DNA of 64,000 bases from an uncultured Gammaproteobacteria bacterium. GTDB taxonomy: Bacteria > Patescibacteriota > Patescibacteriia > Patescibacteriales > UBA12465. Of this stretch, positions 1 through 64,000 are shown one piece after another. The stretch lies in NCBI GenBank assembly GCA_964570655.1, contig CAZMYU010000003.1, positions 34,325 to 98,324 of the forward strand, written 5' to 3'. The position numbers were made by a program, and so were the translations under genes. Every line of letters starts with the position of its first letter. Position 1 is the first letter of the stretch. Under the pieces are notes generated by a model. The model saw only the letters and a list, made by a program, of their open reading frames with translations. It was not told the DNA's origin and did no database searches.

Positions 1-1777
1 GCAAAATATGGCTATCATTTTTATCAACAATCGATCGGCGCGGAACCATGAGCACATTGTCCTTGGTAGCGGTGCTAATAGTGACATTAGCAGTCATGCC
101 CTCCTTAACATCCTTGAGATAATCAGCAGTATCAGTCAGTTTTACTTTGACCTTATAATAAGTCACTCCTTGAATAATGGTTGAGGCTGGTTCAATGAAA
201 TAGACTATTCCATTAAACTTTTTGGCTTCGCCAAAAGCGTCAAAAGTAATAGTCGCCTGATTATTTAACTGCAACTTGGAAATATCTGACTCTGAGATAT
301 CGATTTCAATTTCAAAATTATTTTCAGTAATCATGCTCAACGGCAATTTGGCGCCGCTCAACTGCTCGCCAATATCATAATTAATCTTAGAAATCTGCCC
401 ATCCATTGGGGCTTTCAAAATATTGTCACTAATTTGTTTGCGAATCAAACTAAGTGCTGAATTCGCCTGATCTACTTGAGCCTGAGCCAAAGACAAATCT
501 TCACTACGCGCTGGGGTCCGCACTTTGTTTAATTGAGTTTGAGCCAAATCCAAAGACTCCCGGGCATTATCCATTTTGGCCTTAGACAAAGCAATTTGCT
601 GATTGCCACTAATTTGGGCGGTGGCTAGAGCATTCCGAGCGTTAGAAGTAGCGTCTTGCAAATTGGCCTGAGCTTGTTTCAGGGCATCGCTAGCTGAGGC
701 AACGTTGTTGCTATAAGTTAATAAAGAATTGCGAAAATTATAATCAGCAGTTTGCACGGCTGAAATAGCCACATTGACCGCGGTTAAATGAGTATTCACA
801 TTAGTCTTATAAATATCTAATTGAGCTTGCGTGAGACCAGAAGACGGCACACTATTTTCTAAAACTCCAAAAGTAGCATTAACCGTTTTATAAGTGCTAT
901 TAAGATAAGCCGAGACCGCCGAAACCGCCTGGCTATAATCGTTACCCGAAGAAGCTTGAGCCTGAGCCAAACTAGTTTGCGCTGGAGCTTTTAGGGCCAT
1001 CGCCTGAGTATAATAAACCTGGGCCGAATCTAAAGCGGCTGAGTTTTTAAAACTCAAATAATTTTTAATGCCACTATCGTTAATTATCTGATTAGTATAA
1101 TCCAAAGCCGCATTAGCCACGGCCAATTTGAAATCTAAAGTATTTAATAAATTGCTCCGATTATTATCAATATTTTGCTGATAATTGCTCCGAGTATTAT
1201 CCAGGTTGAGTTGAGCCGTCAAAACCGCTTGCTCTACAGGAACTACATTGGCGGGATCGTTTGATTCCAAATTGAATAATTTCTTTTGGGCCTGAGAAAT
1301 ATTTTCGTTCACATTGTCTTGAGTATTTTGGTAATCAATTACTGCCGAATCATAAGCACTCTGGGCCTGAGCTACCTGAGCTTCATAAACCGCCAGTTCA
1401 GCTCGAGTTGGTCCGGCTAACAATTTGTTCAAATTAGCTTGGGCGACGGTAAGCTGGGAAGCGGAATTTTTTTCAGAAATACTCAAACTACTATAATCTA
1501 ACTCCATCAGCGGTTGATCCTTTTTGACCAGATCACCAGTCTTGACCAAAATCTTACTAATCTTTCCCAGAGTTGGAAAACTTAATTCCAATTCTTTATT
1601 GGCCTTAATAGATCCGGCTTCCGAAACACTTTGGACTAAGCGTCCTTTTTTTACTTTATCGGTACTGAAGGTATCCTTAGGTTTTTTATTAGCCAAAACA
1701 AAAACCAAAACTAGAATCGCCACCAAGACCGCTCCGATAATATACCATTTCTTCCGATTTTTTGTTTTAAGTTTCAT
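1..1777 (-). CDS. HlyD-family membrane-fusion (periplasmic adaptor) protein; 3' end runs off the window start
   Basis: Not in the ORF track because there is no stop in the window. My translation from ATG 1777-1775 gives MKLKTKNRKKWYIIGAVLVAILVLVFVLANKK (basic N-terminus plus one TM). A lipoyl-like KANKELELSFPTLGKISKILVKTGDLVKKDQPLMELD follows, then a very long Q/A/N/S-rich coiled coil, then LKAPMDGQISKINYDIGEQL and ...LMVPRRSIVDKNDSHIL. No stop was seen in the stretches I translated (both ends and a mid-gene segment near nt 700-850), and the frame is open at the window edge. Confidence 0.75.
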   Translation of the reverse strand, partial: MKLKTKNRKKWYIIGAVLVAILVLVFVLANKKPKDTFSTDKVKKGRLVQSVSEAGSIKANKELELSFPTLGKISKILVKTGDLVKKDQPLMELDYSSLSISEKNSASQLTVAQANLNKLLAGPTRAELAVYEAQVAQAQSAYDSAVIDYQNTQDNVNENISQAQKKLFNLESNDPANVVPVEQAVLTAQLNLDNTRSNYQQNIDNNRSNLLNTLDFKLAVANAALDYTNQIINDSGIKNYLSFKNSAALDSAQVYYTQAMALKAPAQTSLAQAQASSGNDYSQAVSAVSAYLNSTYKTVNATFGVLENSVPSSGLTQAQLDIYKTNVNTHLTAVNVAISAVQTADYNFRNSLLTYSNNVASASDALKQAQANLQDATSNARNALATAQISGNQQIALSKAKMDNARESLDLAQTQLNKVRTPARSEDLSLAQAQVDQANSALSLIRKQISDNILKAPMDGQISKINYDIGEQLSGAKLPLSMITENNFEIEIDISESDISKLQLNNQATITFDAFGEAKKFNGIVYFIEPASTIIQGVTYYKVKVKLTDTADYLKDVKEGMTANVTISTATKDNVLMVPRRSIVDKNDSHIL

Positions 1778-1798
1778 AATTATATAATTTTACGATAA

Positions 1799-2233
1799 TT
1801 AATCTAAAATAACGTCATCGCCCTCTTCGTCAACGGCAGTTTCGTCGCTCTCCTTGTCGCCCAGAATAGTCTCAACTTTTTCCGAAAATTCATTAACATC
1901 CAAATCGCTTTTGAGAAAATAATGATTGACTCCCAATCCAGTGCTCCGATTTTTGGCATCCTCATCGCTGAGATCAGTAAAAATAACAAAAGGAATCTCG
2001 GTCATTTCCGGATCTTCTTTGATCTTTTTGACAATATCGAGTCCGTCAATTTTGGGTAATAGTAAATCCAAGACCACCGCATCGGGATTACTTTTTTTGA
2101 TTTTATCAGTAATAGTTTCTAGATCTTCATCAGCACTAGAAATCTCAGTGTCATAACCGTCAGAACTAAACTTTTCCTGCAAACCATACAAAATATTTTC
2201 GTCGTCTTCGATAATAAAAATTTTTTTGGACAT
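1799..2233 (-). CDS. Stand-alone response-regulator receiver domain (CheY-like)
   Basis: 144 aa. IFIIEDD acidic pocket and phospho-acceptor Asp in AVVLDLLLPKIDG. No output domain, acidic C-terminal tail. Confidence 0.8.
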   Translation of the reverse strand: MSKKIFIIEDDENILYGLQEKFSSDGYDTEISSADEDLETITDKIKKSNPDAVVLDLLLPKIDGLDIVKKIKEDPEMTEIPFVIFTDLSDEDAKNRSTGLGVNHYFLKSDLDVNEFSEKVETILGDKESDETAVDEEGDDVILD

Positions 2234-2258
2234 AAAATTATATTTAAATATTTAAAAA

Positions 2259-2588
2259 TTAATTATTCGATTTTCTAGGGATAATATGGACATGAATATG
2301 CGGAATAATTTGACCAGCCGACTCGCCACAATTGATATTAATATTATAGCCATCGGCTCCAAAGCGCTGTTTGGCTAATTCTCCTTGTTGTTTTACTATT
2401 TTCATTAAATAGGCCAGCTCATCATCGGGGGTCTCTCCAAAATCAGCAAAATGTTTCTTGGTAATAGCCAGGGCATGTCCAGGAGCTTTTGGTTTGATAT
2501 CTAAAAAAGCCAAAACCCGATCATCTTCGTAGATCTTGTTAGCGGGAATCTCATTATTAACTATTTGGCAAAACAAACAATCAGACAT
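2259..2588 (-). CDS. HIT (histidine triad) family nucleotide hydrolase
   Basis: 109 aa with HIHVHIIPR histidine-triad motif near the C-terminus. Confidence 0.85.
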   Translation of the reverse strand: MSDCLFCQIVNNEIPANKIYEDDRVLAFLDIKPKAPGHALAITKKHFADFGETPDDELAYLMKIVKQQGELAKQRFGADGYNININCGESAGQIIPHIHVHIIPRKSNN

Positions 2589-2590
2589 AT

Positions 2591-3040
2591 TTAAATAATA
2601 AATTTAGAATTCGGATCATTTTCATAGCGAATCTCATCGACTTCCTCTTGCTTCCCCTCCCCCTTATACAAAGTATCGGGCATATTGATAGAAATTGCCG
2701 GAACAGCTGAAATGCATTTGTAACCATGAACAATATTAGGAGGAATAATAACACTAAGCGGATTAGATTCACCAACCACCATTTTTTCGGCCTGACCATA
2801 AGTAGCTGAATCCGGCCGATTATCCCATAAATATAATTCAAATTCACCCGGGCCAACAAAGGCAAAAAAATCACTTTGCCGTAAATGCTCATGTGGGCCT
2901 CTAACAATACCCGGCTCAGTCACGCTATAATAAGCCATTTTGGGAAGATACTTAGTCTCATCAGCTCGATATAGCTCCGCCAAATAACCACGGTCATCAA
3001 CAAATTTATTTAACTTATTAATAATTACTCCGGAAATCAT
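2591..3040 (-). CDS. RmlC-like cupin (dTDP-4-dehydrorhamnose 3,5-epimerase-related)
   Basis: 149 aa. DDRGYLAE, VRGPHEH and PPNIVHGY resemble the RmlC cupin family. Shorter than canonical RmlC, so the exact activity is uncertain. Confidence 0.6.
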   Translation of the reverse strand: MISGVIINKLNKFVDDRGYLAELYRADETKYLPKMAYYSVTEPGIVRGPHEHLRQSDFFAFVGPGEFELYLWDNRPDSATYGQAEKMVVGESNPLSVIIPPNIVHGYKCISAVPAISINMPDTLYKGEGKQEEVDEIRYENDPNSKFII

Positions 3041-4023
3041 ACTTTTAAATCTTTTTTAGTTAATAAACCATTTTGGGCTCCAATTTCAGACACTAGCGAA
3101 GCGGTGTTCAAAATTCCTAGCTTCATAGCTTTTTGAATGTCACCTTTATAAATCTGCAAACCCGCCCAAAAAGTCGAATGAAAAGCATCGCCGACACCAG
3201 TAACGTCCAATTTCTTTTTTCCTTTAATAATACTCTGATGATAAAATTTTTGACCATCATACACATCCACTCCTTTGGCTCCAGAAGTGATCACCACCAA
3301 GCGCGGACCGAATTTTTTAATAACAGTCAACAAATTTTTGATATTATTGGCCCAGGCCAGATTCTTTCCTTTCAAAGCTCCGGCGTCTTTGGCCAACTCC
3401 AAAGCCTCATCTTTGTTCAAACATAAAATATTGGTTCGAACCAGATAAGTCTTAAGGGATTTAAAAGGAGCATTGAGCTGAACATGACCAGGATTCCAAA
3501 TAATCTGTCGACTAGATTTAAATAAATTATCCAAATTATTTTTCCAGGCCGTCCCAGATAAAGAAGTAATATATAGCCACTTGGCTTTTTTCAAAATCCG
3601 ACGGTCGCTAGCAGTCACTTCCAAATCATCATTAGCCCCCCGATAAGAAAAAATCAAACGTTCTCGGTGACGATTCAAAATAACCAAAGAAAAACCGCTT
3701 AAATTTTTCTTAGAAACCCTCAGCCAAGCACCTTTGACTTTTTTGGTTTTCAAATTTTTCTTAATTTTAGCACCTCGCTCATCAGCCCCTACGCTAGTTA
3801 TAACTCCAACCTTAAATCCGAGACCAGCCAAATTAACAACCACGTTAGCGGCTCCACCACCAAAATTAAAATAAGCCTGATCAATATTAATTTTAGATCC
3901 ATCCTCAAAAGCTAAAAGTTGTTGTTTCAAAACATCCCGACGATTAGCTAAAACCACCCCCTGGTCAGTATAAAAAGCAATATCCTCCGTGGCTCCACCC
4001 ACGGCCATTAAATCGTAACTCAT
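3037..4023 (-). CDS. PfkB-family carbohydrate kinase
   Basis: 328 aa. FGGGAANV N-terminal signature and C-terminal DVTGVGDAF signature of ribokinase/PfkB kinases. Confidence 0.8.
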   Translation of the reverse strand: MSYDLMAVGGATEDIAFYTDQGVVLANRRDVLKQQLLAFEDGSKINIDQAYFNFGGGAANVVVNLAGLGFKVGVITSVGADERGAKIKKNLKTKKVKGAWLRVSKKNLSGFSLVILNRHRERLIFSYRGANDDLEVTASDRRILKKAKWLYITSLSGTAWKNNLDNLFKSSRQIIWNPGHVQLNAPFKSLKTYLVRTNILCLNKDEALELAKDAGALKGKNLAWANNIKNLLTVIKKFGPRLVVITSGAKGVDVYDGQKFYHQSIIKGKKKLDVTGVGDAFHSTFWAGLQIYKGDIQKAMKLGILNTASLVSEIGAQNGLLTKKDLKV

Positions 4024-4074
4024 AATAATATTTTTAAATAAAATTAATAAACTCTCTAAAATTATAGCATCTAA

Positions 4075-4614
4075 TCAATTCTTTTCCAAAAATACTGGCT
4101 TTAAACGATTGGTAGTCAAATTCATTATCAAGAAAAAAACAAAAATGATGACAGCGTGCAAACCAGTCTCCCAAAAAAGCCCCCACCAAAAATTCCACGA
4201 CCAAAACGGAAAATAATAAGTCTCCATGATATGAGTCAAATAAAACAACAAACAGAAAATAATATTATAAATAATAGTAGCGATGGCCGTCAGAGCGACA
4301 AAAGAATAGGCGGAACGATTGGTGAGTAGATTCCTGAGAATCAAACTAGACAAAATAGCGGTAGCTACCAAACTCAAAGTATAGATACCAAATAATTCAA
4401 AGTGGAAAATATCCAAAAACAAACCAAAAGTTAATAAAAATACCAAGGCCAGGCCCTGCTCTTTGTAAAAAAACCACAAAATCATCGCCAAAATACCAAA
4501 ATTCAAAAAATTATAAGGTGCTGACAAAAAACCAATCAGCCCCATTTGCAAAATAACCAAAATTAGCCCCAAAAAGATAGCCACCCAGGTTTTCCAATAT
4601 TTTTTGTTAGGCAT
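4075..4614 (-). CDS. mreD: Rod shape-determining protein MreD-like
   Basis: 179 aa, entirely hydrophobic multi-TM protein immediately after mreC. Called from position in the mreBCD order plus topology. Confidence 0.6.
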   Translation of the reverse strand: MPNKKYWKTWVAIFLGLILVILQMGLIGFLSAPYNFLNFGILAMILWFFYKEQGLALVFLLTFGLFLDIFHFELFGIYTLSLVATAILSSLILRNLLTNRSAYSFVALTAIATIIYNIIFCLLFYLTHIMETYYFPFWSWNFWWGLFWETGLHAVIIFVFFLIMNLTTNRLKPVFLEKN

Positions 4615-4618
4615 AAAA

Positions 4619-5419
4619 CTATTCTGGTAAAACTGCCGAAATTATTCCTAAATTATTTAAATCAGCCGTTGGTTCTAGATTGATGTTTTGCCAAATATCA
4701 TTTTCTTTATTATCAATCCGACTAATAGTGCCCAAAACTAGCCCAGCCGGCACATCCTTTTCTAATCCGGAGGTGATAATAATATCACCCGGATTAATCT
4801 TTTCAGTTTGACCAACAAAATTGACCTTAACCGTGAGCCCCAAATCTCCCTGAGAAACACCAATGGTCCGATTCTGATTCAAAATAGCTACGGCCAACTT
4901 GCAAGAATCACTAGTGAGTAAACAAATTCGCGATTCCCGATCTTTGACCTCCAAAATTTTACCGATCACCATGCGATTACTATTGATAATCGCTAGCCCC
5001 GGACGCAAACCATTTTTGGATCCCTGATCAATGATAATATTTTGATCATAACGACTAGAATCCAAAAAATTTTCTCGAGCCACTATCTTAGCCAAAACAT
5101 ATCGACGATTATCAGAGTTTGCAAAATTTAAATACTCTCTGAGCTTGGCGTTTTCCGCACTCAGCTCTTTGACCTGAGCACTCTCATCAGTTAGTTTCGC
5201 TATTTTTTCTTCTAAACTCTGGTTCCGAGCAATTAGTTCTTGCCGATCGCTTAGATTATTGGAATCAAAAGAATAAAAACTTCCTAAAATAGGATTCAGC
5301 CCCCGCACTATCAAATTTTCTAAAGGACCAAGTAGTTTCAAAAAATGTAGACCTAAAATTAGAGCCACAATTAAAAAAATTTTAATTATTTTTTTGACAG
5401 GCGAGACAGCCATGAACAT
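4619..5419 (-). CDS. mreC: Rod shape-determining protein MreC
   Basis: 266 aa. N-terminal TM, coiled coil (LEEKIAKLTDESAQVKELSAENAKLRE), beta-rich C-terminal domain. Follows mreB. Confidence 0.8.
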   Translation of the reverse strand: MFMAVSPVKKIIKIFLIVALILGLHFLKLLGPLENLIVRGLNPILGSFYSFDSNNLSDRQELIARNQSLEEKIAKLTDESAQVKELSAENAKLREYLNFANSDNRRYVLAKIVARENFLDSSRYDQNIIIDQGSKNGLRPGLAIINSNRMVIGKILEVKDRESRICLLTSDSCKLAVAILNQNRTIGVSQGDLGLTVKVNFVGQTEKINPGDIIITSGLEKDVPAGLVLGTISRIDNKENDIWQNINLEPTADLNNLGIISAVLPE

Positions 5420-5431
5420 ACAAATTGAAGA

Positions 5432-6481
5432 TTAAAAAATCGTTGGCAAAATCTTGACCTTTTCCAATAAAGCTTCGTTGGCAAAAAGCAGCCCAGTTCC
5501 TCGACAGACAGCGGTGAGCGGATCGTCCACCACAATCACTGGAGTTTTGGTGGCCTGAGTAATCAATTTATCGAGACCATAAAGCAAGGCGCCACCTCCG
5601 GACAAGTAAATGCCCCGATCATAAATATCAGCCACTAATTCTGGCGGAGTCGCTTCTAAAGTCAATTTGATATTTTCCACCATCTTGCTAATAGTTTTAG
5701 CTAGAGCCTCTCTGACCTGGCCATCATTGATAGTAATCGCTTTAGGCAATCCATTGATCAAATCTCGGCCTCGAATTTCCATGCTCCGATTTTCGTCAAA
5801 AGGTAGAGCCGAACCAATTTGAATTTTTATTTTTTCCGCCAATTGTTCACCAATCAATAAATTAAATTCTTCCCGAATATAATCGATAATATTATTATCC
5901 AATTCATTACCAGCAATTTTCATAGATTTATAAGCCACTACCCCGCCCAAAGAAATAACCGCAATATCTGTGGTCCCGCCGCCAATATCCACGATCATGG
6001 TAGCAGTCGCATCTAAAACTGGCAGTCTGGAGCCCACCGCCGCGGCCATCACCTCGTCAACCAAAAAAACTTGCCGAGCCCCGGCTGATTTAGCCGCATC
6101 TTCCACGGCTTTTTTTTCTACCTCGGTAATATCCAAGGGGATTCCAACAATGACCCGCGGTCGAGGCATGAGTACAAAAGAATCACCATGAGCAATTTTT
6201 ATAAAATGTTTGAGCATTTTTTCGGTCACTTCAAAATCAGAAATAATCCCATCAACTAGGGGCTTAACGGTTTGGATATGCCCTGGAGTTTTGCCCAGCA
6301 TTTTCTTGGCTTCTCGGCCAATTTCTAAAATCTCAGTCGTTCTGGTATTGATAGCCACAATCGAAGGTTCATTAATAATGATTCCCTGACCTTCGACATA
6401 AACTAGAGTGTTTTTGGTACCCAAATCAACGCCCAAATCTTGAGCAAAACGACCAAATTGTTGAAAAATTTTGTTAAACAT
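5432..6481 (-). CDS. mreB: Actin-like rod shape protein MreB
   Basis: Motifs DLGTKNT, DIGGGTTD and LSGGGALL. The ORF-track start 6511 overlaps proS. ATG at 6481 (MFNKIFQQF...) lies 2 nt after the proS stop and is preferred. Confidence 0.9.
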   Translation of the reverse strand: MFNKIFQQFGRFAQDLGVDLGTKNTLVYVEGQGIIINEPSIVAINTRTTEILEIGREAKKMLGKTPGHIQTVKPLVDGIISDFEVTEKMLKHFIKIAHGDSFVLMPRPRVIVGIPLDITEVEKKAVEDAAKSAGARQVFLVDEVMAAAVGSRLPVLDATATMIVDIGGGTTDIAVISLGGVVAYKSMKIAGNELDNNIIDYIREEFNLLIGEQLAEKIKIQIGSALPFDENRSMEIRGRDLINGLPKAITINDGQVREALAKTISKMVENIKLTLEATPPELVADIYDRGIYLSGGGALLYGLDKLITQATKTPVIVVDDPLTAVCRGTGLLFANEALLEKVKILPTIF

Positions 6482-7706
6482 AAAAAATCTCGGATAACTT
6501 TTCGATATCAATCAACTCACAATCTTTAGAATTTCTCTTTTTAAATTCTATTTTGTTCTCTTTAATAGTTTTTGGACTCACCACCAGTCGATAAGGAATA
6601 CCAATTAGATCGGCTTCAGCAAATTTTTGCCCGGCACTCACGCCCTCCCGATCATCATATAAAACCTCGATCTTATCTTGAATTAATTTTTGATAAATTT
6701 CACTGGCCTCAGTATTGACCCCCAAAGAAATCAAATGGATCTTGAAAGGAGCCACTGCTTCGGGCCACAGCAGTCCCGCTTCATCATTAAACACTTCTGC
6801 TAGCGCCCCCAACAAACGACTCACCCCAATTCCATAACAGCCCATCAAAACTTCCGCAGTCTGACCCTGAGCATTTAAATAATTGAAACCAAAGGGCTTG
6901 GAATATTTATTGGCCAATTTAAAAATATTGCCAACTTCAATGGCTTTTTTAACTAGCAATTTTTTGTTGCCACAAACCGGACAACTAGATTGATCAGCAA
7001 TAATTTCTTTGTTAACCGCCATCTGACAAGCGGCACACAAATAAATATCATCTTCGCCATTGTCAGTAACAGTTTGAAACTCATGAGAATATTTAGAAAA
7101 AGTACCGCCCGAAGCATAAGTCAAATAAGTAATATCTTTTAATCCTAAACGCTCATAAATTTTATAATAAGCTTCCTGCACTTGTTGATAATAATTATCC
7201 AAATCATCCTGGGTAGCGTGAAAAGAATACATGTCTTTCATCAAAAATTCTCGACCCCGCAGCAATCCAGCCTTGGCCCTCTTTTCGTTTCTAAACTTGG
7301 TTTGAATTTGATAAACCGCTTGTGGCAATTCTTTGTAAGAAAAAACAAATTGTTGAAGTAGCGGAGTAACCACCTCTTCGTGAGTCGCGTTGAGCGCGTA
7401 TTCTTTTTTTTCAGAAGTATTTAATTTAAACAAAACATCCAAATCAGTCCAGCGACCAGTCGTCTCCCAATTAGCTTTGGGCGTGAGAGTGGGCATGAGA
7501 ATCTCTTGACCACCCACCTGATTCATTTCCTCTCGAATAATCTGGCTAATCTTATTGAGCACCCTAAGCCCCAAAGGCAAATAAGAATAAACCCCGGCCG
7601 CGACTTTATCAATAAAACCAGCCCGCTGTAAAAGTCGGGCATTTAAACTAGTCTCATCCTTGGGATAATCCTTGAGAGCTTTGGTAAATAATTGAGAGTA
7701 AAGCAT
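6474..7706 (-). CDS. proS: Prolyl-tRNA synthetase, short bacterial-type form without INS editing domain
   Basis: 410 aa. N-terminal MLYSQLFTKALKDYPKDETSLNARLLQRAGF, class II motif 2 region QTKFRNEKRAKAGLLRGREF, motif 3 GCYGIGVSRL, C-terminal anticodon-binding domain. A CAAC...CPVC four-Cys segment sits where long forms carry INS. Confidence 0.9.
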   Translation of the reverse strand: MLYSQLFTKALKDYPKDETSLNARLLQRAGFIDKVAAGVYSYLPLGLRVLNKISQIIREEMNQVGGQEILMPTLTPKANWETTGRWTDLDVLFKLNTSEKKEYALNATHEEVVTPLLQQFVFSYKELPQAVYQIQTKFRNEKRAKAGLLRGREFLMKDMYSFHATQDDLDNYYQQVQEAYYKIYERLGLKDITYLTYASGGTFSKYSHEFQTVTDNGEDDIYLCAACQMAVNKEIIADQSSCPVCGNKKLLVKKAIEVGNIFKLANKYSKPFGFNYLNAQGQTAEVLMGCYGIGVSRLLGALAEVFNDEAGLLWPEAVAPFKIHLISLGVNTEASEIYQKLIQDKIEVLYDDREGVSAGQKFAEADLIGIPYRLVVSPKTIKENKIEFKKRNSKDCELIDIEKLSEIFYV

Positions 7707-7715
7707 AAAAAATAT

Positions 7716-7795
7716 ATTGAAAGATTGAAAATTGAAAATTGAAAAATTTTTTGATTAAGTAATCTTTTAATCTTTTAATCATTCAATCTTTTAAT
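7716..7795. repeat. Inverted array of ATTGAAA(G/A) octamers (long AT-rich hairpin), copy A
   Basis: Left arm ATTGAAAGATTGAAAATTGAAAATTGAAAAA (7716-7746), 14-nt loop TTTTTTGATTAAGT, right arm AATCTTTTAATCTTTTAATCATTCAATCTTTTAAT (7761-7795). Fills the ruvA-proS spacer. Same family as 51206-51287 and 59707/60175. Confidence 0.85.
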
Positions 7796-7799
7796 TAAC

Positions 7800-8375
7800 T
7801 TACTTTTTCATCTTTTTAAGTGCGCTTCTAATCCTTTCACTAGTATCGGTCATTTCTGTTGGTAAGCCCCGCAAAGCTTCTCTGGCTTCGGTCATTGAAT
7901 AGCCTAGAGCCATTAGAGCATCAATCTCATCTCCGGAAGCCATTGATAATCCACTATCACTGGCTGGTGTAAACATTTTATTGATCTTATCTTTTAGCTC
8001 CAAAACAATTCGCTCAGCTGTCTTAGCACCAATTCCAGAAACCTTGGTCAGTAGTCTGGAATCTCCGCGCACGATGGCTTCTTTGATATCTGAACCACTG
8101 GCAATATTTAATACTCCCAAAGCTGATTTAGGACCGATCCCGGAAATAGAAATAAGTAATTCAAATAATTCCAAATCTTCCAAATTTCTAAAACCATACA
8201 AATCCAAGGCTTCCTCTCGTACATATTGATGAGTAAAAACAGCCAAATCAGATTCTAGCTTGATGTCGCTCAAAAAAGTATCTGGAGCAAAAATACCATA
8301 ACCAATATTATTGACCAGTAAAACGAAATAATTAGAGGCTTTCAGTATTACCTGCCCCTTCAAAAATGAAATCAT
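7800..8375 (-). CDS. ruvA: Holliday junction DNA helicase subunit RuvA
   Basis: 191 aa. MISFLKGQV start, two helix-hairpin-helix motifs (ISGIGPKSA, VSGIGAKTAERI), C-terminal domain III. Confidence 0.9.
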   Translation of the reverse strand: MISFLKGQVILKASNYFVLLVNNIGYGIFAPDTFLSDIKLESDLAVFTHQYVREEALDLYGFRNLEDLELFELLISISGIGPKSALGVLNIASGSDIKEAIVRGDSRLLTKVSGIGAKTAERIVLELKDKINKMFTPASDSGLSMASGDEIDALMALGYSMTEAREALRGLPTEMTDTSERIRSALKKMKK

Positions 8376-8383
8376 ATGCCTTG

Positions 8384-8412
8384 ATTATAACAACTTGAGC
8401 CACAATTTTCAA
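8384..8412 (-). promoter_or_regulatory. Candidate sigma70-type promoter of ruvA (TTGAAA-N17-TATAAT)
   Basis: Minus strand TTGAAAattgtggctcaagttgtTATAAT. The -10 ends 8 nt before the ATG, implying a near-leaderless mRNA. Confidence 0.5.
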
Positions 8413-8520
8413 CCCCACTTCGTTCCGCCAAGCCTACGGCTTCGCGGAACTTCGCGGGGCAAGGCCCCACCTCGCGCCGTGTCCTGCGTAGCTTTAGCGA
8501 AGCAGGAGGGCGAGGCCCTC
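8413..8520. repeat. GC-rich double-hairpin block between rplY terminator and ruvA promoter
   Basis: Strongly GC-rich island in AT-rich DNA. Hairpin a is gttccgccaagcctacggcttcgcggaac (8422-8450, 12 of 13 bp) with outer ccccac/gcgggg. Hairpin b is tcctgc-gtagctttagcgaa-gcagga followed by gggcgaggccctc (8482-8520). Hairpin b is related to 22285-22333. Confidence 0.7.
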
Positions 8521-8534
8521 AAAAACACTTTACC

Positions 8535-8570
8535 AAAAACGCCAATCCTGATATAAGATTGGCGTTTTTA
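8535..8570 (-). terminator. Rho-independent terminator after rplY (bidirectional shape)
   Basis: aaaaACGCCAATCctgatataaGATTGGCGTtttt. 9-bp stem flanked by an A-run and a T-run, 17 nt downstream of the L25 stop. Confidence 0.8.
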
Positions 8571-8586
8571 CCTTGATTATTGAATT

Positions 8587-9225
8587 TTATTTCTTATCTT
8601 CAGTCTTGGGAGCTTCTTTCTCATCCTTGGCTCCATCTTTGGCAGTCGGGACCTCAGCCACTTCAGCTACCGGCTCTTCCACCTTTTCTTCTTTCGGTTC
8701 TACCACCATAGCAATAACTTCCTCTGAATCAGCATCAAGCTCGATGCCTTTGGGCAAAACCACATCGCTTAGTTTCAAAGATTTGGGCATTTCATCAAAA
8801 AAAGCCAAATCAATATCAATATGCGCCACTAAATCACTTGGCAAACACTCTACTTCTAACTCATGGATATTTTTGATAAGCATGCCACCCAATTCTTTGA
8901 TAGCCTTGGCTTCGCCAAAAAAATGAAGCGGAACTTCGGCCTTGACCTTTTTGCTCATATTGACCTGATAAAAATCAACATGACGCAAACGATTTTTAAT
9001 CGGCTCAAATTGAGTATCTTTGATCAAAACCTTGACTATCTGGCCATCGATTTCTAAATCGATCAAACTAGATTCACCGGCTAAAGACAAGGTTTTTTCC
9101 ATGTCCAAACGTTTAATTTTTAAATTTTGGTTTTCTATTCCCTGACCATACAAGACCCCCAAGATATATTGGGCATCAGTTTGATCAATGTCTCCACGTT
9201 TTTCTGCTTTTAAATTTATAGTCAT
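8587..9225 (-). CDS. rplY: Ribosomal protein L25 / general stress protein Ctc form
   Basis: 212 aa. L25 beta-barrel N-domain (LKAEKRGD...GVLYG), Ctc-type second domain, acidic/lysine-rich tail. Confidence 0.85.
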   Translation of the reverse strand: MTINLKAEKRGDIDQTDAQYILGVLYGQGIENQNLKIKRLDMEKTLSLAGESSLIDLEIDGQIVKVLIKDTQFEPIKNRLRHVDFYQVNMSKKVKAEVPLHFFGEAKAIKELGGMLIKNIHELEVECLPSDLVAHIDIDLAFFDEMPKSLKLSDVVLPKGIELDADSEEVIAMVVEPKEEKVEEPVAEVAEVPTAKDGAKDEKEAPKTEDKK

Positions 9226-9263
9226 AAAATTAGTAGGTCCGAAATTATCATCCAGATCCTTGC

Positions 9264-10364
9264 TTATGTTTTTGATTTAATAATAATATTTTGAATAATA
9301 CCCAGGATTATGAAATTAGCTAGTATTGAACTACCCCCATAACTGATAAATGGCAAGGCAATACCCACTACTGGCAAAATCCCGATATTCATACCAATAT
9401 TAATAAACATTTCAATAAAAATCAAGGCGGTCGCTCCCAGGAGGAACAAAATGGCAAAATCATCATTAATCTTATGCAAAGCGGCTAACGACCGAAAAAA
9501 GAAGACCCCATAAAAGAAAAAGACTAGAAGTATCCCTAAAAAGCCCAATTCTTCAGCAACCACCGAAAAGATAAAGTCGGTATGAGCTTCGGGCAAAAAC
9601 TTGAGCTGAGATTGCGAGCCAAAACCCACGCCTCGGCCAGTAAGCCCTCCAGAACCAATAGCAATGGTAGCCTGATGAATATTATAGCCTTCTTCCAAGG
9701 AGTTGTAACTGGGATTAATAAAAGTCAAAACCCTTTCCTTTTGGTAATCTTTGAACAAAAAAAGCCAAGAACCCGCAAAGACGATTACCCCGCCCAAAAA
9801 AATAGCAATAAAGTAACGCCGTTTGAAACCCGATACCAACAACATAAAAATCCAAACTGCTGCCAGTAGCAAGGCTGAACCAAAATCCGGTTGGGCCAAA
9901 ACTAGCAGAATCAAACCAAAAGTAGCAGCCCCGGATAATAGAAAATATTTAAGCGGCCGAGTTTTGAAAGCTGAATTAGAAAATATCCGGGCCAAAAAAA
10001 TAATCAAAATAATTTTGACAAATTCCACCGGCTGAATACCTAGCCCAAAGATATTAAACCAACCCTTGGTGCCGTTAATATTTTGACCAAACAGCAAAAC
10101 AGCTACCAAAATTATTAGCCCAGCAATATATAAATAACGATTGAAGCTGCGCCAAAAATGATAATCCAAAAAAATCAGCAAGCTAAAAATCGCTAAACCA
10201 CCGATTACAAACCATAATTGTTTTTGAAAAGAGATAAAAGCTCCCCCGCCCTGCCCCAAAGCAATACTATATAATTCGATTAAAGAAAATAGCACCAACA
10301 AAAAAATGGCCGCCAGGAGCCACCAATCTAGATTTTGGAAATAAAGTTTAACCCTCAACCACAT
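9264..10364 (-). CDS. SEDS-family peptidoglycan polymerase (FtsW/RodA)
   Basis: 366 aa, about 10 TM. Conserved EFVKI..., LAQPDFGSA, TDFIFSVVAEELGF and PFISYGGSS motifs. Confidence 0.85.
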   Translation of the reverse strand: MWLRVKLYFQNLDWWLLAAIFLLVLFSLIELYSIALGQGGGAFISFQKQLWFVIGGLAIFSLLIFLDYHFWRSFNRYLYIAGLIILVAVLLFGQNINGTKGWFNIFGLGIQPVEFVKIILIIFLARIFSNSAFKTRPLKYFLLSGAATFGLILLVLAQPDFGSALLLAAVWIFMLLVSGFKRRYFIAIFLGGVIVFAGSWLFLFKDYQKERVLTFINPSYNSLEEGYNIHQATIAIGSGGLTGRGVGFGSQSQLKFLPEAHTDFIFSVVAEELGFLGILLVFFFYGVFFFRSLAALHKINDDFAILFLLGATALIFIEMFINIGMNIGILPVVGIALPFISYGGSSILANFIILGIIQNIIIKSKT

Positions 10365-10371
10365 AAATTAT

Positions 10372-11256
10372 TTATTTATAAGGCATATAAATATCGTTCC
10401 GCGTAATGTCGATATCTGGGATTATGGCAATGCCATCAACGATAGGCAAAGAATTGGGCCAAGCCAATCGGATATCCTTGGTTTGACCAGAATAAAATTC
10501 AGTAAGAGTATAACGATTGACACTCACCACTCGAGACCCATCACTAAGAATAATATTTAACGGTAATTCCCAATAATTATAGGCGCTATCATTTTTAATA
10601 CTAAATTCTAAGGTATGCAGATCAATATTTTCTGACAAACCGCTATCAGTTCCCGACAAAAATTTGGCATTGCTGGTAGTAAAATTTAGATGGTTTTTGG
10701 AAAAATTCGGCCAGTTTGGATATAGATGGCCATTAAGCCTTTGCCAGATCAAATCTCTAATTTCTAATTGCAAGCTGGTAGTGGCGGTTTGCTTATTGCC
10801 CAGTGATAATAAATATTTTTTCTCTCCTGGTAAAATAAAAGAATTATGACAGCTAATAGCCTGGCCATTGTCGGTAAAACAATAAGAAAAATAGGCATAA
10901 AAATTGCTATTAGGATTTTCCAATTTGGCTACAAAATCGTAATTGCCAGCACTCAAAAAAACTTGCGGGTCGCTTTGTAGTAGCGAAGCTGGAGCATTGG
11001 TTTTTTGTTGTTGTTGCCAATTGATAATGCTATTAGACAAATTAGCAATATTGGCTCGCTCCGCTGGTCCAGAAAACAAGAAATAATCAATATAACTATA
11101 AATATTATAACCATAGACTATAGCTGAAACCGCCACTAGCAATACTACCAAGGCGATATAAAAATGCCTCTTCTGTTTGATAATCCACAGACCAAAACCC
11201 AAACGACCCTCAGACGGAGCGTCAGACGATTCAAATTTTTGAGAATTGTTTAGCAT
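10372..11256 (-). CDS. Hypothetical single-pass membrane protein
   Basis: 294 aa. One N-terminal TM (FYIALVVLLVAVSAIVYGY), then an N/S/Q-rich extracytoplasmic domain. No motif recognised. Confidence 0.5.
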   Translation of the reverse strand: MLNNSQKFESSDAPSEGRLGFGLWIIKQKRHFYIALVVLLVAVSAIVYGYNIYSYIDYFLFSGPAERANIANLSNSIINWQQQQKTNAPASLLQSDPQVFLSAGNYDFVAKLENPNSNFYAYFSYCFTDNGQAISCHNSFILPGEKKYLLSLGNKQTATTSLQLEIRDLIWQRLNGHLYPNWPNFSKNHLNFTTSNAKFLSGTDSGLSENIDLHTLEFSIKNDSAYNYWELPLNIILSDGSRVVSVNRYTLTEFYSGQTKDIRLAWPNSLPIVDGIAIIPDIDITRNDIYMPYK

Positions 11257-11315
11257 ATGATATAATTATAACATAAAACATTTAGATATTAAAGCTTATT
11301 AAACATGACAATTAT

Positions 11316-12212
11316 ATGGCCAAAATTTCCGTGCCCAAAACAGTGCCCAAAAACAAAGTCGCCACTTATCTAAAAAACTACAATGCCATTACCCTAGGTA
11401 CCGGACGGCTATTTCTCTTAGCCGGTGATCAAAAAGTAGAACACTTAAATAGTGATTTTTTTGGACCCGGCATATCGGCTGAAGACGCTTACCCCGAGCA
11501 TTTGTTTAAAATCGCCAAATCGGCTCCAGTGGGCGCCCTAGCGATGCACCTGGGACTCATTTCTAAATATGCTGAAAATTATCCCAAGATAAATTATATC
11601 GTTAAGATGAATGCTAAAACCAATCTGAATCCTGATCCAGATACTGTTAGCCGATCGCTGATCACTGTGCAAGATGTAGTTAATTTCAAAAAGGAAACAA
11701 AATTAAAAATTGCTGGAGTTGGTTATACGGTTTATATTGGCAACAAATATGAAAGCCAAATGCTCACCGAAGCTTCGGAAATAATTTTGGAAGCGCAAAA
11801 AAACGGACTAGTCACAATCATCTGGATGTACCCCCGGGGTAAGAGCGTTAAAAACGACGAAGACATTCATACTATTGCCGGTGGAGCTGGAGTGGCCCTG
11901 TGTCTGGGAGCTGATTTTGTTAAAGTGAAATATCCTTATGACGAAAAAGAAGCCACTGCCAAAAAATTTACCGAGGTAGTCAAAGCCGCTGGGCAGACCA
12001 AGGTAATCTGTGCTGGTGGTTCCAAGCTGACTCCGGCCAAATTATTAAAAGATCTCTATTATCAAATTAATATCTCTAAAACCGGCGGAGTGGCCCTAGG
12101 TCGCAATCTACACCAATATTCCCTAGACCAGGCCATCAAACTGGCCAAAGCCGTGAAAGCCATTGTTAATGACAAAAAATCCCTCAAACAGGCCGAGAAA
12201 TTCTTGAAATAA
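11316..12212 (+). CDS. Class I fructose-bisphosphate aldolase, DhnA/FbaB (DeoC-like) family
   Basis: 298 aa. TIM-barrel aldolase pattern with Schiff-base lysine context GADFVKVKYP and GVALGRN near the C-terminus. Confidence 0.7.
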   Translation: MAKISVPKTVPKNKVATYLKNYNAITLGTGRLFLLAGDQKVEHLNSDFFGPGISAEDAYPEHLFKIAKSAPVGALAMHLGLISKYAENYPKINYIVKMNAKTNLNPDPDTVSRSLITVQDVVNFKKETKLKIAGVGYTVYIGNKYESQMLTEASEIILEAQKNGLVTIIWMYPRGKSVKNDEDIHTIAGGAGVALCLGADFVKVKYPYDEKEATAKKFTEVVKAAGQTKVICAGGSKLTPAKLLKDLYYQINISKTGGVALGRNLHQYSLDQAIKLAKAVKAIVNDKKSLKQAEKFLK

Positions 12213-12243
12213 ACCGAGCTAAACTCATTATAAGCCGAAAAAT

Positions 12244-12280
12244 AAAACCCGGAAGGCCATAAGGTCAACCGGGTTTTATA
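12244..12280. terminator. Bidirectional rho-independent terminator shared by aldolase (+) and thrS (-)
   Basis: aaaAAAACCCGGaaggccataaggtcaaCCGGGTTTTatattt. 9-bp stem with A-run upstream and T-run downstream. Confidence 0.75.
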
Positions 12281-12286
12281 TTTACT

Positions 12287-12314
12287 GGTGTCAGGCACCA
12301 AGGTGCCTGACACC
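12287..12314. repeat. GC-rich palindromic hairpin GGTGTCAGGCACC-aa-GGTGCCTGACACC (copy 1, 3' of thrS)
   Basis: Perfect 13-bp arms. The same 13-mer with the same TTTACTG flank recurs at 14141-14176. Confidence 0.9.
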
Positions 12315-12319
12315 TGGTT

Positions 12320-14128
12320 TTATTCATTTTTGGCCATCTTATCTTGAATCTCACTTATCAATTCTTCCCTACTCATATTCACCGTCTCCTTATCACCGCG
12401 ACGACGGACGGCTAAATCCTGAGATTCCATTTCTTTGTCGCCCACTACCAGCATATAAGGAATTTTTTCCATAGTCGCTTTTCTAATTTTGTTGCCAACA
12501 GTTTCATCATTAACATCCGTCTCTACTCTAAGTCCCTGAGCTATAAAATCTTCGGCTAATTTATTTACATACTCATAATGTTTTTCACCCACCGCGATTA
12601 TTTTAATTTGAGTTGGTGATAACCATAAAGGAAAAACTCCGGCATAATGTTCAATCAAAAGACCGATAAAGCGTTCAAAACTACCTAGTAAGGCCCGATG
12701 AAGCATGTAAGGTCTCTCAGCTTGACCACTAGAATTGGTATAATTCATATCAAAACGATCTGGTAGATTGAAATCAAATTGCAAAGTTGAACACTGCCAT
12801 TCACGACCCAAAACATCCTTGATTTTAAAATCTAATTTCGGACCATAGAAAGCAGCCTCGCCTAGTTCTTCTTTAAAGTTTAATTTTTTTTCTATTGCTA
12901 CTTTTCTTAAAATATTTTCGGTAAAATCCCAACCAGCATCCAGGCCAGCATATTTATCTTTGTTTTTTGGATCTCGGAGTGACAGATAAACATTCACAGA
13001 ATCCTCGGAGAATCCGAAAGATTTATAAATAAACAAAATGAAATCAATAGTCTTTTTAAGTTCTTCTTCGACCTGATCTTCTCGACAAATAATATGAGCA
13101 TCATCCTGAGTAAAACCTCGCACTCTGACTAGCCCCGACAACTCACCTTTTTTTTCAAAACGATAGACCGTGCCGCATTCAGCATAACGAATTGGCAAGT
13201 CTCGATAAGACCTCAAGCTATGATTATAAATTTCCACATGAAACGGACAATTCATTGGCTTAAGCAAATACTCTTCAGAAATTTCTGCTATTTTTTTCTG
13301 CTGTCTCTCTTCTAAAGTCTGACCGACTTCCAAAGGTGGATACATTGAGCTATTATAAAACCCCCAATGGCCAGAAGTTTCCCATAAATTGCGATGACCA
13401 ATATGCGGAGTCCTAACCAATTTATAATGATTCTTGAAATGAGCATCATACCAAAATTTTTCAATTTCATGCCAAATAATTGCTCCCTTCGGGTGCCATA
13501 AAGGCAAACCTAAACCAACCTGCTCATCAATATGAAACAAGTCTAATTCCTTACCCAGCTTGCGGTGGTCTCTCTTTTCGGCTTCTTCTAGAAGATTTAA
13601 ATATTTGACCAGTTCTTTTCGATCATTAAAAGCCAAACCATAAATCCGAGTGAGCATTTTGTTTTTTTCACTGCCCCGCCAATAGGCTCCGGCCAACTTG
13701 TGCAATTTGAAACCCTTGGGATCAATCTGTTTTAGATTGTCCACATGCGGTCCTCGACACAAATCACTAAAATCACCCAAGGTATAAAAACCAACTTCTT
13801 CTTCCCCGGCAATGATCAAATCACTAATAAGTTCGGCTTTATAAATATCACCAGCTTTTTCAGCCGATTTCAAAGCCGTCGAACTTTTGACGGTCGAATA
13901 TTTAAACTCTAGATCTTGCCCTAAAATCTCAACCATGAGATCTTGAATTTTGGCTAAATCCGCCTCCACAATTTTATCAGCCCCAAAATCAACATCATAA
14001 TAAAAACCATTATCAATAGCCGGACCAATAGCTAATTGAGCCTTCGGCCACAATTTCTTGATAGCCATCGCCAAGACATGAGCCAAAGAATGCCGTTTAA
14101 TCTCTAAGTTGTTAGAATTGTTTTTCAT
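12320..14128 (-). CDS. thrS: Threonyl-tRNA synthetase lacking the N-terminal TGS domain
   Basis: Starts directly in the editing domain (RHSLAHVLAMAIKKLWP...AIGPAIDNGFYYD). Class II core (FRFEKKGELSGLVRVRGFTQDDAH, HRALLGSFERF) and anticodon-binding C-terminus. The ORF-track GTG start at 14152 lies inside a hairpin, so ATG at 14128 (MKNNSNN) is preferred. Confidence 0.9.
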   Translation of the reverse strand: MKNNSNNLEIKRHSLAHVLAMAIKKLWPKAQLAIGPAIDNGFYYDVDFGADKIVEADLAKIQDLMVEILGQDLEFKYSTVKSSTALKSAEKAGDIYKAELISDLIIAGEEEVGFYTLGDFSDLCRGPHVDNLKQIDPKGFKLHKLAGAYWRGSEKNKMLTRIYGLAFNDRKELVKYLNLLEEAEKRDHRKLGKELDLFHIDEQVGLGLPLWHPKGAIIWHEIEKFWYDAHFKNHYKLVRTPHIGHRNLWETSGHWGFYNSSMYPPLEVGQTLEERQQKKIAEISEEYLLKPMNCPFHVEIYNHSLRSYRDLPIRYAECGTVYRFEKKGELSGLVRVRGFTQDDAHIICREDQVEEELKKTIDFILFIYKSFGFSEDSVNVYLSLRDPKNKDKYAGLDAGWDFTENILRKVAIEKKLNFKEELGEAAFYGPKLDFKIKDVLGREWQCSTLQFDFNLPDRFDMNYTNSSGQAERPYMLHRALLGSFERFIGLLIEHYAGVFPLWLSPTQIKIIAVGEKHYEYVNKLAEDFIAQGLRVETDVNDETVGNKIRKATMEKIPYMLVVGDKEMESQDLAVRRRGDKETVNMSREELISEIQDKMAKNE

Positions 14129-14140
14129 ATGTTTACTGCT

Positions 14141-14176
14141 GGTGTCAGGCACCTTTATCGCTTGGTGCCAGACACC
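14141..14176. repeat. GC-rich hairpin GGTGTCAGGCACC-10 nt-GGTGCCAGACACC (copy 2, 5' of thrS)
   Basis: Same 13-mer and TTTACTG(CT) flank as 12287-12314. One mismatch in the stem. Lies between the T-box terminator and the thrS ATG. Confidence 0.85.
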
Positions 14177-14356
14177 AAAAAATCTCGTTCCAATAATTTA
14201 AAAAATAAATTACTAGAACGAGATTTCTCCCGCGGTTCCATCTAGTTTTCCCGCCTGCGGTGGGACACTTACTTACAATATTTATAGTTTAGAAAAAATG
14301 ACCAAAATGGCCCAGTGTTTGGTAGACACCGCAATCACTACAAATATCTATTACTT
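14177..14356 (-). promoter_or_regulatory. T-box riboswitch leader of thrS (antiterminator/terminator clearly present; Stem I unresolved)
   Basis: Minus strand 14245-14213 reads CUAGA-UGGAACC-GCGGGA-GAAA-UCUCGU-UCUAG. That is helix A1, the 7-nt T-box bulge UGGAACC, and helix A2 with a GNRA loop. A competing terminator pairs AAAUCUCGUUC (plus inner UAAUUUA/UAAAUUA) with GAACGAGAUUU and is followed by UUUU (14177-14229). AGAGA and AGUGA motifs lie upstream. Confidence 0.8.
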
Positions 14357-14385
14357 ATTATAAATCTCTTATAGACAAAAGTCAA
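14357..14385 (-). promoter_or_regulatory. Candidate promoter TTGACT-N17-TATAAT for the thrS leader
   Basis: Minus strand TTGACTtttgtctataagagattTATAAT. It may instead lie inside T-box Stem I. An alternative TATAAT is at 14455-14460. Confidence 0.4.
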
Positions 14386-14486
14386 TTTGGGGGCCAAAAC
14401 ACTGAAAACCACAAAGTTTTGATCAGCCAATAACAAAACAAAACAAATATGACCATTATAGAAGTAGCCCGAATTTCTTTCATAAA

Positions 14487-15824
14487 CTATTTGGTTTCCA
14501 CAAAAATTCGGTCAGACAAAGACGGGGCTCGCTTGATAAACTTGGGGAAAAACTTGAGTTCAAAAGTATCGACTTCCTGAAAATTACTCAAATAATTGGT
14601 CAGTTGCTGAGCATTTAGATTGACCAATTTTTTCTTATCAATAAAATCGGCTTGATTGTCAGATACCTGGCTAGAATAAAAAACTTCTAAATTAACAATC
14701 TTATCAGTCGAATTAAAATTCTTGATTTCATAACTAAAACTATTTTTGTCTAAATCGGACAAAATTTTGTCAGCTCCCAATTCGCTGATTAATTGTTTTT
14801 TGATGAGAGCCGATAAATCATCGGATTTAAAAGTAGCCACCTTAACAATATTTTTGGCATTTAATTGCCAGCGATCTTTGGCATCACCAACTTTGGCATC
14901 GATCAAATTAAATTCTAAAGTTTTGGGATCGGCAAAATAAATTACTTGATCATCGCCATTCATATTGCTAGCTACCTGCACCTTGATCTTATCGATTAGT
15001 TTCTGATTCATTGCTATCTTGGCCGCTTCTAGATCTTCTTTGGTGATAAGCTTCTGACCACTAGCATTATATGTGAAAGCCTCGTGACTTTCTCCGTAAA
15101 TCTTGGCTTGGAGAGCGGGGTTGAGCCCAGGAATACTAAAACGGGTTGGAGCTATGGCCATATCCGCTGACAATTTATCCGGATAAATATCCACTTCCAC
15201 CTGACCATTTTTGGGGACGGTCACAGCATTCTTGATTCTAAACAGTTTATTATCAGCACTTAAAAGTCGCGTAGTAGCAACTAAGGGCTGACTGCTGGCA
15301 GTGGTGTTAATAATAGTCACCTTGCCAGTCAAAGTCGCTCCCTCGCTAGAAACACCGGTAGCTGAAAATTCGCCGACTTCGCTCACTTCTAGATCAGACA
15401 AATGCCCATAAATAGCGGTTTCGTTTTCCAGTAATTTGTTTTGATCGCCATAAATATTAAGACTAGCATCGCCTTTGACGCTTTCGGAGGCTGGATGAAC
15501 AATCACAGTGAGTTTGCTAAAAGAAAAATAAGCTACTACTAAAACCAAAATAATAATCAACACCAAAAACCGACGAGCTAGACGACGATACACCCCAACA
15601 TTTTTGACTGGCTTAACACTAGTGGCCGGACTAGAAGTAGTTGAAGCCGACTGGTCTTTCTCTTCTCTAATTTGTCTAGACATCATTTCGAAAAACTCCC
15701 GTCGAGTATCATAGTTTTGTTCGGCTGGTAAATCATTGATAGAGGGAATAACTTTGCGAGTCTGATGAACCGGAGCCGGAGCTGGACTCTTTTTTTTGGG
15801 GCTAACTATTTTTTTAGTAGGCAT
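14487..15824 (-). CDS. Hypothetical membrane-anchored protein
   Basis: 445 aa. Basic/Pro-rich cytoplasmic N-terminus (KKKSPAPAPV), one TM (FLVLIIILVLVVAYF), large beta-rich external domain. No catalytic motif recognised. Confidence 0.5.
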   Translation of the reverse strand: MPTKKIVSPKKKSPAPAPVHQTRKVIPSINDLPAEQNYDTRREFFEMMSRQIREEKDQSASTTSSPATSVKPVKNVGVYRRLARRFLVLIIILVLVVAYFSFSKLTVIVHPASESVKGDASLNIYGDQNKLLENETAIYGHLSDLEVSEVGEFSATGVSSEGATLTGKVTIINTTASSQPLVATTRLLSADNKLFRIKNAVTVPKNGQVEVDIYPDKLSADMAIAPTRFSIPGLNPALQAKIYGESHEAFTYNASGQKLITKEDLEAAKIAMNQKLIDKIKVQVASNMNGDDQVIYFADPKTLEFNLIDAKVGDAKDRWQLNAKNIVKVATFKSDDLSALIKKQLISELGADKILSDLDKNSFSYEIKNFNSTDKIVNLEVFYSSQVSDNQADFIDKKKLVNLNAQQLTNYLSNFQEVDTFELKFFPKFIKRAPSLSDRIFVETK

Positions 15825-15876
15825 AAACTAATTAATTTAATTGAGTTTTATATGGATAATTATAACACTTTTTTTA

Positions 15877-18800
15877 TTATTCAACAACTTGTAAATCAAC
15901 TGGAAAATTATCTTTTAGCTCATTTAAAAGAGCGGCTGACTTATCAACCTGAAAACCGGTTTTGAGTATCCGAGACTCACCATTACTATTAATTTTAAAA
16001 TAAACTTGGGCAGAGCCAGGATATTTCAATAAAATCCGACGCAAGAGTTCTAGCTGATCAGCTGGCAATTCTTTGGCCAAAATTATTTTGAGCATTTCTA
16101 GGGCTACTGGCTCAGGGCTAGCCACTATTGGCTGCTCGGGTTTGGAGCTAGTGGTCTTCGAACGAAAATTATTGCGCCAATTACTTTTGCCATTACTAGC
16201 GCTCATTATTTTGGCCTTAAAACGATCGATGGATCCCACTACGTCATTATCATCGATAGCCATAGCCTGGTTGACCAAAAACTTGACATCCTGATCTTTA
16301 TCAGAAACCCGTCCTTCACAAATCACCGTCTTCCCTTCCTGCCAAATTTCCGGACTAGCGGTTAAGACCTTGGGAAAAACCAAGAGCTCAATATTGGTAA
16401 TAGCATCTTCAATTTTTACAAACAACATACTCTCATTATTGCGAGTCATAATCTTTTTCAAACTCACAATCACCCCAGCGGTTTTTACTGAGAAATCACT
16501 CTCATGCCCCTTTAAATTCATAAGCGGAGTAATAAAGCCGTTCAGATACTCCCGATAATGATTAAAAGGATGCTCGCTAATATACAAACCCAACAATTCT
16601 TTTTCCCATTGCAATCTAAGTTTGTCATCAATTGGTCCAGCCGGCGCCAATTTGGGCTTGATACCCTCATACACCAAAGGAGCGCTAGCAAACAAACTAT
16701 TTTGTCGACTCAGCAAAGATTTGGCATGTTCTTTATTATAACTCAGTAGCAATTCCATGTTGGCCAAAAGTTCTCCGCGATCTCGAAAACCGTCCAGGCC
16801 ACCGCATTTGATCAAGCTCTCTAAAGATTTTTTATTGAGATCTTTGTCAGTAATTCTTTCCAAAAAATTAAAAACATCTCCGTAGGGACCATTAGCTTTT
16901 CTTTCCTTAATAATAGTTTCAGCAATATGTTCACCAACATTTTTAACCGCACTCAGCCCAAAGCGAATAGCCTGCGGTGACTCGCTAGCCGTTGCTTCTT
17001 TGTTTTTCTGAGTACCGGAAGTGATGACCGTAAAAGAAGTAAATGATTCATTAACATCGGGGGGCATAATGCTCAGTCCCATTTTGCGACACTCATCAAT
17101 CTCAATCGCGATGCGATCAGTATCATGTTGATCAGAGGTGAGTAGCGCCGCCATGAACTCGGCTGGAAAATGAGCCTTGAGATAAGCGGTCTGATAACCG
17201 ATCATGGCATAGCAAGCGGCATGACTGCGATTGAAACCATAACCAGCAAAAGGCTCAATAAAAGAAAACAATTTTTTGGCCAGCTCATCAGAAAGACCGT
17301 TGGCAATACAACCACTCACAAATTTTTCTTTTTGCTCGGCTAAGAGGGCTGGAATTTTTTTGCCCATGGCTTTTCTAAGAACATCGGCTTGTCCCATACT
17401 AAAGCCAGCCAACTCCCGAGCAATTTGCATGACTTGTTCTTGATAAATAGCCACGCCATAAGTTTTATCTAAAATAGGTTCAAGTTTAGGATGCAAATAA
17501 TTTATCTTTTGTTTATGCTTGGAAGAAATATAATCCGGAATCCATTCCATGGGACCCGGCCGATACAAAGCCACCATAGCAATAATATCTTCTAGCTCGG
17601 TGGGGACCAAATCACGCAAATATTTTTTCATGCCCGAAGACTCAAATTGAAAAACACCAGTAGTTTCACCTTTTTGAAAGAGACGATAAGTTTCTAAATC
17701 ATCAAGCGGCAAATCATCAATATCAATCTCTAAGCCCCGAGTATTTTTGATAATTCTCAGTGCCGCCTCAATAATGGTGAGATTTTTAAGCCCTAAAAAA
17801 TCCATTTTGAGTAACCCCAAATCTTCAATCGGGTGCAGTGAATATTGTGAGACTACATCTTTGTCCGAAGAAGAAGCATATTGCACGGGCACATTATTGA
17901 TGAGCGGATCCTTGGTAATGAGTACTCCGCAAGCATGCATTGAAGAATGACGAGCCACTCCTTCCAAAATTTTGGCAAAATCTAATATTTGCCGAGCCGC
18001 CGGCTCTTTCTCATAGATTTCTTTTAACTCCGCGACAGTTTTGAGAGCTTCGTCTAATTTGGTAAACATCGGAATCATCTTGGCCAAACGATCACAATAA
18101 TCATAAGGCTCGTTTAAAACTCGACCAACATCCCGGACGGCCGCTCGCGCCGCCATAGTTCCAAAAGTGATAATTTGTGAAACATGATCTTGACCATACT
18201 TGCTTTCAACATAACGGATCACTTCGTCTCGCCGGGTATCGGCAAAATCCATATCAATATCCGGCATCGAAATTCGATCGGGATTTAGAAATCTTTCAAA
18301 CAGCAAATCATAGCGAAGAGGATCCAAGTTGGTGATGCCAGTCAAATAACAAACAATTGAACCAGCGGCACTCCCACGACCGGGACCGACCACAATCTTG
18401 CGATCCTTGGCCCAATTAACAAAATCAGCAACAATCAAAAAATAAGAAGGCCAACCCATTTCGCCAATCACCTTCAACTCATATTCCATTCGATCAGTGA
18501 TAGCTTTTAATCTTTCGGGCGGAAGTTCTGCTTTGTATCTTTTTTTGATTCCCTCTTCGCATAAATGTTTTAGATAACCCAAACCATCATAAGGAGCCGG
18601 CACATCAAAATGAGGCAATTGCACATTGCCCAATTCAATGTTCACCTGACAAGCCTCCGCGATTTTCAAAGTATTGAGAGCCGCTTCAGGAACCTCGCTA
18701 AACAGAGCCGACATCTCTTCTGGTGACCGCAAAGAATAATCACCAAAGCCTTTCATTTTCATTCGATCAGTGTCGTCTATCTTTTTTTTGTTTTGCAGAC

Positions 18801-19467
18801 ACAATAAAATATCTTGAGCCGTATCATCTTCCTGACGCAGATAATGAGAATCATTGGTCAAAACTAGTGGAACATTGAGCTCTTTAGAAAATTTAATAAG
18901 TTGTTTATTGACTCGGTCCTGACCCTCTAACTCAGGATGATCCATTATTTCCAAATAAAAATTACCAGGGCCAAATAATTCCTGGTACTCTAAAATTCTT
19001 TTTTTGGCTTCCGGCAATCTGTCGGCCGAAATAAGCCGCGGAATCTCTCCGCCCAAACAAGCCGTCGAAGCAATTAAACCCTCGTGATATTTAGTGAGTA
19101 ACTCCCAGTCGATTCGGGGTTTATAATAAAAACCCTCCAGATGAGCATAGCTAGTTAACTTGATCAAATTTTGATAACCCTGATTATTTTTAGCTAGCAA
19201 CAAAAGATGAAAGTTGCGAGCATCATCACGAGTTTTTTTCTCTAGTCGTCCATTAGGAGCGACATAAGCCTCCATACCAATAATTGGCTTAATACCGGCC
19301 TTCAGGCATTTCTGATAAAACTCGATTACCCCATACATAACACCGTGGTCAGTAATGGCCACGGCGGGAGAACCCTGTTCTTTGACTTTTTGGACTAGCT
19401 CGTCAATTTTGCTAAGTCCATCGAGCAAAGAATAATGGGTATGATTGTGAAGATGCACGAAAGACAT
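15877..19467 (-). CDS. dnaE: DNA polymerase III alpha subunit
   Basis: 1196 aa. PHP domain FVHLHNHTHYSLLDG, palm/fingers (PGRGSAAGS, PDIDMDF), C-terminal OB-fold region. Confidence 0.95.
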   Translation of the reverse strand: MSFVHLHNHTHYSLLDGLSKIDELVQKVKEQGSPAVAITDHGVMYGVIEFYQKCLKAGIKPIIGMEAYVAPNGRLEKKTRDDARNFHLLLLAKNNQGYQNLIKLTSYAHLEGFYYKPRIDWELLTKYHEGLIASTACLGGEIPRLISADRLPEAKKRILEYQELFGPGNFYLEIMDHPELEGQDRVNKQLIKFSKELNVPLVLTNDSHYLRQEDDTAQDILLCLQNKKKIDDTDRMKMKGFGDYSLRSPEEMSALFSEVPEAALNTLKIAEACQVNIELGNVQLPHFDVPAPYDGLGYLKHLCEEGIKKRYKAELPPERLKAITDRMEYELKVIGEMGWPSYFLIVADFVNWAKDRKIVVGPGRGSAAGSIVCYLTGITNLDPLRYDLLFERFLNPDRISMPDIDMDFADTRRDEVIRYVESKYGQDHVSQIITFGTMAARAAVRDVGRVLNEPYDYCDRLAKMIPMFTKLDEALKTVAELKEIYEKEPAARQILDFAKILEGVARHSSMHACGVLITKDPLINNVPVQYASSSDKDVVSQYSLHPIEDLGLLKMDFLGLKNLTIIEAALRIIKNTRGLEIDIDDLPLDDLETYRLFQKGETTGVFQFESSGMKKYLRDLVPTELEDIIAMVALYRPGPMEWIPDYISSKHKQKINYLHPKLEPILDKTYGVAIYQEQVMQIARELAGFSMGQADVLRKAMGKKIPALLAEQKEKFVSGCIANGLSDELAKKLFSFIEPFAGYGFNRSHAACYAMIGYQTAYLKAHFPAEFMAALLTSDQHDTDRIAIEIDECRKMGLSIMPPDVNESFTSFTVITSGTQKNKEATASESPQAIRFGLSAVKNVGEHIAETIIKERKANGPYGDVFNFLERITDKDLNKKSLESLIKCGGLDGFRDRGELLANMELLLSYNKEHAKSLLSRQNSLFASAPLVYEGIKPKLAPAGPIDDKLRLQWEKELLGLYISEHPFNHYREYLNGFITPLMNLKGHESDFSVKTAGVIVSLKKIMTRNNESMLFVKIEDAITNIELLVFPKVLTASPEIWQEGKTVICEGRVSDKDQDVKFLVNQAMAIDDNDVVGSIDRFKAKIMSASNGKSNWRNNFRSKTTSSKPEQPIVASPEPVALEMLKIILAKELPADQLELLRRILLKYPGSAQVYFKINSNGESRILKTGFQVDKSAALLNELKDNFPVDLQVVE

Positions 19468-19516
19468 AACACAGTAATTAGTAATTTGTAGTTGGTATTT
19501 AGGACGCGGAAGATAT

Positions 19517-20383
19517 TTAACGTAATTTAGAGAGCATGCCGTCTAGTTCTTCATCGTTATTAAAATTAATAATAATCTGGCCACCATGAATCTTACGGCG
19601 AATCTCGCTTTTATTACCAAAAAACTGGCGGATTGTTTCTAGGCGCTCCTCATCGCGCACATCCATATGAACCTTGGCAGATTTGGTGCCTCCCAGACGT
19701 TTTATCATAGCGTCTGTGTCTTTAACCGTCAAGTTGTGGCGGACAATGTCTTTGAAAACCTGCCATTGCTTTTTGGGATCACTAATTCCTAGCAAATATT
19801 TGGCATGAGCTTCGGTAATTCTACCTGAGCTAAGAGCCCTTTGCATTTCTTCGGGCAAATGAAGCATCCGCAGAGTATTGGCAATGCTCGAACGAGGCTG
19901 GCCAACTTGTTTAGAAATCTGCTCCTGAGTCAAATTAAATTCACTGAGCAATTGATTATAAGCAATGGCCATTTCAATGGGATTCAAATTCTCGCGTTGA
20001 ATATTTTCAACCAAAGCTAATTCTAATTTTTTTTGATCACTCACTTCTCGAATCAAAACCGGGACTTCTTTTAATTTCAAAGCCTGAGAACTCCGTAATC
20101 GTCTTTCGCCAGCGATGAGCTCATAGGCGTCACCACTTTTGGAAACTACTAATGGCTGAATAATGCCATGCTCCGAAATAGAATCCATGAGATCCCGCAG
20201 AGCATCTTCATTAAAATCATGCCGGGGTTGACGAGGATTGGGTTTAATCTTGAAAGGATCCACCATCAGCACACCGGCTTTTTCCAAAACCAAATTGTCA
20301 CCACTGCCCACATTAAAATCGGTGTAGTTATTTACTTTTTTGGGAATGAGGGATGATAATCCCCGACCAAGTCCTTGAGGCAT
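19517..20383 (-). CDS. parB: Chromosome partitioning protein ParB
   Basis: 288 aa. ParB box LIAGERRLRSS, HTH (LTQEQISKQVGQPRSSIANTLR), N-terminal GLGRGLSSLI. Confidence 0.9.
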   Translation of the reverse strand: MPQGLGRGLSSLIPKKVNNYTDFNVGSGDNLVLEKAGVLMVDPFKIKPNPRQPRHDFNEDALRDLMDSISEHGIIQPLVVSKSGDAYELIAGERRLRSSQALKLKEVPVLIREVSDQKKLELALVENIQRENLNPIEMAIAYNQLLSEFNLTQEQISKQVGQPRSSIANTLRMLHLPEEMQRALSSGRITEAHAKYLLGISDPKKQWQVFKDIVRHNLTVKDTDAMIKRLGGTKSAKVHMDVRDEERLETIRQFFGNKSEIRRKIHGGQIIINFNNDEELDGMLSKLR

Positions 20384-20392
20384 ATAATTAAG

Positions 20393-20422
20393 CTGTCATC
20401 CTGGCGAAGGCCAGGATCCAGG
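20393..20422 (-). promoter_or_regulatory. Conserved intercistronic hairpin motif CCTGGATCC-stem-loop-GGATGACAG (copy 1, upstream of parB)
   Basis: Minus strand CCTGGATCCTGGCcttcGCCAGGATGACAG ends 9 nt before the parB ATG. A second copy with identical flanks but a different, still complementary inner stem is at 34446-34476. Confidence 0.7.
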
Positions 20423-20442
20423 TTCTTATTTATTAAAAATTA

Positions 20443-21243
20443 TTATTCTAAATTAGTAGTTTTAGTAGTTTCCGTCCGACGTTCATCCAACTCGATAATC
20501 TCAGCGGCCAATTTCTCATAAGCTTTGGCCCCAGAAGACTTAGCATCATAATGCAAAATCGAGCGACCATAACTCGGAGCTTCGGCTAGACGAACACTAC
20601 GTGGAATAACCGAGGTGAAAACTCGATTAGGAAAATATTGATGCAATTCATTTTTGACTAGTTCTGATAAACGATTACGTTTGTCATACATAGTGACCAC
20701 CGCCCCCATAATCCCCAAGCTAGGCTTGAGATTATTTTGAATCATAAAAATAGTTTCCAAAAGTTGTCCCAAACCTTCCAGGGCATAATATTCACTTTGG
20801 ACTGGGATGAGAACTTGATCAGCGGCCACCAGACTATTAATCGTGAGCAGTCCCAAAGATGGCGGGCCATCAATTATTATATAATCATAATCATTTTTGA
20901 TTTCCGAAATAGCCTGACTCAGTCGAAACTCTCGATCACCTAGCGACACCAGCTCAATCGCCGCTCCAGCCAAATTAAGAGTGGCCGGAGAGATATAATA
21001 ACCGTTTTGGGTAGTCCGTTTAATAGTTTTAGACAAAGGAATTTCGCCAATAATAGCATGGTAAACGCCTTTATCAACTTTGCGATGATCAACCCCTAAA
21101 CCTGATGAAGCATTGGCCTGCGGATCAACATCGACAAGCAAAACCTGCTTACCCAGATGTGCCAAGTAAGCCCCCAAATTAATAGCGGTCGTGGTCTTGC
21201 CCACCCCGCCCTTTTGATTAACCACCGAAATAATTTTGCCCAT
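20443..21243 (-). CDS. parA: Chromosome partitioning ATPase ParA/Soj
   Basis: 266 aa. Deviant Walker A NQKGGVGKTTT and IIIDGPPSLG. Confidence 0.9.
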   Translation of the reverse strand: MGKIISVVNQKGGVGKTTTAINLGAYLAHLGKQVLLVDVDPQANASSGLGVDHRKVDKGVYHAIIGEIPLSKTIKRTTQNGYYISPATLNLAGAAIELVSLGDREFRLSQAISEIKNDYDYIIIDGPPSLGLLTINSLVAADQVLIPVQSEYYALEGLGQLLETIFMIQNNLKPSLGIMGAVVTMYDKRNRLSELVKNELHQYFPNRVFTSVIPRSVRLAEAPSYGRSILHYDAKSSGAKAYEKLAAEIIELDERRTETTKTTNLE

Positions 21244-21256
21244 ATTTTATACTCTC

Positions 21257-21285
21257 AGTATAACTAATTTTAACACCTTTGACAA
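21257..21285 (-). promoter_or_regulatory. Candidate parA promoter TTGTCA-N17-TATACT
   Basis: Minus strand TTGTCAaaggtgttaaaattagtTATACT, 13 nt upstream of the parA ATG. Confidence 0.4.
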
Positions 21286-21320
21286 TTTTTATAAATTTTT
21301 AATCTGAGTCCAAACCCTTG

Positions 21321-21352
21321 CTCCCATACTCCTAATATTAGGAGTATGGGAG
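21321..21352. repeat. 32-bp perfect palindrome CTCCCATACTCCTAATATTAGGAGTATGGGAG (copy 1)
   Basis: Exact self-complementary 32-mer. An identical copy lies at 22101-22132, exactly 780 bp away. Confidence 0.95.
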
Positions 21353-21356
21353 CGGG

Positions 21357-21385
21357 AAATAAAAAAGGAAGCGGTGAGGCTTCCT
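21357..21385 (-). terminator. Rho-independent terminator of the 21410-22009 gene
   Basis: Minus strand AGGAAGCctcaccGCTTCCTttttttattt. 7-bp stem followed by a T-run, 25 nt after the stop. Confidence 0.75.
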
Positions 21386-21409
21386 GATTAAAAGGCACAT
21401 GACGGATAA

Positions 21410-22009
21410 TTAATTTAGCATTTGAGAGAATCTCACATACTCAGAGTCTATTGATGTATATGTTTTCGATAGATGATCTTTTTCACCGAGGATACAATTA
21501 ATCTCTTTGGCAAATCCCTCTCTAAATATACGAGCATTTTCGCCGGTCCATTTCAAAAAAATCTTGGGCATCAAATCTTTGGCCAACCTGACTTCTTCAA
21601 CATGCAAACCAGACTCGGCCTCCATCTTAATAACATGCGCAAAAATTTGTGCGAATCTAAGCGGTGATGAATCACGAGCAGCGGCTTCAAACAAAGAAAA
21701 TAAGAGATTCTTTGTTTTGACATTAACGATGGAATGGTCCAAATGGCAATAATAAGCAATAAAATTAATAGTAGACCAGCTATTAATTTTTTCGGTGAAA
21801 TACGAAACAATCCGGTTGCTTAATGCCGTCATTCTTTTCAGACTCATCTCTTTAAAGAGACTAATCACCTCCTCTTCGTCCTCCTTCATGGCATTGATTA
21901 AGGCAATTTCTAATTTTAAGTTTTTTGCCTTAATTGTTTTGATCATAGAGATAAGACCAAACAAAATAAATCCTCCGGCCAATAATGGCACCAACAATGA
22001 ACTAATCAT
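21410..22009 (-). CDS. Hypothetical protein with N-terminal TM, bracketed by identical palindromes
   Basis: 199 aa. TM LLVPLLAGGFILFGLISMI followed by a helical soluble part. No recognised motif. Has its own promoter and terminator. Confidence 0.55.
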   Translation of the reverse strand: MISSLLVPLLAGGFILFGLISMIKTIKAKNLKLEIALINAMKEDEEEVISLFKEMSLKRMTALSNRIVSYFTEKINSWSTINFIAYYCHLDHSIVNVKTKNLLFSLFEAAARDSSPLRFAQIFAHVIKMEAESGLHVEEVRLAKDLMPKIFLKWTGENARIFREGFAKEINCILGEKDHLSKTYTSIDSEYVRFSQMLN

Positions 22010-22066
22010 TTTTTTATATTTTAGAGCGTTAAAAATTTTATTTTCAAAAAACTATATCAATAAAGT

Positions 22067-22095
22067 ATTTAATCAGATAATGATAAAAATGTCAA
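22067..22095 (-). promoter_or_regulatory. Candidate promoter TTGACA-N17-TTAAAT for the 21410-22009 gene
   Basis: Minus strand ...GGGAGTGGGGTTGACAtttttatcattatctgaTTAAAT. The -35 is 5 nt from the palindrome end. Confidence 0.45.
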
Positions 22096-22100
22096 CCCCA

Positions 22101-22132
22101 CTCCCATACTCCTAATATTAGGAGTATGGGAG
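22101..22132. repeat. 32-bp perfect palindrome CTCCCATACTCCTAATATTAGGAGTATGGGAG (copy 2)
   Basis: Identical to 21321-21352. Here the palindrome extends by CA/TG to 36 bp. Confidence 0.95.
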
Positions 22133-22165
22133 TGAAGATAATTTTTAATTATTAATTTTTAATTC

Positions 22166-22195
22166 AAAAAACGACATCTTTAGATGTCGTTTTTT
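22166..22195 (-). terminator. Rho-independent terminator after tRNA-Leu (bidirectional shape)
   Basis: aaaaaACGACATCtttaGATGTCGTttttt. 8-bp stem with an A-run and a T-run. Confidence 0.8.
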
Positions 22196-22200
22196 GTAAG

Positions 22201-22284
22201 TGCCTCGGGAGAGACTCGAACTCTCATGGGATCGCTCCCACACGATTTTGAGTCGTGCGCGTCTACCAGTTCCACCACCGAGGC
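22201..22284 (-). tRNA. tRNA-Leu (anticodon CAA), class II with long variable arm; CCA not encoded
   Basis: Minus strand: GCCTCGG-TG-GTGGAACTGGTAGACGCG-CACGA-CTCAAAA-TCGTG-TGGGAGCGATCCCATG-AGAGT-TCGAGTC-TCTCC... with 3' acceptor CCGAGGC and discriminator A. Acceptor, anticodon and T stems all pair. The anticodon loop is CU-CAA-AA. Confidence 0.92.
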
Positions 22285-22333
22285 CGCCGTAGCTTGGCCG
22301 TCAGGCCATCTTAGCGAAGGCGGCCCGAGGCCC
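22285..22333 (-). other. Structured GC-rich 5' leader element of the tRNA-Leu transcript (related to 8482-8520)
   Basis: Minus strand GGGCCTCGGGCCGCC-TTCGCTAAga-TGGCC-tgac-GGCCA-AGCTAC-GGCGG abuts tRNA nt +1. It shares GGGCCTCG..., TTCGCTAA and AGCTAC with the ruvA-upstream element. The closing stem differs by compensatory changes (CCGCC/GGCGG versus CCTGC/GCAGG). Confidence 0.6.
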
Positions 22334-22351
22334 TTATTTAATTATTCAATA

Positions 22352-22380
22352 ATAATACAAATTTGAGACTTAAAAGTCAA
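22352..22380 (-). promoter_or_regulatory. Candidate tRNA-Leu promoter TTGACT-N17-TATTAT
   Basis: Minus strand TTGACTtttaagtctcaaatttgTATTAT directly after the mnmA stop. Predicts a leader of about 60 nt. Confidence 0.5.
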
Positions 22381-22381
22381 A

Positions 22382-23458
22382 CTACTTGATTATTCCTCCG
22401 CCTAAAACTTCCTGGCCCTTATAAAAGACTACACTTTGTCCAGGGGTAATAGCTCGCTGGGGAGTTTTAAATCTGACTTCATAAGCACTGCCCTTCTTAA
22501 CAATTTCCACTGGTACTGCCTGATGCCGATAACGAATAACCGCTTGGCATTTTAAAACTTTTTTGATATCTCCACCATTTATCCAATTAACATTTTTGGC
22601 CATCAGTTTTTGCCCATACATTTTGGCATCATCAAAAGTTTTGGCCACATACAAAATATTTTTTTTAAAATCAAAGTCAGCCGCATAATAAGGACCGTTG
22701 CCGCCGATATTAATTCCCCGCCGTTGACCAATAGTAAACAAGGGTAAACCATCATGCTCACCAATCACTGGTCCACCAATTAATTGAATCTGGCCGGATT
22801 TAAGTTTTAAATATTTTTTCAAAAAATCATTATGATGTTTGCTGGAAACAAAACAAATCTCTTGGCTCTCGGCTTTTTCGGCTACTGGCAATTTGAATTT
22901 TTTGGCCAAAGCGCGCACCTGAGGCTTGGTATAATCAGCCAAAGGAAACATTAAATGTTTGAGCTCATCCTGATTAAAAGTATACAAAAAATAAGATTGA
23001 TCTTTATTTTTATCTTTGGCTTTAAACATTTTAATCTTTCCACCACTTTTTTGCAGCTTGACATAATGACCGGTGGCCACATAATCAAAGCCTAGGCTCC
23101 GAGCATATTTCAGAAGTCGACCAATCTTAATATTTTTGTTACAAACCACGCAAGGATTAGGGGTCCGGCCTTTTTGATATTCACTGAGGAAATTATCCAC
23201 TACTATTTTTTTAAAAGGTGCCCGAAAATCAAAAGTGTTCAGTGGAATACCCACAGCTCGACAAACTTCTTTGGCATCGCTTAAGGACTTGAGCGAACAA
23301 CATTTATTTTCCAATCCCGGCTGAGAATCATCTTTCCAGAAATGCAAAAACATCCCGCTAACTTGATAACCGGCTTTTTTAAGCAGGGCTGCGGCTACGG
23401 CTGAATCAACCCCGCCAGACATAGCCACTAACACTTTTTGGTTATTATTTTTATTCAT
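22382..23458 (-). CDS. mnmA: tRNA-specific 2-thiouridylase MnmA
   Basis: 358 aa. PP-loop VAMSGGVDSAV, catalytic Cys contexts (NPCVVCN, EICF). Confidence 0.92.
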   Translation of the reverse strand: MNKNNNQKVLVAMSGGVDSAVAAALLKKAGYQVSGMFLHFWKDDSQPGLENKCCSLKSLSDAKEVCRAVGIPLNTFDFRAPFKKIVVDNFLSEYQKGRTPNPCVVCNKNIKIGRLLKYARSLGFDYVATGHYVKLQKSGGKIKMFKAKDKNKDQSYFLYTFNQDELKHLMFPLADYTKPQVRALAKKFKLPVAEKAESQEICFVSSKHHNDFLKKYLKLKSGQIQLIGGPVIGEHDGLPLFTIGQRRGINIGGNGPYYAADFDFKKNILYVAKTFDDAKMYGQKLMAKNVNWINGGDIKKVLKCQAVIRYRHQAVPVEIVKKGSAYEVRFKTPQRAITPGQSVVFYKGQEVLGGGIIK

Positions 23459-23464
23459 AAAGTT

Positions 23465-23493
23465 ATATTAATCCATAAACTAGTAATAGTCAA
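23465..23493 (-). promoter_or_regulatory. Candidate mnmA promoter TTGACT-N17-TAATAT (leaderless geometry)
   Basis: Minus strand TTGACTattactagtttatggatTAATATaactttATG. Only 6 nt separate the -10 from the ATG. Confidence 0.5.
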
Positions 23494-23506
23494 AAATCAG
23501 ATAATT

Positions 23507-23540
23507 AAAAACCCTGAGCCATTTAGCATCAGGGTTGTCA
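23507..23540 (-). terminator. Rho-independent terminator of the 23555-24082 gene
   Basis: Minus strand AACCCTGAtgctaaatggcTCAGGGTTtttaatt. 8-bp stem followed by a T-run. Confidence 0.7.
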
Positions 23541-23554
23541 AACTTAACTTTCAA

Positions 23555-24082
23555 CTACACACGGTAATTCAGTTCTTTTGTCTTACGAACAGTGGCTTTC
23601 ATTTCGACCTCACCTTCCTTGATTATCAAGAAAAAAGAGCCGATACCCCAAGGCAGATTGCAGGAATTAAGATCCAGTTTGGAATGATTGTTTTTTCCGG
23701 GACAAATTACAACCACAAAACTATCCCCCTTGTCTTCAAGTTTCGAACCCAAAGCAGCTGTGAAGCAAACCTGGCTACGTTCCGGTTGGTAAATACGATA
23801 ACTAAGTATTTCAGTAGAGGTCCCTGAGCGATAACCATGCTTCCTGACCATCTCTTCAACTTGCTGAGTGGTTCTTTCTTCCTCAAAATGAGCTAAGCGA
23901 GCCAGCAAGGTTACGGTTTTCCCAATTAACTCTGGTGGGGTAGGAAAATTTTGATTATTTACTCCGGAATTTATCTGGTTATACTTACCAATAGCTACCA
24001 TTTCCTCGGTACTGTGAACATAATTTACAAGCAATGGAAAAGCTTTGCCCAAAATCATGCCATTGATTTGTTTTTCTTTCAT
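23555..24082 (-). CDS. Hypothetical protein (orphan, own SD and terminator)
   Basis: ATG at 24082 (MKEKQINGM...) is preceded by AAGGAG 6 nt upstream. The longer track ORF start at 24145 has no such signal. No motif recognised. Confidence 0.55.
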   Translation of the reverse strand: MKEKQINGMILGKAFPLLVNYVHSTEEMVAIGKYNQINSGVNNQNFPTPPELIGKTVTLLARLAHFEEERTTQQVEEMVRKHGYRSGTSTEILSYRIYQPERSQVCFTAALGSKLEDKGDSFVVVICPGKNNHSKLDLNSCNLPWGIGSFFLIIKEGEVEMKATVRKTKELNYRV

Positions 24083-24155
24083 CTTGTCTCCTTTTTTGTT
24101 TATCGGGTTGTTAAAAAATATTTTAAAGTTACTAATAGATATCATTTAAGCAAAC

Positions 24156-25316
24156 TTAGCCTTTCTGGTCAAGGCTCTGAAATAGCTCCAAATACTCCCT
24201 GGCCGTCTGCTCCCAAGAAAACTTGGCCGACTGACGATATCCTCGACTAATTAGCTCAGCTCTCAAATTTTCATTAACAATGAGTTCCCGCAGCCCCACA
24301 GCCATAGCTGAGATATTATCTGGATCAATCATCAGCGCCGCATCGCCTACTATTTCTGGCAAACTAGAAACATTAGTACACAAAACCGGTGTCCCACATT
24401 TCATAGCTTCCAGCGGCGGAAAACCAAAACCTTCATACAAAGATGGGTAGGCCACCACTTTTGCCAAATTATACAAAATCGGTTTGTCTTGTTTTTGAAT
24501 GTAACCAATAAATTTGATATCTTTTTGCCAAGGAGAATTTCTGTAAACATCCTCGGTTTCTTTGACCTTCCAACCAGAGAGTCCAGTAATGACCAATTGA
24601 TAATCGGCCAAATCTGGATAGGCCTGTCTAAATTGATTATAAGCTCGAATTAGACTAGGCAAATTTTTGCGAGGTTCAATATTGCCTAAATACAAAATAA
24701 ATTTGTCAGATAAATTATATTTAATTTTGACTTTTTCTAATTCCGGATCACCTTTGTCAATTGGCCGGTAAACATCACTAACCCCCGAATAAATAACCTT
24801 GATCTTGTCTTCTGGAAATTTAAGTAAATCCACAATATCTCTTTTGGTATTTTGTGAGACAGCCACTAGGCTAGAAAATTTACCAACCAATTTATTGATA
24901 TTCAAAGTGTTGTGCCAAAAATTTTTGCGCTGATTAAAAAATTCCGGGTAACGCAAAAAAGACAAATCATGAATAGTCATTAGTCCTCGAGACTGTGGAG
25001 ACAGAGAAACAAAATTGAAATGAGGCTCAAAAAACACATCCACGCCACCCAGCAATTTATCTAAATACGGGCGATTAAAAATCTTTTGAAAAATATAATT
25101 AAAAATTTTGTTGGGCCAATTAGTTTTGACAATTTGGACATTAGGATAATCAAATTTTGGCAAACGCCCCGATAAATCCCTGGCACTATTATAATAAAAC
25201 CGGTAATCATTATCCCGGTCAATCTTTAGCAAATTTTGTAGCAACTTGTCCGCGTATTCTGACACTCCGCTATAATAACGATCGGTCAGAACTCGGATAT
25301 CAACTCCGATTTTCAT
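24156..25316 (-). CDS. Glycosyltransferase family 4 (GT-B)
   Basis: 386 aa. C-terminal EGFGFPPLEAMKCGTPV (EX7E-type GT4 motif). Confidence 0.85.
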   Translation of the reverse strand: MKIGVDIRVLTDRYYSGVSEYADKLLQNLLKIDRDNDYRFYYNSARDLSGRLPKFDYPNVQIVKTNWPNKIFNYIFQKIFNRPYLDKLLGGVDVFFEPHFNFVSLSPQSRGLMTIHDLSFLRYPEFFNQRKNFWHNTLNINKLVGKFSSLVAVSQNTKRDIVDLLKFPEDKIKVIYSGVSDVYRPIDKGDPELEKVKIKYNLSDKFILYLGNIEPRKNLPSLIRAYNQFRQAYPDLADYQLVITGLSGWKVKETEDVYRNSPWQKDIKFIGYIQKQDKPILYNLAKVVAYPSLYEGFGFPPLEAMKCGTPVLCTNVSSLPEIVGDAALMIDPDNISAMAVGLRELIVNENLRAELISRGYRQSAKFSWEQTAREYLELFQSLDQKG

Positions 25317-26433
25317 AATTTACTTTATCTTTGATAAATTCATCAATTCCCCGTTTAAAATTATCAACCGAAAATCTTAGAGCGCGTTCTCTAATTCTCT
25401 CTGGATTAAATATATTTATTTTAGACATAAAATCTTGCACCGCCGATATAATGCCTTCCTTGGTTTGCTGAGAAAAAAATATTCCGCTCACATTCTCCTC
25501 CACGGTTTCCAGCGCCCCACCCTTCTGGTAAGCAATTACCGGACGACCGCTAGCCATGGCCTCCACAGCGGTAATACCAAAATCTTCTTCTTGGGGATTA
25601 ATAAAGGCTAGGCAATGGCGATACAGCTCGGCCTTGTCGTCATCGCTTACCCGACCTAAGAATTCGATATTGGACGCTCCCCCGGCAATTTTCTGGAGTC
25701 TTTTGAGATCCACTCCATCGCCAAAAACTTTTAGACGATACTCTCCACCTAATTCCTTGAAAGCTTCTACCACAATATCAACTCGCTTATAAGGGGCCAA
25801 ACGACAACCAATCAAAAAATATTTATCCGGTCGCTCAGCCGGGTCACTGGGAGCAATCGAAAAATTATCAACCTCCACCGGCGGATAAATAACCACGCTG
25901 TCACGACTATAATATTTGGTGATTCTCTTTTGAACAATTTTGGAATTAGCGATAAAATAATCGACCCGATCAGCCGCCGCTCTATCCCACAAACGCAAAC
26001 GAGTGAGCATCAAAGAAATTATTTTTTTTATCCAGCGATTATACTTTAGTTCATTAATATACTGATGAGCATCGCTCCATAAATAGCGGGTGGGAGTATG
26101 ACAATAACAAATATGCGTAGTCGTGGGCGAGGTGATCACCCCCTTGGCAAAAGAACTGGTATCTGAAATTACCAAATCATATTCCCGCAAATCAAAAAAT
26201 TCCACAGCCAGAGGCATAAACATCAAATACCATTGATAATGTTTGACCCCGCCCGGCATTTTCTGAATGATTGAAGCTTCAATTCTGCGCCCTGGATAAG
26301 CATTCAGAGTCTTCTGCTGGTCATAAAGCAAAGTATAAATTGGCGCGCTGGGAAACATGTCGGCCAAAACCCGGAGAACTCTTTCGGCTCCGCCATCTTG
26401 GGCTAAATGATCATGAACTAAAGCAATTTTCAT
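25300..26433 (-). CDS. Glycosyltransferase family 4 (GT-B)
   Basis: 377 aa. EDFGITAVEAMASGRPVIA motif. N-terminal MKIALVHD...GGAERV. Confidence 0.85.
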   Translation of the reverse strand: MKIALVHDHLAQDGGAERVLRVLADMFPSAPIYTLLYDQQKTLNAYPGRRIEASIIQKMPGGVKHYQWYLMFMPLAVEFFDLREYDLVISDTSSFAKGVITSPTTTHICYCHTPTRYLWSDAHQYINELKYNRWIKKIISLMLTRLRLWDRAAADRVDYFIANSKIVQKRITKYYSRDSVVIYPPVEVDNFSIAPSDPAERPDKYFLIGCRLAPYKRVDIVVEAFKELGGEYRLKVFGDGVDLKRLQKIAGGASNIEFLGRVSDDDKAELYRHCLAFINPQEEDFGITAVEAMASGRPVIAYQKGGALETVEENVSGIFFSQQTKEGIISAVQDFMSKINIFNPERIRERALRFSVDNFKRGIDEFIKDKVNYENRS

Positions 26434-26439
26434 AAATTA

Positions 26440-27870
26440 TTATTCAGCACTACGATGTTTTAAAACCGCCAAAGGAGTTTTTAAAAGAATTGATAAATCC
26501 AAAAGCAAACTCCAATTTTCAATATAATAAATATCTAGTTTCACTTCTTCTTCAAAGGCCAAATCGCTGCGACCCGAAACCTGGGCGAGTCCGGTGATGC
26601 CCGGCTTGATGGTCAAAACCTTACGATGATGTTGTTCGTATTTGGCCACTTCCTCAGGTAAATGCGGACGAGGACCAACTAGACTCATCTTGCCAATAAA
26701 GACTAAAAATAATTCTGATAATTCATCAATTGAAAAACGACGAATAAATTTGCCAACTCGAGTAACCCGTGGGTCATCTTTGATCTTGACCAGTGGTCCA
26801 TCACTCCGCAAATTTAAATTTGCCAATTCCTTGTAACGCATATTATCAGCTCGATCAATCATGGAGCGAAATTTGAAATATTTAAAAAGTCGACCGCCCT
26901 GACCAACTCGATATAAATATGAGCCATCATCTAAACGACTGAAAAATACTGGTCCTTGAGAATCCAGCTTGATAGCAATGGTAGTGAGTAACATCACCGG
27001 AGAAAAAATAATAATTAAAAGTCCAGAAAATACAAAATCGACTATTCTTTTGGCAATCGCTCCCCAGCCTTCCAAGGTGGTTCGCTTCACTTCGGCCAGC
27101 GGCAAGCCAGCAATATCCATTACCTCGGTACGCAACACTTTGACCCCTAATAAATCGGCCACGTATTTAAAAGTTAAATGCCGATCATTGGCGAAATCAT
27201 AGAGCCGTAAAGTTTCGGCTTTGGTCAAATTGGGATCAGCCTGAACAATCTCGTCAACCCGACCGTTTCTAATCTCATACTCTTTGATAAAATCGTCTAA
27301 CTCCTGCGAAGTTTCCAGGGAAAAATCTCTAATTCTTTTGACCACCTCAAACCCACTATGCGGAGAAGCAAAAAATTCATGGACCAGGCTGTCAGCCGTT
27401 TTACCAGCTCCAACCACAATAATCTTGCGAACTCCAATACCATAACGGAAAAATTGTCGTTCAATCAGTCTAATAATCACCCGACCCAAACTCACATAAA
27501 TAATGGCTAGGCCGTAAGTCATGAGCACAATAAAACGAGAATTGAAAAGTTCTCGTTTAAAAAATATATAAATCGCTAATAAGGCTAAAGCCACTGAACA
27601 AGCCGAGACAATTTTGAAAATTTCTTTGGCTAGTCGCCGAGGACCAGAAATAGCATAGAGTCCTGACAAAACAAAAACGAGCACCCAAACAATCGAAACT
27701 ACTAGCAAAACTCGAGAAAAATTATTAATATCAAAATCAAAAATTACTGGTCGCCATTTGACCATGAACTCGGCAAAGCGCAAATGGTAGGCTGACCAAC
27801 CAGCGAAAAAAACCATGGCCAAATCAACCGGGATTAAAATAATTGAAAAAATAAATTCGGTTCGTTTCAT
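26440..27870 (-). CDS. Polyprenyl-phosphate glycosylphosphotransferase (WbaP-type initiating sugar transferase)
   Basis: 476 aa. 4-5 N-terminal TM, central Rossmann-like linker, C-terminal bacterial sugar transferase domain ([26 protein letters not shown]). Confidence 0.85.
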   Translation of the reverse strand: MKRTEFIFSIILIPVDLAMVFFAGWSAYHLRFAEFMVKWRPVIFDFDINNFSRVLLVVSIVWVLVFVLSGLYAISGPRRLAKEIFKIVSACSVALALLAIYIFFKRELFNSRFIVLMTYGLAIIYVSLGRVIIRLIERQFFRYGIGVRKIIVVGAGKTADSLVHEFFASPHSGFEVVKRIRDFSLETSQELDDFIKEYEIRNGRVDEIVQADPNLTKAETLRLYDFANDRHLTFKYVADLLGVKVLRTEVMDIAGLPLAEVKRTTLEGWGAIAKRIVDFVFSGLLIIIFSPVMLLTTIAIKLDSQGPVFFSRLDDGSYLYRVGQGGRLFKYFKFRSMIDRADNMRYKELANLNLRSDGPLVKIKDDPRVTRVGKFIRRFSIDELSELFLVFIGKMSLVGPRPHLPEEVAKYEQHHRKVLTIKPGITGLAQVSGRSDLAFEEEVKLDIYYIENWSLLLDLSILLKTPLAVLKHRSAE

Positions 27871-27887
27871 ATAAATTAAAATTATTT

Positions 27888-28298
27888 AGCTAGGCTATAA
27901 GCCGGATTCTGTCCATAAACAATAAAGTCTATGGGACGATTATTTATCTTGCCCCACAATTACTCGCGGGGTCAGGCGAACTACTTTTCGTCACCCCTAA
28001 GGGGTGGTTCGTTCTTGCTTCAGGCAGGGTTTACCGAGCTAGCTCGTTACCGAGTAGCCAAAGCCGTTAAACGGCTAACTTTTCACCTTTGGCCTTAATC
28101 CGAAGACTAAGGTTAGTATTGTCTCTGTGGCACTTTCCCTTTCCCTCCACCCTTGCGGGTGTTCGGGACGGCGGGTGTTACCCGCTACCTCCGCCCTAAT
28201 GGGCGACCTCAAACCATCTATGGTTTGAGGAAAGTCCGGACTTTCCTCTCCGTTTTCAGTCAAAGACCAAAAAAAACAGAGCAATCGTCCGCCTAGCT
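27888..28298 (-). ncRNA. rnpB: RNase P RNA, bacterial type A
   Basis: Minus strand carries GAGAGGAAAGTCCGGAC (CR-I), AAAGTGCCACAGAGAC, CTCGGTAAACCCTGCC (CR-IV) and GGACAGAATCCGGCTTAT (CR-V). P1 pairs AGCTAGGC with GCCTAGCT. The 95-aa track ORF 28075-28362 overlaps it and is spurious. Confidence 0.93.
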
Positions 28299-28309
28299 TA
28301 ATAATTAAT

Positions 28310-28338
28310 ATATTACTAGAAACAGGCCAAAAAGTCAA
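28310..28338 (-). promoter_or_regulatory. Candidate rnpB promoter TTGACT-N17-TAATAT
   Basis: Minus strand TTGACTttttggcctgtttctagTAATAT, ending 11 nt before the predicted P1 5' end. Confidence 0.5.
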
Positions 28339-28421
28339 AAACGAATTACTTGACTTCTTCACAAAAAAGATGTTAATTTATTATATTAATATCGTTATCT
28401 AAACAAAAAAAATTAAACAGC

Positions 28422-28619
28422 ATGAATTATGTGTCAACTCAGCCGAATTTTACGGCTGAATTTATGGTCCCCTTGGGCAAAGCAGCTAGCTTTTGCGAGG
28501 AATACAACAAAAAGTTCACCACCAAGGGTTATTTTATCAACAACACCTTTAGGGTAAAATTTGACTCCAGTGAAGAATTACGGGCTTTCACCGAGCTGGC
28601 TAACAGCTTTGCAAACTGA
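28422..28619 (+). CDS. Small hypothetical protein (65 aa)
   Basis: ORF on the minority strand with a terminator 25 nt downstream. No motif recognised, coding status uncertain. Confidence 0.4.
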   Translation: MNYVSTQPNFTAEFMVPLGKAASFCEEYNKKFTTKGYFINNTFRVKFDSSEELRAFTELANSFAN

Positions 28620-28643
28620 TAATGAACACATTTTCGACAAATT

Positions 28644-28677
28644 AAAATCCTGCACCAAATAATGGTCAGGATTTTTA
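28644..28677. terminator. Bidirectional rho-independent terminator (small ORF + / NUDIX -)
   Basis: aAAATCCTGcaccaaataatggtCAGGATTTttaaattt. 8-bp stem with an A-run and a T-run. Confidence 0.65.
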
Positions 28678-28711
28678 AATTTGTTATGATTCATCCAAAA
28701 TTATTCTTAGC

Positions 28712-29179
28712 CTAAACCACACCAATGAAAGGATCTTCGTTTTGAATAAATTTATCTTGGTTCTCCCAAAAAGTATTTTTGATCCTTTCTGGATAAACTT
28801 TGACGTCTCTTAATTCTTCTTTGGAAAACCATCGAACCTCCTCGACCTCACCATCTGCATCTTTATCAACATGTAATTCGTTTAAATCTGTTCCCTGGGT
28901 TGCTTCAGCCAACCAAATAGCTTCCAAAAAGACCCAATCATTAATGCCCCGATACTTATCCTCATGATATTCCTGCAAATAGATGAGCCGAAGAATCTTA
29001 ACCTTTAAACCGGTTTCTTCCTCAACTTCTCTAAGAGCTCCCTCTATAATGTTTTCTTTTTCATATTCCCAACCACCGCCTGGTGGTGACCAAAAATCCT
29101 GTCCACTATTCCTAACCAGCAAAATCTTTTGATTTTCCTTATCTAGGGTTATAACCCTAGAAACAAAACGGATGTTCAT
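28712..29179 (-). CDS. NUDIX hydrolase
   Basis: 155 aa. Nudix box GGGWEYEKENIIEGALREVEEETGL. Confidence 0.88.
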   Translation of the reverse strand: MNIRFVSRVITLDKENQKILLVRNSGQDFWSPPGGGWEYEKENIIEGALREVEEETGLKVKILRLIYLQEYHEDKYRGINDWVFLEAIWLAEATQGTDLNELHVDKDADGEVEEVRWFSKEELRDVKVYPERIKNTFWENQDKFIQNEDPFIGVV

Positions 29180-29200
29180 AATTTTTAGTCTTTTAAAAAA

Positions 29201-29674
29201 TTATCTAATAATAAGCCCGCCCTGGTATTTTAATTCATAAACCTTTTCCTTTTGGAAATAAATAACTTCAAGGCCTTCAAACTTGTCAACTGCTCCCTGA
29301 TTAGTATTTTGATATTCCCAATCCCCTTCTTGAAAATAATCTGGTCCGCGAAAAGGTTTTTCAATTTCAATTAAACGCAAAGCAGTTTGCAAAAACCTAT
29401 AAATATCTTTGGCCAGCACCTGGTCGGAAACAATTTGACCATAATAATTCATGCCCCAAATGGCTTTAGAGTTTTGCCAAACAATCTCTTCGCCAATAAA
29501 GGGATTATAACCAAAATAAGAGTCACGATATTTATAATCGCCGTCTTCCCAAATCAGCTCCTTGCTCCCATCAGCCAGAATCCTTTCTCCTCCCTCACCA
29601 CTACTAGCATAAGTCTGGAGCTTAGCTTGAAGTAAAAATTCGCTTCTGGGGTCTGACCCCATTTTTTGTTGCAT
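29201..29674 (-). CDS. Hypothetical protein; I recall similar W/Y/G-rich sequences annotated as DUF5680, unverified
   Basis: W/Y/G-rich soluble protein (YASSGEGGERILADGSKELIWEDGDYKYRDSYFGYNPFIGEE). Start is ambiguous: TTG 29701, ATG 29674 or ATG 29662. The last lies inside a repeated palindrome. Confidence 0.55.
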   Translation of the reverse strand: MQQKMGSDPRSEFLLQAKLQTYASSGEGGERILADGSKELIWEDGDYKYRDSYFGYNPFIGEEIVWQNSKAIWGMNYYGQIVSDQVLAKDIYRFLQTALRLIEIEKPFRGPDYFQEGDWEYQNTNQGAVDKFEGLEVIYFQKEKVYELKYQGGLIIR

Positions 29675-29727
29675 ATTAAAAAATACCTTATTTTTTAACA
29701 AAATTTAGTTGGGGTCTGACCCCATTT
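29647..29727. repeat. 18-bp direct repeat TGGGGTCTGACCCCATTT x2 (each holds a 13-nt palindrome and an ATG on the minus strand)
   Basis: Copies at 29647-29664 and 29710-29727. Minus-strand reading is AAATGGGGTCAGACCCCA. The upstream copy opens a 6-codon mini-ORF MGSDPN-stop, the downstream copy is in frame with the 29201 gene (MGSDPRSEF). Confidence 0.85.
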
Positions 29728-29728
29728 A

Positions 29729-32422
29729 CTAGGCACCGTGGCATTTTTTGTATTTCTTGCCTGATCCACACGGACACAAATCATTTCGGCCGACTTTGTG
29801 GCCTTCTTCGTCTCTAGTCTTATGCGGGACAAGATCAATCGTTTGATGACCACCCTGTTCATGCATAGTCTTTTCTGGAGCCGTATAATTCAAGCGACGA
29901 TTATTTTGCGCGCTGTTAGCTTGAGCAATTTTTTCAGCGCTGAGAGTATTTAAAGCTTCGCCAGTTTTATAAATAGAATAAACTACTTGCTTGGCGATCA
30001 AGTCATTGAGTTCGCGATAGAGTCTAAAAGCCTCAGATTTATATTCAACTAGTGGATCTCTTTGACCATAACCTCGCAGACCGATTCCCCGGCGCAAGTA
30101 ATCAATGGTCTCTAAATGTTCAATCCAAAGAGTATCAATTGACCGGAGTAATATATTTTTTTCAATATCTTGAAAATTGATATCGATACTCTTAAAATCA
30201 CTAGCCAATTTTTCATAGGCTGAAGTTGCTTCGGTAATCAACAAATTGATAACTTCTTCTCGTTTTTTCAAAACCACAATCTGATCTTTCAAGTCTTTGT
30301 TAACCATGGCCCTAAAAGCCTCGGCCACTTCGCCCAAATTCCAGTCACCAATATTTTCTCCCAAAGTATGAAAATTAACCACGCTAGTGATTTCTTCGGC
30401 GGTCATTTTCAAAATAATATCTTGCAATTTGCGCTCCCGACTAACCCCTTCGAAAATTTCCAAAACCTCTCGTCTTTTTTTGTAAATAGAAGTTCGCTGT
30501 TTATTGATCACATCATCATATTCCACCAAGTGTTTGCGAATATCAAAGTTGTTGCCTTCCACTTTTTTCTGGGCCGATTCAATAGATCGAGAAATAATCT
30601 TGTTTTGAATAGGCATATCCTCAGGCAATTTCAAGGCCGCCATCATATTTTTCATTCGATCCCCACCAAAAATCCGCATCAAATCATCGTCGGTTGAAGC
30701 ATAAAATTGGGAAGAGCCCGGATCACCCTGACGACCAGCTCGACCACGCAATTGATTATCAATTCGACGCGACTCATGACGTTCGGTGCCGATCACATGC
30801 AAACCGCCGAGAGCCAAAACTCTTTCCTGCTCTTCTTTGATCGATGGATTGCCACCCAAAATAATATCAACTCCGCGACCAGCCATATTAGTAGCCAAAG
30901 TAATTGCTCCTGGTTTTCCAGCCTGAGCAATAATTTCGGCTTCTTTAAAATGATTTTTAGCATTGAGCCTTTGCACATTTAGTCCTTCTCTGGCCATCAT
31001 TTCTGCGAGTAATTCGTTTTTTTCAATCGAAATAGTCCCAACCAAAATCGGCTGACCTTTTTGAGAACGTTCTTTGATGTCTTCAATCACGGCCTTAAAC
31101 TTCCCTAGCTCACTGCGATAAATCAAATCATCATAATCCCGTCTGACCATTGGTTTGTTGGTCGGAATAACTATAGTATCCAAATTATAAATTTTATGAA
31201 ATTCCTCGGCTTCGGTAGCGGCTGTTCCGGTCATCCCGCCCAACTTGGGGTACATGCGAAAATAATTTTGAAAAGTAACCGTGGCCAAAGTTTGCGATTC
31301 TCTTTGAACTTTGACGCCCTCTTTGGCTTCAATAGCTTGATGCAAACCTTCGCTATAGCGTCGCCCCGGCATTAGACGTCCAGTAAATTCATCAACAATA
31401 ATAATTTCGCCGTCTTTAACCACATAATCCTTGTCAATTTTAAACAAAACCTGGGCCTTGAGAGCCTGTTCAATATGATGCACCTCGCGAATACCACCTT
31501 CGACATAAATATTACCCAAGCCTAATGATTTTTCCACGCGAGCAATACCCTTTTCTGTAAGAGTAACCGTGCGCATTTTTTCGTCTAAATTATAATCCTC
31601 ATCTTCTTTTAGAGTTCTAACTAATCCGGCAAATTTAAAATAGCGATCAGTTGATTCTTCAGCTGAACCACTAATAATTAGCGGAGTTCGGGCCTCATCA
31701 ATCAAAATTGAATCTATTTCGTCAACAATCGCATAATAAAATTCCCGCTGGACCATTTGGCCCAAAGAAGCGACCATATTGTCCCGCAAATAATCAAAAC
31801 CAAATTCATTATTGGTACCATAAGTAATATCACAAGCATAAGCCTCTTGGCGACCAACTGGACGCCAATGCTTCAAACGATCATCATACTGATTATTATC
31901 CGAATACTCCGGATCATAAACAGCCGCAGCGTCATGAGTAATCACTCCGGTTTTAAGACCTAGGAAATGATAAACCGGCGCCATCCAGCCAGCGCCCACT
32001 TTGGACAAATAATCATTGACCGTTACCAGATGAACTCCCCGACCGCTTAAAGCATTTAGATATAAAGGTAAAGTAGCAACCAAAGTTTTGCCTTCACCAG
32101 TGCGCATTTCGGCAATCTTGCCTTGATGCAAAATAATGCCACCAATGAGCTGGACATCAAAATGCCGTAAACCCAAGACCCGCACCGAAGCTTCGCGCAT
32201 CACGGCAAAAGCTTCCGGCAAAATTTCTTCTAAAATCTGATTTTGGGCCAATAAATCCTGACCAGCCAATCTTTTTTGCCAAGCCAAAGTCAGCGACTTG
32301 ATTTCTTCGTCGCTTTTTTTCTGCAAATCACTCTCCAGGGCGTTAATTTTAGCAATAATCGGCTCAAGTCCTTTAATAACCTTATCATTGGCATTGCCGA
32401 AAATCTTATCAATTAATGACAT
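29729..32422 (-). CDS. secA: Preprotein translocase ATPase SecA
   Basis: 897 aa. Walker A MRTGEGKTLV, DEAD-like DEIDSILIDEARTPLIISG, C-terminal zinc finger CPCGSGKKYKKCHG. Confidence 0.95.
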   Translation of the reverse strand: MSLIDKIFGNANDKVIKGLEPIIAKINALESDLQKKSDEEIKSLTLAWQKRLAGQDLLAQNQILEEILPEAFAVMREASVRVLGLRHFDVQLIGGIILHQGKIAEMRTGEGKTLVATLPLYLNALSGRGVHLVTVNDYLSKVGAGWMAPVYHFLGLKTGVITHDAAAVYDPEYSDNNQYDDRLKHWRPVGRQEAYACDITYGTNNEFGFDYLRDNMVASLGQMVQREFYYAIVDEIDSILIDEARTPLIISGSAEESTDRYFKFAGLVRTLKEDEDYNLDEKMRTVTLTEKGIARVEKSLGLGNIYVEGGIREVHHIEQALKAQVLFKIDKDYVVKDGEIIIVDEFTGRLMPGRRYSEGLHQAIEAKEGVKVQRESQTLATVTFQNYFRMYPKLGGMTGTAATEAEEFHKIYNLDTIVIPTNKPMVRRDYDDLIYRSELGKFKAVIEDIKERSQKGQPILVGTISIEKNELLAEMMAREGLNVQRLNAKNHFKEAEIIAQAGKPGAITLATNMAGRGVDIILGGNPSIKEEQERVLALGGLHVIGTERHESRRIDNQLRGRAGRQGDPGSSQFYASTDDDLMRIFGGDRMKNMMAALKLPEDMPIQNKIISRSIESAQKKVEGNNFDIRKHLVEYDDVINKQRTSIYKKRREVLEIFEGVSRERKLQDIILKMTAEEITSVVNFHTLGENIGDWNLGEVAEAFRAMVNKDLKDQIVVLKKREEVINLLITEATSAYEKLASDFKSIDINFQDIEKNILLRSIDTLWIEHLETIDYLRRGIGLRGYGQRDPLVEYKSEAFRLYRELNDLIAKQVVYSIYKTGEALNTLSAEKIAQANSAQNNRRLNYTAPEKTMHEQGGHQTIDLVPHKTRDEEGHKVGRNDLCPCGSGKKYKKCHGA

Positions 32423-32436
32423 ATAGTTGAGAATTC

Positions 32437-32465
32437 AATATACAAGACTGGGCGCTAAAAGTCAA
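32437..32465 (-). promoter_or_regulatory. Candidate secA promoter TTGACT-N17-TATATT
   Basis: Minus strand TTGACTtttagcgcccagtcttgTATATT, 14 nt upstream of the ATG. Lies 3 nt downstream of the hpf stop codon. Confidence 0.4.
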
Positions 32466-32468
32466 AAG

Positions 32469-32777
32469 TTACTGACGAATTTTATCTTTATACTTTTTGA
32501 TCATGAGTTCCATATGACTTTTGACTTTATCAATGGCTTTATACAAATCATCTTCAGTTTTATCAACAATCAAAAGTTCATGAGGCAAATTAAGATTGAG
32601 CTCAGCTCGAAAAATCTCGCCCTTATGCTGGTTGCCCACCGTCTTCTCTATCTCAAAATCACAATTACGCACCGGGACGTTTCCCAAATATTTTTCCAGC
32701 ATCTCCATTTTGGCTTCGATATAATTTCTAATCGCCGGGGTTAACTCCAATTTTGTTGATTTGATTGTGACATTCAT
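32469..32777 (-). CDS. hpf: Ribosome hibernation/associated factor (short HPF/RaiA family)
   Basis: 102 aa. MNVTIKSTKLELTPAIRNYIEAKM... is typical of the sigma54-modulation/S30EA family. Confidence 0.85.
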   Translation of the reverse strand: MNVTIKSTKLELTPAIRNYIEAKMEMLEKYLGNVPVRNCDFEIEKTVGNQHKGEIFRAELNLNLPHELLIVDKTEDDLYKAIDKVKSHMELMIKKYKDKIRQ

Positions 32778-32781
32778 AGAT

Positions 32782-33876
32782 TTAAAATAAATTAATAATT
32801 TCTTTAATCGTGACCCAAGCCATCAAGGCTAAAAGCAAGAAAAAACCAATATTGTGAATAATAGTTTCGGTATTCCTTTTGACTGGACTGCCTTTGACTT
32901 TGCCGATAAGCAAAAACAAAATTCGCCCACCATCGAGAGCTGGGAATGGCAAAAAATTGATAATCGTTAAATTCAACGACAAGAGAGCTGTAAATTGCAA
33001 AAGATACACCCAACCCAGTCTAGCCATTTGACCAGTGAGAGTAGCAATGCCCACCGGACCAGCCACCTGAGCGCCACTCATGGGCTGACCAATAATTAAA
33101 CCTTTGACCAACTCATAAAGAGTCACGATTATCAGCCATAAAATTAGAAAAGAATATTTGAAGCCATTCCAAATAGCTTGATACCAAGGATACTTGGTAA
33201 TTTCTGTTTGCATTAGAGCAATACCCATCCGAGCTCCATCGTCTTTGACTTCGGGTTTGATAGTTTTGGTCAAATCTTCTTGGCCCCGCTTGATATGCAC
33301 CTGCAAATTTTCATTTTTGTGGCTAGCCACAAAATTCTGCAATTCCTCGATTGAAGAAAAGCTCTGGCCGCCAATATCCAAAATAATATCACCAGCCCGC
33401 AAATCATTGGAAGCGGCGGGAGTCTCGGCAATAACCTGTTCGATTTGAATATTTCCTCGACCTTCCACGGCTTGCGGAACACCAATCATAAAACAAGCCG
33501 AAAAAAGGATAATAGCCAAGACAATATTCATGAGCACCCCGGCAATCAAAATAATAATTTTTTTATAAGTAGATTTAGAAGCAAAACTCTCAGGATCTTT
33601 TTCGTCGTCGTCATCCTGGCCTTTGATTTTGCAAAAACCACCCAGCGGAATCAGATTAATCGAATAAATAGTTCCCTTCTTAGCTTCGTTTTCCTCTAAT
33701 TGTTTGTTGCCCCACAGCATTTTTCCTTTTTGATAGCCAAAGACTCGAGGAGGAAACCCGAGACCAAATTCGTCAACTCGTACTTTGAAAAGTCGAGCGG
33801 CCACAAAATGCCCAGCCTCATGAAACAACACCAAGACTGATAAAACCAGCAAGAAAATAATAATTGTTAATATCAT
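32782..33876 (-). CDS. rseP: RIP site-2 metalloprotease RseP (M50) with PDZ domain
   Basis: 364 aa. HEAGH zinc motif in TM1, central PDZ (AGDIILDIGGQSF), C-terminal NLLPFPALDGG. Confidence 0.9.
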   Translation of the reverse strand: MILTIIIFLLVLSVLVLFHEAGHFVAARLFKVRVDEFGLGFPPRVFGYQKGKMLWGNKQLEENEAKKGTIYSINLIPLGGFCKIKGQDDDDEKDPESFASKSTYKKIIILIAGVLMNIVLAIILFSACFMIGVPQAVEGRGNIQIEQVIAETPAASNDLRAGDIILDIGGQSFSSIEELQNFVASHKNENLQVHIKRGQEDLTKTIKPEVKDDGARMGIALMQTEITKYPWYQAIWNGFKYSFLILWLIIVTLYELVKGLIIGQPMSGAQVAGPVGIATLTGQMARLGWVYLLQFTALLSLNLTIINFLPFPALDGGRILFLLIGKVKGSPVKRNTETIIHNIGFFLLLALMAWVTIKEIINLF

Positions 33877-33877
33877 A

Positions 33878-34432
33878 TTAAATTTCCATTATATCCTTTT
33901 CTTTAGCATCACGGATATTTTTTATTTCGTCATTATATTTAGTGGTCGTCTCATCTAACTCCTTAATGTAGCGAAACTTATCATCTTCGCTCATTTCTTT
34001 GGCTGAAAAAGCAGTTTCAATAGCAGTCTTAATTTCTTCGCGCACTTGGCGAATAGAAATCTTGGTTTTTTCTTGTTTTTCATTGACTCGCTTGACCAGC
34101 TCTTTGCGATTTTCCTCGGTCATCATCGGAATACTTATTCTAATTTTGTCGCCCTCATTAACTACTCCCAAATTCAAATTGGCATCGATAATCGCCTTCT
34201 CCACATCTTTCATAATATTTTTGTCCCAGGGAGAAATAGTCAGACTGCGAGAATCAGCCACCGACACATTGGCTAGGCCATTTAGCGGAGTATTGACTCC
34301 ATAGGCCTCCACATGGATACCCTCTAAAATCGCCGGATTAGCCCGACCGGTCCGAAGAGTAGCCAAATCTTTTTTGAAATAATCAATGGCCGCTAAAAAA
34401 TCGGGATTTTTCTCTTGTAAATAAATGTTCAT
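33878..34432 (-). CDS. frr: Ribosome recycling factor
   Basis: 184 aa. RTGRANPAILEGI, LTEENRKELVK-like (MTEENRKELVKRV), IRQVREE. Confidence 0.92.
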   Translation of the reverse strand: MNIYLQEKNPDFLAAIDYFKKDLATLRTGRANPAILEGIHVEAYGVNTPLNGLANVSVADSRSLTISPWDKNIMKDVEKAIIDANLNLGVVNEGDKIRISIPMMTEENRKELVKRVNEKQEKTKISIRQVREEIKTAIETAFSAKEMSEDDKFRYIKELDETTTKYNDEIKNIRDAKEKDIMEI

Positions 34433-34445
34433 ATAATCTTTTTAT

Positions 34446-34476
34446 CTGTCATCCCCAACTCGATTGGGGATCCAGG
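34446..34476 (-). promoter_or_regulatory. Conserved intercistronic hairpin motif CCTGGATCC-stem-loop-GGATGACAG (copy 2, upstream of frr)
   Basis: Minus strand CCTGGATCCCCAatcgagtTGGGGATGACAG ends 13 nt before the frr ATG. Flanks are identical to 20393-20422. Both spacers end in ATTAT-ATG. Confidence 0.7.
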
Positions 34477-34491
34477 ATTTTTATTTTTTAA

Positions 34492-35601
34492 TTATTTTTT
34501 TATTTTCATGACTCCCAAATAAATATTATTAGGATTATCAAAATCAACTAGTAGAGTCTGTCCGGCTCGAGTCGTGGGGAGTTCTTTGGTGATCCAACTA
34601 GATCCGCCATCGACTGATTTATAAAAAGTGGTGTTAGTTACATAATATATCTCTTGCGAATTTTTGGGATTAACGGCAATAGAATTAATATTGGTTTCTT
34701 TGTCAGGAGTGATTAATTTGATCTTGGTCCAACTATGACCACCATCTAAACTTTTTAACAAAACTTTGTCAGTAGCCAAAAATAAAGAATTATCTGAACC
34801 TGAAAATACCAGCCCCTTGAAATTAAAACCCAAATCGAATTCTCTAAGCTCACCATTTAGATCCGTCCAATTACTACCATCAAATTTATTTTTGTAATCA
34901 GCTAATTCTTCCAAATTTTTGGCGGCGCCAGAATCAAACAAATATAAACCAGTTTTGACCGAAGCAATTAGAACCAAATTATTGTTTTTAGGATTGATAA
35001 TAATTTTACGAACCCCATCATTGAGTCTCTGAATGGTTCGCCAACTAGTCCCAGCATCCAAGCTTTTGATGATTTCACCTCGAGAGGTGCCGATATAAAC
35101 ATCGCGAGTATCTGATCCATCAATCGCCACTGCCGTTACTTTAACATCCGAATTATTATCATAATAAATTTCTAAAAATGACCGAGCACAATCAGTAGAT
35201 TTATATAATTTATTGTTAGCCGCCGCGTAAATAGTACATTTGGCCTTGGGATCGATGGCTACGTCATTAATGGTAGTTTTAGGTAAACCATTGGCTTTCT
35301 GCCAACCATTTGTCACATTGTAAGTGAAATACAGGCCCTCATCAAAAGTAGCCATGTAAACCGCGGCACTATCCTCGGGATCAATAAATAATTCCTTGAT
35401 ATCAATACCGGCTACCGATCCAGCCTGACCACTTAGCCCCGAGACTCCTGATAAATTCCGCCAAGTATTCCCCTTATCGTCAGAAACAAAAATTCCGCCC
35501 AAATCTTTACCGGCCGCCCCCTGATTATTGACAGTGACTGAACAACCACCCAAAAATAATAGCGAGAAAACTAGCAACCAAGAATATTTTTTTATTTTCA
35601 T
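34492..35601 (-). CDS. BNR/Asp-box repeat beta-propeller lipoprotein (Ycf48-like)
   Basis: 369 aa. Lipobox LLFLGGCS. Repeated SxDxGxxW boxes (SDDKGNTW, SLDAGTSW, SLDGGHSW, SVDGGSSW). Confidence 0.75.
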   Translation of the reverse strand: MKIKKYSWLLVFSLLFLGGCSVTVNNQGAAGKDLGGIFVSDDKGNTWRNLSGVSGLSGQAGSVAGIDIKELFIDPEDSAAVYMATFDEGLYFTYNVTNGWQKANGLPKTTINDVAIDPKAKCTIYAAANNKLYKSTDCARSFLEIYYDNNSDVKVTAVAIDGSDTRDVYIGTSRGEIIKSLDAGTSWRTIQRLNDGVRKIIINPKNNNLVLIASVKTGLYLFDSGAAKNLEELADYKNKFDGSNWTDLNGELREFDLGFNFKGLVFSGSDNSLFLATDKVLLKSLDGGHSWTKIKLITPDKETNINSIAVNPKNSQEIYYVTNTTFYKSVDGGSSWITKELPTTRAGQTLLVDFDNPNNIYLGVMKIKK

Positions 35602-35605
35602 ATAA

Positions 35606-36610
35606 TTAAATATTTAGACTCACAAAATCTAAAATATTTTTATAATTAACATTAGCCGACAAATAAGTCTGAGCCAATTTTAGATGATTGATAATATTTT
35701 TAATACTCGCCAAGCTCTGTCTCTCGGCCAAATCAACCAATTCAGATTCCAAGGCAGTATGCTGGATCAAATTTAAAGAATCAGTTTTGATTAATAATAA
35801 ATCCCGAGTGACCGCCAGCCAAATATCTAAAATCGCCGACAAAATTTGTCGAGCCTCTTGGCCCTTTTTTTCCGAACCAGATAATAGATTGGTACTCACA
35901 ATAAAACGATCACTGAGTGATGAATTTAAAATATCTACAAAAACTCTTACCCGATTCTGATAATTATTATAAGACTCACTGTCTTCCAAAAATTTTAGAG
36001 CCAGGGCTGGACGACCCGAAGACAGGCGCGATAATTCCTTGGCTTGATTTTTGCTAGCTCCTCGATCAACTAAATAATCATAAATCAAATCAGCCTTGAT
36101 CGGACGAAAATTCAGAATCTGACTGCGAGAAATAATAGTTTTGAGCAAGGCATTCAAATCAGAAACAATCAAAATAATAACAGTCTTGTCTTGTGGTTCT
36201 TCCAGGAGTTTCAGTAGGGCGTTCATACTCTCCTCGCTCAGACTTTCCGCTTCTTTAATAATACCAATTTTGTAGGAATTAGCAAAAGAACCCATGCCGA
36301 GAATATGAATAAAATTGCGAACTTGTTCTACCTTGATCTCCTTGGCTCCCACTTCTCTTCTGAGCACGTGAACATCACCGGAAAATTCCAATTTTTCTGG
36401 ATCGATTCCTTCTATTTCTTCACGCCGCTTGGGATCAGATAGCAAAAGATTTTTGGCAAAGACATAGGCTGTGGCTGTTTTACCCAGATCTTCTGGACCA
36501 GCAAAAATATAAGTCTGAGCCAATTTTTGACTCAGAATGCCTTTGGTTAAAAATTCCACAATTTGCGAATTGCCCACTAGTGGCCAAGCAAATTGACTGC
36601 TTTTTTTCAT
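35606..36610 (-). CDS. holB: DNA polymerase III delta-prime subunit (clamp loader)
   Basis: 334 aa. AAA+ fold with degenerate P-loop GPEDLGKTATA, LLKLLEEP box, SRSQ sensor. Confidence 0.8.
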   Translation of the reverse strand: MKKSSQFAWPLVGNSQIVEFLTKGILSQKLAQTYIFAGPEDLGKTATAYVFAKNLLLSDPKRREEIEGIDPEKLEFSGDVHVLRREVGAKEIKVEQVRNFIHILGMGSFANSYKIGIIKEAESLSEESMNALLKLLEEPQDKTVIILIVSDLNALLKTIISRSQILNFRPIKADLIYDYLVDRGASKNQAKELSRLSSGRPALALKFLEDSESYNNYQNRVRVFVDILNSSLSDRFIVSTNLLSGSEKKGQEARQILSAILDIWLAVTRDLLLIKTDSLNLIQHTALESELVDLAERQSLASIKNIINHLKLAQTYLSANVNYKNILDFVSLNI

Positions 36611-36657
36611 AAAATTATGTTAAAATTATAGCATTTTTAAAGAAAAAATCAACCGCC

Positions 36658-36687
36658 CTGGAGCCTGGCTCCAGAGCCAGGCTCCAG
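36658..36687. repeat. Perfect 13-bp-stem GC-rich hairpin CTGGAGCCTGGCT-ccag-AGCCAGGCTCCAG
   Basis: In the divergent holB/purC spacer. Its 3' end directly abuts the TTGACT -35 of purC. Confidence 0.85.
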
Positions 36688-36716
36688 TTGACTTTCCAAG
36701 CATTTTTAATTACTAT
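36688..36716 (+). promoter_or_regulatory. Candidate purC promoter TTGACT-N17-TACTAT
   Basis: TTGACTttccaagcatttttaatTACTAT. purC has a strong SD (AAAGGAGG) 6 nt before the ATG. Confidence 0.45.
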
Positions 36717-36772
36717 ATATTATTAACAAAATGTACTTTTTAAAACTCACAAATAAATAAAAGGAGGACGTT

Positions 36773-37771
36773 ATGTCAAAAATTCCCCAACATTTACAAA
36801 AGGACCCCACTATCCAATATCTACTGGATCAAGGTTTAAAACTTCTGAGTCGCGGCAAAGTTCGGGAAACTTTCCGACTCGATGCTAATCGACTACTCGT
36901 CATTGCCTCGGACCGGATTAGCATCTTCGAATTCGTCTTGGGACGGACTATCGAAAAAAAAGGTGAAGTCCTGACCGCTTTAACGCACTTTTGGCTAACA
37001 GGAATTCTAAAAAAATTTCCCAATCATCTCCTGCGGGATGATATTTACGCCGTGGAAAAGGAATTGCCGGAACTGCCGAAATACCGCTGTCTGGTAGTCG
37101 AAGACCTCTCCCCCATGGACGAATTTGAATTGATTTTCAGGTTGTACCTGGGCGGATCAGTTTTCAAAGACTACCTGAAAGACGGCATCGTTTCTGGCCA
37201 AGCACTGCCACCTGGAATACAGAAATGGTCCAAGTTAGACGGACCAATGTTCACGCCATCAACCAAAGAAAAAGTCGGCCATGACATCAATGTCACTGCC
37301 GATACCTACTTTGATCAATATGGACTACCTGGTATAGAATTTGTGGAAATGCTTAAAAGGGCCTGTTTGATAGTGGAAAAATTCCTGGAAGACCGAGGGA
37401 TACTTTTACTGGACACCAAACTGGAAGGCTCCTGCGCCCTGGGCAAAATCGGAGACGAGGTCTTTACTCCGGACTCCAGTCGCTTCTGTGAAAAAGAAAA
37501 TTATCTCCAAGCCATGGCTGCTGGCATAGACCCGGCATTTATGGACAAGGAACCAGTGAGACTCTGGGGTAAAGGCATTAAAACTCCATTTGGAGTCACC
37601 GGCATCAATAATCTTGATCCGGAAAATGCCGAGCACCGAGCTTTTGTGGACCGACTGGGAATTCCTGATGAAATCGCCGAAATGACCACCAGAATCTACC
37701 TGAATTTATTCAAGCTAGTCACCGGCTTGTCACTGGACAATTACCAGCGCCAATTTATGACCAGGCCCTAA
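36773..37771 (+). CDS. purC: SAICAR synthase (long form)
   Basis: 332 aa. SRGKVRETFRL and LLVIASDRISIFEF signatures of phosphoribosylaminoimidazole-succinocarboxamide synthase. Confidence 0.85.
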   Translation: MSKIPQHLQKDPTIQYLLDQGLKLLSRGKVRETFRLDANRLLVIASDRISIFEFVLGRTIEKKGEVLTALTHFWLTGILKKFPNHLLRDDIYAVEKELPELPKYRCLVVEDLSPMDEFELIFRLYLGGSVFKDYLKDGIVSGQALPPGIQKWSKLDGPMFTPSTKEKVGHDINVTADTYFDQYGLPGIEFVEMLKRACLIVEKFLEDRGILLLDTKLEGSCALGKIGDEVFTPDSSRFCEKENYLQAMAAGIDPAFMDKEPVRLWGKGIKTPFGVTGINNLDPENAEHRAFVDRLGIPDEIAEMTTRIYLNLFKLVTGLSLDNYQRQFMTRP

Positions 37772-37774
37772 CCC

Positions 37775-37809
37775 AAAAAGGATGTTACTCAACATCCTTT
37801 TTAAATTTT
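37775..37809 (+). terminator. Rho-independent terminator after purC
   Basis: AAAGGATGTTactcAACATCCTTTttaaatttt. 10-bp stem followed by a T-run. Confidence 0.8.
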
Positions 37810-37880
37810 GACTTTTTCTAGAAACAATGTTTAAATAATCAGTTATTTAATCGCACATTAACATTTTAAAATTAATAATC

Positions 37881-39389
37881 ATGATTGAACGGTATTCAGA
37901 TCCGATAATCACTGAAATTTTTAGTGATCGGAACAAAGTTAATGGCTGGCAAGCCGTGGAGCTAGCCGTCATTTTAGCCCGGGTCAACTTGGGCCTTGTT
38001 GATAGAAAAATTTATGACGAGATCAAACGTCATTGGGATGAGAATCCTGTTAACTTGGATTGGTGGAAAGCCGAAGACAAGCGTATTCACCATGATCTTA
38101 ACGCTTTTATCAACGAAAGATTAAGATTTTTACCAGTAGAATTGCAACCCTACGTGCACGACCAGATTACCAGTTTTGATACTGAGGAATCGCCCTCAAT
38201 TTTGGCCATTGGCCAGGCTACGAAGGAAGTCGCCAGGCTTTTCTTTGAATTAACAAATACCCTGGAAGATCTGGCCAGAAAACATCGTTACACCCTAATG
38301 ATGTTTCGGACTCATGGTCAAAACGCCGAACTCGGCACATTGGGAGTCCGTTGCTTAAGCTGGCTAAGCAGTCTAAACATCGTGGCTAATAATTTATTGA
38401 CCGTGGCTGAAAGCAACTTAGGTTTTTCAAAAATTTCTGGACCAGTAGGAAATTATGGTGGAATTGATCCAGAACTAGAAACCGAAGCTCTAAAAATTCT
38501 GGGGCTTGATCCACTGATCAATGCCACTCAAATTCTACCCCGGACCCTACACGCTCCAATTGCCAATAATTTAGCCAACTTAGTTTTGGCTATTTCCAAA
38601 ATTGGCTTGGATATTCGACTGGGAGCCAGAAGTGGTCGACCAATCTTGCAAGAACCATTTGGCAAAAATCAAACCGGATCCTCGGCTATGCCGGGCAAGA
38701 AAAACACCATTCGCACCGAACAACTGGAAGGGCTGGCTAGAATGGCCCTGGGATATTCCATGATGATTTCCAACAATATTCCGACCTGGGAGGAAAGAGC
38801 TATTGAACAATCCTGTGTTGAAAGAGTGGCTTGGCCAGATCTATTCCATGTGACTGTTCAGGCCATCAAAGTCTTAACTGGAGTCTTGAAAAACCTTCAA
38901 GTTTTTCGGGACAATATGATTCTGGAAATCATTGATTCCCGAGGAACCTATGCTTCTAGCGAAGCCAAAGAATTTCTCAAAAAACACTTATGCCCCAAAG
39001 GCTTAACAGCCGAAGAAGTGTATCGCTTGGTTCAACTAGCTTGCTTTAATGTTTTGGAGCGAGACGACTCTTTAATACCAGAACCACCGATCAGTTGGCC
39101 TTCAAATTTTGGCTTGCATTACCAAATGATTTTTGATAACGACAAAGAAATTATTAGAACCAAGCCTACAATCCAATCAATTATCCATAAAGGATTTTTG
39201 AGAAAGTCCAACAGTCTCAACATTGAGCAAGAAAAAATTGATCATTACAATCGACTACTCAAAGAATTATTTGAGGATCACCAACTTACCCCAGAATGGG
39301 CAAAAATATTTGATCCTGAATACCTTCTACGCAACCAGGACTACCTATACAAAAGTCTGGACGCCAAGGATCAGGAGCATGATTTTTAA
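37881..39389 (+). CDS. purB: Adenylosuccinate lyase
   Basis: 502 aa. Fumarate-lyase signature GSSAMPGKKN, N-terminal MIERYSDPIITEIFSD typical of PurB. A possible TTGACT-N17-TTAAAT promoter lies at 37808-37836. Confidence 0.88.
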   Translation: MIERYSDPIITEIFSDRNKVNGWQAVELAVILARVNLGLVDRKIYDEIKRHWDENPVNLDWWKAEDKRIHHDLNAFINERLRFLPVELQPYVHDQITSFDTEESPSILAIGQATKEVARLFFELTNTLEDLARKHRYTLMMFRTHGQNAELGTLGVRCLSWLSSLNIVANNLLTVAESNLGFSKISGPVGNYGGIDPELETEALKILGLDPLINATQILPRTLHAPIANNLANLVLAISKIGLDIRLGARSGRPILQEPFGKNQTGSSAMPGKKNTIRTEQLEGLARMALGYSMMISNNIPTWEERAIEQSCVERVAWPDLFHVTVQAIKVLTGVLKNLQVFRDNMILEIIDSRGTYASSEAKEFLKKHLCPKGLTAEEVYRLVQLACFNVLERDDSLIPEPPISWPSNFGLHYQMIFDNDKEIIRTKPTIQSIIHKGFLRKSNSLNIEQEKIDHYNRLLKELFEDHQLTPEWAKIFDPEYLLRNQDYLYKSLDAKDQEHDF

Positions 39390-39405
39390 AAACAATCTTC
39401 CCTAC

Positions 39406-39445
39406 CAAAAACCACCAAACCCAATCGGGCTGGTGGTTTTAAATT
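39406..39445. terminator. Bidirectional terminator between purB (+) and the ligase-like gene (-)
   Basis: AAAAACCACCAaacccaatcgggcTGGTGGTTTTaaattt. Convergent gene ends lie on both sides. Confidence 0.75.
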
Positions 39446-39457
39446 TATTGCGATTAA

Positions 39458-41524
39458 TTATCTTTGACTCTCTATTTTAATCTGATTCAAGCCATTTTCC
39501 AATTTCTGCAGTAAATCTGTTTTTTTACTCTTAGCAAAATATTCTAACAACTTATCAGTAAAGGCTTCGGGGCGAAGTAGTTTTACTGACGAACCTTGAT
39601 TCAAGCAAATCTCGGCCCATTTATAAGCATTAACCTCATCTTCAAAATAATAATAAACATCAGCCATTTGACATTTAGCATCTAAATAAACCGGCCGAAT
39701 TTCTAGAGCTTTTTCGACTGATTTAATAGTTTCCGCCTTGTCCCCTCGAGTCAAATAAATATCAGCCCGAGTCAAATAATTAACATAACGCCCGGGCGAA
39801 GACATAATGGATTCCTCAATGGCTTGAGCTGAAATCTTGGAATAATAATTGAACTTGTCCAAATCCTTGTAATTAATTCGCGCGGCCAAATTGGCTACCT
39901 TAGCGAGTTGCAATTGCATCAAACTATCAAAACGATCATAGGCAACATTAGCTTCAGCTAGCGATACAGCATAATCGATCAAATCTTTAGCCGACTGCTC
40001 TGGCAAAGCATAAAGTATTCCTGGATTATCAGCCATCATATTAATTAAAGCACCCCGACTATCGCGATTATAGCCAACTCTATATTGAAAAGCCTTTTGG
40101 AAATTTAAAATTGCCGTCTTGGTATCTCCTTGGGACATACTCCCATAACCAGCGATATCAGCCACAAACATTTTGTAACCATTAATATTAAACTTAGTAA
40201 TACTAAACAAAGCGATAGCTCCAAACAGCACCAAGAGCCAAGCTTCTCGATCGGAGCTCATTTTTGATTTTTCTGAAGCTTCCTCCTCGCCGGCATAGTA
40301 CAAATAATAAACCAGACCCAAACACATAAAGAAAGAGATATAAGTAGATAGCGAATCAAATACTGCTAAATTTTGGACCAGGTAAGCCACAAACAAACCA
40401 CTGAGCACTGATAATTCCAGGGTGCTAATTTTTTTATAACGATAACCCCGCACCAAATAATAAACTAGGGCCACCAAAATACTCAAATACGCCAAAAGAC
40501 CGATGAGCCCAGTGGTGGAAGCAATATCCACAATATTATTGTGAGCTCGATCAAAATAAGTTTCACCCGGGGAAAAATCATAAAAACGAGGATCAAAATA
40601 TTTGTCAAAAATAATGGCATAGTTGCCATGGCCGACTCCCAAAATTGGATGCGACCAAAAATCTTTGTACGCCGCGGTCCAAGAAATTAATCGGGTATTC
40701 CAAGTGGAATTTTGCGAAGAAAAATCTCTCAGGGCCCGACCAATTTTGGTTCCGTCAAAGACCGGATTGAAACGGAAAGAAAAAAGCAACACCAAGCTCG
40801 CAATTCCTAGCACCAGTAAACTAAGACCAGCAATCTTTATTTTCTTATTTTTAGTCAGTAAAGAATAAATCAACACCAAAGTAAAGAGTCCCGCTGCTAA
40901 ACCAGCCTGAGAACCTGAAATATCAGCTCGTAAAAATCCGACTATCATCCACAAAGCCGAAACAACATAAAGCCAAATCCAATATTTTTTGAATTCAATA
41001 ATTTTCCACAAAGATATAAAAAAGCCAAAAATCATCAGCCCCGCCACATAAGCGGTGTTGCCAATAGTGGAGGCCGGATAATGTTTGACAAAACCTCGGA
41101 GAGTAATATAGGCCAAAACGCCCAAAAAGATATTGAAGAAAATCGACCAATCTTGCTTGGTTTTAAAAGCAGTAATAATAATCAAATAAAATATTAAAAA
41201 ATGCAGCAAATGAAAAAATCCTAACATTCTTTCAGCATTGCCCCAAAAACTAAGATTGAAATCAAAGCCCACAAAACAGGACAAAAGCACCGCCACAAAA
41301 TAAGCCACCAAGCCCCAAGTGACCAAAGATTTTTTGGGCCGATACTCTTTGAATTTGATAATAAACACCAACCAAATCGGCAAAAGCACCTCCATTAAAA
41401 TATTAAAAAATAATTGTTTAGAGGTAATATAAGGGAAAAGTAAATGAGCAAACACTAGCAAAAATGAAATTGGAGTAATAAATAAACCAACTTTTAAAAT
41501 CCACAAATAAGTTTTTTGGGTCAT
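39458..41524 (-). CDS. O-antigen ligase/Wzy_C-like polytopic membrane protein fused to C-terminal TPR repeats
   Basis: 688 aa. About 12 TM with a large external loop (HPILGVGHGNYAIIFDKYFDP). C-terminal roughly 250 aa are TPR-like (AILNFQKAFQY..., ALEIRPVYLDAKCQMADVYYY). Confidence 0.65.
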   Translation of the reverse strand: MTQKTYLWILKVGLFITPISFLLVFAHLLFPYITSKQLFFNILMEVLLPIWLVFIIKFKEYRPKKSLVTWGLVAYFVAVLLSCFVGFDFNLSFWGNAERMLGFFHLLHFLIFYLIIITAFKTKQDWSIFFNIFLGVLAYITLRGFVKHYPASTIGNTAYVAGLMIFGFFISLWKIIEFKKYWIWLYVVSALWMIVGFLRADISGSQAGLAAGLFTLVLIYSLLTKNKKIKIAGLSLLVLGIASLVLLFSFRFNPVFDGTKIGRALRDFSSQNSTWNTRLISWTAAYKDFWSHPILGVGHGNYAIIFDKYFDPRFYDFSPGETYFDRAHNNIVDIASTTGLIGLLAYLSILVALVYYLVRGYRYKKISTLELSVLSGLFVAYLVQNLAVFDSLSTYISFFMCLGLVYYLYYAGEEEASEKSKMSSDREAWLLVLFGAIALFSITKFNINGYKMFVADIAGYGSMSQGDTKTAILNFQKAFQYRVGYNRDSRGALINMMADNPGILYALPEQSAKDLIDYAVSLAEANVAYDRFDSLMQLQLAKVANLAARINYKDLDKFNYYSKISAQAIEESIMSSPGRYVNYLTRADIYLTRGDKAETIKSVEKALEIRPVYLDAKCQMADVYYYFEDEVNAYKWAEICLNQGSSVKLLRPEAFTDKLLEYFAKSKKTDLLQKLENGLNQIKIESQR

Positions 41525-41585
41525 ATTTTTAAAACCACCTTGCTTTTTAAGCCAGGACTAATTATAATAAGAATAATAAAATTAT

Positions 41586-42971
41586 ATGCTAAAAGCCAAA
41601 ATAAAACAAATCGGCCTACTCCTAGGAGATCTAGCCCTGCTTTATTTAGCCCTGTATTTGGCCATTTTAATTAGATATCTGCAAATACCAGATACCGACT
41701 TTTTTTATATGTCCGTAGAGCCTTTCAGCTGGCTTTTTATCATCTGGATTATCATTTTCTATATTAGCGGTTTGTATAGCCTCAAAAATCTATCCCGCTA
41801 TGACAAATTCTTAGAATTATTCCTAAAAGGCTGGGGAGCTGGGCTAATAGTTTCGATTATCTTCTTCTATTTATGGACTTTCAAAAATTTATCACCCAAG
41901 ACTACTCTTTTGATTTTTGCAGTTGTCTATGCCTTGCTCTTTTTGGGCTGGCGCTATCTAATTAGATATCTGTTTCGAGTGGGCTTCCCCAAAAACAATC
42001 TCGGCTTCATCGGCTACAATAATCAAGTCAAAGAAGTTATCGCTGAGCTCCGCCACAATCCCCAATTGGGTTATGCTCCTAAATTTATCGTAGTGACCGA
42101 AGATAATAGTCTCTCGCAAGAACTCTTGGCCGAAAATATTAGCGGAGTTAAGGTTTTCAAAGACGAAGACAATTTAGAGGAATTAGCTTCTCGTTTCAAT
42201 ATTAACAATTTTATTTTGGTCCAAAATTTATCCGAATCACCCCAGTGGCGCCGGAGATTATTTAATTGCCTACCACTCGGTATAAATTATATTGGTTTTA
42301 GTAATTTCTATGAACGGATTACCGGCCGAATCCCCTTGGAACTCATTAGTGAAAGCTGGTTTTTAGAAAACCTAGATCTAGCTGATAAAAAAATATTTGA
42401 ATTTGCCAAGAGATGTATCGATATTAGCTTGTCGCTAATTGCTGGCCTCATTTCCCTACCCTTTTGCCTCATCATCGCTCTAGCCATCAAAATCCAAGGA
42501 CCTGGACCAATTTTTTTCCGCTCAATGCGACTAGGAAAAAACAATATTCCTTTTAAAATTTACAAATTCCGCACCATGACTGTTAGTAATAACGACCAAA
42601 GTATGACTATCAAAAACGACCCGCGAATTACTCGGGTCGGCGGTTTCCTTAGAAAAACTAGATTAGACGAAATTCCGCAATTACTAAATATTTTGAAAAA
42701 CGATATGAGCCTAGTTGGTCCCCGACCAGAGCGTCCCGAATTTGTCGCTGAGCTCACCGAGCTAGTGCCCTTCTTTGATATTCGCACCCTGGTCAAACCT
42801 GGACTTTCTGGTTGGGATCAAATCTCTGGCGAATACCACTCGCCAATGCCTGAAGATACTCACAAAAAGCTCCAACACGATTTGTTTTATATCAAAAATC
42901 GCTCAGTCTTTTTGGATACAACTATCTTTTTAAAAACCATTAAAACCGTTCTCAATTATCAAGGCCGCTAA
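41586..42971 (+). CDS. Polyprenyl-phosphate glycosylphosphotransferase (second WbaP-type initiating transferase)
   Basis: 461 aa. 4 N-terminal TM, linker, sugar-transferase domain ([34 protein letters not shown]). Confidence 0.85.
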
Positions 42972-43719
42972 AAAATTGAGGAAGTTTAGCGAGCACCCGA
43001 CGCCAGATGAAAAATGCTGGCTTTTTTAATTGATTAATTTTCCAGGCCAATTTTAATTCTCGCCAACCTCTCATTCTTTGTCTTGGGCTACGACCACTCA
43101 AGCCCCCAGCTCTCATCCGCACTAAGACTTCTGGTAAATAATACACAGACATTTTATAAATCAATAGGAATCGCAAAATCATTTCATAGTCGCCAGCGAT
43201 CTTAAATTGTAAATTAAACCATTGCGGATGATTAGTATAAAATTCTTTTTTTACAAACAAAACTGGATGTGGAATAATCCAACCACTGGACAATTTTTTT
43301 GGTCGGTAACTGCCAGCTGACCAATGCCTAATTGTTTTTTGAAAATCATTGTTTTTAAAATAAACCAAGTCGCCATAAACTGCCGAAGTATCAGAATTTT
43401 TGGCAAAAGCTTTGGCCACTTTAGATAAAACCTGATTATCAAAATACAAATCATCCGAATTCAAAATGCCAATAATTTCCCCACTAGCTAGCGCCAGCCC
43501 CTTATTCATAGCATCATAGAGCCCTTGATCTTTTTCGGAGACCAAAATTATAGGAAATTGTTGTTGGTATTTTTGCACTATCTCAATTGTTCCATCTAGC
43601 GATCCGCCATCAATAATAATATATTCCAAATCTAAATAATCTTGACTAATGACCGATTCAATGGTTTGAGCAATAGTTTTGATCGAATTAAAGCTCGGAG
43701 TAATAATGGAAATTTTCAT
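42952..43719 (-). CDS. Glycosyltransferase family 2
   Basis: 255 aa. ISIITPSFNS, IIIDGGSLDGT, NSDDLY (DxD). Confidence 0.85.
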   Translation of the reverse strand: MKISIITPSFNSIKTIAQTIESVISQDYLDLEYIIIDGGSLDGTIEIVQKYQQQFPIILVSEKDQGLYDAMNKGLALASGEIIGILNSDDLYFDNQVLSKVAKAFAKNSDTSAVYGDLVYFKNNDFQKTIRHWSAGSYRPKKLSSGWIIPHPVLFVKKEFYTNHPQWFNLQFKIAGDYEMILRFLLIYKMSVYYLPEVLVRMRAGGLSGRSPRQRMRGWRELKLAWKINQLKKPAFFIWRRVLAKLPQFFSGLDN

Positions 43720-43722
43720 AAG

Positions 43723-44817
43723 CTAATTATAAAACTTAGAAATAGCCGACACAATATAATCAAGCTCGGCCGAAGTCAAAAATGGATGAATGGGCAATGA
43801 TAGAATTTTTTTGACTTTTTCTTCTAACACCGGCAAATCCAAGTTATTATACTGAGCAAAACATTTTTGTTTGTGAATTGGAATTGGGTAATGAATCAAA
43901 GTTGGAATTCCCAAAGATTTTAAATGTTCTTGTAGCTTGTCCCGATCCTCCGCTTCAATCACAAATAAATGCCAGACATGACTAGCCCCCTCTCTAATCT
44001 TTGGCAATTTGATATTTTTGATTCCCGACAAGGCTGACAAATAAAAATTAGCAATTTCTTGACGTCGCTGATTACCAGCACTTAGATATTTTAGTTGCAC
44101 TTGCAAAATAGCAGCCTGAATCTCATCCAAGCGACTATTTATACCTACGACTTCATGTTCATAACGATTTTTCTGACCATAATTTCTAAGCATTATTAAT
44201 TTTTCCTGTAGATCATTATTACTAGTAACGACGGCCCCGCCATCACCAAAGGCTCCCAAATTTTTGGTTGGATAAAAACTAAAAGCCGCGGCCTCACCAA
44301 AGGTACCAACAAATTTATTTTGGTACAAAGCCCCATCAGCCTGAGCCGCATCTTCTAACAAAAACAGTTTGTGCCGCTGACAAATATCTTTGATCTTATT
44401 TAAATCAACACTTTGACCATAGAGATGAACTGGCAAAATTACTTTGGTTTTAGGAGTAATCAAAGCTTCAATCTTATCAGCGTCCAAATGGAAATATTCA
44501 TCAATATCGCCAAAAACTGGCGTGGCCCCGACTGCTGAAATAGCCAAGGTGCTAGCTACCGCACTATGACTAGTAGTAATCACTTCATCCCCCTGCCCCA
44601 CTCCTAAAGCCAAGAGAGCCAATTGCAGGGCTTCCAAGCCATTACCAACACCAATTGCCGCTCGAGTCCCGAGATAAAGGGCTAGCTGTTTTTCAAATTC
44701 AGCCACTTCCTGACCCAAAATATAATACCCCGAACTTAGAACCCGGAGCGTAGCTTCGTCATATTCTTTTTGGTGAGCCAAATATTGGGCCCCAAAATCA
44801 TTAAATTTAATATCCAT
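43723..44817 (-). CDS. DegT/DnrJ/EryC1-family PLP sugar aminotransferase (FdtB/WecE-like)
   Basis: 364 aa. PLP-lysine context FSFYPTKNLGAFGDGGAV. Confidence 0.85.
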   Translation of the reverse strand: MDIKFNDFGAQYLAHQKEYDEATLRVLSSGYYILGQEVAEFEKQLALYLGTRAAIGVGNGLEALQLALLALGVGQGDEVITTSHSAVASTLAISAVGATPVFGDIDEYFHLDADKIEALITPKTKVILPVHLYGQSVDLNKIKDICQRHKLFLLEDAAQADGALYQNKFVGTFGEAAAFSFYPTKNLGAFGDGGAVVTSNNDLQEKLIMLRNYGQKNRYEHEVVGINSRLDEIQAAILQVQLKYLSAGNQRRQEIANFYLSALSGIKNIKLPKIREGASHVWHLFVIEAEDRDKLQEHLKSLGIPTLIHYPIPIHKQKCFAQYNNLDLPVLEEKVKKILSLPIHPFLTSAELDYIVSAISKFYN

Positions 44818-44821
44818 AAAA

Positions 44822-45247
44822 CTATTTTTTAATATATTCTAAAAACTTTTGATAATCTCGCAAATAGTCAGATTCTTGATAATAATCACTGGCCAGTACC
44901 AAAATAACACAATCGGCTGAAAATTTTTCCATGGTATGCCAAAGCTTCGGCCCCAAACGTACCCCCCAAGACGAATTGTTCATGAGAATTGATTGCTTTG
45001 TTTGACCGTCATCAAGTTTCAAAACAAAACTACCATTAATACAAAAAATCACTTGCTCTAATTTTTTGTGGGCATGATGACCGCGCTTCGCTTTTTTATT
45101 AAAAAGATTATTAATAAAATAGACTCGCTTGATATCAAAGGAAATATTTTTTTTAGCTTCACAAATTACCAAATTACCGTCAGGAAAATCATTAAAAAAA
45201 TTAATCTTCACCAGACCAGAATGCTTAACTTTTATTTTTTTGGGCAT
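44822..45247 (-). CDS. WxcM/FdtA-like cupin (dTDP-4-keto-6-deoxyhexose 3,4-ketoisomerase-like)
   Basis: 141 aa. RGHHAHKKLEQVIFCINGSF motif. Adjacent to the aminotransferase as in Fuc3N/Qui3N pathways. Confidence 0.7.
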   Translation of the reverse strand: MPKKIKVKHSGLVKINFFNDFPDGNLVICEAKKNISFDIKRVYFINNLFNKKAKRGHHAHKKLEQVIFCINGSFVLKLDDGQTKQSILMNNSSWGVRLGPKLWHTMEKFSADCVILVLASDYYQESDYLRDYQKFLEYIKK

Positions 45248-46265
45248 ATATTTTATTTTTTATTTTTTTATAGACAAAATGGACAGGTCTAACAATCTTA
45301 ACATTCCACAAAATCCAAGACAAAGAATTCAAGATGGCTCGACCAAGTCGATCCTTTAAACCTACCCGCGAGTAGCCAAAACTAAAGTCGGGTTGAATCT
45401 TTTTGACTTGGTCAATAGATTCCTGCAAAGATTTAAAATAAGGTTGATAAATTAAGCGACGGACATTTTTGGACAAAGAATAACCCCGAGTGGGACAATA
45501 TTTAGTATCAGATAAAATAACAAATTTATGAAAATGATAAAAAACTACCGGCCAATAATCAGCTGCTTTTTTTAAAGTCCCCCAAACTTGTCCGTCAAAA
45601 ATTTTAAACTCATATTGCTGAACATTCCAGGGGGCCACTCCCCCACCCAAATGCTCCAGCTCATGGATTCCAGAAAATCTAGTAGTCCAATCATCTAAAT
45701 ATTTCTGATCTCCCAGTCGGCCATTATCCAAATAACCAAAACACCAATCTAGGCAAGCTAGGCGCCACCAATCCAGAACTTGGCGACCAATTTCATTATT
45801 CTTAAAAACCATAAACTGGACACAATATTTACCACTCACTGCTGATTGATTATATTTGCCACTATAGCGATGTTCAGTAATCATCACCGAATCACTCCCT
45901 AATTCATCAATAAGCAATTTAGGATCATTAAAAAAATAAATATCAGCATCCAAATAAATAATCTCACTTATGTCTGGATATTTCTCAAACAAATACCAAC
46001 TAAAATTAGAGGCACAGGTCCAAGAATATTCAGCAACGCTCCGCTTCGGTTTAACTGCTAGAAGCTCAGGTGATTCAAATTCTCTTAAGCGGACCAGGCG
46101 GACTTGAGGCAAATTCATTTGATCCATAAGCTGATAAGTCAAATCATCCATGCAAAGAATCCATAAAACAAATTCTTGGCTAGAGTAGCGAGCCAAAGAA
46201 TTATACATGGTGAGCCCCTTGTATAAATAATTACTATCAAATAATGTGCAAAAATTATAAATCAT
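45225..46265 (-). CDS. Putative GT-A glycosyltransferase (GT8-like)
   Basis: 346 aa. N-terminal FCTLFDSNYLYKGLTMYNSL and DxD context IIYLDADIYFFNDP. Confidence 0.5.
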   Translation of the reverse strand: MIYNFCTLFDSNYLYKGLTMYNSLARYSSQEFVLWILCMDDLTYQLMDQMNLPQVRLVRLREFESPELLAVKPKRSVAEYSWTCASNFSWYLFEKYPDISEIIYLDADIYFFNDPKLLIDELGSDSVMITEHRYSGKYNQSAVSGKYCVQFMVFKNNEIGRQVLDWWRLACLDWCFGYLDNGRLGDQKYLDDWTTRFSGIHELEHLGGGVAPWNVQQYEFKIFDGQVWGTLKKAADYWPVVFYHFHKFVILSDTKYCPTRGYSLSKNVRRLIYQPYFKSLQESIDQVKKIQPDFSFGYSRVGLKDRLGRAILNSLSWILWNVKIVRPVHFVYKKIKNKIYAQKNKS

Positions 46266-46267
46266 AA

Positions 46268-47095
46268 CTATTTTTTCAATTGAAATAGATAGCCCCGATG
46301 TTCGCCACTCATTAGCGTCTTCTGAATAATTACTTCCCCGCCAAAAGCCTCAAAATCTACTACCAATTCATAATTATTTTTGGCAAAAAAATCCATGATC
46401 TCTGATTCATTAAAAACCCAAACTGGATAAACAGCTGGATAAATTTCTGGTGGAACCTTCTGAACGGTCACTATGGTTTTGTTTTGATTAACCACTAAAC
46501 GATCAAGTAAAATATACGGCGGCCGGTATTTGAAAGTGTCGGCTAAAATTTCCCAAGGGTTTTCTAAATACTGTAAAGAGCTAGAAAATAAAACTACCGA
46601 GGCCGGTCCATTACCAAAGAATTCGGCCAAATTATAATAAAATTTTAAAGACCCAGATTCCAAATTGCTCCGACCAAAATCAACCAATTTGTCCTGTTCA
46701 ATTATTGACCAGGTAAAATTATCTAAATGCTTCAAAAAACCATAATTTTGGTAATAAGTACTGCCCAAAGACCCGCCAAAATCTAATACCTGCAAATGAT
46801 TATTATTTTTAGAGGCAATAAATAATAGACAAGCTAGAGTCGGCCAAAAATACTGAATTTTATCAAAGACTACTGAGTCTCTTTCATAAAGCGCCTGACC
46901 ATTTTTGACCTGTAGGGCGGCGTCAATTATCTTGGCAAAAATCTGATCATCATGATAACCGCGAGACTTGTTTTGCGCCTCAGACCATTTCTGATAAGCG
47001 CCAAAATAACCAAAACGAGCTGGTCGCCATCGATATAGTTTGATTAGTCCAGCTGGCAAAATATTTTTGATTATCGTCCTAATTTTGATAGCCAT
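46268..47095 (-). CDS. SAM-dependent methyltransferase (O-antigen-cluster type, TIGR04325-like)
   Basis: 275 aa. FGAYQKWSEA... N-terminus and VLDFGGSLGSTYY SAM-binding loop. Confidence 0.55.
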   Translation of the reverse strand: MAIKIRTIIKNILPAGLIKLYRWRPARFGYFGAYQKWSEAQNKSRGYHDDQIFAKIIDAALQVKNGQALYERDSVVFDKIQYFWPTLACLLFIASKNNNHLQVLDFGGSLGSTYYQNYGFLKHLDNFTWSIIEQDKLVDFGRSNLESGSLKFYYNLAEFFGNGPASVVLFSSSLQYLENPWEILADTFKYRPPYILLDRLVVNQNKTIVTVQKVPPEIYPAVYPVWVFNESEIMDFFAKNNYELVVDFEAFGGEVIIQKTLMSGEHRGYLFQLKK

Positions 47096-48000
47096 AATTT
47101 AATAATTCTCTTAAGCCAATTAGTAATTTTCTTAATAATCAAGGGCTGGCGACCACGAAAATATTTGATAATTTCTTGTTTGGCCTCTTGATTTTCAGAA
47201 ATCTCAATTTTTTGCAAATCAATCCGCACTTTGGCTACCTGGGGCGTATCTCCTAAATAACCGGAGCTTCCACAATGAGTGCCGCTACCGTCAAAACCAG
47301 TATTATAAACTAGCGACTGACCTGGATACAAAGTTAATTTGTTTTTCAAAAAAGCACTGGCATACCAGCGAATCGCCCAAGAATTGTTGCGCTGAGCAAT
47401 TTGATCTTTAAGCATTTGAGTGTAAGGATATGATCCAGCAAAATCAAATTCGTTAGTGAGATGACGATTTTGTAATTCCGCCAACAATTTTTGACTATCA
47501 GCTTCAAAAATATCCCAGCCCCTTTTCCAGGTGGCCCAACCCCAACAATCAGCTCCTTTCAGAAAAAAGGTGCTTGGCAATACCCCACTAACTGGATAAA
47601 CATAAGCATGGATACTAGCGACCTCTTCATCGTGCTTATAAAGTTCTAATCCCTTGTTTAAATATTCCAAAAAATAATTAGAAACCAAAAGATCATCCTC
47701 GACCACTATCACCTGGCCAAAATCATTAACTATTTTGGTCACTCCATCAATAATTGATTTAGCTAGACCCTGATTGGTAACTTGGCTAATGATTTGCACG
47801 CTTTTAAAACCATTAACCTGAGACAAATACTCGCGCAACTCGTTTACTTGGGCTCGACTCAGCTCATTATCCTTTGGACCATCAGAAAAAATAAACAGCT
47901 CACTGTCCTTGGCCAAGTCATTTTGTTTTAGCGCCTCAATAGTAGTTTGAGCATGATCCAAACGATTATACACAAACAAGGCAATAGGGGCCAAACTCAT
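47071..48000 (-). CDS. GT-A fold glycosyltransferase (GT2/GT13-like, EDD motif)
   Basis: 309 aa. IALFVYNRLDH..., VVEDDLLVS. Confidence 0.55.
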   Translation of the reverse strand: MSLAPIALFVYNRLDHAQTTIEALKQNDLAKDSELFIFSDGPKDNELSRAQVNELREYLSQVNGFKSVQIISQVTNQGLAKSIIDGVTKIVNDFGQVIVVEDDLLVSNYFLEYLNKGLELYKHDEEVASIHAYVYPVSGVLPSTFFLKGADCWGWATWKRGWDIFEADSQKLLAELQNRHLTNEFDFAGSYPYTQMLKDQIAQRNNSWAIRWYASAFLKNKLTLYPGQSLVYNTGFDGSGTHCGSSGYLGDTPQVAKVRIDLQKIEISENQEAKQEIIKYFRGRQPLIIKKITNWLKRIIKLWLSKLGR

Positions 48001-48010
48001 ATTTTAATAA

Positions 48011-49135
48011 TTAAAGCGACTTAAGAATATCAACAATCCTTTTACTCGACAAACCATCACCATAAGGATTAGAGGCTTTGGACATGCCGGTATAATAAGC
48101 CTGATTATCCAAAAGTCGCAAGCTTTCTTTGATAATTTTATCTTTACTCGGACCAACCAATTTAGCCGTACCAGCCTCCACACCCTCAGGACGCTCAGTG
48201 ACCGATCTAGTCACCAAAATCGGCTTACCCAGTGAAGGGCCCTCTTCTTGAACTCCACCAGAATCAGTAATGATTAGATAAGAAGCATTCATCAGCCAAA
48301 TAAATTCTGGGTAACTCAAGGGGCGGATAAGATGAATGTTTTTTGTTTTTCCCAACATCTTGTTAACTGGACCAGCCACATTAGGGTTAAGATGAACCGG
48401 ATAAATTATTTCGATATCTTTTCTAGTTTTAGCTAAATGTTTTAAAGCTGAACAAATATTTTCTAGTGGTTTACCAAAATTTTCTCGTCGATGTCCAGTC
48501 ACCAAAATAACTTTTTTATCGAAATTGATTTTTTTGAAATCAGCAGCAAAGCGACTATCTAATTTTTTTTGCTTGACGATCTTCAGAGCCAAAAGCAAAG
48601 AATCAATTACCGAATTACCTACCATAGCTATTTTTTTGTCGCTAATTCCCTCAGCTTTGAGGCTTTTGACAGCCGCCGAGGTCGGAGCAAAATGGAAATC
48701 AGCAATCGGACAAATCAAACTCCGATTAATTTCTTCTGGAAATGGTGAATACTTGTCATAAGTCCGAAGTCCAGCCTCGACATGAACCACTTTGATTCTT
48801 TTATAAAAACCCGAGAGCGCCCCGATAAAGGCGGTGGAAGTATCACCCTGAACCACCACAATATCCGGATTAGCTTTGTTTAAAACATCTTCAATTCCCC
48901 TTAGTATTCTCGCCGTAATATCAAACAAGGTTTGATTATCTTTCATTATTTTCAAATCATAATTAGCTTTGAGACCAAAAAAATCCATAACCTGATAAAG
49001 TAATTCTTCATGTTGCGAAGTCAAACAAATTTTGACATCAAACAATTTGGGTTGTTTTTTCAAAGCAAAATAGATCGGGGCTAATTTGATAGCTTCCGGC
49101 CTGGTTCCAAAAATTAACAGTACTTTCTTTTTCAT
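48011..49135 (-). CDS. wecB: UDP-N-acetylglucosamine 2-epimerase (non-hydrolysing)
   Basis: 374 aa. LLIFGTRPEAIKLAPI, VQGDTSTA, TDSGGVQEE. Confidence 0.9.
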   Translation of the reverse strand: MKKKVLLIFGTRPEAIKLAPIYFALKKQPKLFDVKICLTSQHEELLYQVMDFFGLKANYDLKIMKDNQTLFDITARILRGIEDVLNKANPDIVVVQGDTSTAFIGALSGFYKRIKVVHVEAGLRTYDKYSPFPEEINRSLICPIADFHFAPTSAAVKSLKAEGISDKKIAMVGNSVIDSLLLALKIVKQKKLDSRFAADFKKINFDKKVILVTGHRRENFGKPLENICSALKHLAKTRKDIEIIYPVHLNPNVAGPVNKMLGKTKNIHLIRPLSYPEFIWLMNASYLIITDSGGVQEEGPSLGKPILVTRSVTERPEGVEAGTAKLVGPSKDKIIKESLRLLDNQAYYTGMSKASNPYGDGLSSKRIVDILKSL

Positions 49136-49145
49136 AAATATTAAA

Positions 49146-50372
49146 TTAAATATAAAATTTCTTAATAATCCACCAAAACCAACTGAAAGGCTTGAAAAGC
49201 CAAGGAGAGCGTCGATAAGCCTTCGCTAAAAATCCCGAGCGCCTGGCTTCGTATTCTTTGACTTGCAAAATTAGCTCAGGAGAATCTGGAATTCTGACTA
49301 CCCCCTTGAGTAATTGACTCAAATTCTGACTATTCTTGGACCAGTCAAATCTAGTCTCGGCTGAGCTTCTAGCCTTCATTTTAAATTCTGGTAAAAATTT
49401 AAAATTATCAATATAATATTGCATCGCCGCAGTTAGAGAATCTTCATCCACATCACATTGGGGCCAAAAATAATTGTCCCCCCGTTTATAAAGCTTAGCT
49501 ATAGCTACTAGTCGACCATTATCACTATCCACGAATTCATTCATGGGTGGATTATCACTGGTGATTACCGGCAGGCCGCAAGATAGGGCCTCACAAATAG
49601 TTAGGCCAATGCCATCCAACCTAGAAGGATAAACATAAACATCCCCCAAATGGTAAAGACCCGGGGCACTAACTTCTTTATTTATAATATCCAATAAATC
49701 AGCTTCTGCCAAGTTTTTAACAGTAACTGCTAAATCCGGATAGGCCTGCACAATATCTGTTTGGGTGTGAATTATTAATTTCCGAGGACCTGTTAATTTA
49801 GCAAAGGCCCGGAGCAAAATATCAGTTCCCTTGCGTTCAGGACTCATGCCACTAGAATGGAAAAAAATTACTTTTTGATTATCAACAGCTTGCAAACTCT
49901 TTGGCTGATAAATACTAGTCTCCGTGCCCCAGGGCACATAAAAAGCTTGCGGGTGGCTGGCAAAGACACTATGATGACGCAAGGTGTTACAAATCAAAAA
50001 ATCATAAAGCCCAAAAAACGGCACTGTCTTTTCCGTATAATAATCAATATAAGCCCCGATCTTAATCTGCAAATCTCTAGCCAAAATAATCGGATCCCAC
50101 CATTGTTGTTCGTTGAAAATCACCAGCTCAATTTTATTTCTAATTAACCATTTTTTAAAATCAGCCAAATCAATAGAAAGAGGCATATGAATCGGAATTT
50201 TTTTTCCCCAAGTCACATAAGGCTTATCCCATTTAGGATCACCAATGGCATATTTCTCTCCACCTCGAGCATAAATTAGAACCTCGTTGTCCCTTTTTAA
50301 AGATTCCAAAAACTGAGAAGACACATAAGCCGCTCCCCTTTCCTGCCAAGTGGTGACAATTCCGATTTTCAT
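49146..50372 (-). CDS. Glycosyltransferase family 4/1 (GT-B)
   Basis: DGIGLTICEALSCGLPVITS motif. The track start 50384 is TTG and overlaps the upstream gene. ATG at 50372 (MKIGIVTTW) lies 4 nt after the upstream stop. Confidence 0.75.
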   Translation of the reverse strand: MKIGIVTTWQERGAAYVSSQFLESLKRDNEVLIYARGGEKYAIGDPKWDKPYVTWGKKIPIHMPLSIDLADFKKWLIRNKIELVIFNEQQWWDPIILARDLQIKIGAYIDYYTEKTVPFFGLYDFLICNTLRHHSVFASHPQAFYVPWGTETSIYQPKSLQAVDNQKVIFFHSSGMSPERKGTDILLRAFAKLTGPRKLIIHTQTDIVQAYPDLAVTVKNLAEADLLDIINKEVSAPGLYHLGDVYVYPSRLDGIGLTICEALSCGLPVITSDNPPMNEFVDSDNGRLVAIAKLYKRGDNYFWPQCDVDEDSLTAAMQYYIDNFKFLPEFKMKARSSAETRFDWSKNSQNLSQLLKGVVRIPDSPELILQVKEYEARRSGFLAKAYRRSPWLFKPFSWFWWIIKKFYI

Positions 50373-50376
50373 AATT

Positions 50377-51198
50377 TTAAACAATTAAATTTTTAAAGTT
50401 ATCAAGCTGCTCATAAATAGCCACTGGATAAAAAGATTTGTCCTGATTCATATCCAAAATCTTAATCTTAAAATCAGTTTTGGGGTCAAAAGGATATTGT
50501 TTGTTTGAGATAGCCGCTTCTAATATTTCCGGCTGAGCCAAATGAGCGAAATCACTTTGGTGAGCATAAGAATTAAGCTTGCTAATCATCTCCGGAACCG
50601 ATAAACACCAAGAAAAATGACAACCAGCGATAGGCTGATAGAGCCGGCCAAAATAACGCCATTGGCCAGGATATTTATTTTTGTAAACTTTGGCCAAGCA
50701 AGCAATCGGACCAATAAATTTGTTGTTCTCCCAAAAATAATTAATTTTGTAAAAAAATTGATAGAGCGAAAATAAATAACTTTTGGGCTGCCAAAAATAT
50801 TTTCTATTTTTGAGTTTTTCGATAATGATAGGATAGACGGATCGAAAAATAATCTCATCAGCATCCACAGAAAAGACAATATCATCATCATGCAAGTCCA
50901 CCTGACTAGCAAAATAACCGCGAATCACCTGCTCGTTGGCATGAGCCAACTTGGCATTGTCTTTGGCTGGGCTAACTAAGTCAGTCAAGTCGCCAGTGAC
51001 ATAAATAATCTTGGCTCTTTCGGCTTCAGTAAATTCTGCTAAATATTTGGAGAAAATAAGCTCTCGTTTTTCTCCCACATGATTATAATTGAATTCGCAA
51101 ATAATAAACTTATCAACAAAATCGCCAGCTTCCGCTAAATTGAGTTTGAGATATTTTATTTCTGGCTCGCTATAAAAAAGTGTTTTGAGATAAATCAT
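50377..51198 (-). CDS. Putative GT17-like glycosyltransferase
   Basis: 273 aa. The N-terminal pattern (FYSEPEIKYLKLNLAEAGDFVDKFIICEFNYNHVGEKRE) resembles bacterial GT17 homologues. Weak, by-eye call. Confidence 0.4.
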   Translation of the reverse strand: MIYLKTLFYSEPEIKYLKLNLAEAGDFVDKFIICEFNYNHVGEKRELIFSKYLAEFTEAERAKIIYVTGDLTDLVSPAKDNAKLAHANEQVIRGYFASQVDLHDDDIVFSVDADEIIFRSVYPIIIEKLKNRKYFWQPKSYLFSLYQFFYKINYFWENNKFIGPIACLAKVYKNKYPGQWRYFGRLYQPIAGCHFSWCLSVPEMISKLNSYAHQSDFAHLAQPEILEAAISNKQYPFDPKTDFKIKILDMNQDKSFYPVAIYEQLDNFKNLIV

Positions 51199-51205
51199 AT
51201 AATAA

Positions 51206-51287
51206 ATTGAAAATTGAAAGATTGAAAATTGAAAAATTTCTTAATTAAATTAATCTTTCAATCGTTCAATCTTTTAATCCTTCAATC
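51206..51287. repeat. Inverted array of ATTGAAA(G/A) octamers, copy B
   Basis: Left arm ATTGAAAATTGAAAGATTGAAAATTGAAAAA, loop TTTCTTAATTAAATT, right arm AATCTTTCAATCGTTCAATCTTTTAATCCTTCAATC. Fills the spacer between two GT genes. Confidence 0.85.
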
Positions 51288-51289
51288 AC

Positions 51290-52126
51290 TTAAAATGTTT
51301 TCCATAAATTATAATACTCATTTCCACCAGCTAGCAACTGACACCAAAATTTGTCATTTTTGGCGGTAATATAATCCAACCAATTCTGAGAGTGAATAAT
51401 TTTTTTAGGCTGGCCTAGAATTCCACCCCAAATCGAAAAGGTGCTCGGACTAGAAATCAAAATATCGCACTGCGACATCTGATAAAGATCGTAGATCGGC
51501 TCAGCCCAGTAGTTGCCAGGAATTATTCCAGCCACCGGCAAAGTCTCGATAAATTCCCTGGTCTTGATATAGGCTTCAAATTCCTCATCATCAGTAAAAA
51601 TATGCAAATAAATTTTCTGGGTAGGATAAGTCGCCAAACAAAATTTTAGAGCTTCTATATAATAATCGGACTTCAAAACCGCCTGCAAATCCCAACTAAA
51701 AAAATCACCGCCCCGAAAATGAAGACCAATGTTTAAGACCTCTTTGCCCTGCGGTATATTTGACTGACTATAAATACTTTTAATCTTTATAAAATTATTG
51801 GGGTTCGTAAAACAATAATCAAAAAAAGTGTCGCCCAAAATAGGCGGAAGCAATTTGATGTTTTTATTCTGGGCGTCAAGATCGGCTATTAACTTTAATA
51901 AATCACTGGGCGCCTGACTAGCTATCAAAGCTGGGGTTAATTTGAATTTTTTATTTAATATTTTAGGAGCTGAGCTGGTTTTGTTCATTTCCTCAAAATA
52001 TTTTTGATCTTTCAAATCCGGATGATAGTAAGTCAAGCCAGTCTGCTGCGCTAATTGTCTCAAAAAATTATAAGCAAAAAGTCGATTGCCCAAACGTCCT
52101 GGATTTTCTTTGTTGATAAAAATCAT
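51290..52126 (-). CDS. GT11-like (alpha-1,2-fucosyltransferase-like) glycosyltransferase
   Basis: 278 aa. GRLGNRLFAYNF N-terminal motif and IGLHFRGGDF (compare the GT11 HxRRGDY motif). Confidence 0.5.
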   Translation of the reverse strand: MIFINKENPGRLGNRLFAYNFLRQLAQQTGLTYYHPDLKDQKYFEEMNKTSSAPKILNKKFKLTPALIASQAPSDLLKLIADLDAQNKNIKLLPPILGDTFFDYCFTNPNNFIKIKSIYSQSNIPQGKEVLNIGLHFRGGDFFSWDLQAVLKSDYYIEALKFCLATYPTQKIYLHIFTDDEEFEAYIKTREFIETLPVAGIIPGNYWAEPIYDLYQMSQCDILISSPSTFSIWGGILGQPKKIIHSQNWLDYITAKNDKFWCQLLAGGNEYYNLWKTF

Positions 52127-52130
52127 AAAA

Positions 52131-52913
52131 TTATATTTTACGAGCGGAGATTATCAAATCAGCATTAGGCCGAAAACTCTTTATCTCAATATCAGTAAAC
52201 CCAGCGCTAGCGGCAAAAAATTCTTGCATCATCGCGGGATTAATATACAAAGTATGGGTCGGATCTTTGGCTAGCGGGTCATCAGAAAAACCGTCCGGCA
52301 CAAACAAAACCAGTAAACCACCGACTTTCAGCATTTTAGCCATTTCTCTTAAGGCCTGGATTGGTTTTAAAGTATGTTCATAGGCATGAGAAGAAACTAC
52401 CAAATCAAAAGACCCCAACCAGTTCGAGTCAATAGCAGTGCTCAAATTCTCAAAAGAGGCGTTAATAATTTTGCCACTTGGATATTTATTCTTGGCCCAA
52501 GCCTGGGCCTTGAAATCGATTTGGCCGTCTCTAAAAAACTTATCAACCCCCAACCAATTGGGATAATTCTGATAATTGAAAATAGGAACCTGCCCCGGAC
52601 CAATTTCTAAAATTTTAGAGTTCGCATTAATTTCTGGAAATTCTCGCTGGATATGCTCGGCCATAAATTTTTGCGGAGGAAGACTAGCCGCAAAAAAATA
52701 CAAGCCCAGTCTTCGGGTTCGGTATAAATGTTTTTTGATCCGAGCGCATTTCCAAATACTTAAGCCTGTTTCCTGGGCGCAAGTAGACAGTAAACGAAAA
52801 TCTGAATAAGTGGTAAAAAAATTATAAACTTTCTCGATTTCAGCTGGGCTAGCTAAAACCGGCAGAAACAGATTGAACTCCTTGATTAGTTTGTTAGCAA
52901 TTTTCTTAATCAT
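52131..52913 (-). CDS. Class I SAM-dependent methyltransferase
   Basis: 260 aa. ILEIGPGQ SAM loop and LVLFVPDG. Confidence 0.7.
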   Translation of the reverse strand: MIKKIANKLIKEFNLFLPVLASPAEIEKVYNFFTTYSDFRLLSTCAQETGLSIWKCARIKKHLYRTRRLGLYFFAASLPPQKFMAEHIQREFPEINANSKILEIGPGQVPIFNYQNYPNWLGVDKFFRDGQIDFKAQAWAKNKYPSGKIINASFENLSTAIDSNWLGSFDLVVSSHAYEHTLKPIQALREMAKMLKVGGLLVLFVPDGFSDDPLAKDPTHTLYINPAMMQEFFAASAGFTDIEIKSFRPNADLIISARKI

Positions 52914-53559
52914 TCTTTTTTAGAATTATAAAATGAGCTGATGATAAATTTGGATATCTCTGCGGAATCGTTCGGACAATAGAAAAATTATTAAATTTGC
53001 TCAAATAAGACAAGACATCGCGATGTCGAACATGGGCCCCATATTTGTAAGGTTCAATTTTGTAAGCATCAATGGAAGTATACAAAATAACATAAGAGCG
53101 AGCACAAGAAAAAATATCATTTAAGGTTTTCAAAAATTCTTCCTCCGAAATAATATGATACAAAACATCCAGGCAAACTACCAAGTCGGCTTGCAAAAAT
53201 CCATGATTATAAAAACTAGTCGGTTCATACTTGATAAAACTTTTATGTTTGTCGACAGCAAATAGTTTTTGGCATAAATCAATTGACGTTTCGGCCACAT
53301 CCAATCCCAAATAATTCTGATATTTAATGTCTTTGATCTGCTGACCATCGCCACAACCAAATTCGATTACCGAATTAATCTGGTGTCCCAGCAAAAAAGA
53401 ATTAATAACTTCGGTTTTAAACGAAGCCAAAAGCCCATAACTACCGGCGCCAGAATTTCCACCCTCATCATATCTTTTCTGCCAATAATTTTTGTAATTA
53501 ATATTAATCTTAAAAATTCGACTCAAGCCAATTTTGATCCTAGTTAACAGCCAGTTCAT
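52906..53559 (-). CDS. Class I SAM-dependent methyltransferase
   Basis: 217 aa. VIEFGCGDGQQ SAM loop. Confidence 0.75.
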   Translation of the reverse strand: MNWLLTRIKIGLSRIFKININYKNYWQKRYDEGGNSGAGSYGLLASFKTEVINSFLLGHQINSVIEFGCGDGQQIKDIKYQNYLGLDVAETSIDLCQKLFAVDKHKSFIKYEPTSFYNHGFLQADLVVCLDVLYHIISEEEFLKTLNDIFSCARSYVILYTSIDAYKIEPYKYGAHVRHRDVLSYLSKFNNFSIVRTIPQRYPNLSSAHFIILKKND

Positions 53560-53563
53560 AAGT

Positions 53564-54349
53564 TTATTTGGTAAATAATTTTTTTAAAAATTTATACAAT
53601 TTAATTATTAATATTTTCCGTAAAAATACCAAGATGACGCTCCGACTAACGCTAAGTAAGTGAAAAATCTTGACTCGGAAATGATGATCGTAAGTAGTGG
53701 CTATTTGCCAAGCCTCTTGTCCAGAGCGCCACCAATGTTTTTGAGAATACCCGGGGCTATCAACAATGACTATGCTTTGACTAAGTTTCTGAAAACGACA
53801 ACCCTGGCGATAACATTTATAAATAAAGTCGGCATCAGCGGCTACTTGGTATTTGGTATCAAATTTAAATTTCTTGAGAATATCTTTGTTGACAAACAAG
53901 CTCTCATGGCCAAAAGATGGTCGTTTCCATAATCTCTCTAAATCACTAGAACTGGGACAAAAAATTAAAGTACCAGCCCTTCTCTGCCAAGAATCACCAT
54001 AGAGCAAGTCGACATCATAATCACGAGAAAAAACTTGACTTAGAACATTTCGATCATAAAAACAATCGCCAGCATGCAAAAAATTTATCCAAGTGCCACT
54101 GGCCAAATCGATCCCCTTGTTCATGGCGAAATAGATGCCTTGATCTTTTTCCGAAATAAATTTTAAACGACCATTAGACAAGGCGGCCTGTTCTTTAATG
54201 ATAGTCAAAGTATTATCAGTAGAAGCACCGTCAATTATTAAATATTCAATATTAGGATAGCTTTGACCTAAAACACTAGCTATAGTTGATTGAATCAAAT
54301 GGCCCGCATTATAAGTAACGGTAATAATTGTCACCAGTGGCTCGGACAT
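53564..54349 (-). CDS. Glycosyltransferase family 2
   Basis: 261 aa. VTIITVTYNAG, LIIDGASTDNT, HAGD. Confidence 0.85.
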   Translation of the reverse strand: MSEPLVTIITVTYNAGHLIQSTIASVLGQSYPNIEYLIIDGASTDNTLTIIKEQAALSNGRLKFISEKDQGIYFAMNKGIDLASGTWINFLHAGDCFYDRNVLSQVFSRDYDVDLLYGDSWQRRAGTLIFCPSSSDLERLWKRPSFGHESLFVNKDILKKFKFDTKYQVAADADFIYKCYRQGCRFQKLSQSIVIVDSPGYSQKHWWRSGQEAWQIATTYDHHFRVKIFHLLSVSRSVILVFLRKILIIKLYKFLKKLFTK

Positions 54350-54352
54350 AAT

Positions 54353-55024
54353 TTAAATAGTTAATCGATAAAGCCCTAGACCGTAATAAATTTCAGATCC
54401 AAGTTCGCCTAGAGCTTCCGCCCGCTGCACTTTGACCCAATTGATCTTGTCTCTTTTTATCCAATACTCTTCAGCCAGTATTTGATAACCGGCCAGTAAT
54501 TGCGGCAATCTTTTGGGACCATAAACGCGATGAAGTGAGCCAAACACAGCATCCTGCCCCACTGGCAAAGTCAATAGTATTTCTCCGCCCGGATTTAATA
54601 ATTCTCTAATTTTGACCATGGTTTTCAAATCACCATCTTCATCCTCGGGACTATTATAACGGCCCGAGAGCCCCACATGTTCAATAGTGGAGGCCAAAAC
54701 AATGCAATCAAATTTTTCTGATAAATTTAAATCGATAATATTCCCTTGCACAAAACGAAAATTGGCAAAAGAATAATCAACTTCATTATTCAAATCAACG
54801 CCAACCACTTCGTTGCCCAGTCTAGCAGCCGTAGCCGAGATAATCGAATAACAACAACCAATATCTAAAACTTTTTTTTGACGAGGTAGTAGCGCTAGCG
54901 ACCACGACCACTCCACCTGCCTATCCCCTTCTAAATTAGGGATAGCCTTAGCATTATCAACTAAAAATTTTTTCAAAACTTTATTAATAGCCAACAAAAT
55001 TTTAAGCAAAGTTTTCTTAATCAT
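54353..55024 (-). CDS. Class I SAM-dependent methyltransferase
   Basis: 223 aa. VLDIGCCYS...VVGVDL SAM-binding pattern. Confidence 0.65.
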   Translation of the reverse strand: MIKKTLLKILLAINKVLKKFLVDNAKAIPNLEGDRQVEWSWSLALLPRQKKVLDIGCCYSIISATAARLGNEVVGVDLNNEVDYSFANFRFVQGNIIDLNLSEKFDCIVLASTIEHVGLSGRYNSPEDEDGDLKTMVKIRELLNPGGEILLTLPVGQDAVFGSLHRVYGPKRLPQLLAGYQILAEEYWIKRDKINWVKVQRAEALGELGSEIYYGLGLYRLTI

Positions 55025-55040
55025 AAATTTCTAACAATTA

Positions 55041-56057
55041 TTAAAAATGTTTATAAAAATTTCGGAAAAATCCCTCTGGTGATAGCCACTCTTCCCAGGT
55101 GGCTCGACATTTCTTTTGTAAATTTTGAAAATCATCGTTTGATAAAGAATCGTGAAAACTAGCAATCCTCTCCGGCAAATCAGCCAAATCTCGCTCTTCG
55201 ATCCAAACACCCAAATTCTTCCAATCAATATAATTTTCGTAAGGCAAAACGCAATCGGTGTTTACAAAAACCGGAATCCGCCCCAAGCTCAAAGTTTCAT
55301 AAAGCCGATAAGAAAAATTGCCCTGCCCCCGAACACACAAAGAATAATCGCTATTTAATAAATTATTAACAAATTCCTGTCTAACTAGTTGAGGACTAAC
55401 TTGACTTTTGGATTGATAAATACCGCCCCAGAAACTACTACGAATTATGAAATTAGTTGAAAGTTTTTCAGATTTTTGCAAAATTTTAAGAGCCTTGGCC
55501 CTAATTAAGGCTCCAGGGTTTAAAGATCTTTTTAATATTTTTTTCAAAGCCACCAAGATCTTGGAATTAGTTGACGCATAACCACAAAAACTAATTACCG
55601 GTCTATCGTTTTTCGATCTCAGCGGTAAGACGCCCTGACAATATTTGGCCACAAAATCAGAACAAAAGCCAGGAATAGCAAATTCATTATTCTTTTTAGT
55701 GCTTTTAAAAAACGAGGTGCGAAAAATGTAGCTATCCACCAAATTAATTTCTTCGGTGGAGTCATCATTAAAAAAGAAAACGGATTTTTTTTGATGACTA
55801 GTGGCCAATGCCAAAAATTCCGAAATCCTAGGATTATCCTGACGGTATTTACCAGGAAAAACTGCCAGGTCACAATCAGCCAGACTACTTAGACCAAAAA
55901 AATTTTGACCACTGGCAAAATATTTATCAAAACGACCAAAATCTGGATCGTTTTGCTTATCTAATTTATTCCCCCAAAAAGGAACAAAAAATATTTCAAA
56001 GCGCTCAGCGGTGTCTAAAAATTTCTGATCAGAATATATCTTGATATTGGAATTCAT
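55041..56057 (-). CDS. Exostosin (GT47)-like glycosyltransferase
   Basis: 338 aa. CVRGQGNFSYRLYETLSLGRIPVFVNTD matches the exostosin C-terminal motif. Confidence 0.6.
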   Translation of the reverse strand: MNSNIKIYSDQKFLDTAERFEIFFVPFWGNKLDKQNDPDFGRFDKYFASGQNFFGLSSLADCDLAVFPGKYRQDNPRISEFLALATSHQKKSVFFFNDDSTEEINLVDSYIFRTSFFKSTKKNNEFAIPGFCSDFVAKYCQGVLPLRSKNDRPVISFCGYASTNSKILVALKKILKRSLNPGALIRAKALKILQKSEKLSTNFIIRSSFWGGIYQSKSQVSPQLVRQEFVNNLLNSDYSLCVRGQGNFSYRLYETLSLGRIPVFVNTDCVLPYENYIDWKNLGVWIEERDLADLPERIASFHDSLSNDDFQNLQKKCRATWEEWLSPEGFFRNFYKHF

Positions 56058-56075
56058 AAAAAAACATAAAACTTA

Positions 56076-56999
56076 CTAAAAATGCACAACTGTATTATAT
56101 TTATTGGGAAAAAATTCTTTTTTATCTAAATAATAATTCCAGTCCATAGATCCTCTTTGAAAAACTATTAGTGGTATATTGCCCAAATAAGAGGCGAAGG
56201 CCCCAAAACTACTATTGGCCCCAATAATCACAGCACAACTAGCCAAAAGAAATAAATCCACGCCCTCGTTTTCTCGACTAATTACCACATTCAAATTGGC
56301 AAAATCTTCGGGATTGATCTGGCCATCTGAGCAAATCACAAAAACCGTTTCGCTGAGTTTCTGATTAGATACATTTAGATATTCTTTTAAAATAATCAGT
56401 ACTTCGGCGCTAGAAAAATAATGCTGGCCACCATCATACTGTTTATAATCACCCTGACGAATATGCACGCCAACCAAGTGTTTATATTTTTTTTGCAAAG
56501 GCCAGATAATAGTCTCAACTCTTTTGGCAATTTCTAGTTGCGGTTTAAAATAATCGACAATTTCCTGATGATACTTCAACAAACCAACCAGATTACGAAA
56601 TAAACGTCCGATTAAATAGATTGGACCATCATCTTTTTCTAGACTCAACAGCCGACCGGATGATTCTTGAGTCGGGGCTAAATAAAAAATATCTTCATCG
56701 ATTATCACCCGACTAGATCTATTATTTTTAATAAACTGAACATATTTTGGATAAAGTCTTCTGAAAAAATTACGACCGCGGTAAAATGAACTAAAAAATA
56801 TCAGCCGAATCAAACGACTCCCGGACACCAAACGAAAATACTTTTGGTAGGGGAAAAAAAAGTAATTACGGCACTCAAAATTTTTGGCCAAACAATAAGC
56901 ATAGACACTAGCAAAACTCCAAAGTTGATTGCCGAGCTGACCACTGCCCGCATCTAAAATTATGACTGACTTTTTTTGTAATTTTTTCAAGAAAGCCAT
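56076..56999 (-). CDS. GT11-like (alpha-1,2-fucosyltransferase-like) glycosyltransferase
   Basis: 307 aa. GSGQLGNQLWSF and VGVHIRQGDY (GT11 motif I). Confidence 0.6.
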   Translation of the reverse strand: MAFLKKLQKKSVIILDAGSGQLGNQLWSFASVYAYCLAKNFECRNYFFFPYQKYFRLVSGSRLIRLIFFSSFYRGRNFFRRLYPKYVQFIKNNRSSRVIIDEDIFYLAPTQESSGRLLSLEKDDGPIYLIGRLFRNLVGLLKYHQEIVDYFKPQLEIAKRVETIIWPLQKKYKHLVGVHIRQGDYKQYDGGQHYFSSAEVLIILKEYLNVSNQKLSETVFVICSDGQINPEDFANLNVVISRENEGVDLFLLASCAVIIGANSSFGAFASYLGNIPLIVFQRGSMDWNYYLDKKEFFPNKYNTVVHF

Positions 57000-57008
57000 G
57001 CTATTTAT

Positions 57009-58451
57009 TTAATTCTGATAAATTCTAATAATATCATCAATGACTTCAAAAACTGCTCCTGGAAAAAAACTAGCTGCCAAATTACGAGCCTCCTCTAAGG
57101 TCGGATAATCACTGGCGCCCACAAACATCCGAGCGTCATCGATGGTAATCACGTGATTTTTAATATGATGTTTGGAAATAATTTCTAATTCTTGCCGAAT
57201 GGGTGTTTCTAAATCGCCTTTGGCCGTAAGCCCACCAGAATAATGACCATCAAGCCAAAATAGACAAGGAGTATTGATGGTTTTCAAAAGTTCAGGCAAA
57301 ACTTTGACACTATCACCCTTGAGTAGAACAATCTGCGGATATTTTCTAAATTTTTTTCGAGCCTTCTGCCAGTAACCATCATCAAGTTCAATCGAAAAAA
57401 TCTTAGGGAAAACTTTACGCATCGACTCGACCATGCCACCAGTAAAAGTACCAGTTTCAATAAAAGTTTTGAGATTAAAACGTTTTTGCAATTCAATCAT
57501 GGCGTCCTGTTTGATGCTGTGAGGTGGCGGAACTGGTCGACCGGCTGCCAACCAATCATTTAGCGCCCGAAGTTCGGTTCGCTTAGATTTGGCCTTAAAA
57601 ATTGGGGTCAATTTATACAAATCATAAATAAAGCTATTTTTTAATTTGGTTTTTAGATTCGACATAGTAATTAAAGATTGCGGATCCTGACCCAGAGCCA
57701 CAAAGTTAGAATATAAAAAATTGTCCATATGGGGATGATAAGTTCGTTTCTCCAAACATCTGGGCATCACTTTGTAGACCACAAATTTTTTGGCCTCACA
57801 AAATGCGTACAGATCACGCAAGGTTGTATGCGAATCAATATTGCAACCACCATATTCAAATTGAATAAAATCGATAAAACTAAAATCGGCATACTGGCCC
57901 AAGCCATCTAAAACAGCGAGTTCATGACCCTCGACATCAAGCTTCAAAAAATTTATCTTGGTAATTCCCTGCTCGCTAATATAATCGTCCAATCTTTTAA
58001 GATGAACCATCTCACTACTAGTAAAATCTTGGCCAGCCAAATCACGGGAGTGCAAACTATTTAAAGTATTGTTGCCGGATTTGAAAAGAGGAAATTCTCC
58101 AGATCGATTAGACAGAGCAAAATTATTTAAAATTACATTGGGCAGATTACCAAATTTATCTTGGAGTTTGACAAAGGTTTCTCGGCTCGGTTCAAAGATA
58201 TGCAAAACAAAATCTAGCCGATGCTTAACAAATTGATTAATCAAACTTTCGGAATAATCCCCAACATTGGCGCCAACATCAAAAATTACCAATTGTTTTT
58301 CTGATCCACTATAAAACTCGGCTAAATTCTCCAGAAACTTATCCTCCCCATTGATTTTAGAATCAGCCTGGTTAAAATTATCAAAATGATTTAGAAGCGA
58401 TGGACCCCAAGAGATTATCTTTTTAATTAGAGATTCATTTTTTATTTTCAT
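57009..58451 (-). CDS. Two-domain methyltransferase: N-terminal FkbM-family plus C-terminal class I SAM MTase
   Basis: 480 aa. FDVGANVGDYS and FALSNRSGEFPLF (FkbM), then FIETGTFTGGMVESM...FWLDGHYSGG (second SAM fold). Confidence 0.7.
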   Translation of the reverse strand: MKIKNESLIKKIISWGPSLLNHFDNFNQADSKINGEDKFLENLAEFYSGSEKQLVIFDVGANVGDYSESLINQFVKHRLDFVLHIFEPSRETFVKLQDKFGNLPNVILNNFALSNRSGEFPLFKSGNNTLNSLHSRDLAGQDFTSSEMVHLKRLDDYISEQGITKINFLKLDVEGHELAVLDGLGQYADFSFIDFIQFEYGGCNIDSHTTLRDLYAFCEAKKFVVYKVMPRCLEKRTYHPHMDNFLYSNFVALGQDPQSLITMSNLKTKLKNSFIYDLYKLTPIFKAKSKRTELRALNDWLAAGRPVPPPHSIKQDAMIELQKRFNLKTFIETGTFTGGMVESMRKVFPKIFSIELDDGYWQKARKKFRKYPQIVLLKGDSVKVLPELLKTINTPCLFWLDGHYSGGLTAKGDLETPIRQELEIISKHHIKNHVITIDDARMFVGASDYPTLEEARNLAASFFPGAVFEVIDDIIRIYQN

Positions 58452-58453
58452 AA

Positions 58454-59698
58454 TTATTGCTTAATTCCCTCCCAAGCCTGATCAACATACACCAAGCTAT
58501 GAATAATATTAGAACCAGTGCCAAAAAAATCACCGGACAAAACATCAAACTTAATAATATTAGAAATATAATCCAGCTCCACATCACTAGCGGACACCCG
58601 CACAGCTACCGTATAAGTGCCGGGGGTCAGCGGTATTTTTTTGATTAAACACTTGAATTTTCCTCGACCACTGATTTCTCCAAAGTCGGTACCCGTCATT
58701 TGATTATGACATAAAAAAATAGAATTATGATACTGATCCAAAATCCCAGCTCCAATAATAATATTGGACAAAGTCATGCCTTCCTTGACCTCATAATCAA
58801 AAACCAATTTATAATCTTTGCCCACGGCAATATAATCGGTTCGATACCCTTCAGCGGTTTCAAAATAACAATCAGTTATTTTCAGATCGCCATTACCGCT
58901 CCGATCAGTCCGATCTTTTAGTGACAGATCAGCTAGTTTCAAAGATTCTTTTAGATAAGATCCAATCACTTCGCTAGTTGGTCCAAACATTTTGAGCTCA
59001 CCATGATGCAACCACACGGTCTTTTGACACAAATTTTGAATAGCGCCCATATTGTGACTAACAAAAATAACAGTCCGTCCCTCAGTTCGAGCGACCTCTT
59101 CCATTTTGCCCAAACATTTTTTTTGAAACTCGGCATCGCCGACTGCCAAAACCTCATCAACAATTAAAATATCTGGCTCCATATGAGCAGCCACAGCAAA
59201 AGCCAGACGAACATACATACCACTCGAATAATATTTGACCGGAGTATCCAAAAATTTATCTACCCCCGAAAATTCTACAATTTTATCAAATTTAGCAGCA
59301 ATTTCCTGACGACTCATACCTAAAATCGCTCCATTTAAAGAAATGTTTTCCCGACCAGACAATTCTGGATGAAAACCGGTGCCGACTTCCAAGAGACTCC
59401 CAACTCGACCATTAATTTTTATTTCGCCAGTCGAAGGCGGAGTAATCTGCGACAAAATTTTAAGCAGTGTCGACTTACCAGCACCATTGGAACCAATTAC
59501 TCCCAAGATTTCTCCTGGCGCCACATTGATATTAATATTTTTCAGAGCCCAAAATTCTTCTTTTTTGTCGCGCCTCTTAAAAATTCGAAAAGGATGCTGA
59601 AAAAAATTGATCAGTGAATCACGTAAGGTCAAATAACCGCCTTTGCGATGAGCGATTTTGTATTTCTTTCCTAAATTTTTTATTTCAATGGCAAACAT
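58454..59698 (-). CDS. wzt: Polysaccharide ABC exporter ATP-binding protein (Wzt/TagH) with C-terminal beta-sandwich extension
   Basis: 414 aa. Walker A GSNGAGKST, signature YSSGM, Walker B ILIVDE, plus about 165 extra C-terminal residues resembling the Wzt_C glycan-binding domain. Confidence 0.88.
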   Translation of the reverse strand: MFAIEIKNLGKKYKIAHRKGGYLTLRDSLINFFQHPFRIFKRRDKKEEFWALKNININVAPGEILGVIGSNGAGKSTLLKILSQITPPSTGEIKINGRVGSLLEVGTGFHPELSGRENISLNGAILGMSRQEIAAKFDKIVEFSGVDKFLDTPVKYYSSGMYVRLAFAVAAHMEPDILIVDEVLAVGDAEFQKKCLGKMEEVARTEGRTVIFVSHNMGAIQNLCQKTVWLHHGELKMFGPTSEVIGSYLKESLKLADLSLKDRTDRSGNGDLKITDCYFETAEGYRTDYIAVGKDYKLVFDYEVKEGMTLSNIIIGAGILDQYHNSIFLCHNQMTGTDFGEISGRGKFKCLIKKIPLTPGTYTVAVRVSASDVELDYISNIIKFDVLSGDFFGTGSNIIHSLVYVDQAWEGIKQ

Positions 59699-59706
59699 AG
59701 ATGTTA

Positions 59707-59741
59707 ATTGAAAGATTGAATGATTGAATGATTAAATGATT
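59707..59741. repeat. ATTGAAAG-type octamer array, left arm of split copy C
   Basis: ATTGAAAGATTGAATGATTGAATGATTAAATGATT between the wzt start and the four-helix-bundle gene stop. Confidence 0.85.
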
Positions 59742-59744
59742 TGA

Positions 59745-60125
59745 CTATTTTTTCCTAGCATAATTGATTAATAGAAATTTTCTAAAATTGGATAATTGCT
59801 GAGAAATGTTTTCTAATTTTAAATAAAAAATATCAAAGTCTGCCTGATTAATGTATTGGCTATCAAGGGCGATATACAAAACAGATCTTACCTCACCAGC
59901 TGAACCTTTGGCAATATTTAAAAAATTAGCAAACTGCGAATTTGACCCTCGTTCAAACCCTTCAGCAATATTCAACATAATAGAATAAGTTGCTCTTTTT
60001 AGTTGGCTTACCAATACATAGTCTTTTTTAAACTTACAGGAACTATATATCAATTTATAAAGATCGCCAATTAGCACTCTCGAACTCTCCCAAACCGGAA
60101 CATCTTCGAATCTCTTATAATGCAT
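59745..60125 (-). CDS. Four-helix-bundle protein (23S rRNA intervening-sequence protein / Avd family)
   Basis: 126 aa. VWESSRVLIGDLYKL, SQLKRATYSIMLNIAEGFERGS, FLNIAKGSAGEVRSVLYIA are family-typical motifs. Confidence 0.85.
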   Translation of the reverse strand: MHYKRFEDVPVWESSRVLIGDLYKLIYSSCKFKKDYVLVSQLKRATYSIMLNIAEGFERGSNSQFANFLNIAKGSAGEVRSVLYIALDSQYINQADFDIFYLKLENISQQLSNFRKFLLINYARKK

Positions 60126-60174
60126 AGCATTAATTAATATCGAAGGGGGATATTTATATGTTAATTAATAAAAG

Positions 60175-60209
60175 AATCTTTCAATTTTCAATCTTTCAAT
60201 TTTTCAATC
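60175..60209. repeat. ATTGAAAG-type octamer array, right arm of split copy C
   Basis: AATCTTTCAATTTTCAATCTTTCAATTTTTCAATC ends at the wzm stop codon. About 80% complementary to 59707-59741 by hand alignment. Confidence 0.85.
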
Positions 60210-61031
60210 TTATATAATATCGGCAAAATATTTTTCGGTCTTTTTAAAATAAACAAAGCCAATAATTAATAACAACAAACAGGCCACACTAGAAATTCCC
60301 AGCAGCGTCCAATTGATTGGCGCGCCACCAAGTAGAGCCGAGCGAGCCGCTTTGATAACCCCGGTCATCGGGTTGATCGCCAAAATCCAAGAATACTTGC
60401 CGGCAATAGAAGGCGGATAAATAACTGGAGTTAAAAACAATAAAATTTGAATAAAAAATGGCAAGGCATAACGAACATCCCGATATTTGACATTGATAGC
60501 AGCCAGTAATAATCCGCCACCTAAAGCCGCCAAAAAAGAAATAAACAATAAAAGTGGAATTATAAGGAGGCCAGCCAAATTTGGAGTGTAATGATAATAA
60601 ATCATGAGCCCAATTAAAATAATAGAGGCAATAAAAAAATCAACAAACTTTACCAAAATAGTAGAGGCCGGCAAAATAATGCGCGGGAAATAAACCTTGG
60701 TAATAATTTGCTGATTGTTGATCAAAGAATTGCTAGCATCACTAAGTGAAGTTGAAAAAAATTGCCACATAATTAGCCCCACAAACACAAAAATCGGATA
60801 AGGAATACCATCGGAAGGCATTTTGGCTAATCCCCCAAAAAAAACACTAAACACTACCATAGTAATAAAGGGCTGAAACAAGGCCCAAGAAACTCCAATG
60901 GCGGTCTGCTTATAACGGACCTTTAGGTCGCGCCAAGCAAAAAATAGCAATAGCTCGCGGTATTGCCAAAATTCCCTAAAATCAGTGAAGCTTAGGGTTT
61001 TTTTAGGTTTAATAATCGTCATTATTTTCAT
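60210..61031 (-). CDS. wzm: Polysaccharide ABC exporter permease (ABC-2 type, Wzm/TagG)
   Basis: 273 aa, 6 TM. FAWRDLKVRYKQTAIGVSWALFQP is the typical ABC-2 N-terminal motif. Confidence 0.88.
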   Translation of the reverse strand: MKIMTIIKPKKTLSFTDFREFWQYRELLLFFAWRDLKVRYKQTAIGVSWALFQPFITMVVFSVFFGGLAKMPSDGIPYPIFVFVGLIMWQFFSTSLSDASNSLINNQQIITKVYFPRIILPASTILVKFVDFFIASIILIGLMIYYHYTPNLAGLLIIPLLLFISFLAALGGGLLLAAINVKYRDVRYALPFFIQILLFLTPVIYPPSIAGKYSWILAINPMTGVIKAARSALLGGAPINWTLLGISSVACLLLLIIGFVYFKKTEKYFADII

Positions 61032-61046
61032 GGTTTTTATGAATAA

Positions 61047-61075
61047 ATATTAACATAAGTATTAACAAAATTCAA
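61047..61075 (-). promoter_or_regulatory. Candidate wzm operon promoter TTGAAT-N17-TAATAT
   Basis: Minus strand ...ACGCGGTTGAATtttgttaatacttatgtTAATAT. The -35 abuts the GC hairpin. Confidence 0.45.
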
Positions 61076-61104
61076 CCGCGTAAAGCTCCTTCGTCGCCAC
61101 GCGG
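61076..61104. repeat. GC-rich hairpin CCGCGT-17 nt-ACGCGG abutting the wzm -35
   Basis: Loop AAAGCTCCTTCGTCGCC contains the CTTCG/CGAAG motif seen in the other GC-rich elements. Confidence 0.6.
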
Positions 61105-61112
61105 CAAGGTAT

Positions 61113-61142
61113 CAAAAAAGAGGACCCGAAGGCCCTCTTTTT
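61113..61142 (-). terminator. Rho-independent terminator of the large surface-protein gene
   Basis: Minus strand GAGGGCCttcgGGTCCTCtttttt. UUCG loop. The G-U pair exists only in the minus-strand RNA. Confidence 0.8.
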
Positions 61143-61169
61143 CTTGGTATATCAACTTGCTAAATAGAA

Positions 61170-64000
61170 TTATTTAACAAAGGTGTTACCGGTTAAAGGC
61201 AAATTCTTGACTAAGTAACCATTAATGTAACCACTAATAGTACTGTCGTTCCATTGCCAGTTGGTACCAGTTAACAAGGTGTCAGCTGAGGTTAGATCCA
61301 TACGAATGGATTTACCAGCAGTGTCCCAAGTACCAGTGGTGTCAACTTTAACCACATAGGTCTTCGAAGAGTTGGCTGGGATGACTGAATCGGTAGTAAA
61401 GGTAGTGGTAGTAGCAGTACCGGAGTTTCCGATAGCCCAACCAGAACCATTTAAAGCGTTGACTAAATCATCCTGATCATAGATCTTCACCTTCTGAGAA
61501 GAAGTGCTAGTTAAAGTAGAATCCGAGAAGATAGGAGTGTAGGTCAAGGAATTGAAATTAATCGGCATGCTTGAACCATTGGTTACGGTGAAGTGTAGCA
61601 AATCGCTAGCACCTGAACCAGTATAACCAGTACTCATACCCGCTGGGTTGTTACTAGCTAAAGTCACAACCGGATAAGCACCCACTACCATCATTAAAGC
61701 TGAAGGAACAGCTAAAGCGCTACCACCATTAACAGCAGTGCTACCTAAGGTATTGGTGCTGCCAATAGTATATTTATAATCAGTCAAAACGAGTCTGAGC
61801 TGATCATTGGTATTAGCTCCGCCCATTCCAGCACTGGTGATGTTACTTAATACCGCGCTAACTGGAACTTGAAGACCAGTATTGCCAGCCGGAACAACTA
61901 AGTTGAGGCCAGTAATATGAACGGTAGAAGTAGCCGCGCCAACGATAACTGGAGCGTTAACACCGCCGACAGTCAAAGAGGCTACAGTACTAGTATTTTG
62001 AGTGGTAGTAACATTTTTCACGACACTGAACCACAATTCGCTGATAGTCGCCGCACCGTTGTTGGCTACAAATTTGTAGGTCGCCACGGTTTGAGTGGTT
62101 CCGCCCAATAGTAATTGGGAAGCAGGAGCATTGGTCACGAGAGTCGGGGCCGCTAAGCTACCGCTTTGGATGGTCAAAATCTGACCAGCCTTAGAACCAG
62201 AAACTGAAGTGCGGGTATTATGACCAACCGCGGTTACCGCTAAGGTAACTTGGCTAGTGGTACCAGCTGAGATATTACCCAAGTCGGCAAAGACATCGAT
62301 AGTCTTAGTGCCATTGACTGGGATATTGAAACTCACTGGGAAGTTGTTAGCACCAGATTGAGGCATGATTGGAGAGGTATTCTCCGAAACATACAAGTTA
62401 GACAAAGTGGTGAAGTCAACCAAAGTACCACCAATGGTCACCGCCAAATTGCTCACATCCACAGATTCGGCCGAACCGGTCTGTAAGATAAATGAACCAA
62501 TCTTTTGGTTATTCACATTGTTGATCACGTTTTGACTGGTAAAGCTGCTATTGGTAGCTACAGTCAAAGCGCCATTGACGATAGACATAGTCTGGTTCGT
62601 CAAAGTGGTCACAGCAGTAGCTGGGTAAGTCGCATAAGAGGACTGACCTTCAGCTTTGGTGGCCTGCAAGATCAAATCAGCTTTCACAGTGGAAAGAGCT
62701 GAAGATGAAACCTGGGTCAAGTCACCTTTGACTTCGACGGTAACGGTCGTACCGGCTGGGATGGTGAACAAATTGTTCGTACCAAAACTAGCACCACCTA
62801 ACAAGGAGGTACCAGTGACACCAGCACCGGTTGGGAAGACACCACTAGCCAAAACAAAGTTTTGAGTGGAGCCAACCTGAGAACCATTAACATAGATAGC
62901 CAAATTGTTGATACCTTCAGTCGCAGCCGCGGTGCCAGTAAAGGTAATTTTGGTACCCAAACTGTTGACCTTCATATTTTCACCATAAGCTTTCATGGTG
63001 TATTTAGCAAAGGTCACGCCAGTGGCGTTTTTGACAACCTGGTTGGTGGTAAAGGTAGAATCAGCCGAAGTGGAGATAGTACCAGAAGCCACGGTATAGG
63101 TATAGGTATTGGTGTTAATCGCACCAGTCGCCGTCACGTTCACATTGTAGTTGCTGTCGGTAAGAACCATATCAGAAGCTAATTGAACGTTGAAGCTAAA
63201 GGTTCGACTAGAACCCTTGATAACATCGGCTCGTAATTCCACAGTAGTAGCACCAGTGCTTAACAAAACTGGAGCACTGTTTAGATCAAAGATAACTCGG
63301 TTATCAACAATAGAAGCAGCGGAACCAGCTTGGGTGCCGTTAACATACAATTTCAAGTTCTGCAAAGCATCGCTCGGAATTGAACCAACTTGTTTGAAGC
63401 TCATATACTTCAAATAGGTAGCTTTGTTGTTAACAGTAAAAGGAGCTGACCACACAGTGGAATTCATGGTACCGGCATTGACATTAGCATTGGCTGAAGG
63501 GATGGTTAAAGCACCAACCACAACAGTCGCCATATCAGATGGGGTAGCCATTAAAGACATCAAATTACCAGTAACTGGGAATGAACCAGAAACGGTCGCG
63601 CCAGCCGCATTAATATCGGCAGCCGCATCAATGCCCATAGCAATGTTACCAGTCGTACCACTGGACGAAATATCCGCCTTGACAGTAATAGTCTTGGTGG
63701 TTCCGGCCGGGATGGTCACGATACCTGAGGCATTAGAGAAAGTAACATAACCACCGCTCAGTGAGCCTGGGTCAGTTAATTTATTATTGCCATCATATAG
63801 GTAAACATTTGATAAGTAAGCATCGGATGACACGCCAGTTCTCTTAACTTTAATGGAGGTCAAAGTAACCGCGCCATCATTGGAAGCAGTCAAATTGATA
63901 CTCGTCATTGAAGCTGAAGATTGAGTGGCGATTAGGCTAGAAGCCGCAGCAGTGTTGGACGCCAAAGAAACAGATAATCCAGTTCCGGCGCTAACGACGG
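61170..64000 (-). CDS. Large repetitive Thr/Ser/Asn/Gly/Ala/Val-rich, cysteine-free surface (S-layer-like) protein; 5' end beyond window
   Basis: The track ORF begins at a TTG (63965), but the frame stays open to nt 64000 (...VVSAGTGLSVS-LASNT). At least 6 tandem modules of about 120-130 aa each contain NL.LYVNG.QVGS ... IPAGTT.T..V.AD-type strands. No Cys in 931 aa. Confidence 0.7.
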   Translation of the reverse strand, partial: VVSAGTGLSVSLASNTAAASSLIATQSSASMTSINLTASNDGAVTLTSIKVKRTGVSSDAYLSNVYLYDGNNKLTDPGSLSGGYVTFSNASGIVTIPAGTTKTITVKADISSSGTTGNIAMGIDAAADINAAGATVSGSFPVTGNLMSLMATPSDMATVVVGALTIPSANANVNAGTMNSTVWSAPFTVNNKATYLKYMSFKQVGSIPSDALQNLKLYVNGTQAGSAASIVDNRVIFDLNSAPVLLSTGATTVELRADVIKGSSRTFSFNVQLASDMVLTDSNYNVNVTATGAINTNTYTYTVASGTISTSADSTFTTNQVVKNATGVTFAKYTMKAYGENMKVNSLGTKITFTGTAAATEGINNLAIYVNGSQVGSTQNFVLASGVFPTGAGVTGTSLLGGASFGTNNLFTIPAGTTVTVEVKGDLTQVSSSALSTVKADLILQATKAEGQSSYATYPATAVTTLTNQTMSIVNGALTVATNSSFTSQNVINNVNNQKIGSFILQTGSAESVDVSNLAVTIGGTLVDFTTLSNLYVSENTSPIMPQSGANNFPVSFNIPVNGTKTIDVFADLGNISAGTTSQVTLAVTAVGHNTRTSVSGSKAGQILTIQSGSLAAPTLVTNAPASQLLLGGTTQTVATYKFVANNGAATISELWFSVVKNVTTTQNTSTVASLTVGGVNAPVIVGAATSTVHITGLNLVVPAGNTGLQVPVSAVLSNITSAGMGGANTNDQLRLVLTDYKYTIGSTNTLGSTAVNGGSALAVPSALMMVVGAYPVVTLASNNPAGMSTGYTGSGASDLLHFTVTNGSSMPINFNSLTYTPIFSDSTLTSTSSQKVKIYDQDDLVNALNGSGWAIGNSGTATTTTFTTDSVIPANSSKTYVVKVDTTGTWDTAGKSIRMDLTSADTLLTGTNWQWNDSTISGYINGYLVKNLPLTGNTFVK

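Follow-up and report, generated by a model that had tools for sequence, protein, structure and literature searches.

Two copies of one GC-rich hairpin lie on either side of thrS in the Patescibacteria DNA analysed here, one just after the stop codon and one just before the start codon. The arrangement raises the question of whether the pair serves thrS or reached the locus by another route. All coordinates refer to the window, which is the whole stretch of 64,000 nucleotides (64 kb), and the features of the locus are as follows.

12238..12283, unstranded: bidirectional intrinsic terminator for thrS and the convergent DeoC-family gene, AAAAATAAAACCCGG...CCGGGTTTTATATTT
12278..12286, minus strand: conserved tail of copy A, AG-TAAATAT, common to copy B
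12285..12316, minus strand: hairpin copy A, putatively REP-type, between the thrS stop codon and the terminator, CCAGGTGTCAGGCACC-tt-GGTGCCTGACACCAG
12320..14128, minus strand: thrS, 602 aa, without the N-terminal TGS domain, native to the locus
14129..14140, minus strand: conserved tail of copy B, AGCAG-TAAACAT, forming the entire 12-nt spacer to the ATG
14140..14177, minus strand: hairpin copy B, putatively REP-type, in the thrS 5' leader, GGTGTCTGGCACC-aagcgataaa-GGTGCCTGACACC, with one central mismatch
14180..14347, minus strand: reduced T-box leader, comprising an ACC (Thr) specifier, a AGATGGAACCGCG box and, at 14180-14226, an AT-rich terminator

Both hairpins were found where an earlier note on this DNA had placed them. 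The arms of copy A (12302-12314 and 12287-12299) are complementary at 13 of 13 positions across a 2-nt spacer, and the sequence folds into a 12-bp stem with a 4-nt loop at -24.3 kcal/mol (z = -6.5). Its paired stem begins 3 nt downstream of the thrS TAA stop codon at 12320-12322. The arms of copy B (14164-14176 and 14141-14153) enclose a 10-nt loop and contain one central U.U mismatch, with a folding energy of -24.0 kcal/mol (z = -4.8). Copy B starts directly after the U-tract of the leader terminator and ends 12 nt from the thrS ATG at 14128, a distance that the earlier note gave as 13 nt. Each hairpin, at about -24 kcal/mol, combines the common stem GGTGTCAGGCACC/GGTGCCTGACACC with a tail of 9-12 nt. 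The minus-strand flank of both copies reads GGTGCCTGACACC-AG(CAG)-TAAAYAT, and its plus-strand form, ATRTTTACTG, bears out the reported common TTTACTG flank. As defined by this common tail, the copies are one element in one orientation. The tail may either be mobilised together with the hairpin or reflect a preference for certain target sites. Alignment was carried out by hand because the arms resemble one another and MAFFT mis-registers the copies; the right arm and tail are better conserved than the remainder of the element, and each 13-mer arm is a nested quasi-palindrome, GGTGYC-W-GRCACC. A search for the 13-mer, exact or with one mismatch, yielded no further site in the window, leaving two clear copies only. 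No Rfam family covers the hairpin in the window or in 15 loci that contain it elsewhere, and sub-threshold matches to rteR and OrzO-P were rejected as terminator-like noise.

The thrS leader has the specifier codon, the T-box sequence and the terminator that characterize a T-box. Its match to the Rfam T-box family RF00230 reaches 30.1 bits at E = 3e-4, short of the gathering score of 93, and a promoter scan placed a promoter-like site upstream of it at 14357-14385. No Shine-Dalgarno sequence is present in the 12-nt spacer before the ATG or at thrS in any of six relatives. A GTG-extended form of the thrS ORF (610 aa) is spurious and, as proposed earlier, is explained by the 5' hairpin, since the right arm of copy B contains the GTG at 14152.

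The relatives compared were six Patescibacteria (CPR) with ThrRS identities of 67-73%, one of which (L243) is fully syntenic. The window has the gene order parA-parB-dnaE-hypothetical-thrS in common with L243 and, in part, with L002, and the ThrRS of the window is a typical member of its CPR clade. Both hairpins are absent from the thrS flanks of all six relatives, the syntenic genome included, while five of the six keep a T-box with the same ACC specifier and a GGTGGAACCGCG box. Neither the motif nor a leader hairpin of any kind was detected in these six genomes, and the position of copy B is occupied by an AT-rich, unstructured spacer of 10-100 nt. We conclude that the hairpin pair represents lineage-specific insertions into two of the few available noncoding gaps. 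The window contains 13 intergenic gaps of at least 90 nt, and two randomly placed copies would bracket one gene about 8% of the time, so the bracketing is mildly non-random. The suggestion that the pair is an arrangement specific to thrS was not upheld.

One alternative is a post-transcriptional device, in which matched hairpins protect both ends of the thrS mRNA or pair 5' to 3', resembling the end-protected, leader-processed thrS transcript of B. subtilis. Such a device is unlikely. Both hairpins do lie within the predicted transcript and are very stable, and the claim that the thrS mRNA would carry them at both ends agrees with the finding that both copies would be transcribed with thrS. 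Cross-pairing is energetically feasible (-57.3 vs -48.3 kcal/mol as free molecules), the stronger conservation of right arm and tail and the chance expectation for bracketing also speak for a device, and B. subtilis thrS T-box leaders are processed endonucleolytically (PMC3542257). The possibility of 5'-3' pairing is a trivial consequence of two copies of one hairpin, and such pairing must compete with co-transcriptional local folding. Against a device, the six relatives lack the hairpins, a normal terminator already lies 3' of copy A, and other genomes carry the identical stem as a multi-copy repeat associated with transposases.

The stem was identical at 13 of 13 positions at no fewer than 240 loci in genome and metagenome scans, spanning 37-74% GC and at least 10 phyla, with loops and flanks that vary among the loci. 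The genome-collection scan used a degenerate pattern, and its listed matches cover genomes outside the Patescibacteria. At least three motif copies within 8 kb or less were present in 71 of the 240 loci among the matches listed, which also included tandem direct arrays of the motif; the copies usually lie just 3' of stop codons, at 7-15 nt. Among the same listed matches, a T-tract is present on one side or both in 89% of the low-GC copies, and most low-GC copies resemble bidirectional terminators. The centre pair of 120 listed stems was A..T in about 95, T..A in about 12 and mismatched in about 12; the centre base covaries with pairing kept, as would be expected of a folded stem and not of independent sites. 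GC-rich hairpins with stems of at least 13 bp occur about 20 times per Mb, and no other stem 13-mer was common to unrelated loci among the matches listed. Scans of metagenomes with the arm and tail pattern (GGTGCCTGACACCAG N0-3 TAAAYAT) and of viral contigs for the hairpin gave no matches, and 13-mer variants matched only unrelated eukaryotic primers and oligonucleotides in the full text of the literature.

Some of these loci encode a transposase. A profile screen detected at least 10 Y1-transposase ORFs (8 non-redundant) in hairpin loci among the matches listed. Pfam family PF01797 was confirmed in all four tested, and NF047646 (REP-associated tyrosine transposase) was the best NCBIfam match in nine of nine, with 35-84 bits. 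It was the sole NCBIfam match for seven of the nine, the other two adding weak IS200 matches of 17-20 bits; most of the proteins score below the 80-bit NCBIfam equivalog cutoff. The only solved structure matched was E. coli TnpA-REP (4ER8). The hairpin stands on both sides of the transposase gene in L183, L170/L210 and L016, overlaps the 3' end of the gene in L183 and L178, and adjoins it in L178, L140, L085 and L217. The arrangement that defines a REPtron, a RAYT gene flanked by the same hairpin, is found in other genomes and is absent from the window, which encodes no Y1 transposase. The proteins contain the HUH (NH[IVWF]H), [WF]Q and Y..NP motifs. For TnpA-REP subclass 2.1, Quentin et al. 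(2018, PMC6006769) give the signature NHVH/NH[YF]H, W[EQ]/FQ and YIELNP/Y[IV]HLNP with a C-terminal HTH extension, and the hairpin-flanked transposases appear to fit this subclass by motif comparison, as distinct from phylogeny. The same study equates the subclass with Bertels RAYT group 1 and with the TIRYT or 'TIRtron' repeats (Di Nocera et al. 2013, PMC3733652). The pattern search returned essentially what the earlier note had itself named as speaking against its proposal, a widespread REP-like element, here tied to REP transposases.

As described in PMC6006769, a REP is a short hairpin in extragenic DNA. Its basal stem is GC-rich, pairs throughout and measures 7-20 bp, and its loop has 2-5 nt; a conserved guide tetranucleotide, either GTAG or GTGG, precedes the stem foot by 0-2 nt on the 5' side, and many dispersed copies occur per genome. 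Copy A has this shape, with a perfect 12-13 bp stem, a 2-4 nt loop and an extragenic position, whereas copy B departs from it in its 10-nt loop and central mismatch. The GTAG/GTGG guide is absent from the stem foot on both strands of both copies, the foot reading GGTG...CACC. Taken together, the thrS hairpins are likely copies of a REP-type palindromic repeat, cognate to a widespread clade of REP-associated Y1/HUH transposases that by its motifs appears to correspond to subclass 2.1 or 'TIRYT'.

Two further places in the window resemble the element.

29648..29723, minus strand: AAATGGGGTCAGACCCCA twice in direct orientation, once at the secA stop and once within the beginning of the following ORF, possibly a related variant
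36658..36687, unstranded: perfect 14-bp hairpin CTGGAGCCTGGCTC-ca-GAGCCAGGCTCCAG, possibly a related variant (GGAGCCWGGCTCC)

The first, a 13-mer duplicated at 29647-29727, had earlier been taken as a hint of one element family. GGGGTCTGACCCC is indeed present at 29648 and 29711, and the hint gains indirect support. GGGGTCAG at these sites agrees with all 8 positions of the GGGGWSAS consensus (PMC3733652). The skeleton GGNGYCWGRCNCC has 7 matches in the window against 0.03 expected, but the pattern was chosen after seeing the sites, and the family link that rests on it is tentative. The hairpin at 36658-36687 abuts the -35-like TTGACT of the SAICAR-synthetase gene. Judged by their letters, the sites at 29648, 29711 and 36658 are possibly related motif variants, and would add three candidates to the two clear copies. 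Other palindromes in the window were observed just upstream of -35 boxes.

The terminator-like character of many copies suggests a second alternative, namely that these are ordinary intrinsic-terminator hairpins whose stem is common by local duplication or chance, with no transposase link. On the plus strand, where it faces the convergent DeoC-family gene, copy A precedes TGGTTTTATT and was scored as terminator-like, and the low-GC copies elsewhere mostly look like bidirectional terminators. Copy B, however, has no downstream T-tract on either strand, and in the thrS direction neither copy is followed by the U-tract of an intrinsic terminator. This last point had been made earlier and is correct, but incomplete, since the terminator at 12238-12283 comes after copy A in the thrS direction and the plus strand of copy A is itself terminator-like. 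Chance is a very improbable source of a 13-of-13 match to a stem flanking RAYT genes in several lineages, given the density of such GC-rich hairpins and the lack, among the matches listed, of any other stem common to unrelated loci. This account is distinctly unlikely.

The nested palindrome in every arm would also suit a dimeric protein that binds each 13-mer, the paired sites acting as DNA operators that loop the DNA around thrS, and both the -35-proximal window palindromes and the tandem direct arrays in other genomes would agree with such binding. Yet the two 13-mers are unequally spaced, at 15 bp from centre to centre in one thrS copy and 23 bp in the other, and neither copy is located at a promoter. 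The covarying centre base preserves pairing, and the copies elsewhere lie 3' of stop codons with T-tracts, which makes operators a very improbable explanation. That the hairpins are recombination sites (integron attC or IS200/IS605 ends) around a swapped-in thrS 'cassette' is hardly credible: two same-orientation hairpins do bound exactly one ORF and leave the T-box outside, but thrS and its upstream synteny are native, its ThrRS is typical of the clade, the T-box specifier is still threonine, a Pfam scan detected no integrase or recombinase among ten neighbouring genes, and the window is without a Y1 transposase.

Several other identities were considered and rejected. An integron cassette with attC sites disagrees with the lack of an integrase or recombinase among the ten neighbouring genes scanned and with the native synteny, own T-box and own promoter of thrS. 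An E. coli-type thrS operator, which mimics the tRNA-Thr anticodon, does not agree with the loops UU/CUUG and AAGCGAUAAA, which contain no anticodon-like NGU, or with the absence of the hairpins from the relatives. Only weak hexamers were detected for a sigma-54 or sigma-70 promoter inside the arms, and the GGUGUCU 7-mer common to the hairpin and T-box stem I is not significant as a sign of alternative pairing. No match was obtained to the usual consensus sequences of Chi, dif, parS, matS or DasR/NagR-like sites.

For REP-type repeats, published work on the transposase family suggests how the pair may have arisen. At the replication fork, where DNA is transiently single-stranded, the transposase would bind the hairpin in its folded form, and would cut and rejoin beside it, dispersing copies into noncoding gaps. 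Copy A would have landed in the convergent-terminator gap just 3' of the thrS stop, and copy B, with the same 9-12 nt tail, in the long T-box leader just 5' of the ATG. Both copies would be part of the thrS transcript. There, copy A should stop exonucleases that attack from the 3' end and, lying no more than 15 nt from the stop codon, may in addition hinder ribosomes at termination, an effect demonstrated for E. coli REPs; for the convergent aldolase gene, its opposite strand could serve as a backup terminator. Copy B, a stem of -24 kcal/mol positioned 12 nt upstream of a start without a Shine-Dalgarno sequence, probably alters initiation and/or 5'-end stability. It is plausible that such effects on the thrS mRNA are by-products of insertion and not a conserved regulatory design.

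A regulatory story is thereby replaced by a simpler one, in which a mobile element probably left its footprints in the two noncoding gaps next to thrS, and annotation should not present the hairpins as thrS operators. Beyond the window, one compact hairpin stem is tied to a REP-associated transposase clade across phyla, for which earlier surveys gave only loosely defined inverted repeats (GGGGWSAS) or no REP-like hairpin. If this link is true, the stem offers a DNA signature by which the most widespread RAYT subclass can be searched for. A reduced CPR genome would then also contain REP-type repeats, placed within the UTRs of an essential gene, and would provide a convenient natural test of how such hairpins affect termination, the stability of an mRNA and translation that lacks a Shine-Dalgarno sequence. 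Genomes that carry REPs reportedly exceed the average size (PMC6006769), so that a small CPR genome would be an unusual host. A more far-reaching reading is that a streamlined Patescibacteria genome hosts or recently hosted an active RAYT/REP system, that GGTGYCWGRCACC is the missing subclass 2.1 hairpin, conserved in at least 10 phyla and so contrary to the view of REPs as species-specific, and that the thrS pair has been retained to tune ThrRS downstream of the T-box; this combination we regard as unlikely.

Among known systems, the TIRYT/subclass 2.1 elements come closest (PMC3733652, PMC6006769). Y1/HUH RAYT-like genes are flanked there by GC-rich inverted repeats that share GGGGWSAS, some of them self-complementary or 'double palindromic'; these repeats form moderately abundant dispersed families and sometimes overlap the gene 3' end. 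The thrS copies read GGTGTCAG, which agrees with 7 of 8 positions of GGGG[AT][CG]A[CG], position 3 being T and not G. The transposase motifs at the hairpin loci would fit the subclass signature, and 2.1, described as the only TnpA-REP subclass spread across phyla, matches the distribution of the stem. On the other hand, the exact stem GGTGYCWGRCACC is not given in the published text available, and compact hairpins flank the hairpin-locus genes whereas Quentin et al. describe REP-like hairpins as not identifiable for this subclass. The window also lacks a transposase, and its host belongs to the Patescibacteria, a group outside those surveys.

The classical REP/REPIN-RAYT systems of E. coli and Pseudomonas (Bertels & Rainey 2011, PMC3116915; Messing et al. 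2012, PMC3479197; also 2015 work as cited in PMC12306157) likewise consist of short, extragenic, GC-rich, multi-copy hairpins, often just 3' of genes. The Y1 transposase that mobilises them is single-copy, and its gene lies between such hairpins. In contrast, the thrS copies carry no GTAG/GTGG guide and number just two in the window, and classical REPs are described as species-specific while the stem here is common to many phyla.

A functional B. subtilis thrS mRNA is reportedly bounded by stable hairpins (Condon et al. 1996). That gene is also under T-box control, and its leader is cut by the endonucleases RNase J/Y (PMC3542257). Its 5' protecting hairpin, however, is the T-box terminator itself and not an inserted repeat, whereas the extra hairpin at the window thrS is not conserved in relatives. 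Finally, the paired DNA-uptake sequences of Neisseria and Haemophilus are short GC-rich inverted pairs that form terminator-like hairpins after genes, but they are lineage-restricted and linked to competence, whereas the stem described here is linked to transposases and spread over many phyla.

Two similar GC-rich hairpins flank the threonyl-tRNA synthetase (ThrRS) gene thrS on the minus strand, here called copy A (3' side) and copy B (5' side). This part of the earlier note was confirmed, as both copies were located and folded, and the 13-mer stem arm that they share (the motif) has no further exact or one-mismatch site in the 64-kb window.

Features of the thrS locus
14128 (ATG) to 12320-12322 (TAA), minus strand: thrS, 602 aa
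12302-12314 and 12287-12299, minus strand: copy A, 13-nt arms, perfectly complementary, 2 nt between them
14164-14176 and 14141-14153, minus strand: copy B, arms with one central mismatch, 10-nt loop
12238-12283: genuine bidirectional terminator after copy A
11316-12212: DeoC-family aldolase gene, convergent with thrS

Folded as RNA, copy A forms a 12-bp stem with a 4-nt loop (-24.3 kcal/mol, z = -6.5), and pairing begins 3 nt past the thrS stop codon. Copy B (-24.0 kcal/mol, z = -4.8) follows the U-tract of the leader terminator (14180-14226) without a gap, and 12 nt separate its end from the thrS ATG; the GTG start of a spurious extended thrS ORF falls within its right arm, which explains that ORF as had been proposed. 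The minus-strand tail AG(CAG)TAAAYAT past the stem is common to both copies, while loops and opposite flanks are unlike. The statement that neither copy has a U-tract in the thrS direction holds; in copy B a T-tract follows on neither strand. For copy A it has to be extended: on the plus strand TGGTTTTATT comes next, with a terminator-like score, toward the convergent aldolase gene, and the true terminator lies beyond.

ThrRS homologues place the organism in the Patescibacteria (CPR), with the closest relative just 73% identical. The thrS loci of six relatives (L001, L002 and L243-L246; ThrRS identity 67-73%) were compared. The gene order parA-parB-dnaE-hypothetical-thrS is found in full in L243, and dnaE-hypothetical-thrS in L002, so thrS is native to its present locus. 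The motif is absent within 10 kb on either side of thrS in all six relatives, and none has a GC-rich hairpin between T-box terminator and thrS ATG, a spacer that is AT-rich, 10-100 nt long and devoid of a Shine-Dalgarno sequence. An ordinary terminator stands beyond the thrS stop in L001; in L002 the palindrome at this place is unrelated. This absence indicates that copies A and B are lineage-specific additions, copy B being a probable insertion of ~36 nt in the thrS leader. The comparison of thrS flanks suggested in the earlier note thus found neither hairpin in six relatives, and, with the stem widespread elsewhere, the idea of a thrS-specific functional device was not borne out.

Against the Rfam T-box model the thrS leader scored 30 bits (gathering score 93, E = 3e-4). 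The T-box prediction nevertheless stands, because the leader has an ACC specifier and a AGATGGAACCGCG box, and the same elements occur in five of the six relatives; T-box leaders with an ACC specifier are thus predicted in 6/7 CPR genomes, all far under the gathering score. The N-terminal TGS domain is missing from ThrRS of this clade (window 12320-14128 and the six relatives), and a Shine-Dalgarno sequence precedes none of the seven thrS genes; other window genes have one (e.g. AAGGAGG before 36773). In L244 (10001-10090) ThrRS is called as 628 aa from an ATG inside the T-box sequence (gctagATGGAACCGCG), which would turn the leader into 28 extra N-terminal residues; wrongly placed starts of this kind apparently account for the 628-aa ThrRS variants in the protein database.

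Outside this clade the stem is common. A degenerate double-arm pattern found at least 120 loci in a species-representative genome collection, all matches listed being outside the Patescibacteria, and an exact-arm pattern found at least 120 loci in metagenomes (contig GC 0.37-0.74 among the matches listed); 2.9 million viral contigs scanned for the hairpin gave zero matches. Labelled hosts among the matches listed comprise Bacillaceae, Clostridia, Planctomycetota, Thermoleophilia/Gaiellales, Acidimicrobiia, Gamma-, Beta- and Alphaproteobacteria, Acidobacteriota, Myxococcota and Spirochaetota. Loops and flanks vary between the loci listed, of which 71/240 hold at least three motif copies inside 8 kb or less. 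The centre pair covaries (A..T ~95, T..A ~12 and mismatch ~12 in the 120 metagenome loci listed), which points to the folded stem as what is maintained. For calibration, perfect GC-rich hairpins other than this one, with stems of at least 13 bp, number ~20 per Mb; once same-organism duplicates and offset variants of the motif were set aside, no other stem 13-mer was common to unrelated loci among the matches listed. On the low-GC contigs listed, a T-tract borders 89% of hairpins on one side or both, and copies lie 7-15 nt past stop codons. A conserved palindrome, ATGTGAAtttTTCACAT, is nested inside the 13-bp stem in Neobacillus, Priestia and Bacillus, where A-/T-tracts flank the whole element; this form (L007, L010, L024, L027, L041, L049, L063, L090, L103) resembles a dispersed bidirectional-terminator family, with two copies in single genomes. 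Several high-GC genomes carry GGTGTC(A/T)GACACC as tandem direct arrays with periods of 21-56 nt, not as hairpins.

Tandem 13-mer arrays
L081, 1487-1604
L070, 4817-4892
L117, 4901-4985
L037, 7819-7959

The hairpin loci were also screened for REP-associated tyrosine (Y1/HUH) transposases (RAYTs; REP, repeated extragenic palindrome). RAYT/IS200 sequences, and then a profile built from confirmed matches, were run against 7,958 stop-to-stop ORFs, and 10 Y1-transposase ORFs (eight non-redundant) were found among the loci listed; the same screens of the window and of the CPR relatives' loci found none. Pfam confirmed PF01797 in 4/4 ORFs tested (38-60 bits, cutoff 23). NF047646 ('REP-associated tyrosine transposase') was the best NCBIfam match in 9/9 tested (35-84 bits, its 80-bit cutoff passed by one) and the sole one in seven, the other two also matching an IS200 model at 17-20 bits. 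The proteins show HUH and Y..NP motifs, and a solved-structure search returned E. coli TnpA-REP (4ER8) as sole, weak match (E = 0.048). The hairpin lies on both sides of the transposase gene in L183, L170/L210 and L016, overlaps its 3' end in L183 and L178, and is separated from the gene by 159-689 nt in L140, L217 and L085. This layout is the defining arrangement of REP-RAYT systems.

Genes in the window are tightly packed and leave only 13 intergenic gaps of at least 90 nt, and 6 of the 78 pairs of such gaps flank one single gene; for two copies falling at random in these permissive gaps, the chance of bracketing one gene is about 8%. The gaps on either side of thrS measure 107 and 358 nt and rank with the largest. 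The common tail suggests that one copy gave rise to the other, or that a shared unit or target preference lies behind the two. Plus-strand GC skew is negative throughout and 55/59 genes are on the minus strand; the window is therefore one replichore, in which copies A and B are oriented alike with respect to replication, as would fit a strand-specific, single-strand mechanism. Copies A and B are probably lineage-specific insertions of a REP-type repeat, the cognate of a RAYT clade of wide distribution, with the two gaps beside thrS as targets.

Such insertions could affect thrS. Copy A is part of the 3' UTR, ahead of the terminator and at most 15 nt from the stop codon; REPs at such a distance in E. 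coli are described, in a passage of PMC12306157 citing Liang et al. 2015, as stalling ribosomes and reducing translation. Copy A should impede 3' exonucleases and, on the other strand, may back up termination of the convergent DeoC-family gene. Copy B places a stable stem upstream of an ATG without Shine-Dalgarno sequence, where relatives have an unstructured A/U-rich spacer, and could lower thrS initiation. The B. subtilis thrS leader undergoes cleavage (PMC3542257); by analogy, were this leader cleaved, copy B could instead protect the new 5' end. Copies A and B might pair the 5' and 3' ends of the thrS mRNA, as the earlier note proposed. As two free molecules the cross-paired form is ~9 kcal/mol more stable (-57.3 versus -48.3 kcal/mol for the local hairpins), but this margin leaves out the cost of closing a 1.8-kb loop, and copy B folds long before copy A is transcribed.

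Further palindromes and repeats occur in the window.

Other repeats in the window
29648 and 29711: GGGGTCTGACCCC, 8/8 of the TIRYT repeat consensus (below) on the minus strand
36660: palindrome GGAGCCTGGCTCC
36658-36687: perfect 14-bp hairpin CTGGAGCCTGGCTC-ca-GAGCCAGGCTCCAG, -27 to -29 kcal/mol
29648-29723, minus strand: direct repeat AAATGGGGTCAGACCCCA, 18 nt, two copies
21320-21353 and 22099-22134: perfect palindromes with TCCCATACTCCTAATATTAGGAGTATGGGA core, distinct from the thrS hairpin

GGGGTCTGACCCC and GGAGCCTGGCTCC differ from the family motif solely by symmetric changes at positions 3 and 11. The skeleton GGNGYCWGRCNCC, a pattern picked after the sites were known, has 7 matches in the window against 0.03 expected, so the proposal of one element family including the 13-mers at the secA end has partial support and is kept as a lead only, in which GGGGTCTGACCCC and GGAGCCTGGCTCC may be variants of the thrS-hairpin skeleton. 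The 36658-36687 hairpin, whose 13-mer matches GGNGYCWGRCNCC, lies in the divergent region of holB-like and purC-like genes and adjoins a TTGACT -35-like box. One AAATGGGGTCAGACCCCA copy is directly past the secA stop, and the other falls in the opening codons of the ORF that comes next (MQQKMGSDP...). Around the secA stop the sequence GGTGCCTAGTAAAT is like the hairpin right arm and tail minus GACACC; its GGTGCC encodes the conserved SecA C-terminal Gly-Ala. The TCCCATACTCCTAATATTAGGAGTATGGGA-core palindromes flank a 199-aa ORF (21410-22009, no Pfam match), so that a second gene of the window stands between identical palindromes. Just downstream of each comes a -35-like box, TTTGGA in the case of parA and TTGACA in that of the ORF, and the two palindromes look like a shared operator; in syntenic L243, parA is preceded at a distance of 45 nt by an 18-bp GC palindrome that is unrelated. 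An AT-rich inverted repeat, (ATTGAAA)n ... (TTTCAAT)n, is a further repeat family, with two copies (7716-7795, 51191-51292) in separate ~90-nt intergenic gaps. GC-rich noncoding tracts upstream of gene 7800-8375 (8421-8495, with a one-mismatch 13-bp hairpin at 8422-8450) and directly upstream of tRNA-Leu (22285-22340) share AAGGGCCTCG...CTTCGCTAA; a similar string, CTTCGCTAAAGCTTCGGCGG, lies near the thrS start in L002.

REPs are defined by a GTAG/GTGG guide beside a 7-20 bp stem with a 2-5 nt loop and are termed species-specific (PMC6006769); the thrS hairpins are missing this tag. Passages of Di Nocera et al. (PMC3733652) describe TIRYT genes, which are RAYT-like without GTAG-tagged REPs and whose flanking inverted repeats share GGGGWSAS; some repeats are self-complementary or 'double palindromic', some lie over the gene 3' end, and in some cases they form moderately abundant families. 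Quentin et al. (PMC6006769) assign TIRYTs to TnpA-REP subclass 2.1 (Bertels group 1), the second largest and the one spanning more than one taxon, for which they could identify no REP-like sequences. The transposases from the hairpin loci fit its signature (NHVH/NH[YF]H, W[EQ]/FQ, YIELNP/Y[IV]HLNP; PMC6006769), and GGTGTCAG of the thrS copies equals the published TIRYT consensus at 7/8 positions. As probable REP-type repeats, the thrS hairpins would belong to an already known class, in an unusual host. Across phyla, the RAYT subclass of widest distribution appears to have one compact hairpin stem as its signature.

Follow-up and report, generated by a model that had tools for sequence, protein, structure and literature searches.

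The leader of thrS in the stretch of DNA analyzed here (64,000 nucleotides, hereafter the window) is very probably a T-box riboswitch with a minimal decoding module, acting on thrS through transcription attenuation. Its structure, conservation, covariation, specifier, shared-strand switch, and promoter were determined from the sequence and from comparisons; tRNA binding, sensing of tRNA charging, and antitermination would follow from what is known of the T-box family. An earlier note on this DNA had claimed a T-box antiterminator/terminator switch upstream of thrS, and that switch was present at the same coordinates and with the same sequence. The note had also proposed a reduced Stem I, which we found to be a 6-bp hairpin carrying the specifier in its apical loop within a three-way junction, a structure supported by covariation. 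It is because Stem I has this form that it could not be assembled in the first reading.

The gap that holds the leader spans 358 nt on the minus strand, between the end of a 445-amino acid (aa) open reading frame at 14487 and the thrS ATG at 14128. Read along the minus strand, it contains a promoter, a structured region of approximately 170 nt, a separate hairpin, and the start codon, in that order. Domains tRNA_SAD, tRNA-synt_2b, and HGTP_anticodon were identified in the gene product, confirming that the regulated gene encodes an aminoacyl-tRNA synthetase (ThrRS), as had been claimed. The main features are as follows.

14385..14357, minus strand: sigma-70-like promoter, TTGACT-N17-TATAAT, with the -35 element at 14385..14380 and the -10 element at 14362..14357
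14348..14177, minus strand: T-box leader, upstream of thrS
12320..14128, minus strand: thrS, 602 aa, without a TGS domain; the product is identical to database protein P0001

The best genome matches of the window ThrRS were Paceibacterota- and Saccharibacteria-labelled MAGs (61-69% identity). About 120 database proteins were 64-73% identical to it, and the named ones among them were listed as Patescibacteria group bacterium or bacterium. ThrRS identity thus assigns the window to the Candidate Phyla Radiation (Patescibacteria). In genomes of Patescibacteria type, seventeen more thrS leaders (L001, L002, L003, L007, L021, L076, L081, L102, L117, L121, L281, and L290-L295) shared a common plan with that of the window, for a total of 18 leaders, and the ThrRS lineages represented extend down to 45-51% identity with the window enzyme. 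The plan is P1-GAUUG-P2(NNACCAA)-P3-CUAA-P1', followed by Stem III and the bulge UGGAACC.

The window promoter matches the consensus at 11 of 12 positions and ends 20 nt before GAUUG. Transcription is predicted to start at approximately 14350, which is 1-2 nt ahead of P1. Promoters with at least 10 of 12 consensus positions were found in 14 of the 18 leaders, and the best candidate of every leader had a -10 element ending 10-32 nt before GAUUG, at the foot of P1. Because the promoter directly precedes P1, the leader is short and has no space for a long Stem I. The earlier note had recognized this promoter but had set it where Stem I would be; the promoter stands, but its place does not, as it marks the start of a short leader. 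An AGAGA motif that had been listed in the earlier note (14369..14365) lies in the promoter spacer, hence outside the RNA, and was rejected as a GA box.

A different reading of the same region would be an ordinary T-box whose long Stem I lies further upstream, with the promoter a chance lookalike inside the leader. Matches to the promoter consensus are common in AT-rich DNA, and a 1-kb stretch contained 8 of them compared to 3.0 expected. We nevertheless consider this reading very unlikely, given that most relatives have a promoter of similar quality equally far from GAUUG, that the P1 helix directly downstream of the promoter covaries, and that the upstream open reading frame has its end at 14487. 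The Rfam alignment also argues against it. Rfam deleted 65 of 87 condensed Stem I positions (22 nt matched) and placed nothing upstream of 14347, and long-Stem-I thrS T-boxes scored 53-119 bits compared to 24-40 bits for the leaders described here.

We scanned both strands of the 64 kb for 4227 Rfam families. The T-box family, RF00230, matched 14347..14211 on the minus strand with 30.1 bits (E = 6e-5 for a 500-nt stretch and 0.0079 for the whole window). This was the only match with E ≤ 1 besides RNase P RNA and a tRNA, and the T-box call therefore goes beyond chance. The gathering score of RF00230 was 93 bits in the release used. The earlier note had named a score below threshold as refuting, and formally this applies to the window as well as to the rest of the group (23.6-40.4 bits, or no match). 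The threshold did not discriminate, however: ten long-Stem-I thrS T-boxes from other phyla, used as controls, scored 52.8-119.1 bits, and only 2 of the 10 passed 93. Since the other 8 also fell below, the cut-off is too strict to decide membership. Bit scores of the compact leaders are low because Rfam must delete Stem I, and they show the window and its look-alikes to be a separate low-scoring group.

The decoding module of the window, from 5' to 3', consists of the following elements.

14348..14337, minus strand: 5' strand of P1, GAUAUUUGUAGU, paired with 14288..14277 to close the decoding module
14336..14332, minus strand: junction GAUUG, single-stranded or non-canonically paired, conserved
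14331..14313, minus strand: P2, read as the reduced Stem I, a 19-nt hairpin with a 6-bp stem (CGGUGU/ACACUG)
14325..14319, minus strand: apical loop of P2, CUACCAA, 7 nt, with ACC at 14323..14321 and a conserved A at 14320
14312..14300, minus strand: P3, hairpin GGCCA-UUU-UGGUC, 5 bp, which abuts P2 directly in the position of Stem II, without an S-turn
14299..14289, minus strand: junction AUUUUUU plus CUAA, the F-box-like CUAA being at 14292..14289
14288..14277, minus strand: 3' strand of P1, ACUAUAAAUAUU, which contains ACU, paired

The window module alone folded to a three-way junction (-19.1 kcal/mol, z = -3.35). P1 has 12 bp in the window, and all five junction-proximal pairs changed on both sides in relatives, in which the first nucleotides of the RNA pair with a stretch approximately 50-80 nt downstream. 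For P2, 97-99% of alignment cells paired. Six pairs of the P3 helix changed on both sides among relatives, most of which have fully paired P3 stems of 4-7 bp with loops of 3-5 nt. The spacer between P2 and P3 was empty in 12 of the 16 leaders with P3, 1 nt in one, and 3-10 nt in three; L117 was without P3.

Two junction motifs were also conserved. GAUUG was present in 17 of 18 leaders, and Rfam set its GA against the UGA of the K-turn; it may be left over from the GA/K-turn motif of Stem I, of which it would represent the 5' half. CUAA or CCAA was present in all 17 leaders with P1, and about half of the relatives have a small Stem IIA-like hairpin ahead of it that is absent in the window. In the Rfam alignment, Stem II corresponded to the L007 equivalent of P3, and the L007 segment CGG-GCAA-CCG-CUA was placed on Stem IIA and the F-box CGUUA. 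From this alignment we read P2 as a Stem I cut down to the specifier, P3 as a remnant of Stem II, and CUAA as a remnant of the F-box. P1 we read as a helix that closes the module and has no counterpart in ordinary T-boxes. A standard K-turn could not be drawn in these leaders: the conserved GA (of GAUUG) and AA (of CUAA) flank P1, and the P1 pairs adjoining GA covary, so that there is no place for a 3-nt bulge. Three motifs were absent from the window copy: the distal double T-loop of Stem I (the elbow-binding motif), the S-turn of Stem II, and the IIA/B pseudoknot.

The codon ACC was found in the P2 loop of 18 of 18 leaders and was followed by A in 17. The loop read NNACCAA in 17 of 18 leaders, with A, C, C, A, and A at loop positions 3-7 and variable nucleotides (CU, GC, CC, or CA) at positions 1-2. 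The loop of L076 is 10 nt long and still has ACC inside. By loop conservation alone the frame is ambiguous, with ACC, CCA, and CAA each counted in 17 of 18 loops. We assigned the threonine frame, ACC, because the regulated gene is thrS and because a purine then follows ACC, as it does 3' of the codon in T-boxes. Two candidate threonine specifiers had been named in the earlier note. The first, ACC at 14323..14321 in cuACCAaa, is borne out by its retention in all 18 leaders, and a threonine codon is thus found in a specifier-like loop of the homologous leaders, as the note had anticipated. The second, ACU at 14288..14286, is present but was rejected, because it belongs to the 3' strand of P1, where it is paired, and varies among relatives.

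The size of P2, that of an anticodon stem-loop, and the identity of the gene would also suit a protein operator, in which P2 mimics the tRNA anticodon arm and binds ThrRS for autoregulation, similar to E. coli thrS. There is very little likelihood of this, as the loop shows the codon ACC and no threonine anticodon (GGU, UGU, or CGU), and a complete T-box discriminator and terminator are attached. Furthermore, the ATG at 14128 lies away from P2, approximately 50 nt past the terminator U tract (14182..14177).

With respect to the tRNA partner of the T-box, all 18 bulges read UGGAACC, and the predicted end of the tRNA-Thr is accordingly UCCA. UGGA was present in 27 of 28 collected thrS T-boxes, covering both architectures and several phyla. 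No tRNA-Thr gene was found by ARAGORN in the window and approximately 50 loci, a search that took in eight lineages with 10 kb on either side of thrS where the contig allowed. Position 73 is reportedly no strong identity element for bacterial ThrRS (PMC9976931).

Downstream of the decoding module, the discriminator domain and the terminator are arranged as follows.

14270..14246, minus strand: RRRxG-Stem III-AA motif, part of the discriminator domain, as aligned by Rfam
14270..14266, minus strand: purine motif AAGUG
14265..14249, minus strand: Stem III, UCCCACC-GCA-GGCGGGA, 7 bp
14248..14246, minus strand: AAA, 3' of Stem III
14245..14213, minus strand: antiterminator, CUAGA-UGGAACC-GCGGGAGAAAUCUCGU-UCUAG
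14245..14241, minus strand: 5' strand of helix A1, CUAGA
14240..14234, minus strand: T-box bulge, UGGAACC, 7 nt
14233..14218, minus strand: helix A2, GCGGGA-GAAA-UCUCGU, with the basal G.U pair G14233.U14218
14217..14213, minus strand: 3' strand of helix A1, UCUAG
14227..14179, minus strand: intrinsic terminator, a 22-bp hairpin that absorbs the 3' strands of helices A2 and A1, with the U tract UUUUUU at 14182..14177

The RRRxG-Stem III-AA motif and the basal G.U pair of helix A2 are hallmarks of the T-box discriminator domain (PMC7583486). In the 18-leader alignment, 7 of 7 Stem III pairs changed on both sides. Helices A1 and A2, which frame the invariant bulge, covaried as well, and the basal A2 pair was G.U in 12 of 18 leaders and G-C, A-U, or A.C in the remainder. 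The antiterminator folded at -8.8 kcal/mol and the terminator at -26.2 kcal/mol (z = -9.7), a value matched by none of 200 shuffles. That the terminator shares the 3' half of the antiterminator had been claimed in the earlier note and was upheld. A hairpin with a U tract takes the antiterminator 3' strand in 18 of 18 leaders, so that the output is transcription termination and the default state is off. A second candidate T-box bulge, UGGCACC at 14170..14164, was rejected; it is fully paired in a hairpin of -18.6 kcal/mol.

All short-Stem-I T-boxes described so far are translational (PMC7583486, PMC7778990), and translational regulation, as in the actinobacterial ileS T-boxes with an apical-loop specifier, would be the corresponding reading of these leaders. 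It is, however, exceedingly improbable. The U tract follows the alternative helix in every one of the 18 leaders, the start region lies outside that helix, 30-100 nt further on, and the Shine-Dalgarno sequence is not sequestered.

Covariation was assessed with several alignments of the leaders. Alignment A1 was made by MAFFT on whole leaders, and everything between P2 and Stem III was misaligned. Alignments A2 and A3 were hand block alignments around the proposed helices, padded with N so that the tool kept them gapless. For alignment A4, MAFFT was run on the module only, taken with 5 nt upstream of GAUUG and 5 nt downstream of CUAA; these boundaries are set by conserved motifs and not by pairing. 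In the 18-leader alignment, 95.5% of cells paired, compared to 63.5% for shuffles and 35-49% for slid partners; hand alignment inflates this fraction, an effect that slid controls and alignment A4 offset only partly. There were changes on both sides in 31 of 34 pairs, supporting the covariation with related thrS leaders for which the earlier note had proposed to look. The covariation score was 0.769, compared to at most 0.18 for slid partners, and was reached by none of 500 shuffles. Likewise, P1 and P2 were 96.5% paired in alignment A4, with a score of 1.23 compared to at most 0.19 for slid partners. RNAalifold on alignment A4, which had not been fitted to the structure, recovered P2 unaided, with 6 compensated pairs.

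The T-box element is patchily distributed. Neither L289, which has the most similar ThrRS (73% identity), nor nine further thrS loci of Patescibacteria type carried it. This patchiness, together with the lack in the window copy of the known auxiliary tRNA-binding motifs (IDTM, S-turn, and pseudoknot), could indicate a decaying T-box relic, that is, an attenuator that is constitutive or otherwise controlled, with a shrunken 5' part that no longer binds tRNA. We regard such decay as unlikely. NNACCAA was retained in 17 of 18 leaders, GAUUG in 17 of 18, CUAA or CCAA in 17 of 17, and UGGAACC in 18 of 18, despite complete compensatory turnover of the stems.

The Rfam scan detected no other T-box in the 64-kb window. 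No T-box was present in the gaps upstream of a second class II aminoacyl-tRNA synthetase gene (7706..6474; 93 nt) and of ileS in L292 (67 nt). Within the sequence available, the compact T-box is thrS-specific. A general compact-T-box pattern gave 120 matches in viral contigs, two of which had a pairable P2 stem, and neither was a T-box.

Taken together, the T-box that we favor would operate as follows. The RNA would start at approximately 14350, and its 5' end would pair with 14288..14277 to form P1, closing the three-way junction. P2 would present ACC and the following purine in a 7-nt loop resembling an anticodon loop, with P3, the small putative Stem II remnant, adjoining. The anticodon of tRNA-Thr(GGU) would pair with ACC, and the 3' end of the uncharged tRNA (UCCA if position 73 is U) would pair with UGGA at 14240..14237. 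This pairing would stabilize the weak antiterminator (-8.8 kcal/mol), and polymerase would read into thrS. With charged tRNA, or with none, the stronger terminator (-26.2 kcal/mol) would form and transcription would stop at the U tract. Since the window copy has no double T-loop, S-turn, or pseudoknot, any auxiliary contacts to the tRNA must come from elsewhere, most plausibly from the conserved GAUUG/CUAA junction.

T-boxes are a model system for one structured RNA reading another. According to current reviews, co-transcriptional switches need the elbow contact made by a long Stem I in order to capture tRNA fast enough. Transcriptional T-boxes "generally require" a long Stem I (PMC7583486), and two rules have been stated (PMC7583486, PMC10482949): the elbow contact is indispensable to transcriptional T-boxes, and the S-turn to those with a short Stem I. 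A conserved, covarying Patescibacteria family with an apical-loop specifier and an intrinsic terminator, from which the helper motifs have been dropped, is a natural test of both. If the leader works as drawn, co-transcriptional tRNA sensing would be possible with anticodon and NCCA contacts only; otherwise, the GAUUG/CUAA junction or a protein would represent a new kind of latch. Either way, if true, the elbow-contact rule for transcriptional T-boxes and the S-turn rule for short Stem I would be contradicted. The family would also offer a decoding-plus-sensing module of approximately 135 nt, small enough for engineering, and would bring T-box regulation to a bacterial radiation that is very large and little studied and for which few regulators are known. 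In the literature that we covered, which was incomplete, we found no paper that mentions T-boxes in connection with the Candidate Phyla Radiation or Patescibacteria. Standard Rfam annotation, moreover, would be shown to miss compact T-boxes altogether.

Four classes of T-box have been distinguished (PMC10482949). Class I has a long Stem I, an elbow-binding double T-loop, and a Stem II with an S-turn. Class II is glycine-specific and has a long Stem I without Stem II. Class III, represented by actinobacterial ileS, has a short Stem I with the specifier in a 5-6-nt apical loop and requires Stem II, and class IV has an intermediate Stem I. T-boxes with a short Stem I regulate translation, and their binding of tRNA depends on the S-turn and pseudoknot (PMC7583486); in TBDB, this translational class was collected with a custom model on Actinobacteria genomes (PMC7778990). 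Examples of class III are the ileS leaders of Nocardia farcinica and Mycobacterium tuberculosis (PDB 6UFM, 6UFG; Sherwood 2015, as cited in PMC7583486 and PMC10482949).

The compact leaders resemble class III in several respects. They, too, have a short Stem I that holds the specifier in its apical loop and lacks a distal double T-loop. The linker from Stem I to the next hairpin has zero length, and both groups share a discriminator core made up of Stem III purines, UGGN bulge, and G.U pair. In contrast, the loop has 7 nt in the Patescibacteria leaders and 5-6 nt in class III, and only the 5' GA of the class III K-turn is present, with no 3-nt bulge. A plain 4-7-bp hairpin stands in place of the Stem II with its S-turn, and the IIA/B pseudoknot is missing from the window copy, with only vestiges in relatives. 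New compared to class III is P1, the helix that brings Stem I, Stem II, and IIA together in a multi-helix junction. Class III sequesters the ribosome-binding site, whereas the compact leaders carry a transcription terminator; in S-turn, pseudoknot, and output, they thus depart from three features that define class III. Class III is specific for isoleucine and found in Actinobacteria, whereas the compact leaders are specific for threonine and found in Patescibacteria.

With class I (the Bacillus subtilis tyrS type; RF00230), the compact leaders share attenuation by an antiterminator and a terminator with a common strand, the UGGA bulge, the RRRxG-Stem III-AA motif, a CUAA resembling the F-box, and the specifier ACC with a purine after it. 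The long-Stem-I thrS T-boxes of this class (spirochaetes, Firmicutes, and others; L018, L045, L072, and others) are the ones set apart by bit score above. Class II glyQS is similarly transcriptional and functions without a Stem II S-turn, but it has a long Stem I with the elbow-binding motif and a K-turn, a single-stranded linker replaces its Stem II, and it relies on all-G:C pairing (GGC:GCC). The E. coli thrS operator regulates the same gene and has a hairpin the size of an anticodon arm in the leader; it shows an anticodon, binds ThrRS, and blocks the ribosome, whereas the compact leader displays a codon and has the discriminator and terminator of a T-box.

The discriminator, the specifier, and the switch place the leader in the T-box family, but it fits none of the four described classes. 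We propose tentatively, at slightly short of an even chance, that these leaders constitute a fifth class of T-box, one that acts by termination and is defined by a P1-closed junction and a 7-nt apical specifier loop, with no double T-loop, S-turn, or pseudoknot.

No T-box was found upstream of thrS in L289 (2400..2716), the compared locus that encodes the closest ThrRS relative (73% identity), nor upstream of thrS in the Patescibacteria-type loci L004, L005, L006, L043, L062, L074, L077, L082 and L083. Because L289 and several other Patescibacteria-type thrS loci do not carry the element, sporadic gain or loss of the compact T-box within this group is indicated by the sequences compared. A further thrS T-box had a Stem I of intermediate length:

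L038, 1957..2160: thrS T-box, 54.1 bits

This score falls between the compact group (40 bits or less) and most long forms. The Stem I reads AGAGAG...GGGCUGUAAG...AAUACCAACU, and the A1 and A2 antiterminator helices are similar to those of L007, a compact leader. The L038 T-box may be an evolutionary intermediate.

For the decoding module of the compact leaders, RNAalifold applied to the motif-anchored alignment (A4) proposed an additional G.U pair, present in 12 of the 13 sequences. It would join the last G of GAUUG (column 10, window G14332) to the nucleotide directly 3' of P2 (column 30, window G14312), P2 being the reduced Stem I. This G.U pair competes with the first pair of P3, the adjoining small hairpin. 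The P3 pair covaries, being U-A in 12 leaders and G-C in 4. Since the nucleotide directly 3' of P2 in the window is a G, only the P3 pair, and not G.U, can form at G14312.

Downstream of the T-box terminator, and ahead of the thrS start codon, is one further structure:

Window 14141..14176, minus strand: highly stable hairpin GGUGUCUGGCACC...GGUGCCUGACACC, -18.6 kcal/mol, z = -5.2

It contains UGGCACC, all of which is paired. Hairpins of different sequence occupy the equivalent position in L001 and L002, and none was found there in L291-L293. The hairpin's role may be to confer stability on the mRNA 5' end.

Two other synthetase genes were considered:

Window 6474..7706, minus strand: second class II aminoacyl-tRNA synthetase gene, upstream gap only 93 nt
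L292, 16012..18957: ileS of a relative, upstream gap 67 nt

Neither is preceded by a T-box, and therefore the switch is specific to thrS within the sequence seen. Beyond the T-box, the only Rfam matches in the window were the first two features below; the third sits within an extended run of genes for glycosyltransferases and polysaccharide export, at about 41.5-59.7 kb.

Window 27882..28300, minus strand: RNase P RNA of bacterial class A, scoring 171.8 bits and carrying several insertions that the model lacks
Window 22200..22284, minus strand: tRNA-Leu(CAA)
Window 59745..60125, minus strand: '23S rRNA-intervening sequence protein' family gene (PF05635)

The gene order dnaE, hypothetical protein, thrS (window 14487..19467, minus strand; 4400..9700 in L290 and L291) is conserved in at least two relatives likewise bearing a compact T-box, and the hypothetical protein (445-523 aa) has no Pfam match. 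The arrangement thrS-infC-rpmI-rplT was not found in the window. It is the usual one, and it matches the placement of the Ribosomal protein L20 leader (RF00558, 57-61 bits) directly 3' of thrS, at about 3730..3890, in three non-Patescibacteria loci (L140, L150 and L157).

Follow-up and report, generated by a model that had tools for sequence, protein, structure and literature searches.

Main

The small proteins of the PF05635/TIGR02436 family (S23p, or IVS-encoded protein) were first found in the 1990s in intervening sequences (IVSs) of 23S rRNA, and we know neither of a function assigned to the family since its discovery nor of a catalytic domain within it.

In Coxiella burnetii, the 23S IVS that encodes S23p has terminal inverted repeats forming a 28-bp stem that RNase III cuts in its middle, and the stretch from the 5′ processing site to the ORF contains 3–4 tandem heptamers (GACAGAT), variable in number among strains; the IVS RNA is rapidly degraded and S23p is apparently not made (Warrier et al. 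2016, PMC4990558). The same paper reports the X. campestris family protein as a homopentamer and, as cited there, Ralph & McClelland proposed the IVS ORF as a mobility factor. Arrays of short tandem units are also known from intergenic regions: paired octa/heptanucleotide arrays in Geobacter metallireducens, adjoined by IS110 and IS481 elements, have been described as ‘global regulator binding sites’ (Aklujkar et al. 2009, PMC2700814), and heptamer repeats have been reported in Xanthomonas and Nostoc (PMC4692102) and in Beggiatoaceae (PMC4679880). A text search of these three array papers found no mention of the S23p/four-helix-bundle family, and the literature that we searched, which is incomplete and does not prove novelty, held nothing linking the PF05635/TIGR02436 family to flanking arrays.

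Here we analyse a 64,000-nucleotide stretch of DNA (the window) from an uncultured Gammaproteobacteria bacterium, in which an earlier note had pointed to a four-helix-bundle (4HB) ORF bounded by the two arms of an array hairpin between wzm and wzt. That observation is confirmed, and we compare the locus with its relatives elsewhere and with the systems above.

Results

A 4HB gene between paired arrays fills the wzm–wzt interval

All genes surrounding the cassette lie on the minus strand (Table 1). On the transcribed strand the alpha arm, GATTGAAAAATTGAAAGATTGAAAATTGAAAGATT, begins at the base directly after the wzm stop codon (60209 down to 60175), and the core of the beta arm, AATCATTTAATCATTCAATCATTCAATCTTTCAAT (59741 down to 59707), follows 3′ of the ORF, the arm ending a few bases short of the wzt ATG. 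Further ORFs checked nearby encode a methyltransferase and glycosyltransferases, and one, of 931 aa, matches nothing in Pfam; the genes at 50377–51198 and 49146–50384, considered as a second wzm/wzt pair, proved to be glycosyltransferases. Rfam matches in the window are limited to RNase P RNA and one tRNA, and the cassette does not sit in an rRNA helix. Upstream of the ORF, the search for a promoter of its own gave one 9/12 match, not above chance, and no terminator-like site was found in 59699–60209, where the stems are A/U-rich and have no GC-rich stem with a U-tract. Since the cassette is co-oriented with wzm and wzt and lacks a convincing promoter or terminator, it is most likely transcribed within the wzm–wzt message.

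Table 1. Coordinates of the cassette, its host genes and the two ORF-less hairpins in the window.
Feature	Position	Strand	Description
wzm-like ABC-2 permease	60210-61031	-	Upstream host gene; PF01061 match
Cassette	59699-60209	-	Entire intercistronic interval, wzm stop to wzt start, 511 nt
5′ arm, alpha type	60175-60209	-	Transcribed strand GATTGAAAAATTGAAAGATTGAAAATTGAAAGATT, ~4.5 units
Loop-proximal motif	60160-60174	-	CTTTTATTAATTAAC, adjoining the alpha arm
126-aa four-helix-bundle gene	59745-60125	-	PF05635/TIGR02436 (S23p / IVS-encoded protein family)
3′ arm, beta type	59703-59741	-	Transcribed strand AATCATTTAATCATTCAATCATTCAATCTTTCAATTAAC
wzt-like ATPase	58454-59698	-	Downstream host gene; domain match (ABC_tran+Wzt_C)
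ORF-less copy H1	7707-7799	.	Fills the whole ruvA-aaRS spacer; alpha arm left, beta right
ORF-less copy H2	51199-51289	.	Fills the spacer between two glycosyltransferase genes; oriented as H1

The arms had been described as imperfect reverse complements 433 nt apart, and this holds: they are complementary ATTGAAAG-type arrays at 59707–59741 and 60175–60209, for which an inverted-repeat search returned 25 nt at 84% complementarity. The octamer pattern ATTGAAWGATTGAAW, allowing up to two mismatches, matches the window at 15 sites (2.96 ± 1.86 expected), of which 14 fall inside the three loci for which the earlier note had claimed octamer-array arms. Folding likewise bears out the long helix that it anticipated. 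The arm–arm RNA duplex reaches −22.5 kcal/mol in the sense orientation, far below the −6.4 ± 2.7 kcal/mol of a shuffled arm, and −25.0 kcal/mol in antisense; in the fold of the 521-nt interval the arms are paired in both the MFE and the centroid structure, and bases of the 5′ arm pair with the 3′ arm at a mean probability of 0.65–0.69 in contexts of 811–1101 nt. The 521-nt interval as a whole is not unusually stable (z-score only −0.74), so that the signal resides in the terminal arms and not in the interior. Complementarity between upstream and downstream flanks ranks highest for this ORF among the 56 genes of the window and the element, like an IVS, is enclosed by an extended stem formed from its complementary termini. 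Chance or low complexity as the source of the arms is ruled out by the shuffles and by control genes.

The encoded protein belongs to the IVS family and resembles Avd

The ORF is, as had been proposed, a 126-aa four-helix bundle of the IVS/Avd type. It matches PF05635 at 108.7 bits (cut-off 33.8; E = 2e-31) and TIGR02436 at 101.2 bits (cut-off 24), with no further match in Pfam, NCBIfam, PADLOC or PHROGs, and by these profile scores it is a member of the S23p/IVS family. Its AlphaFold2 monomer model (pLDDT 94.9) aligns in Foldseek with 2GSC (TM 0.83–0.90) and 2RLD (TM up to 0.78–0.86), the two solved family members, both of which it also matches by profile and each of which contains five chains in its PDB entry. 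The predicted structure also matches Avd in fold (4DWL; TM 0.72/0.84 at 13% identity). The family is large, with 23,065 clusters at 50% identity matching the profile at E ≤ 0.001. Membership of a defence or phage family was considered and dismissed for want of any PADLOC or PHROGs match, as was carriage by phage, with only 1 relative among 2.9 million viral contigs.

Two ORF-less hairpins are homologous to the cassette

The hairpins at 7716–7795 and 51206–51287 had been said to contain the same two arms as the cassette. They fold stably, with z-scores of −3.5 to −5.6 in three of four strand folds, the minus strand of 7710–7800 reaching only −1.7, and by alignment both consist of homologous copies of the two arm types of the cassette. 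When the six arms of the three copies were aligned in one orientation they fell into two classes. The alpha class unites the 60175–60209 arm and the left arm of each short hairpin (scores 61–69), and the former scores 61–65 (Smith–Waterman, SW) against these left arms and only 39 against its own partner; in the beta class, the 59703–59741 arm is identical at 35 of 39 positions to the right arm of 7716–7795, including the outer GTTAATT. Arms of one class are thus more alike across copies than are the two arms of one copy, which identifies the three as copies of one dispersed element and excludes independent local slippage as their origin.

The kinship extends beyond the arms. All three copies carry a loop-proximal ATT..TTT.ATTAA motif, CTTTTATTAATTAAC in the cassette corresponding to TTTTTGATTAA and TTCTTAATTAA in the ORF-less loops, and the alpha alignment continues into it (ATT-CTTTTATTAA, ATT-TTTTGATTAA, ATT-TCTTAATTAA), in keeping with the suggestion that a remnant of the loop is retained beside the right arm. 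The sequence TTAATTAA occurs five times in 64 kb, four of them inside the three elements: the 51206 hairpin has one in its loop, two lie between the 60175–60209 arm and the start of the ORF, and the fourth is at the 7716 hairpin, where it lies at the outer end and not in the loop. Relative to the host genes, the cassette is inverted with respect to the two short hairpins. In its inverted termini and its three copies in 64 kb with two arm classes in common, the set resembles a MITE, foldback or TIR transposon family; the alignments indicate that the two short hairpins are ORF-less copies of the element of the cassette. The cassette in turn has the appearance of a short hairpin whose loop contains about 430 nt, the ORF, as the earlier note had proposed.

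The cassette was probably gained as a unit at a junction used repeatedly

In the four closest database relatives of the Wzm protein (83–87% identical), wzm and wzt are separated by 5–6 nt (TTATCT, TTTTTT, TCCTT), and all four lack both hairpin and ORF at this junction. The protein of the window nests within this ‘empty’ group in the Wzm tree. The four empty junctions imply that arms and ORF were gained together, or lost together precisely, and this comparison of orthologous junctions favours gain of the whole cassette at once in a 5–6-nt wzm–wzt spacer, in agreement with the earlier view of hairpin and ORF as a discrete unit. It runs against the companion idea that the ORF-less hairpins are empty sites awaiting an ORF, given that the true empty site at wzm–wzt has no hairpin; they are possibly derived copies instead. 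At the ruvA–aaRS spacer, relatives have an ordinary spacer of about 125 nt with no arrays, and at about 63% RuvA identity they are too distant for an empty-site test.

The gene order wzm–4HB–wzt recurs, with other arm units, at no fewer than 10 of 83 loci, and the Wzm proteins of these recurrences are only 65–73% identical to that of the window. In a rough neighbour-joining tree the 4HB proteins of these loci form mostly one clade with ATAGAAAA-type arms, and that of the window falls in a different clade whose other members lie outside wzm–wzt. The empty close relatives and the separate 4HB clades together point to at least two independent arrivals, and the junction has apparently been hit independently at least twice, although the trees are of short proteins and not strong. 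Like an IVS, the element is present sporadically at a fixed site: here, absent in the four closest relatives, and with other arms in distant ones.

Complementary arrays flank most related 4HB genes

A profile built from 39 relatives yielded 80 metagenomic loci with encoded proteins 42–68% identical to the query, and 110 nt on each side of every relative ORF were inspected. Typically, a purine-rich tandem array of 7–8-nt units lies upstream of the ORF and its reverse complement downstream. We compared the upstream flank with the reverse-complemented downstream flank, using as controls 64 other genes from the same loci in place of permuted pairs, since many loci share units; the median SW score was 40 for 4HB genes and 17 for controls, and 54 of 67 loci exceeded the 95th percentile of the controls (Mann–Whitney p = 5e-16). 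In six of the low-scoring loci the 3′ arm lies further downstream, past a second ORF. Co-occurrence of arrays with PF05635/TIGR02436 ORFs, which the earlier note had put forward for scrutiny, is therefore the usual condition among the relatives.

The 54 loci carry 38 distinct unit consensus sequences with a period of 7 or 8 and a median of 4.4 units in each arm; at 37 of the loci the 5′ and 3′ units are reverse complements of each other with no more than one base different. Examples are ATTGAAAG/CTTTCAAT, ATAGAAAA/TTTTCTAT, GATTCAAG/CTTGAATC, GTTCAAAG/CTTTGAAC, GTTCCGA/TCGGAAC, GGGGAAAA/TTTTCCCC and ATTACAAG/CTTGTAAT. Such a variety of units, with both arms changing together, amounts to covariation for a stem enclosing the ORF. 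The arms fit closely between the neighbouring genes: the 5′ arm follows the upstream stop codon at a median of 4.5 nt, and the 3′ arm precedes the downstream start codon by a median of 7 nt. The 4HB gene is mostly co-oriented with its upstream (50:5) and downstream (51:12) neighbours.

The genomic contexts are unrelated and include glycosyltransferases, epimerases and cas operons; locus L045, whose protein is 68% identical, has ATTGAAAG-type arms in a context different from that of the window, between a dksA-like gene and comM. Among cultured organisms, the pattern is found in Nostoc sp. ATCC 53789 (GGGAAAAG arms; pNsp_c, NZ_CP046706.1 96451–96828), in Riemerella anatipestifer (GGTTCAAG arms; NZ_CP081938.1 100318–100734) and in Picosynechococcus PCC 7003, where the gene lies between cas10 and cmr3 (NZ_CP016476.1 126543–126899). 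Exceptions are Pseudanabaena galeata and locus L106, which have direct-orientation arrays on both sides, and one Calothrix copy with no arrays. Array hairpins without an ORF, built from many types of unit, are frequent in the surveyed loci, and loops sometimes contain additional, unrelated ORFs. A conserved-motif search found no rRNA context among the fetched loci.

The association is looser when approached from the arrays. In a scan for ATTGAAAG arrays, also suggested by the earlier note, the exact 22-mer was present at 42 genomic loci. At 41 of these no 4HB gene lies within 8 kb, which discounts a tight linkage of this particular array to the gene. Many of the 42 loci belong to Bacteroidales and hold long unpaired arrays.

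No strand or insertion signature was found in the arm sequences

Mismatches within the stems show no preference for G·U on the sense strand (38 G·U-type against 49 A·C-type), and duplex energies do not differ between strands (sense 24 against antisense 28 loci, p = 0.91). With no sense-strand bias, selection could be working on DNA or on the two strands alike; the stem may matter in DNA or in both strands, or the arms may be homogenised too fast for a bias to show. Direct repeats of 2–5 nt at the arm boundaries of 43 loci, boundaries that are uncertain in AT-rich arrays, were not above shuffled levels and gave no indication of target-site duplication. A possible TAA duplication at the cassette of the window was set aside as meaningless in AT-rich sequence.

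Discussion

A hairpin-bounded gene cassette in an operon

The explanation that we favour, with somewhat better than an even chance of being correct as a whole, is that of a widespread hairpin-bounded 4HB cassette that is gained as a unit, is co-transcribed with its host genes and has its stem cut by RNase III. The cassette would consist of two inverted arrays of 7–8-nt units (ATTGAAAG here, with about 4.5 units per arm) around one PF05635/TIGR02436 gene and would be transcribed within the wzm–wzt message, in which the arms are predicted to pair into a stem of about 30 bp with the ORF in its loop. In analogy to the rRNA IVSs, RNase III would then cut this stem, freeing the mRNA of the small gene and separating the wzm and wzt parts. 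Removal of the insert from the transcript could explain why rRNA helices and intercistronic gaps alike tolerate this kind of element, and the cassette would be a selfish, or at least self-contained, IVS-type element carried along in an operon. The analyses above establish the architecture, the indel status, the homology of arms between copies, the recurrence in the sampled loci with arms that vary in concert, and the family and fold of the protein; co-transcription, RNase III cleavage and any effect on wzm/wzt expression are what we infer. Counting against this explanation are the strand-neutral mismatches and duplex energies, the unremarkable stability of the 521-nt fold, the few relatives with direct arrays or none, and the Coxiella IVS, whose RNA does not last and whose S23p is apparently not made.

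Three other explanations compete with this one. The element might work at the level of DNA, its arrays serving as terminal repeats or binding sites whose units are recognised by a pentameric 4HB protein needed for spread or maintenance, the ORF-less hairpins being non-autonomous copies of MITE or REPIN kind and the RNA stem being incidental. Several observations would follow readily from such an element: the lack of a sense-strand RNA signature, hairpin copies in both orientations relative to host transcription, arms more alike between copies than within one, arm units that change along with the 4HB clade, and unit-wise gain with one junction used repeatedly. A median of 4.4 units per arm also sits well with the five chains of the solved family members and the X. 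campestris homopentamer (PMC4990558), and the mobility factor of Ralph & McClelland, as that paper cites it, is a proposal along the same lines. Yet no target-site duplication signal emerged from the 43 loci, the arrays with the same 22-mer stand apart from any 4HB gene within 8 kb at 41 of 42 genomic loci, and a DNA-only element would have no need of the strong co-orientation with host genes. It also counts against such an element that the protein has no PADLOC or PHROGs match and that the family, to our knowledge, has no catalytic domain. We regard this explanation as rather doubtful, and a DNA-level element can in any case coexist with excision at the RNA level.

It is very unlikely, in our estimate, that the structure is a host regulatory hairpin, serving as an mRNA stabiliser, attenuator or translational gate and so setting the ratio of Wzm to Wzt, with the 4HB protein as an RNA-binding accessory or passenger. 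The use of the wzm–wzt junction by such cassettes at 10 or more of the 83 loci would suit this role, as would the 3′ arm, which ends so close to the next start codon (median 7 nt) that it covers the downstream ribosome-binding region, and similar paired arrays are annotated as regulator-binding sites in G. metallireducens (PMC2700814); but the closest relatives do without the cassette, it occupies many unrelated contexts, and its stem has none of the GC-rich stem and U-tract of a terminator. Hardly credible, finally, is secondary capture, in which REP-like hairpins existed beforehand and a hairpin-targeting mechanism inserted the 4HB gene and other small genes into their loops. The abundance of ORF-less array hairpins of many unit types in the surveyed loci, the extra unrelated ORFs in some loops and the IS110 and IS481 elements beside such arrays in G. 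metallireducens (PMC2700814) could be read in its favour; against it, the empty wzm–wzt junction has no hairpin, and the 4HB–array association holds across very different hosts and units and is absent from control genes of the same loci.

Implications

Returning to the co-transcribed, hairpin-bounded cassette, the loci sampled show a 4HB gene usually packaged between complementary tandem arrays that change together, and at wzm–wzt this package would have landed as a unit in the few bases between two cistrons. Together these comparisons suggest that the rRNA ‘intervening sequences’ exemplify a far broader class of elements. This offers a testable, unified view of the origin of rRNA IVSs and the nature of at least some intergenic heptamer/octamer arrays, and it bears on why cas and glycan operons contain 4HB genes and on how Avd may have arisen. 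The cultured carriers identified here are open to end mapping and RNase III tests.

A bolder extension, which we consider unlikely, is that these loci belong to an unrecognised class of mobile elements comprising autonomous and non-autonomous array hairpins, in which the pentameric 4HB protein would recognise the 7–8-nt units (about 4–5 per arm) and mediate spread or maintenance with no target-site duplication. Its products would include the rRNA IVSs, the 4HB genes in cas and polysaccharide operons and the unexplained intergenic heptamer/octamer arrays, meaning those of Geobacter, Xanthomonas, Nostoc and CPR bacteria, and Avd would be a domesticated relative.

Comparison with known systems

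The arrays of Geobacter, Xanthomonas, Nostoc and Beggiatoaceae resemble the two ORF-less hairpins of the window in having 3–5 tandem units of 7–9 nt on opposite strands, separated by a short gap in intergenic DNA, although they have been read as protein-binding or G-quadruplex elements and not as arms of a gene cassette. With REP/REPIN–RAYT systems, MITEs and foldback elements, the cassette has in common that intergenic hairpins are dispersed in the genome alongside a version whose arms flank a gene; the specificity of the arm sequence to the gene lineage is a further point of resemblance, and inverted arms made of tandem repeats are a feature of foldback elements. The cassette differs from these systems in the gene itself, a 126-aa helical bundle of PF05635 and not a Y1/HUH transposase-like RAYT, with no known nuclease or recombinase motif, and in the target-site duplication, of which no sign was detected; it contains no transposase, the 4HB gene being its sole ORF.

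The similarity to the DGR protein Avd lies in the four-helix-bundle fold (TM 0.72–0.84) at only 13% identity. Avd is part of an RNA–protein complex with a reverse transcriptase (entries 4DWL, 8UB7), and no reverse transcriptase was found among the ORFs checked around the locus, whose direct neighbours are wzm and wzt.

The closest parallel is with the 23S rRNA IVSs of Coxiella burnetii and Leptospira that contain an S23p ORF, to which the protein family ties the cassette directly; given that no rRNA motif was found in the fetched loci, this link rests on the literature. Differences concern location and composition: the cassette lies between two protein-coding cistrons, whereas an IVS replaces the loop of an rRNA helix (helix 9, 25 or 45 of 23S, or one in 16S), both of its arms consist wholly of tandem units, and ORF-less copies with homologous arms are found nearby. 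An IVS is cut out of the precursor by RNase III with no religation; RNase III excision has been demonstrated for the Coxiella IVS and is what we infer for the cassette. The ORF of the cassette is intact and conserved, that of Coxiella decaying and apparently silent. In both, nevertheless, purine-rich 7–8-nt repeats in variable copy number stand in tandem upstream of the ORF, the sizes are similar (428 nt in Coxiella and about 505 nt here), and the sporadic distribution is consistent with gain. The portable, IVS-like module that the earlier note envisaged is consequently a well-supported reading of these comparisons, resting on the protein family, the discrete unit, the recurrent arms and the Coxiella-like layout, with the qualification that a cassette outside rRNA is IVS-like and not itself an IVS.

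Distribution and form of the arrays

Among database loci retrieved for comparison with the window element (L-numbers), a search of genome contigs found the exact 22-mer ATTGAAAGATTGAAAATTGAAA at 42, including L009, L012, L021, L024, L033, L036 and L042, in widely differing taxa: Prevotella/Bacteroidales, Patescibacteria, Saccharibacteria, Anaerolineae, Polaribacter and Chitinophagales. The Bacteroidales loci carry ATTGAAAGATTGAAAATTGAAA as long, unpaired tandem arrays, sometimes adjoined by a second array type, GGAATAAC, and the four-helix-bundle (4HB; PF05635/TIGR02436) gene is absent within 8 kb of them. At two 4HB loci, L106 and L145 (Pseudanabaena galeata), the arrays on both flanks share the same strand sense (AAAGCTA ×14 upstream, AAAGCCA ×10 downstream) and so are exceptions to the inverted rule; because of these two loci, the conserved feature may be the arrays and not the stem alone. 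Two further loci, L084 and L086, carry an array hairpin and an extra 3′ arm on opposite sides of the 4HB gene, giving the 5′ arm two candidate partners, and alternative pairings are therefore possible.

Some cassettes, in which complementary arrays enclose the 4HB gene, hold a second, unrelated ORF between that gene and the 3′ arm; the labels given to these four ORFs in the table are our own readings of their sequences rather than family-model matches. At three other loci the 4HB ORF is truncated or frameshifted, with a first stop after 86 (L056), 23 (L102) and 46 (L124) amino acids. Since the upstream arrays are still present at all three, these loci suggest decaying copies that are becoming hairpins devoid of an ORF.

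Coordinates of features in the window and in the comparison loci.
Sequence	Feature	Coordinates	Strand	Remarks
Window	CCCATACTCCTAATATTAGGAGTATGGG palindrome	21321-21356		first copy, in its 36-nt repeat
Window	ORF	21410-22009		199 aa
Window	CCCATACTCCTAATATTAGGAGTATGGG palindrome	22097-22132		second copy, in its 36-nt repeat
Window	tRNA	22201-22284	-	Rfam
Window	RNase P RNA, bacterial class A	27882-28300	-	Rfam, 171.8 bits
Window	ORF	61170-63965	-	931 aa, immediately upstream of wzm
L048	second ORF	3378-3662		94 aa, hydrophobic-looking
L052	second ORF	536-1291		251 aa, nucleotidyltransferase-like motif
L053	second ORF	3377-3808		143 aa, ParB-like motif
L055	second ORF	880-1110		76 aa, resembles NUDIX fragment
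L084	ORF-less array hairpin	1409-1493		immediately 5′ of 4HB gene; extra 3′ arm downstream of gene
L086	ORF-less array hairpin	1154-1270		immediately 5′ of 4HB gene; extra 3′ arm downstream of gene
L144 (NZ_CP016476.1)	4HB gene	126543-126899		
L145 (NZ_CP112875.1)	4HB gene	46268-46627		

Other features of the window

No Pfam family matches the 931-aa ORF beside wzm, in which T, S, A, G, N and V residues are abundant and the G+C content of 0.43-0.50 exceeds the 0.28-0.42 of its neighbours; the ORF may encode a surface or S-layer-like protein. Elsewhere, a 28-nt perfect palindrome, CCCATACTCCTAATATTAGGAGTATGGG, occurs in two identical copies, each embedded in a 36-nt repeat (97% complementary). 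The copies bracket a 199-aa ORF that has no Pfam match and are adjoined by a tRNA; the window contains no further copies of the palindrome. Besides this tRNA and the RNase P RNA, Rfam returned no matches within the window.

Apparent glycan clusters and cas operons

Many cassettes of Patescibacteria-like loci lie in apparent glycan or O-antigen-type gene clusters (L050, L058, L064, L069, L072, L075, L076, L078, L079 and L086), among glycosyltransferases, NAD-dependent epimerases, GDP-fucose synthase-like genes and wzm/wzt; the glycosyltransferases of L050 are Pfam matches, and the context of the others was judged by the N-terminal sequences of downstream genes. On cyanobacterial plasmids (L144 and L145), cas operons contain the 4HB gene, which separates cas10/cmr2 from cmr3 or cas6 from cas4 and has short tandem arrays at its flanks. 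Such placement may be why a ‘23S rRNA IVP’ appears among the CRISPR-array-associated proteins listed by Altae-Tran et al. 2023 (PMC10910872).
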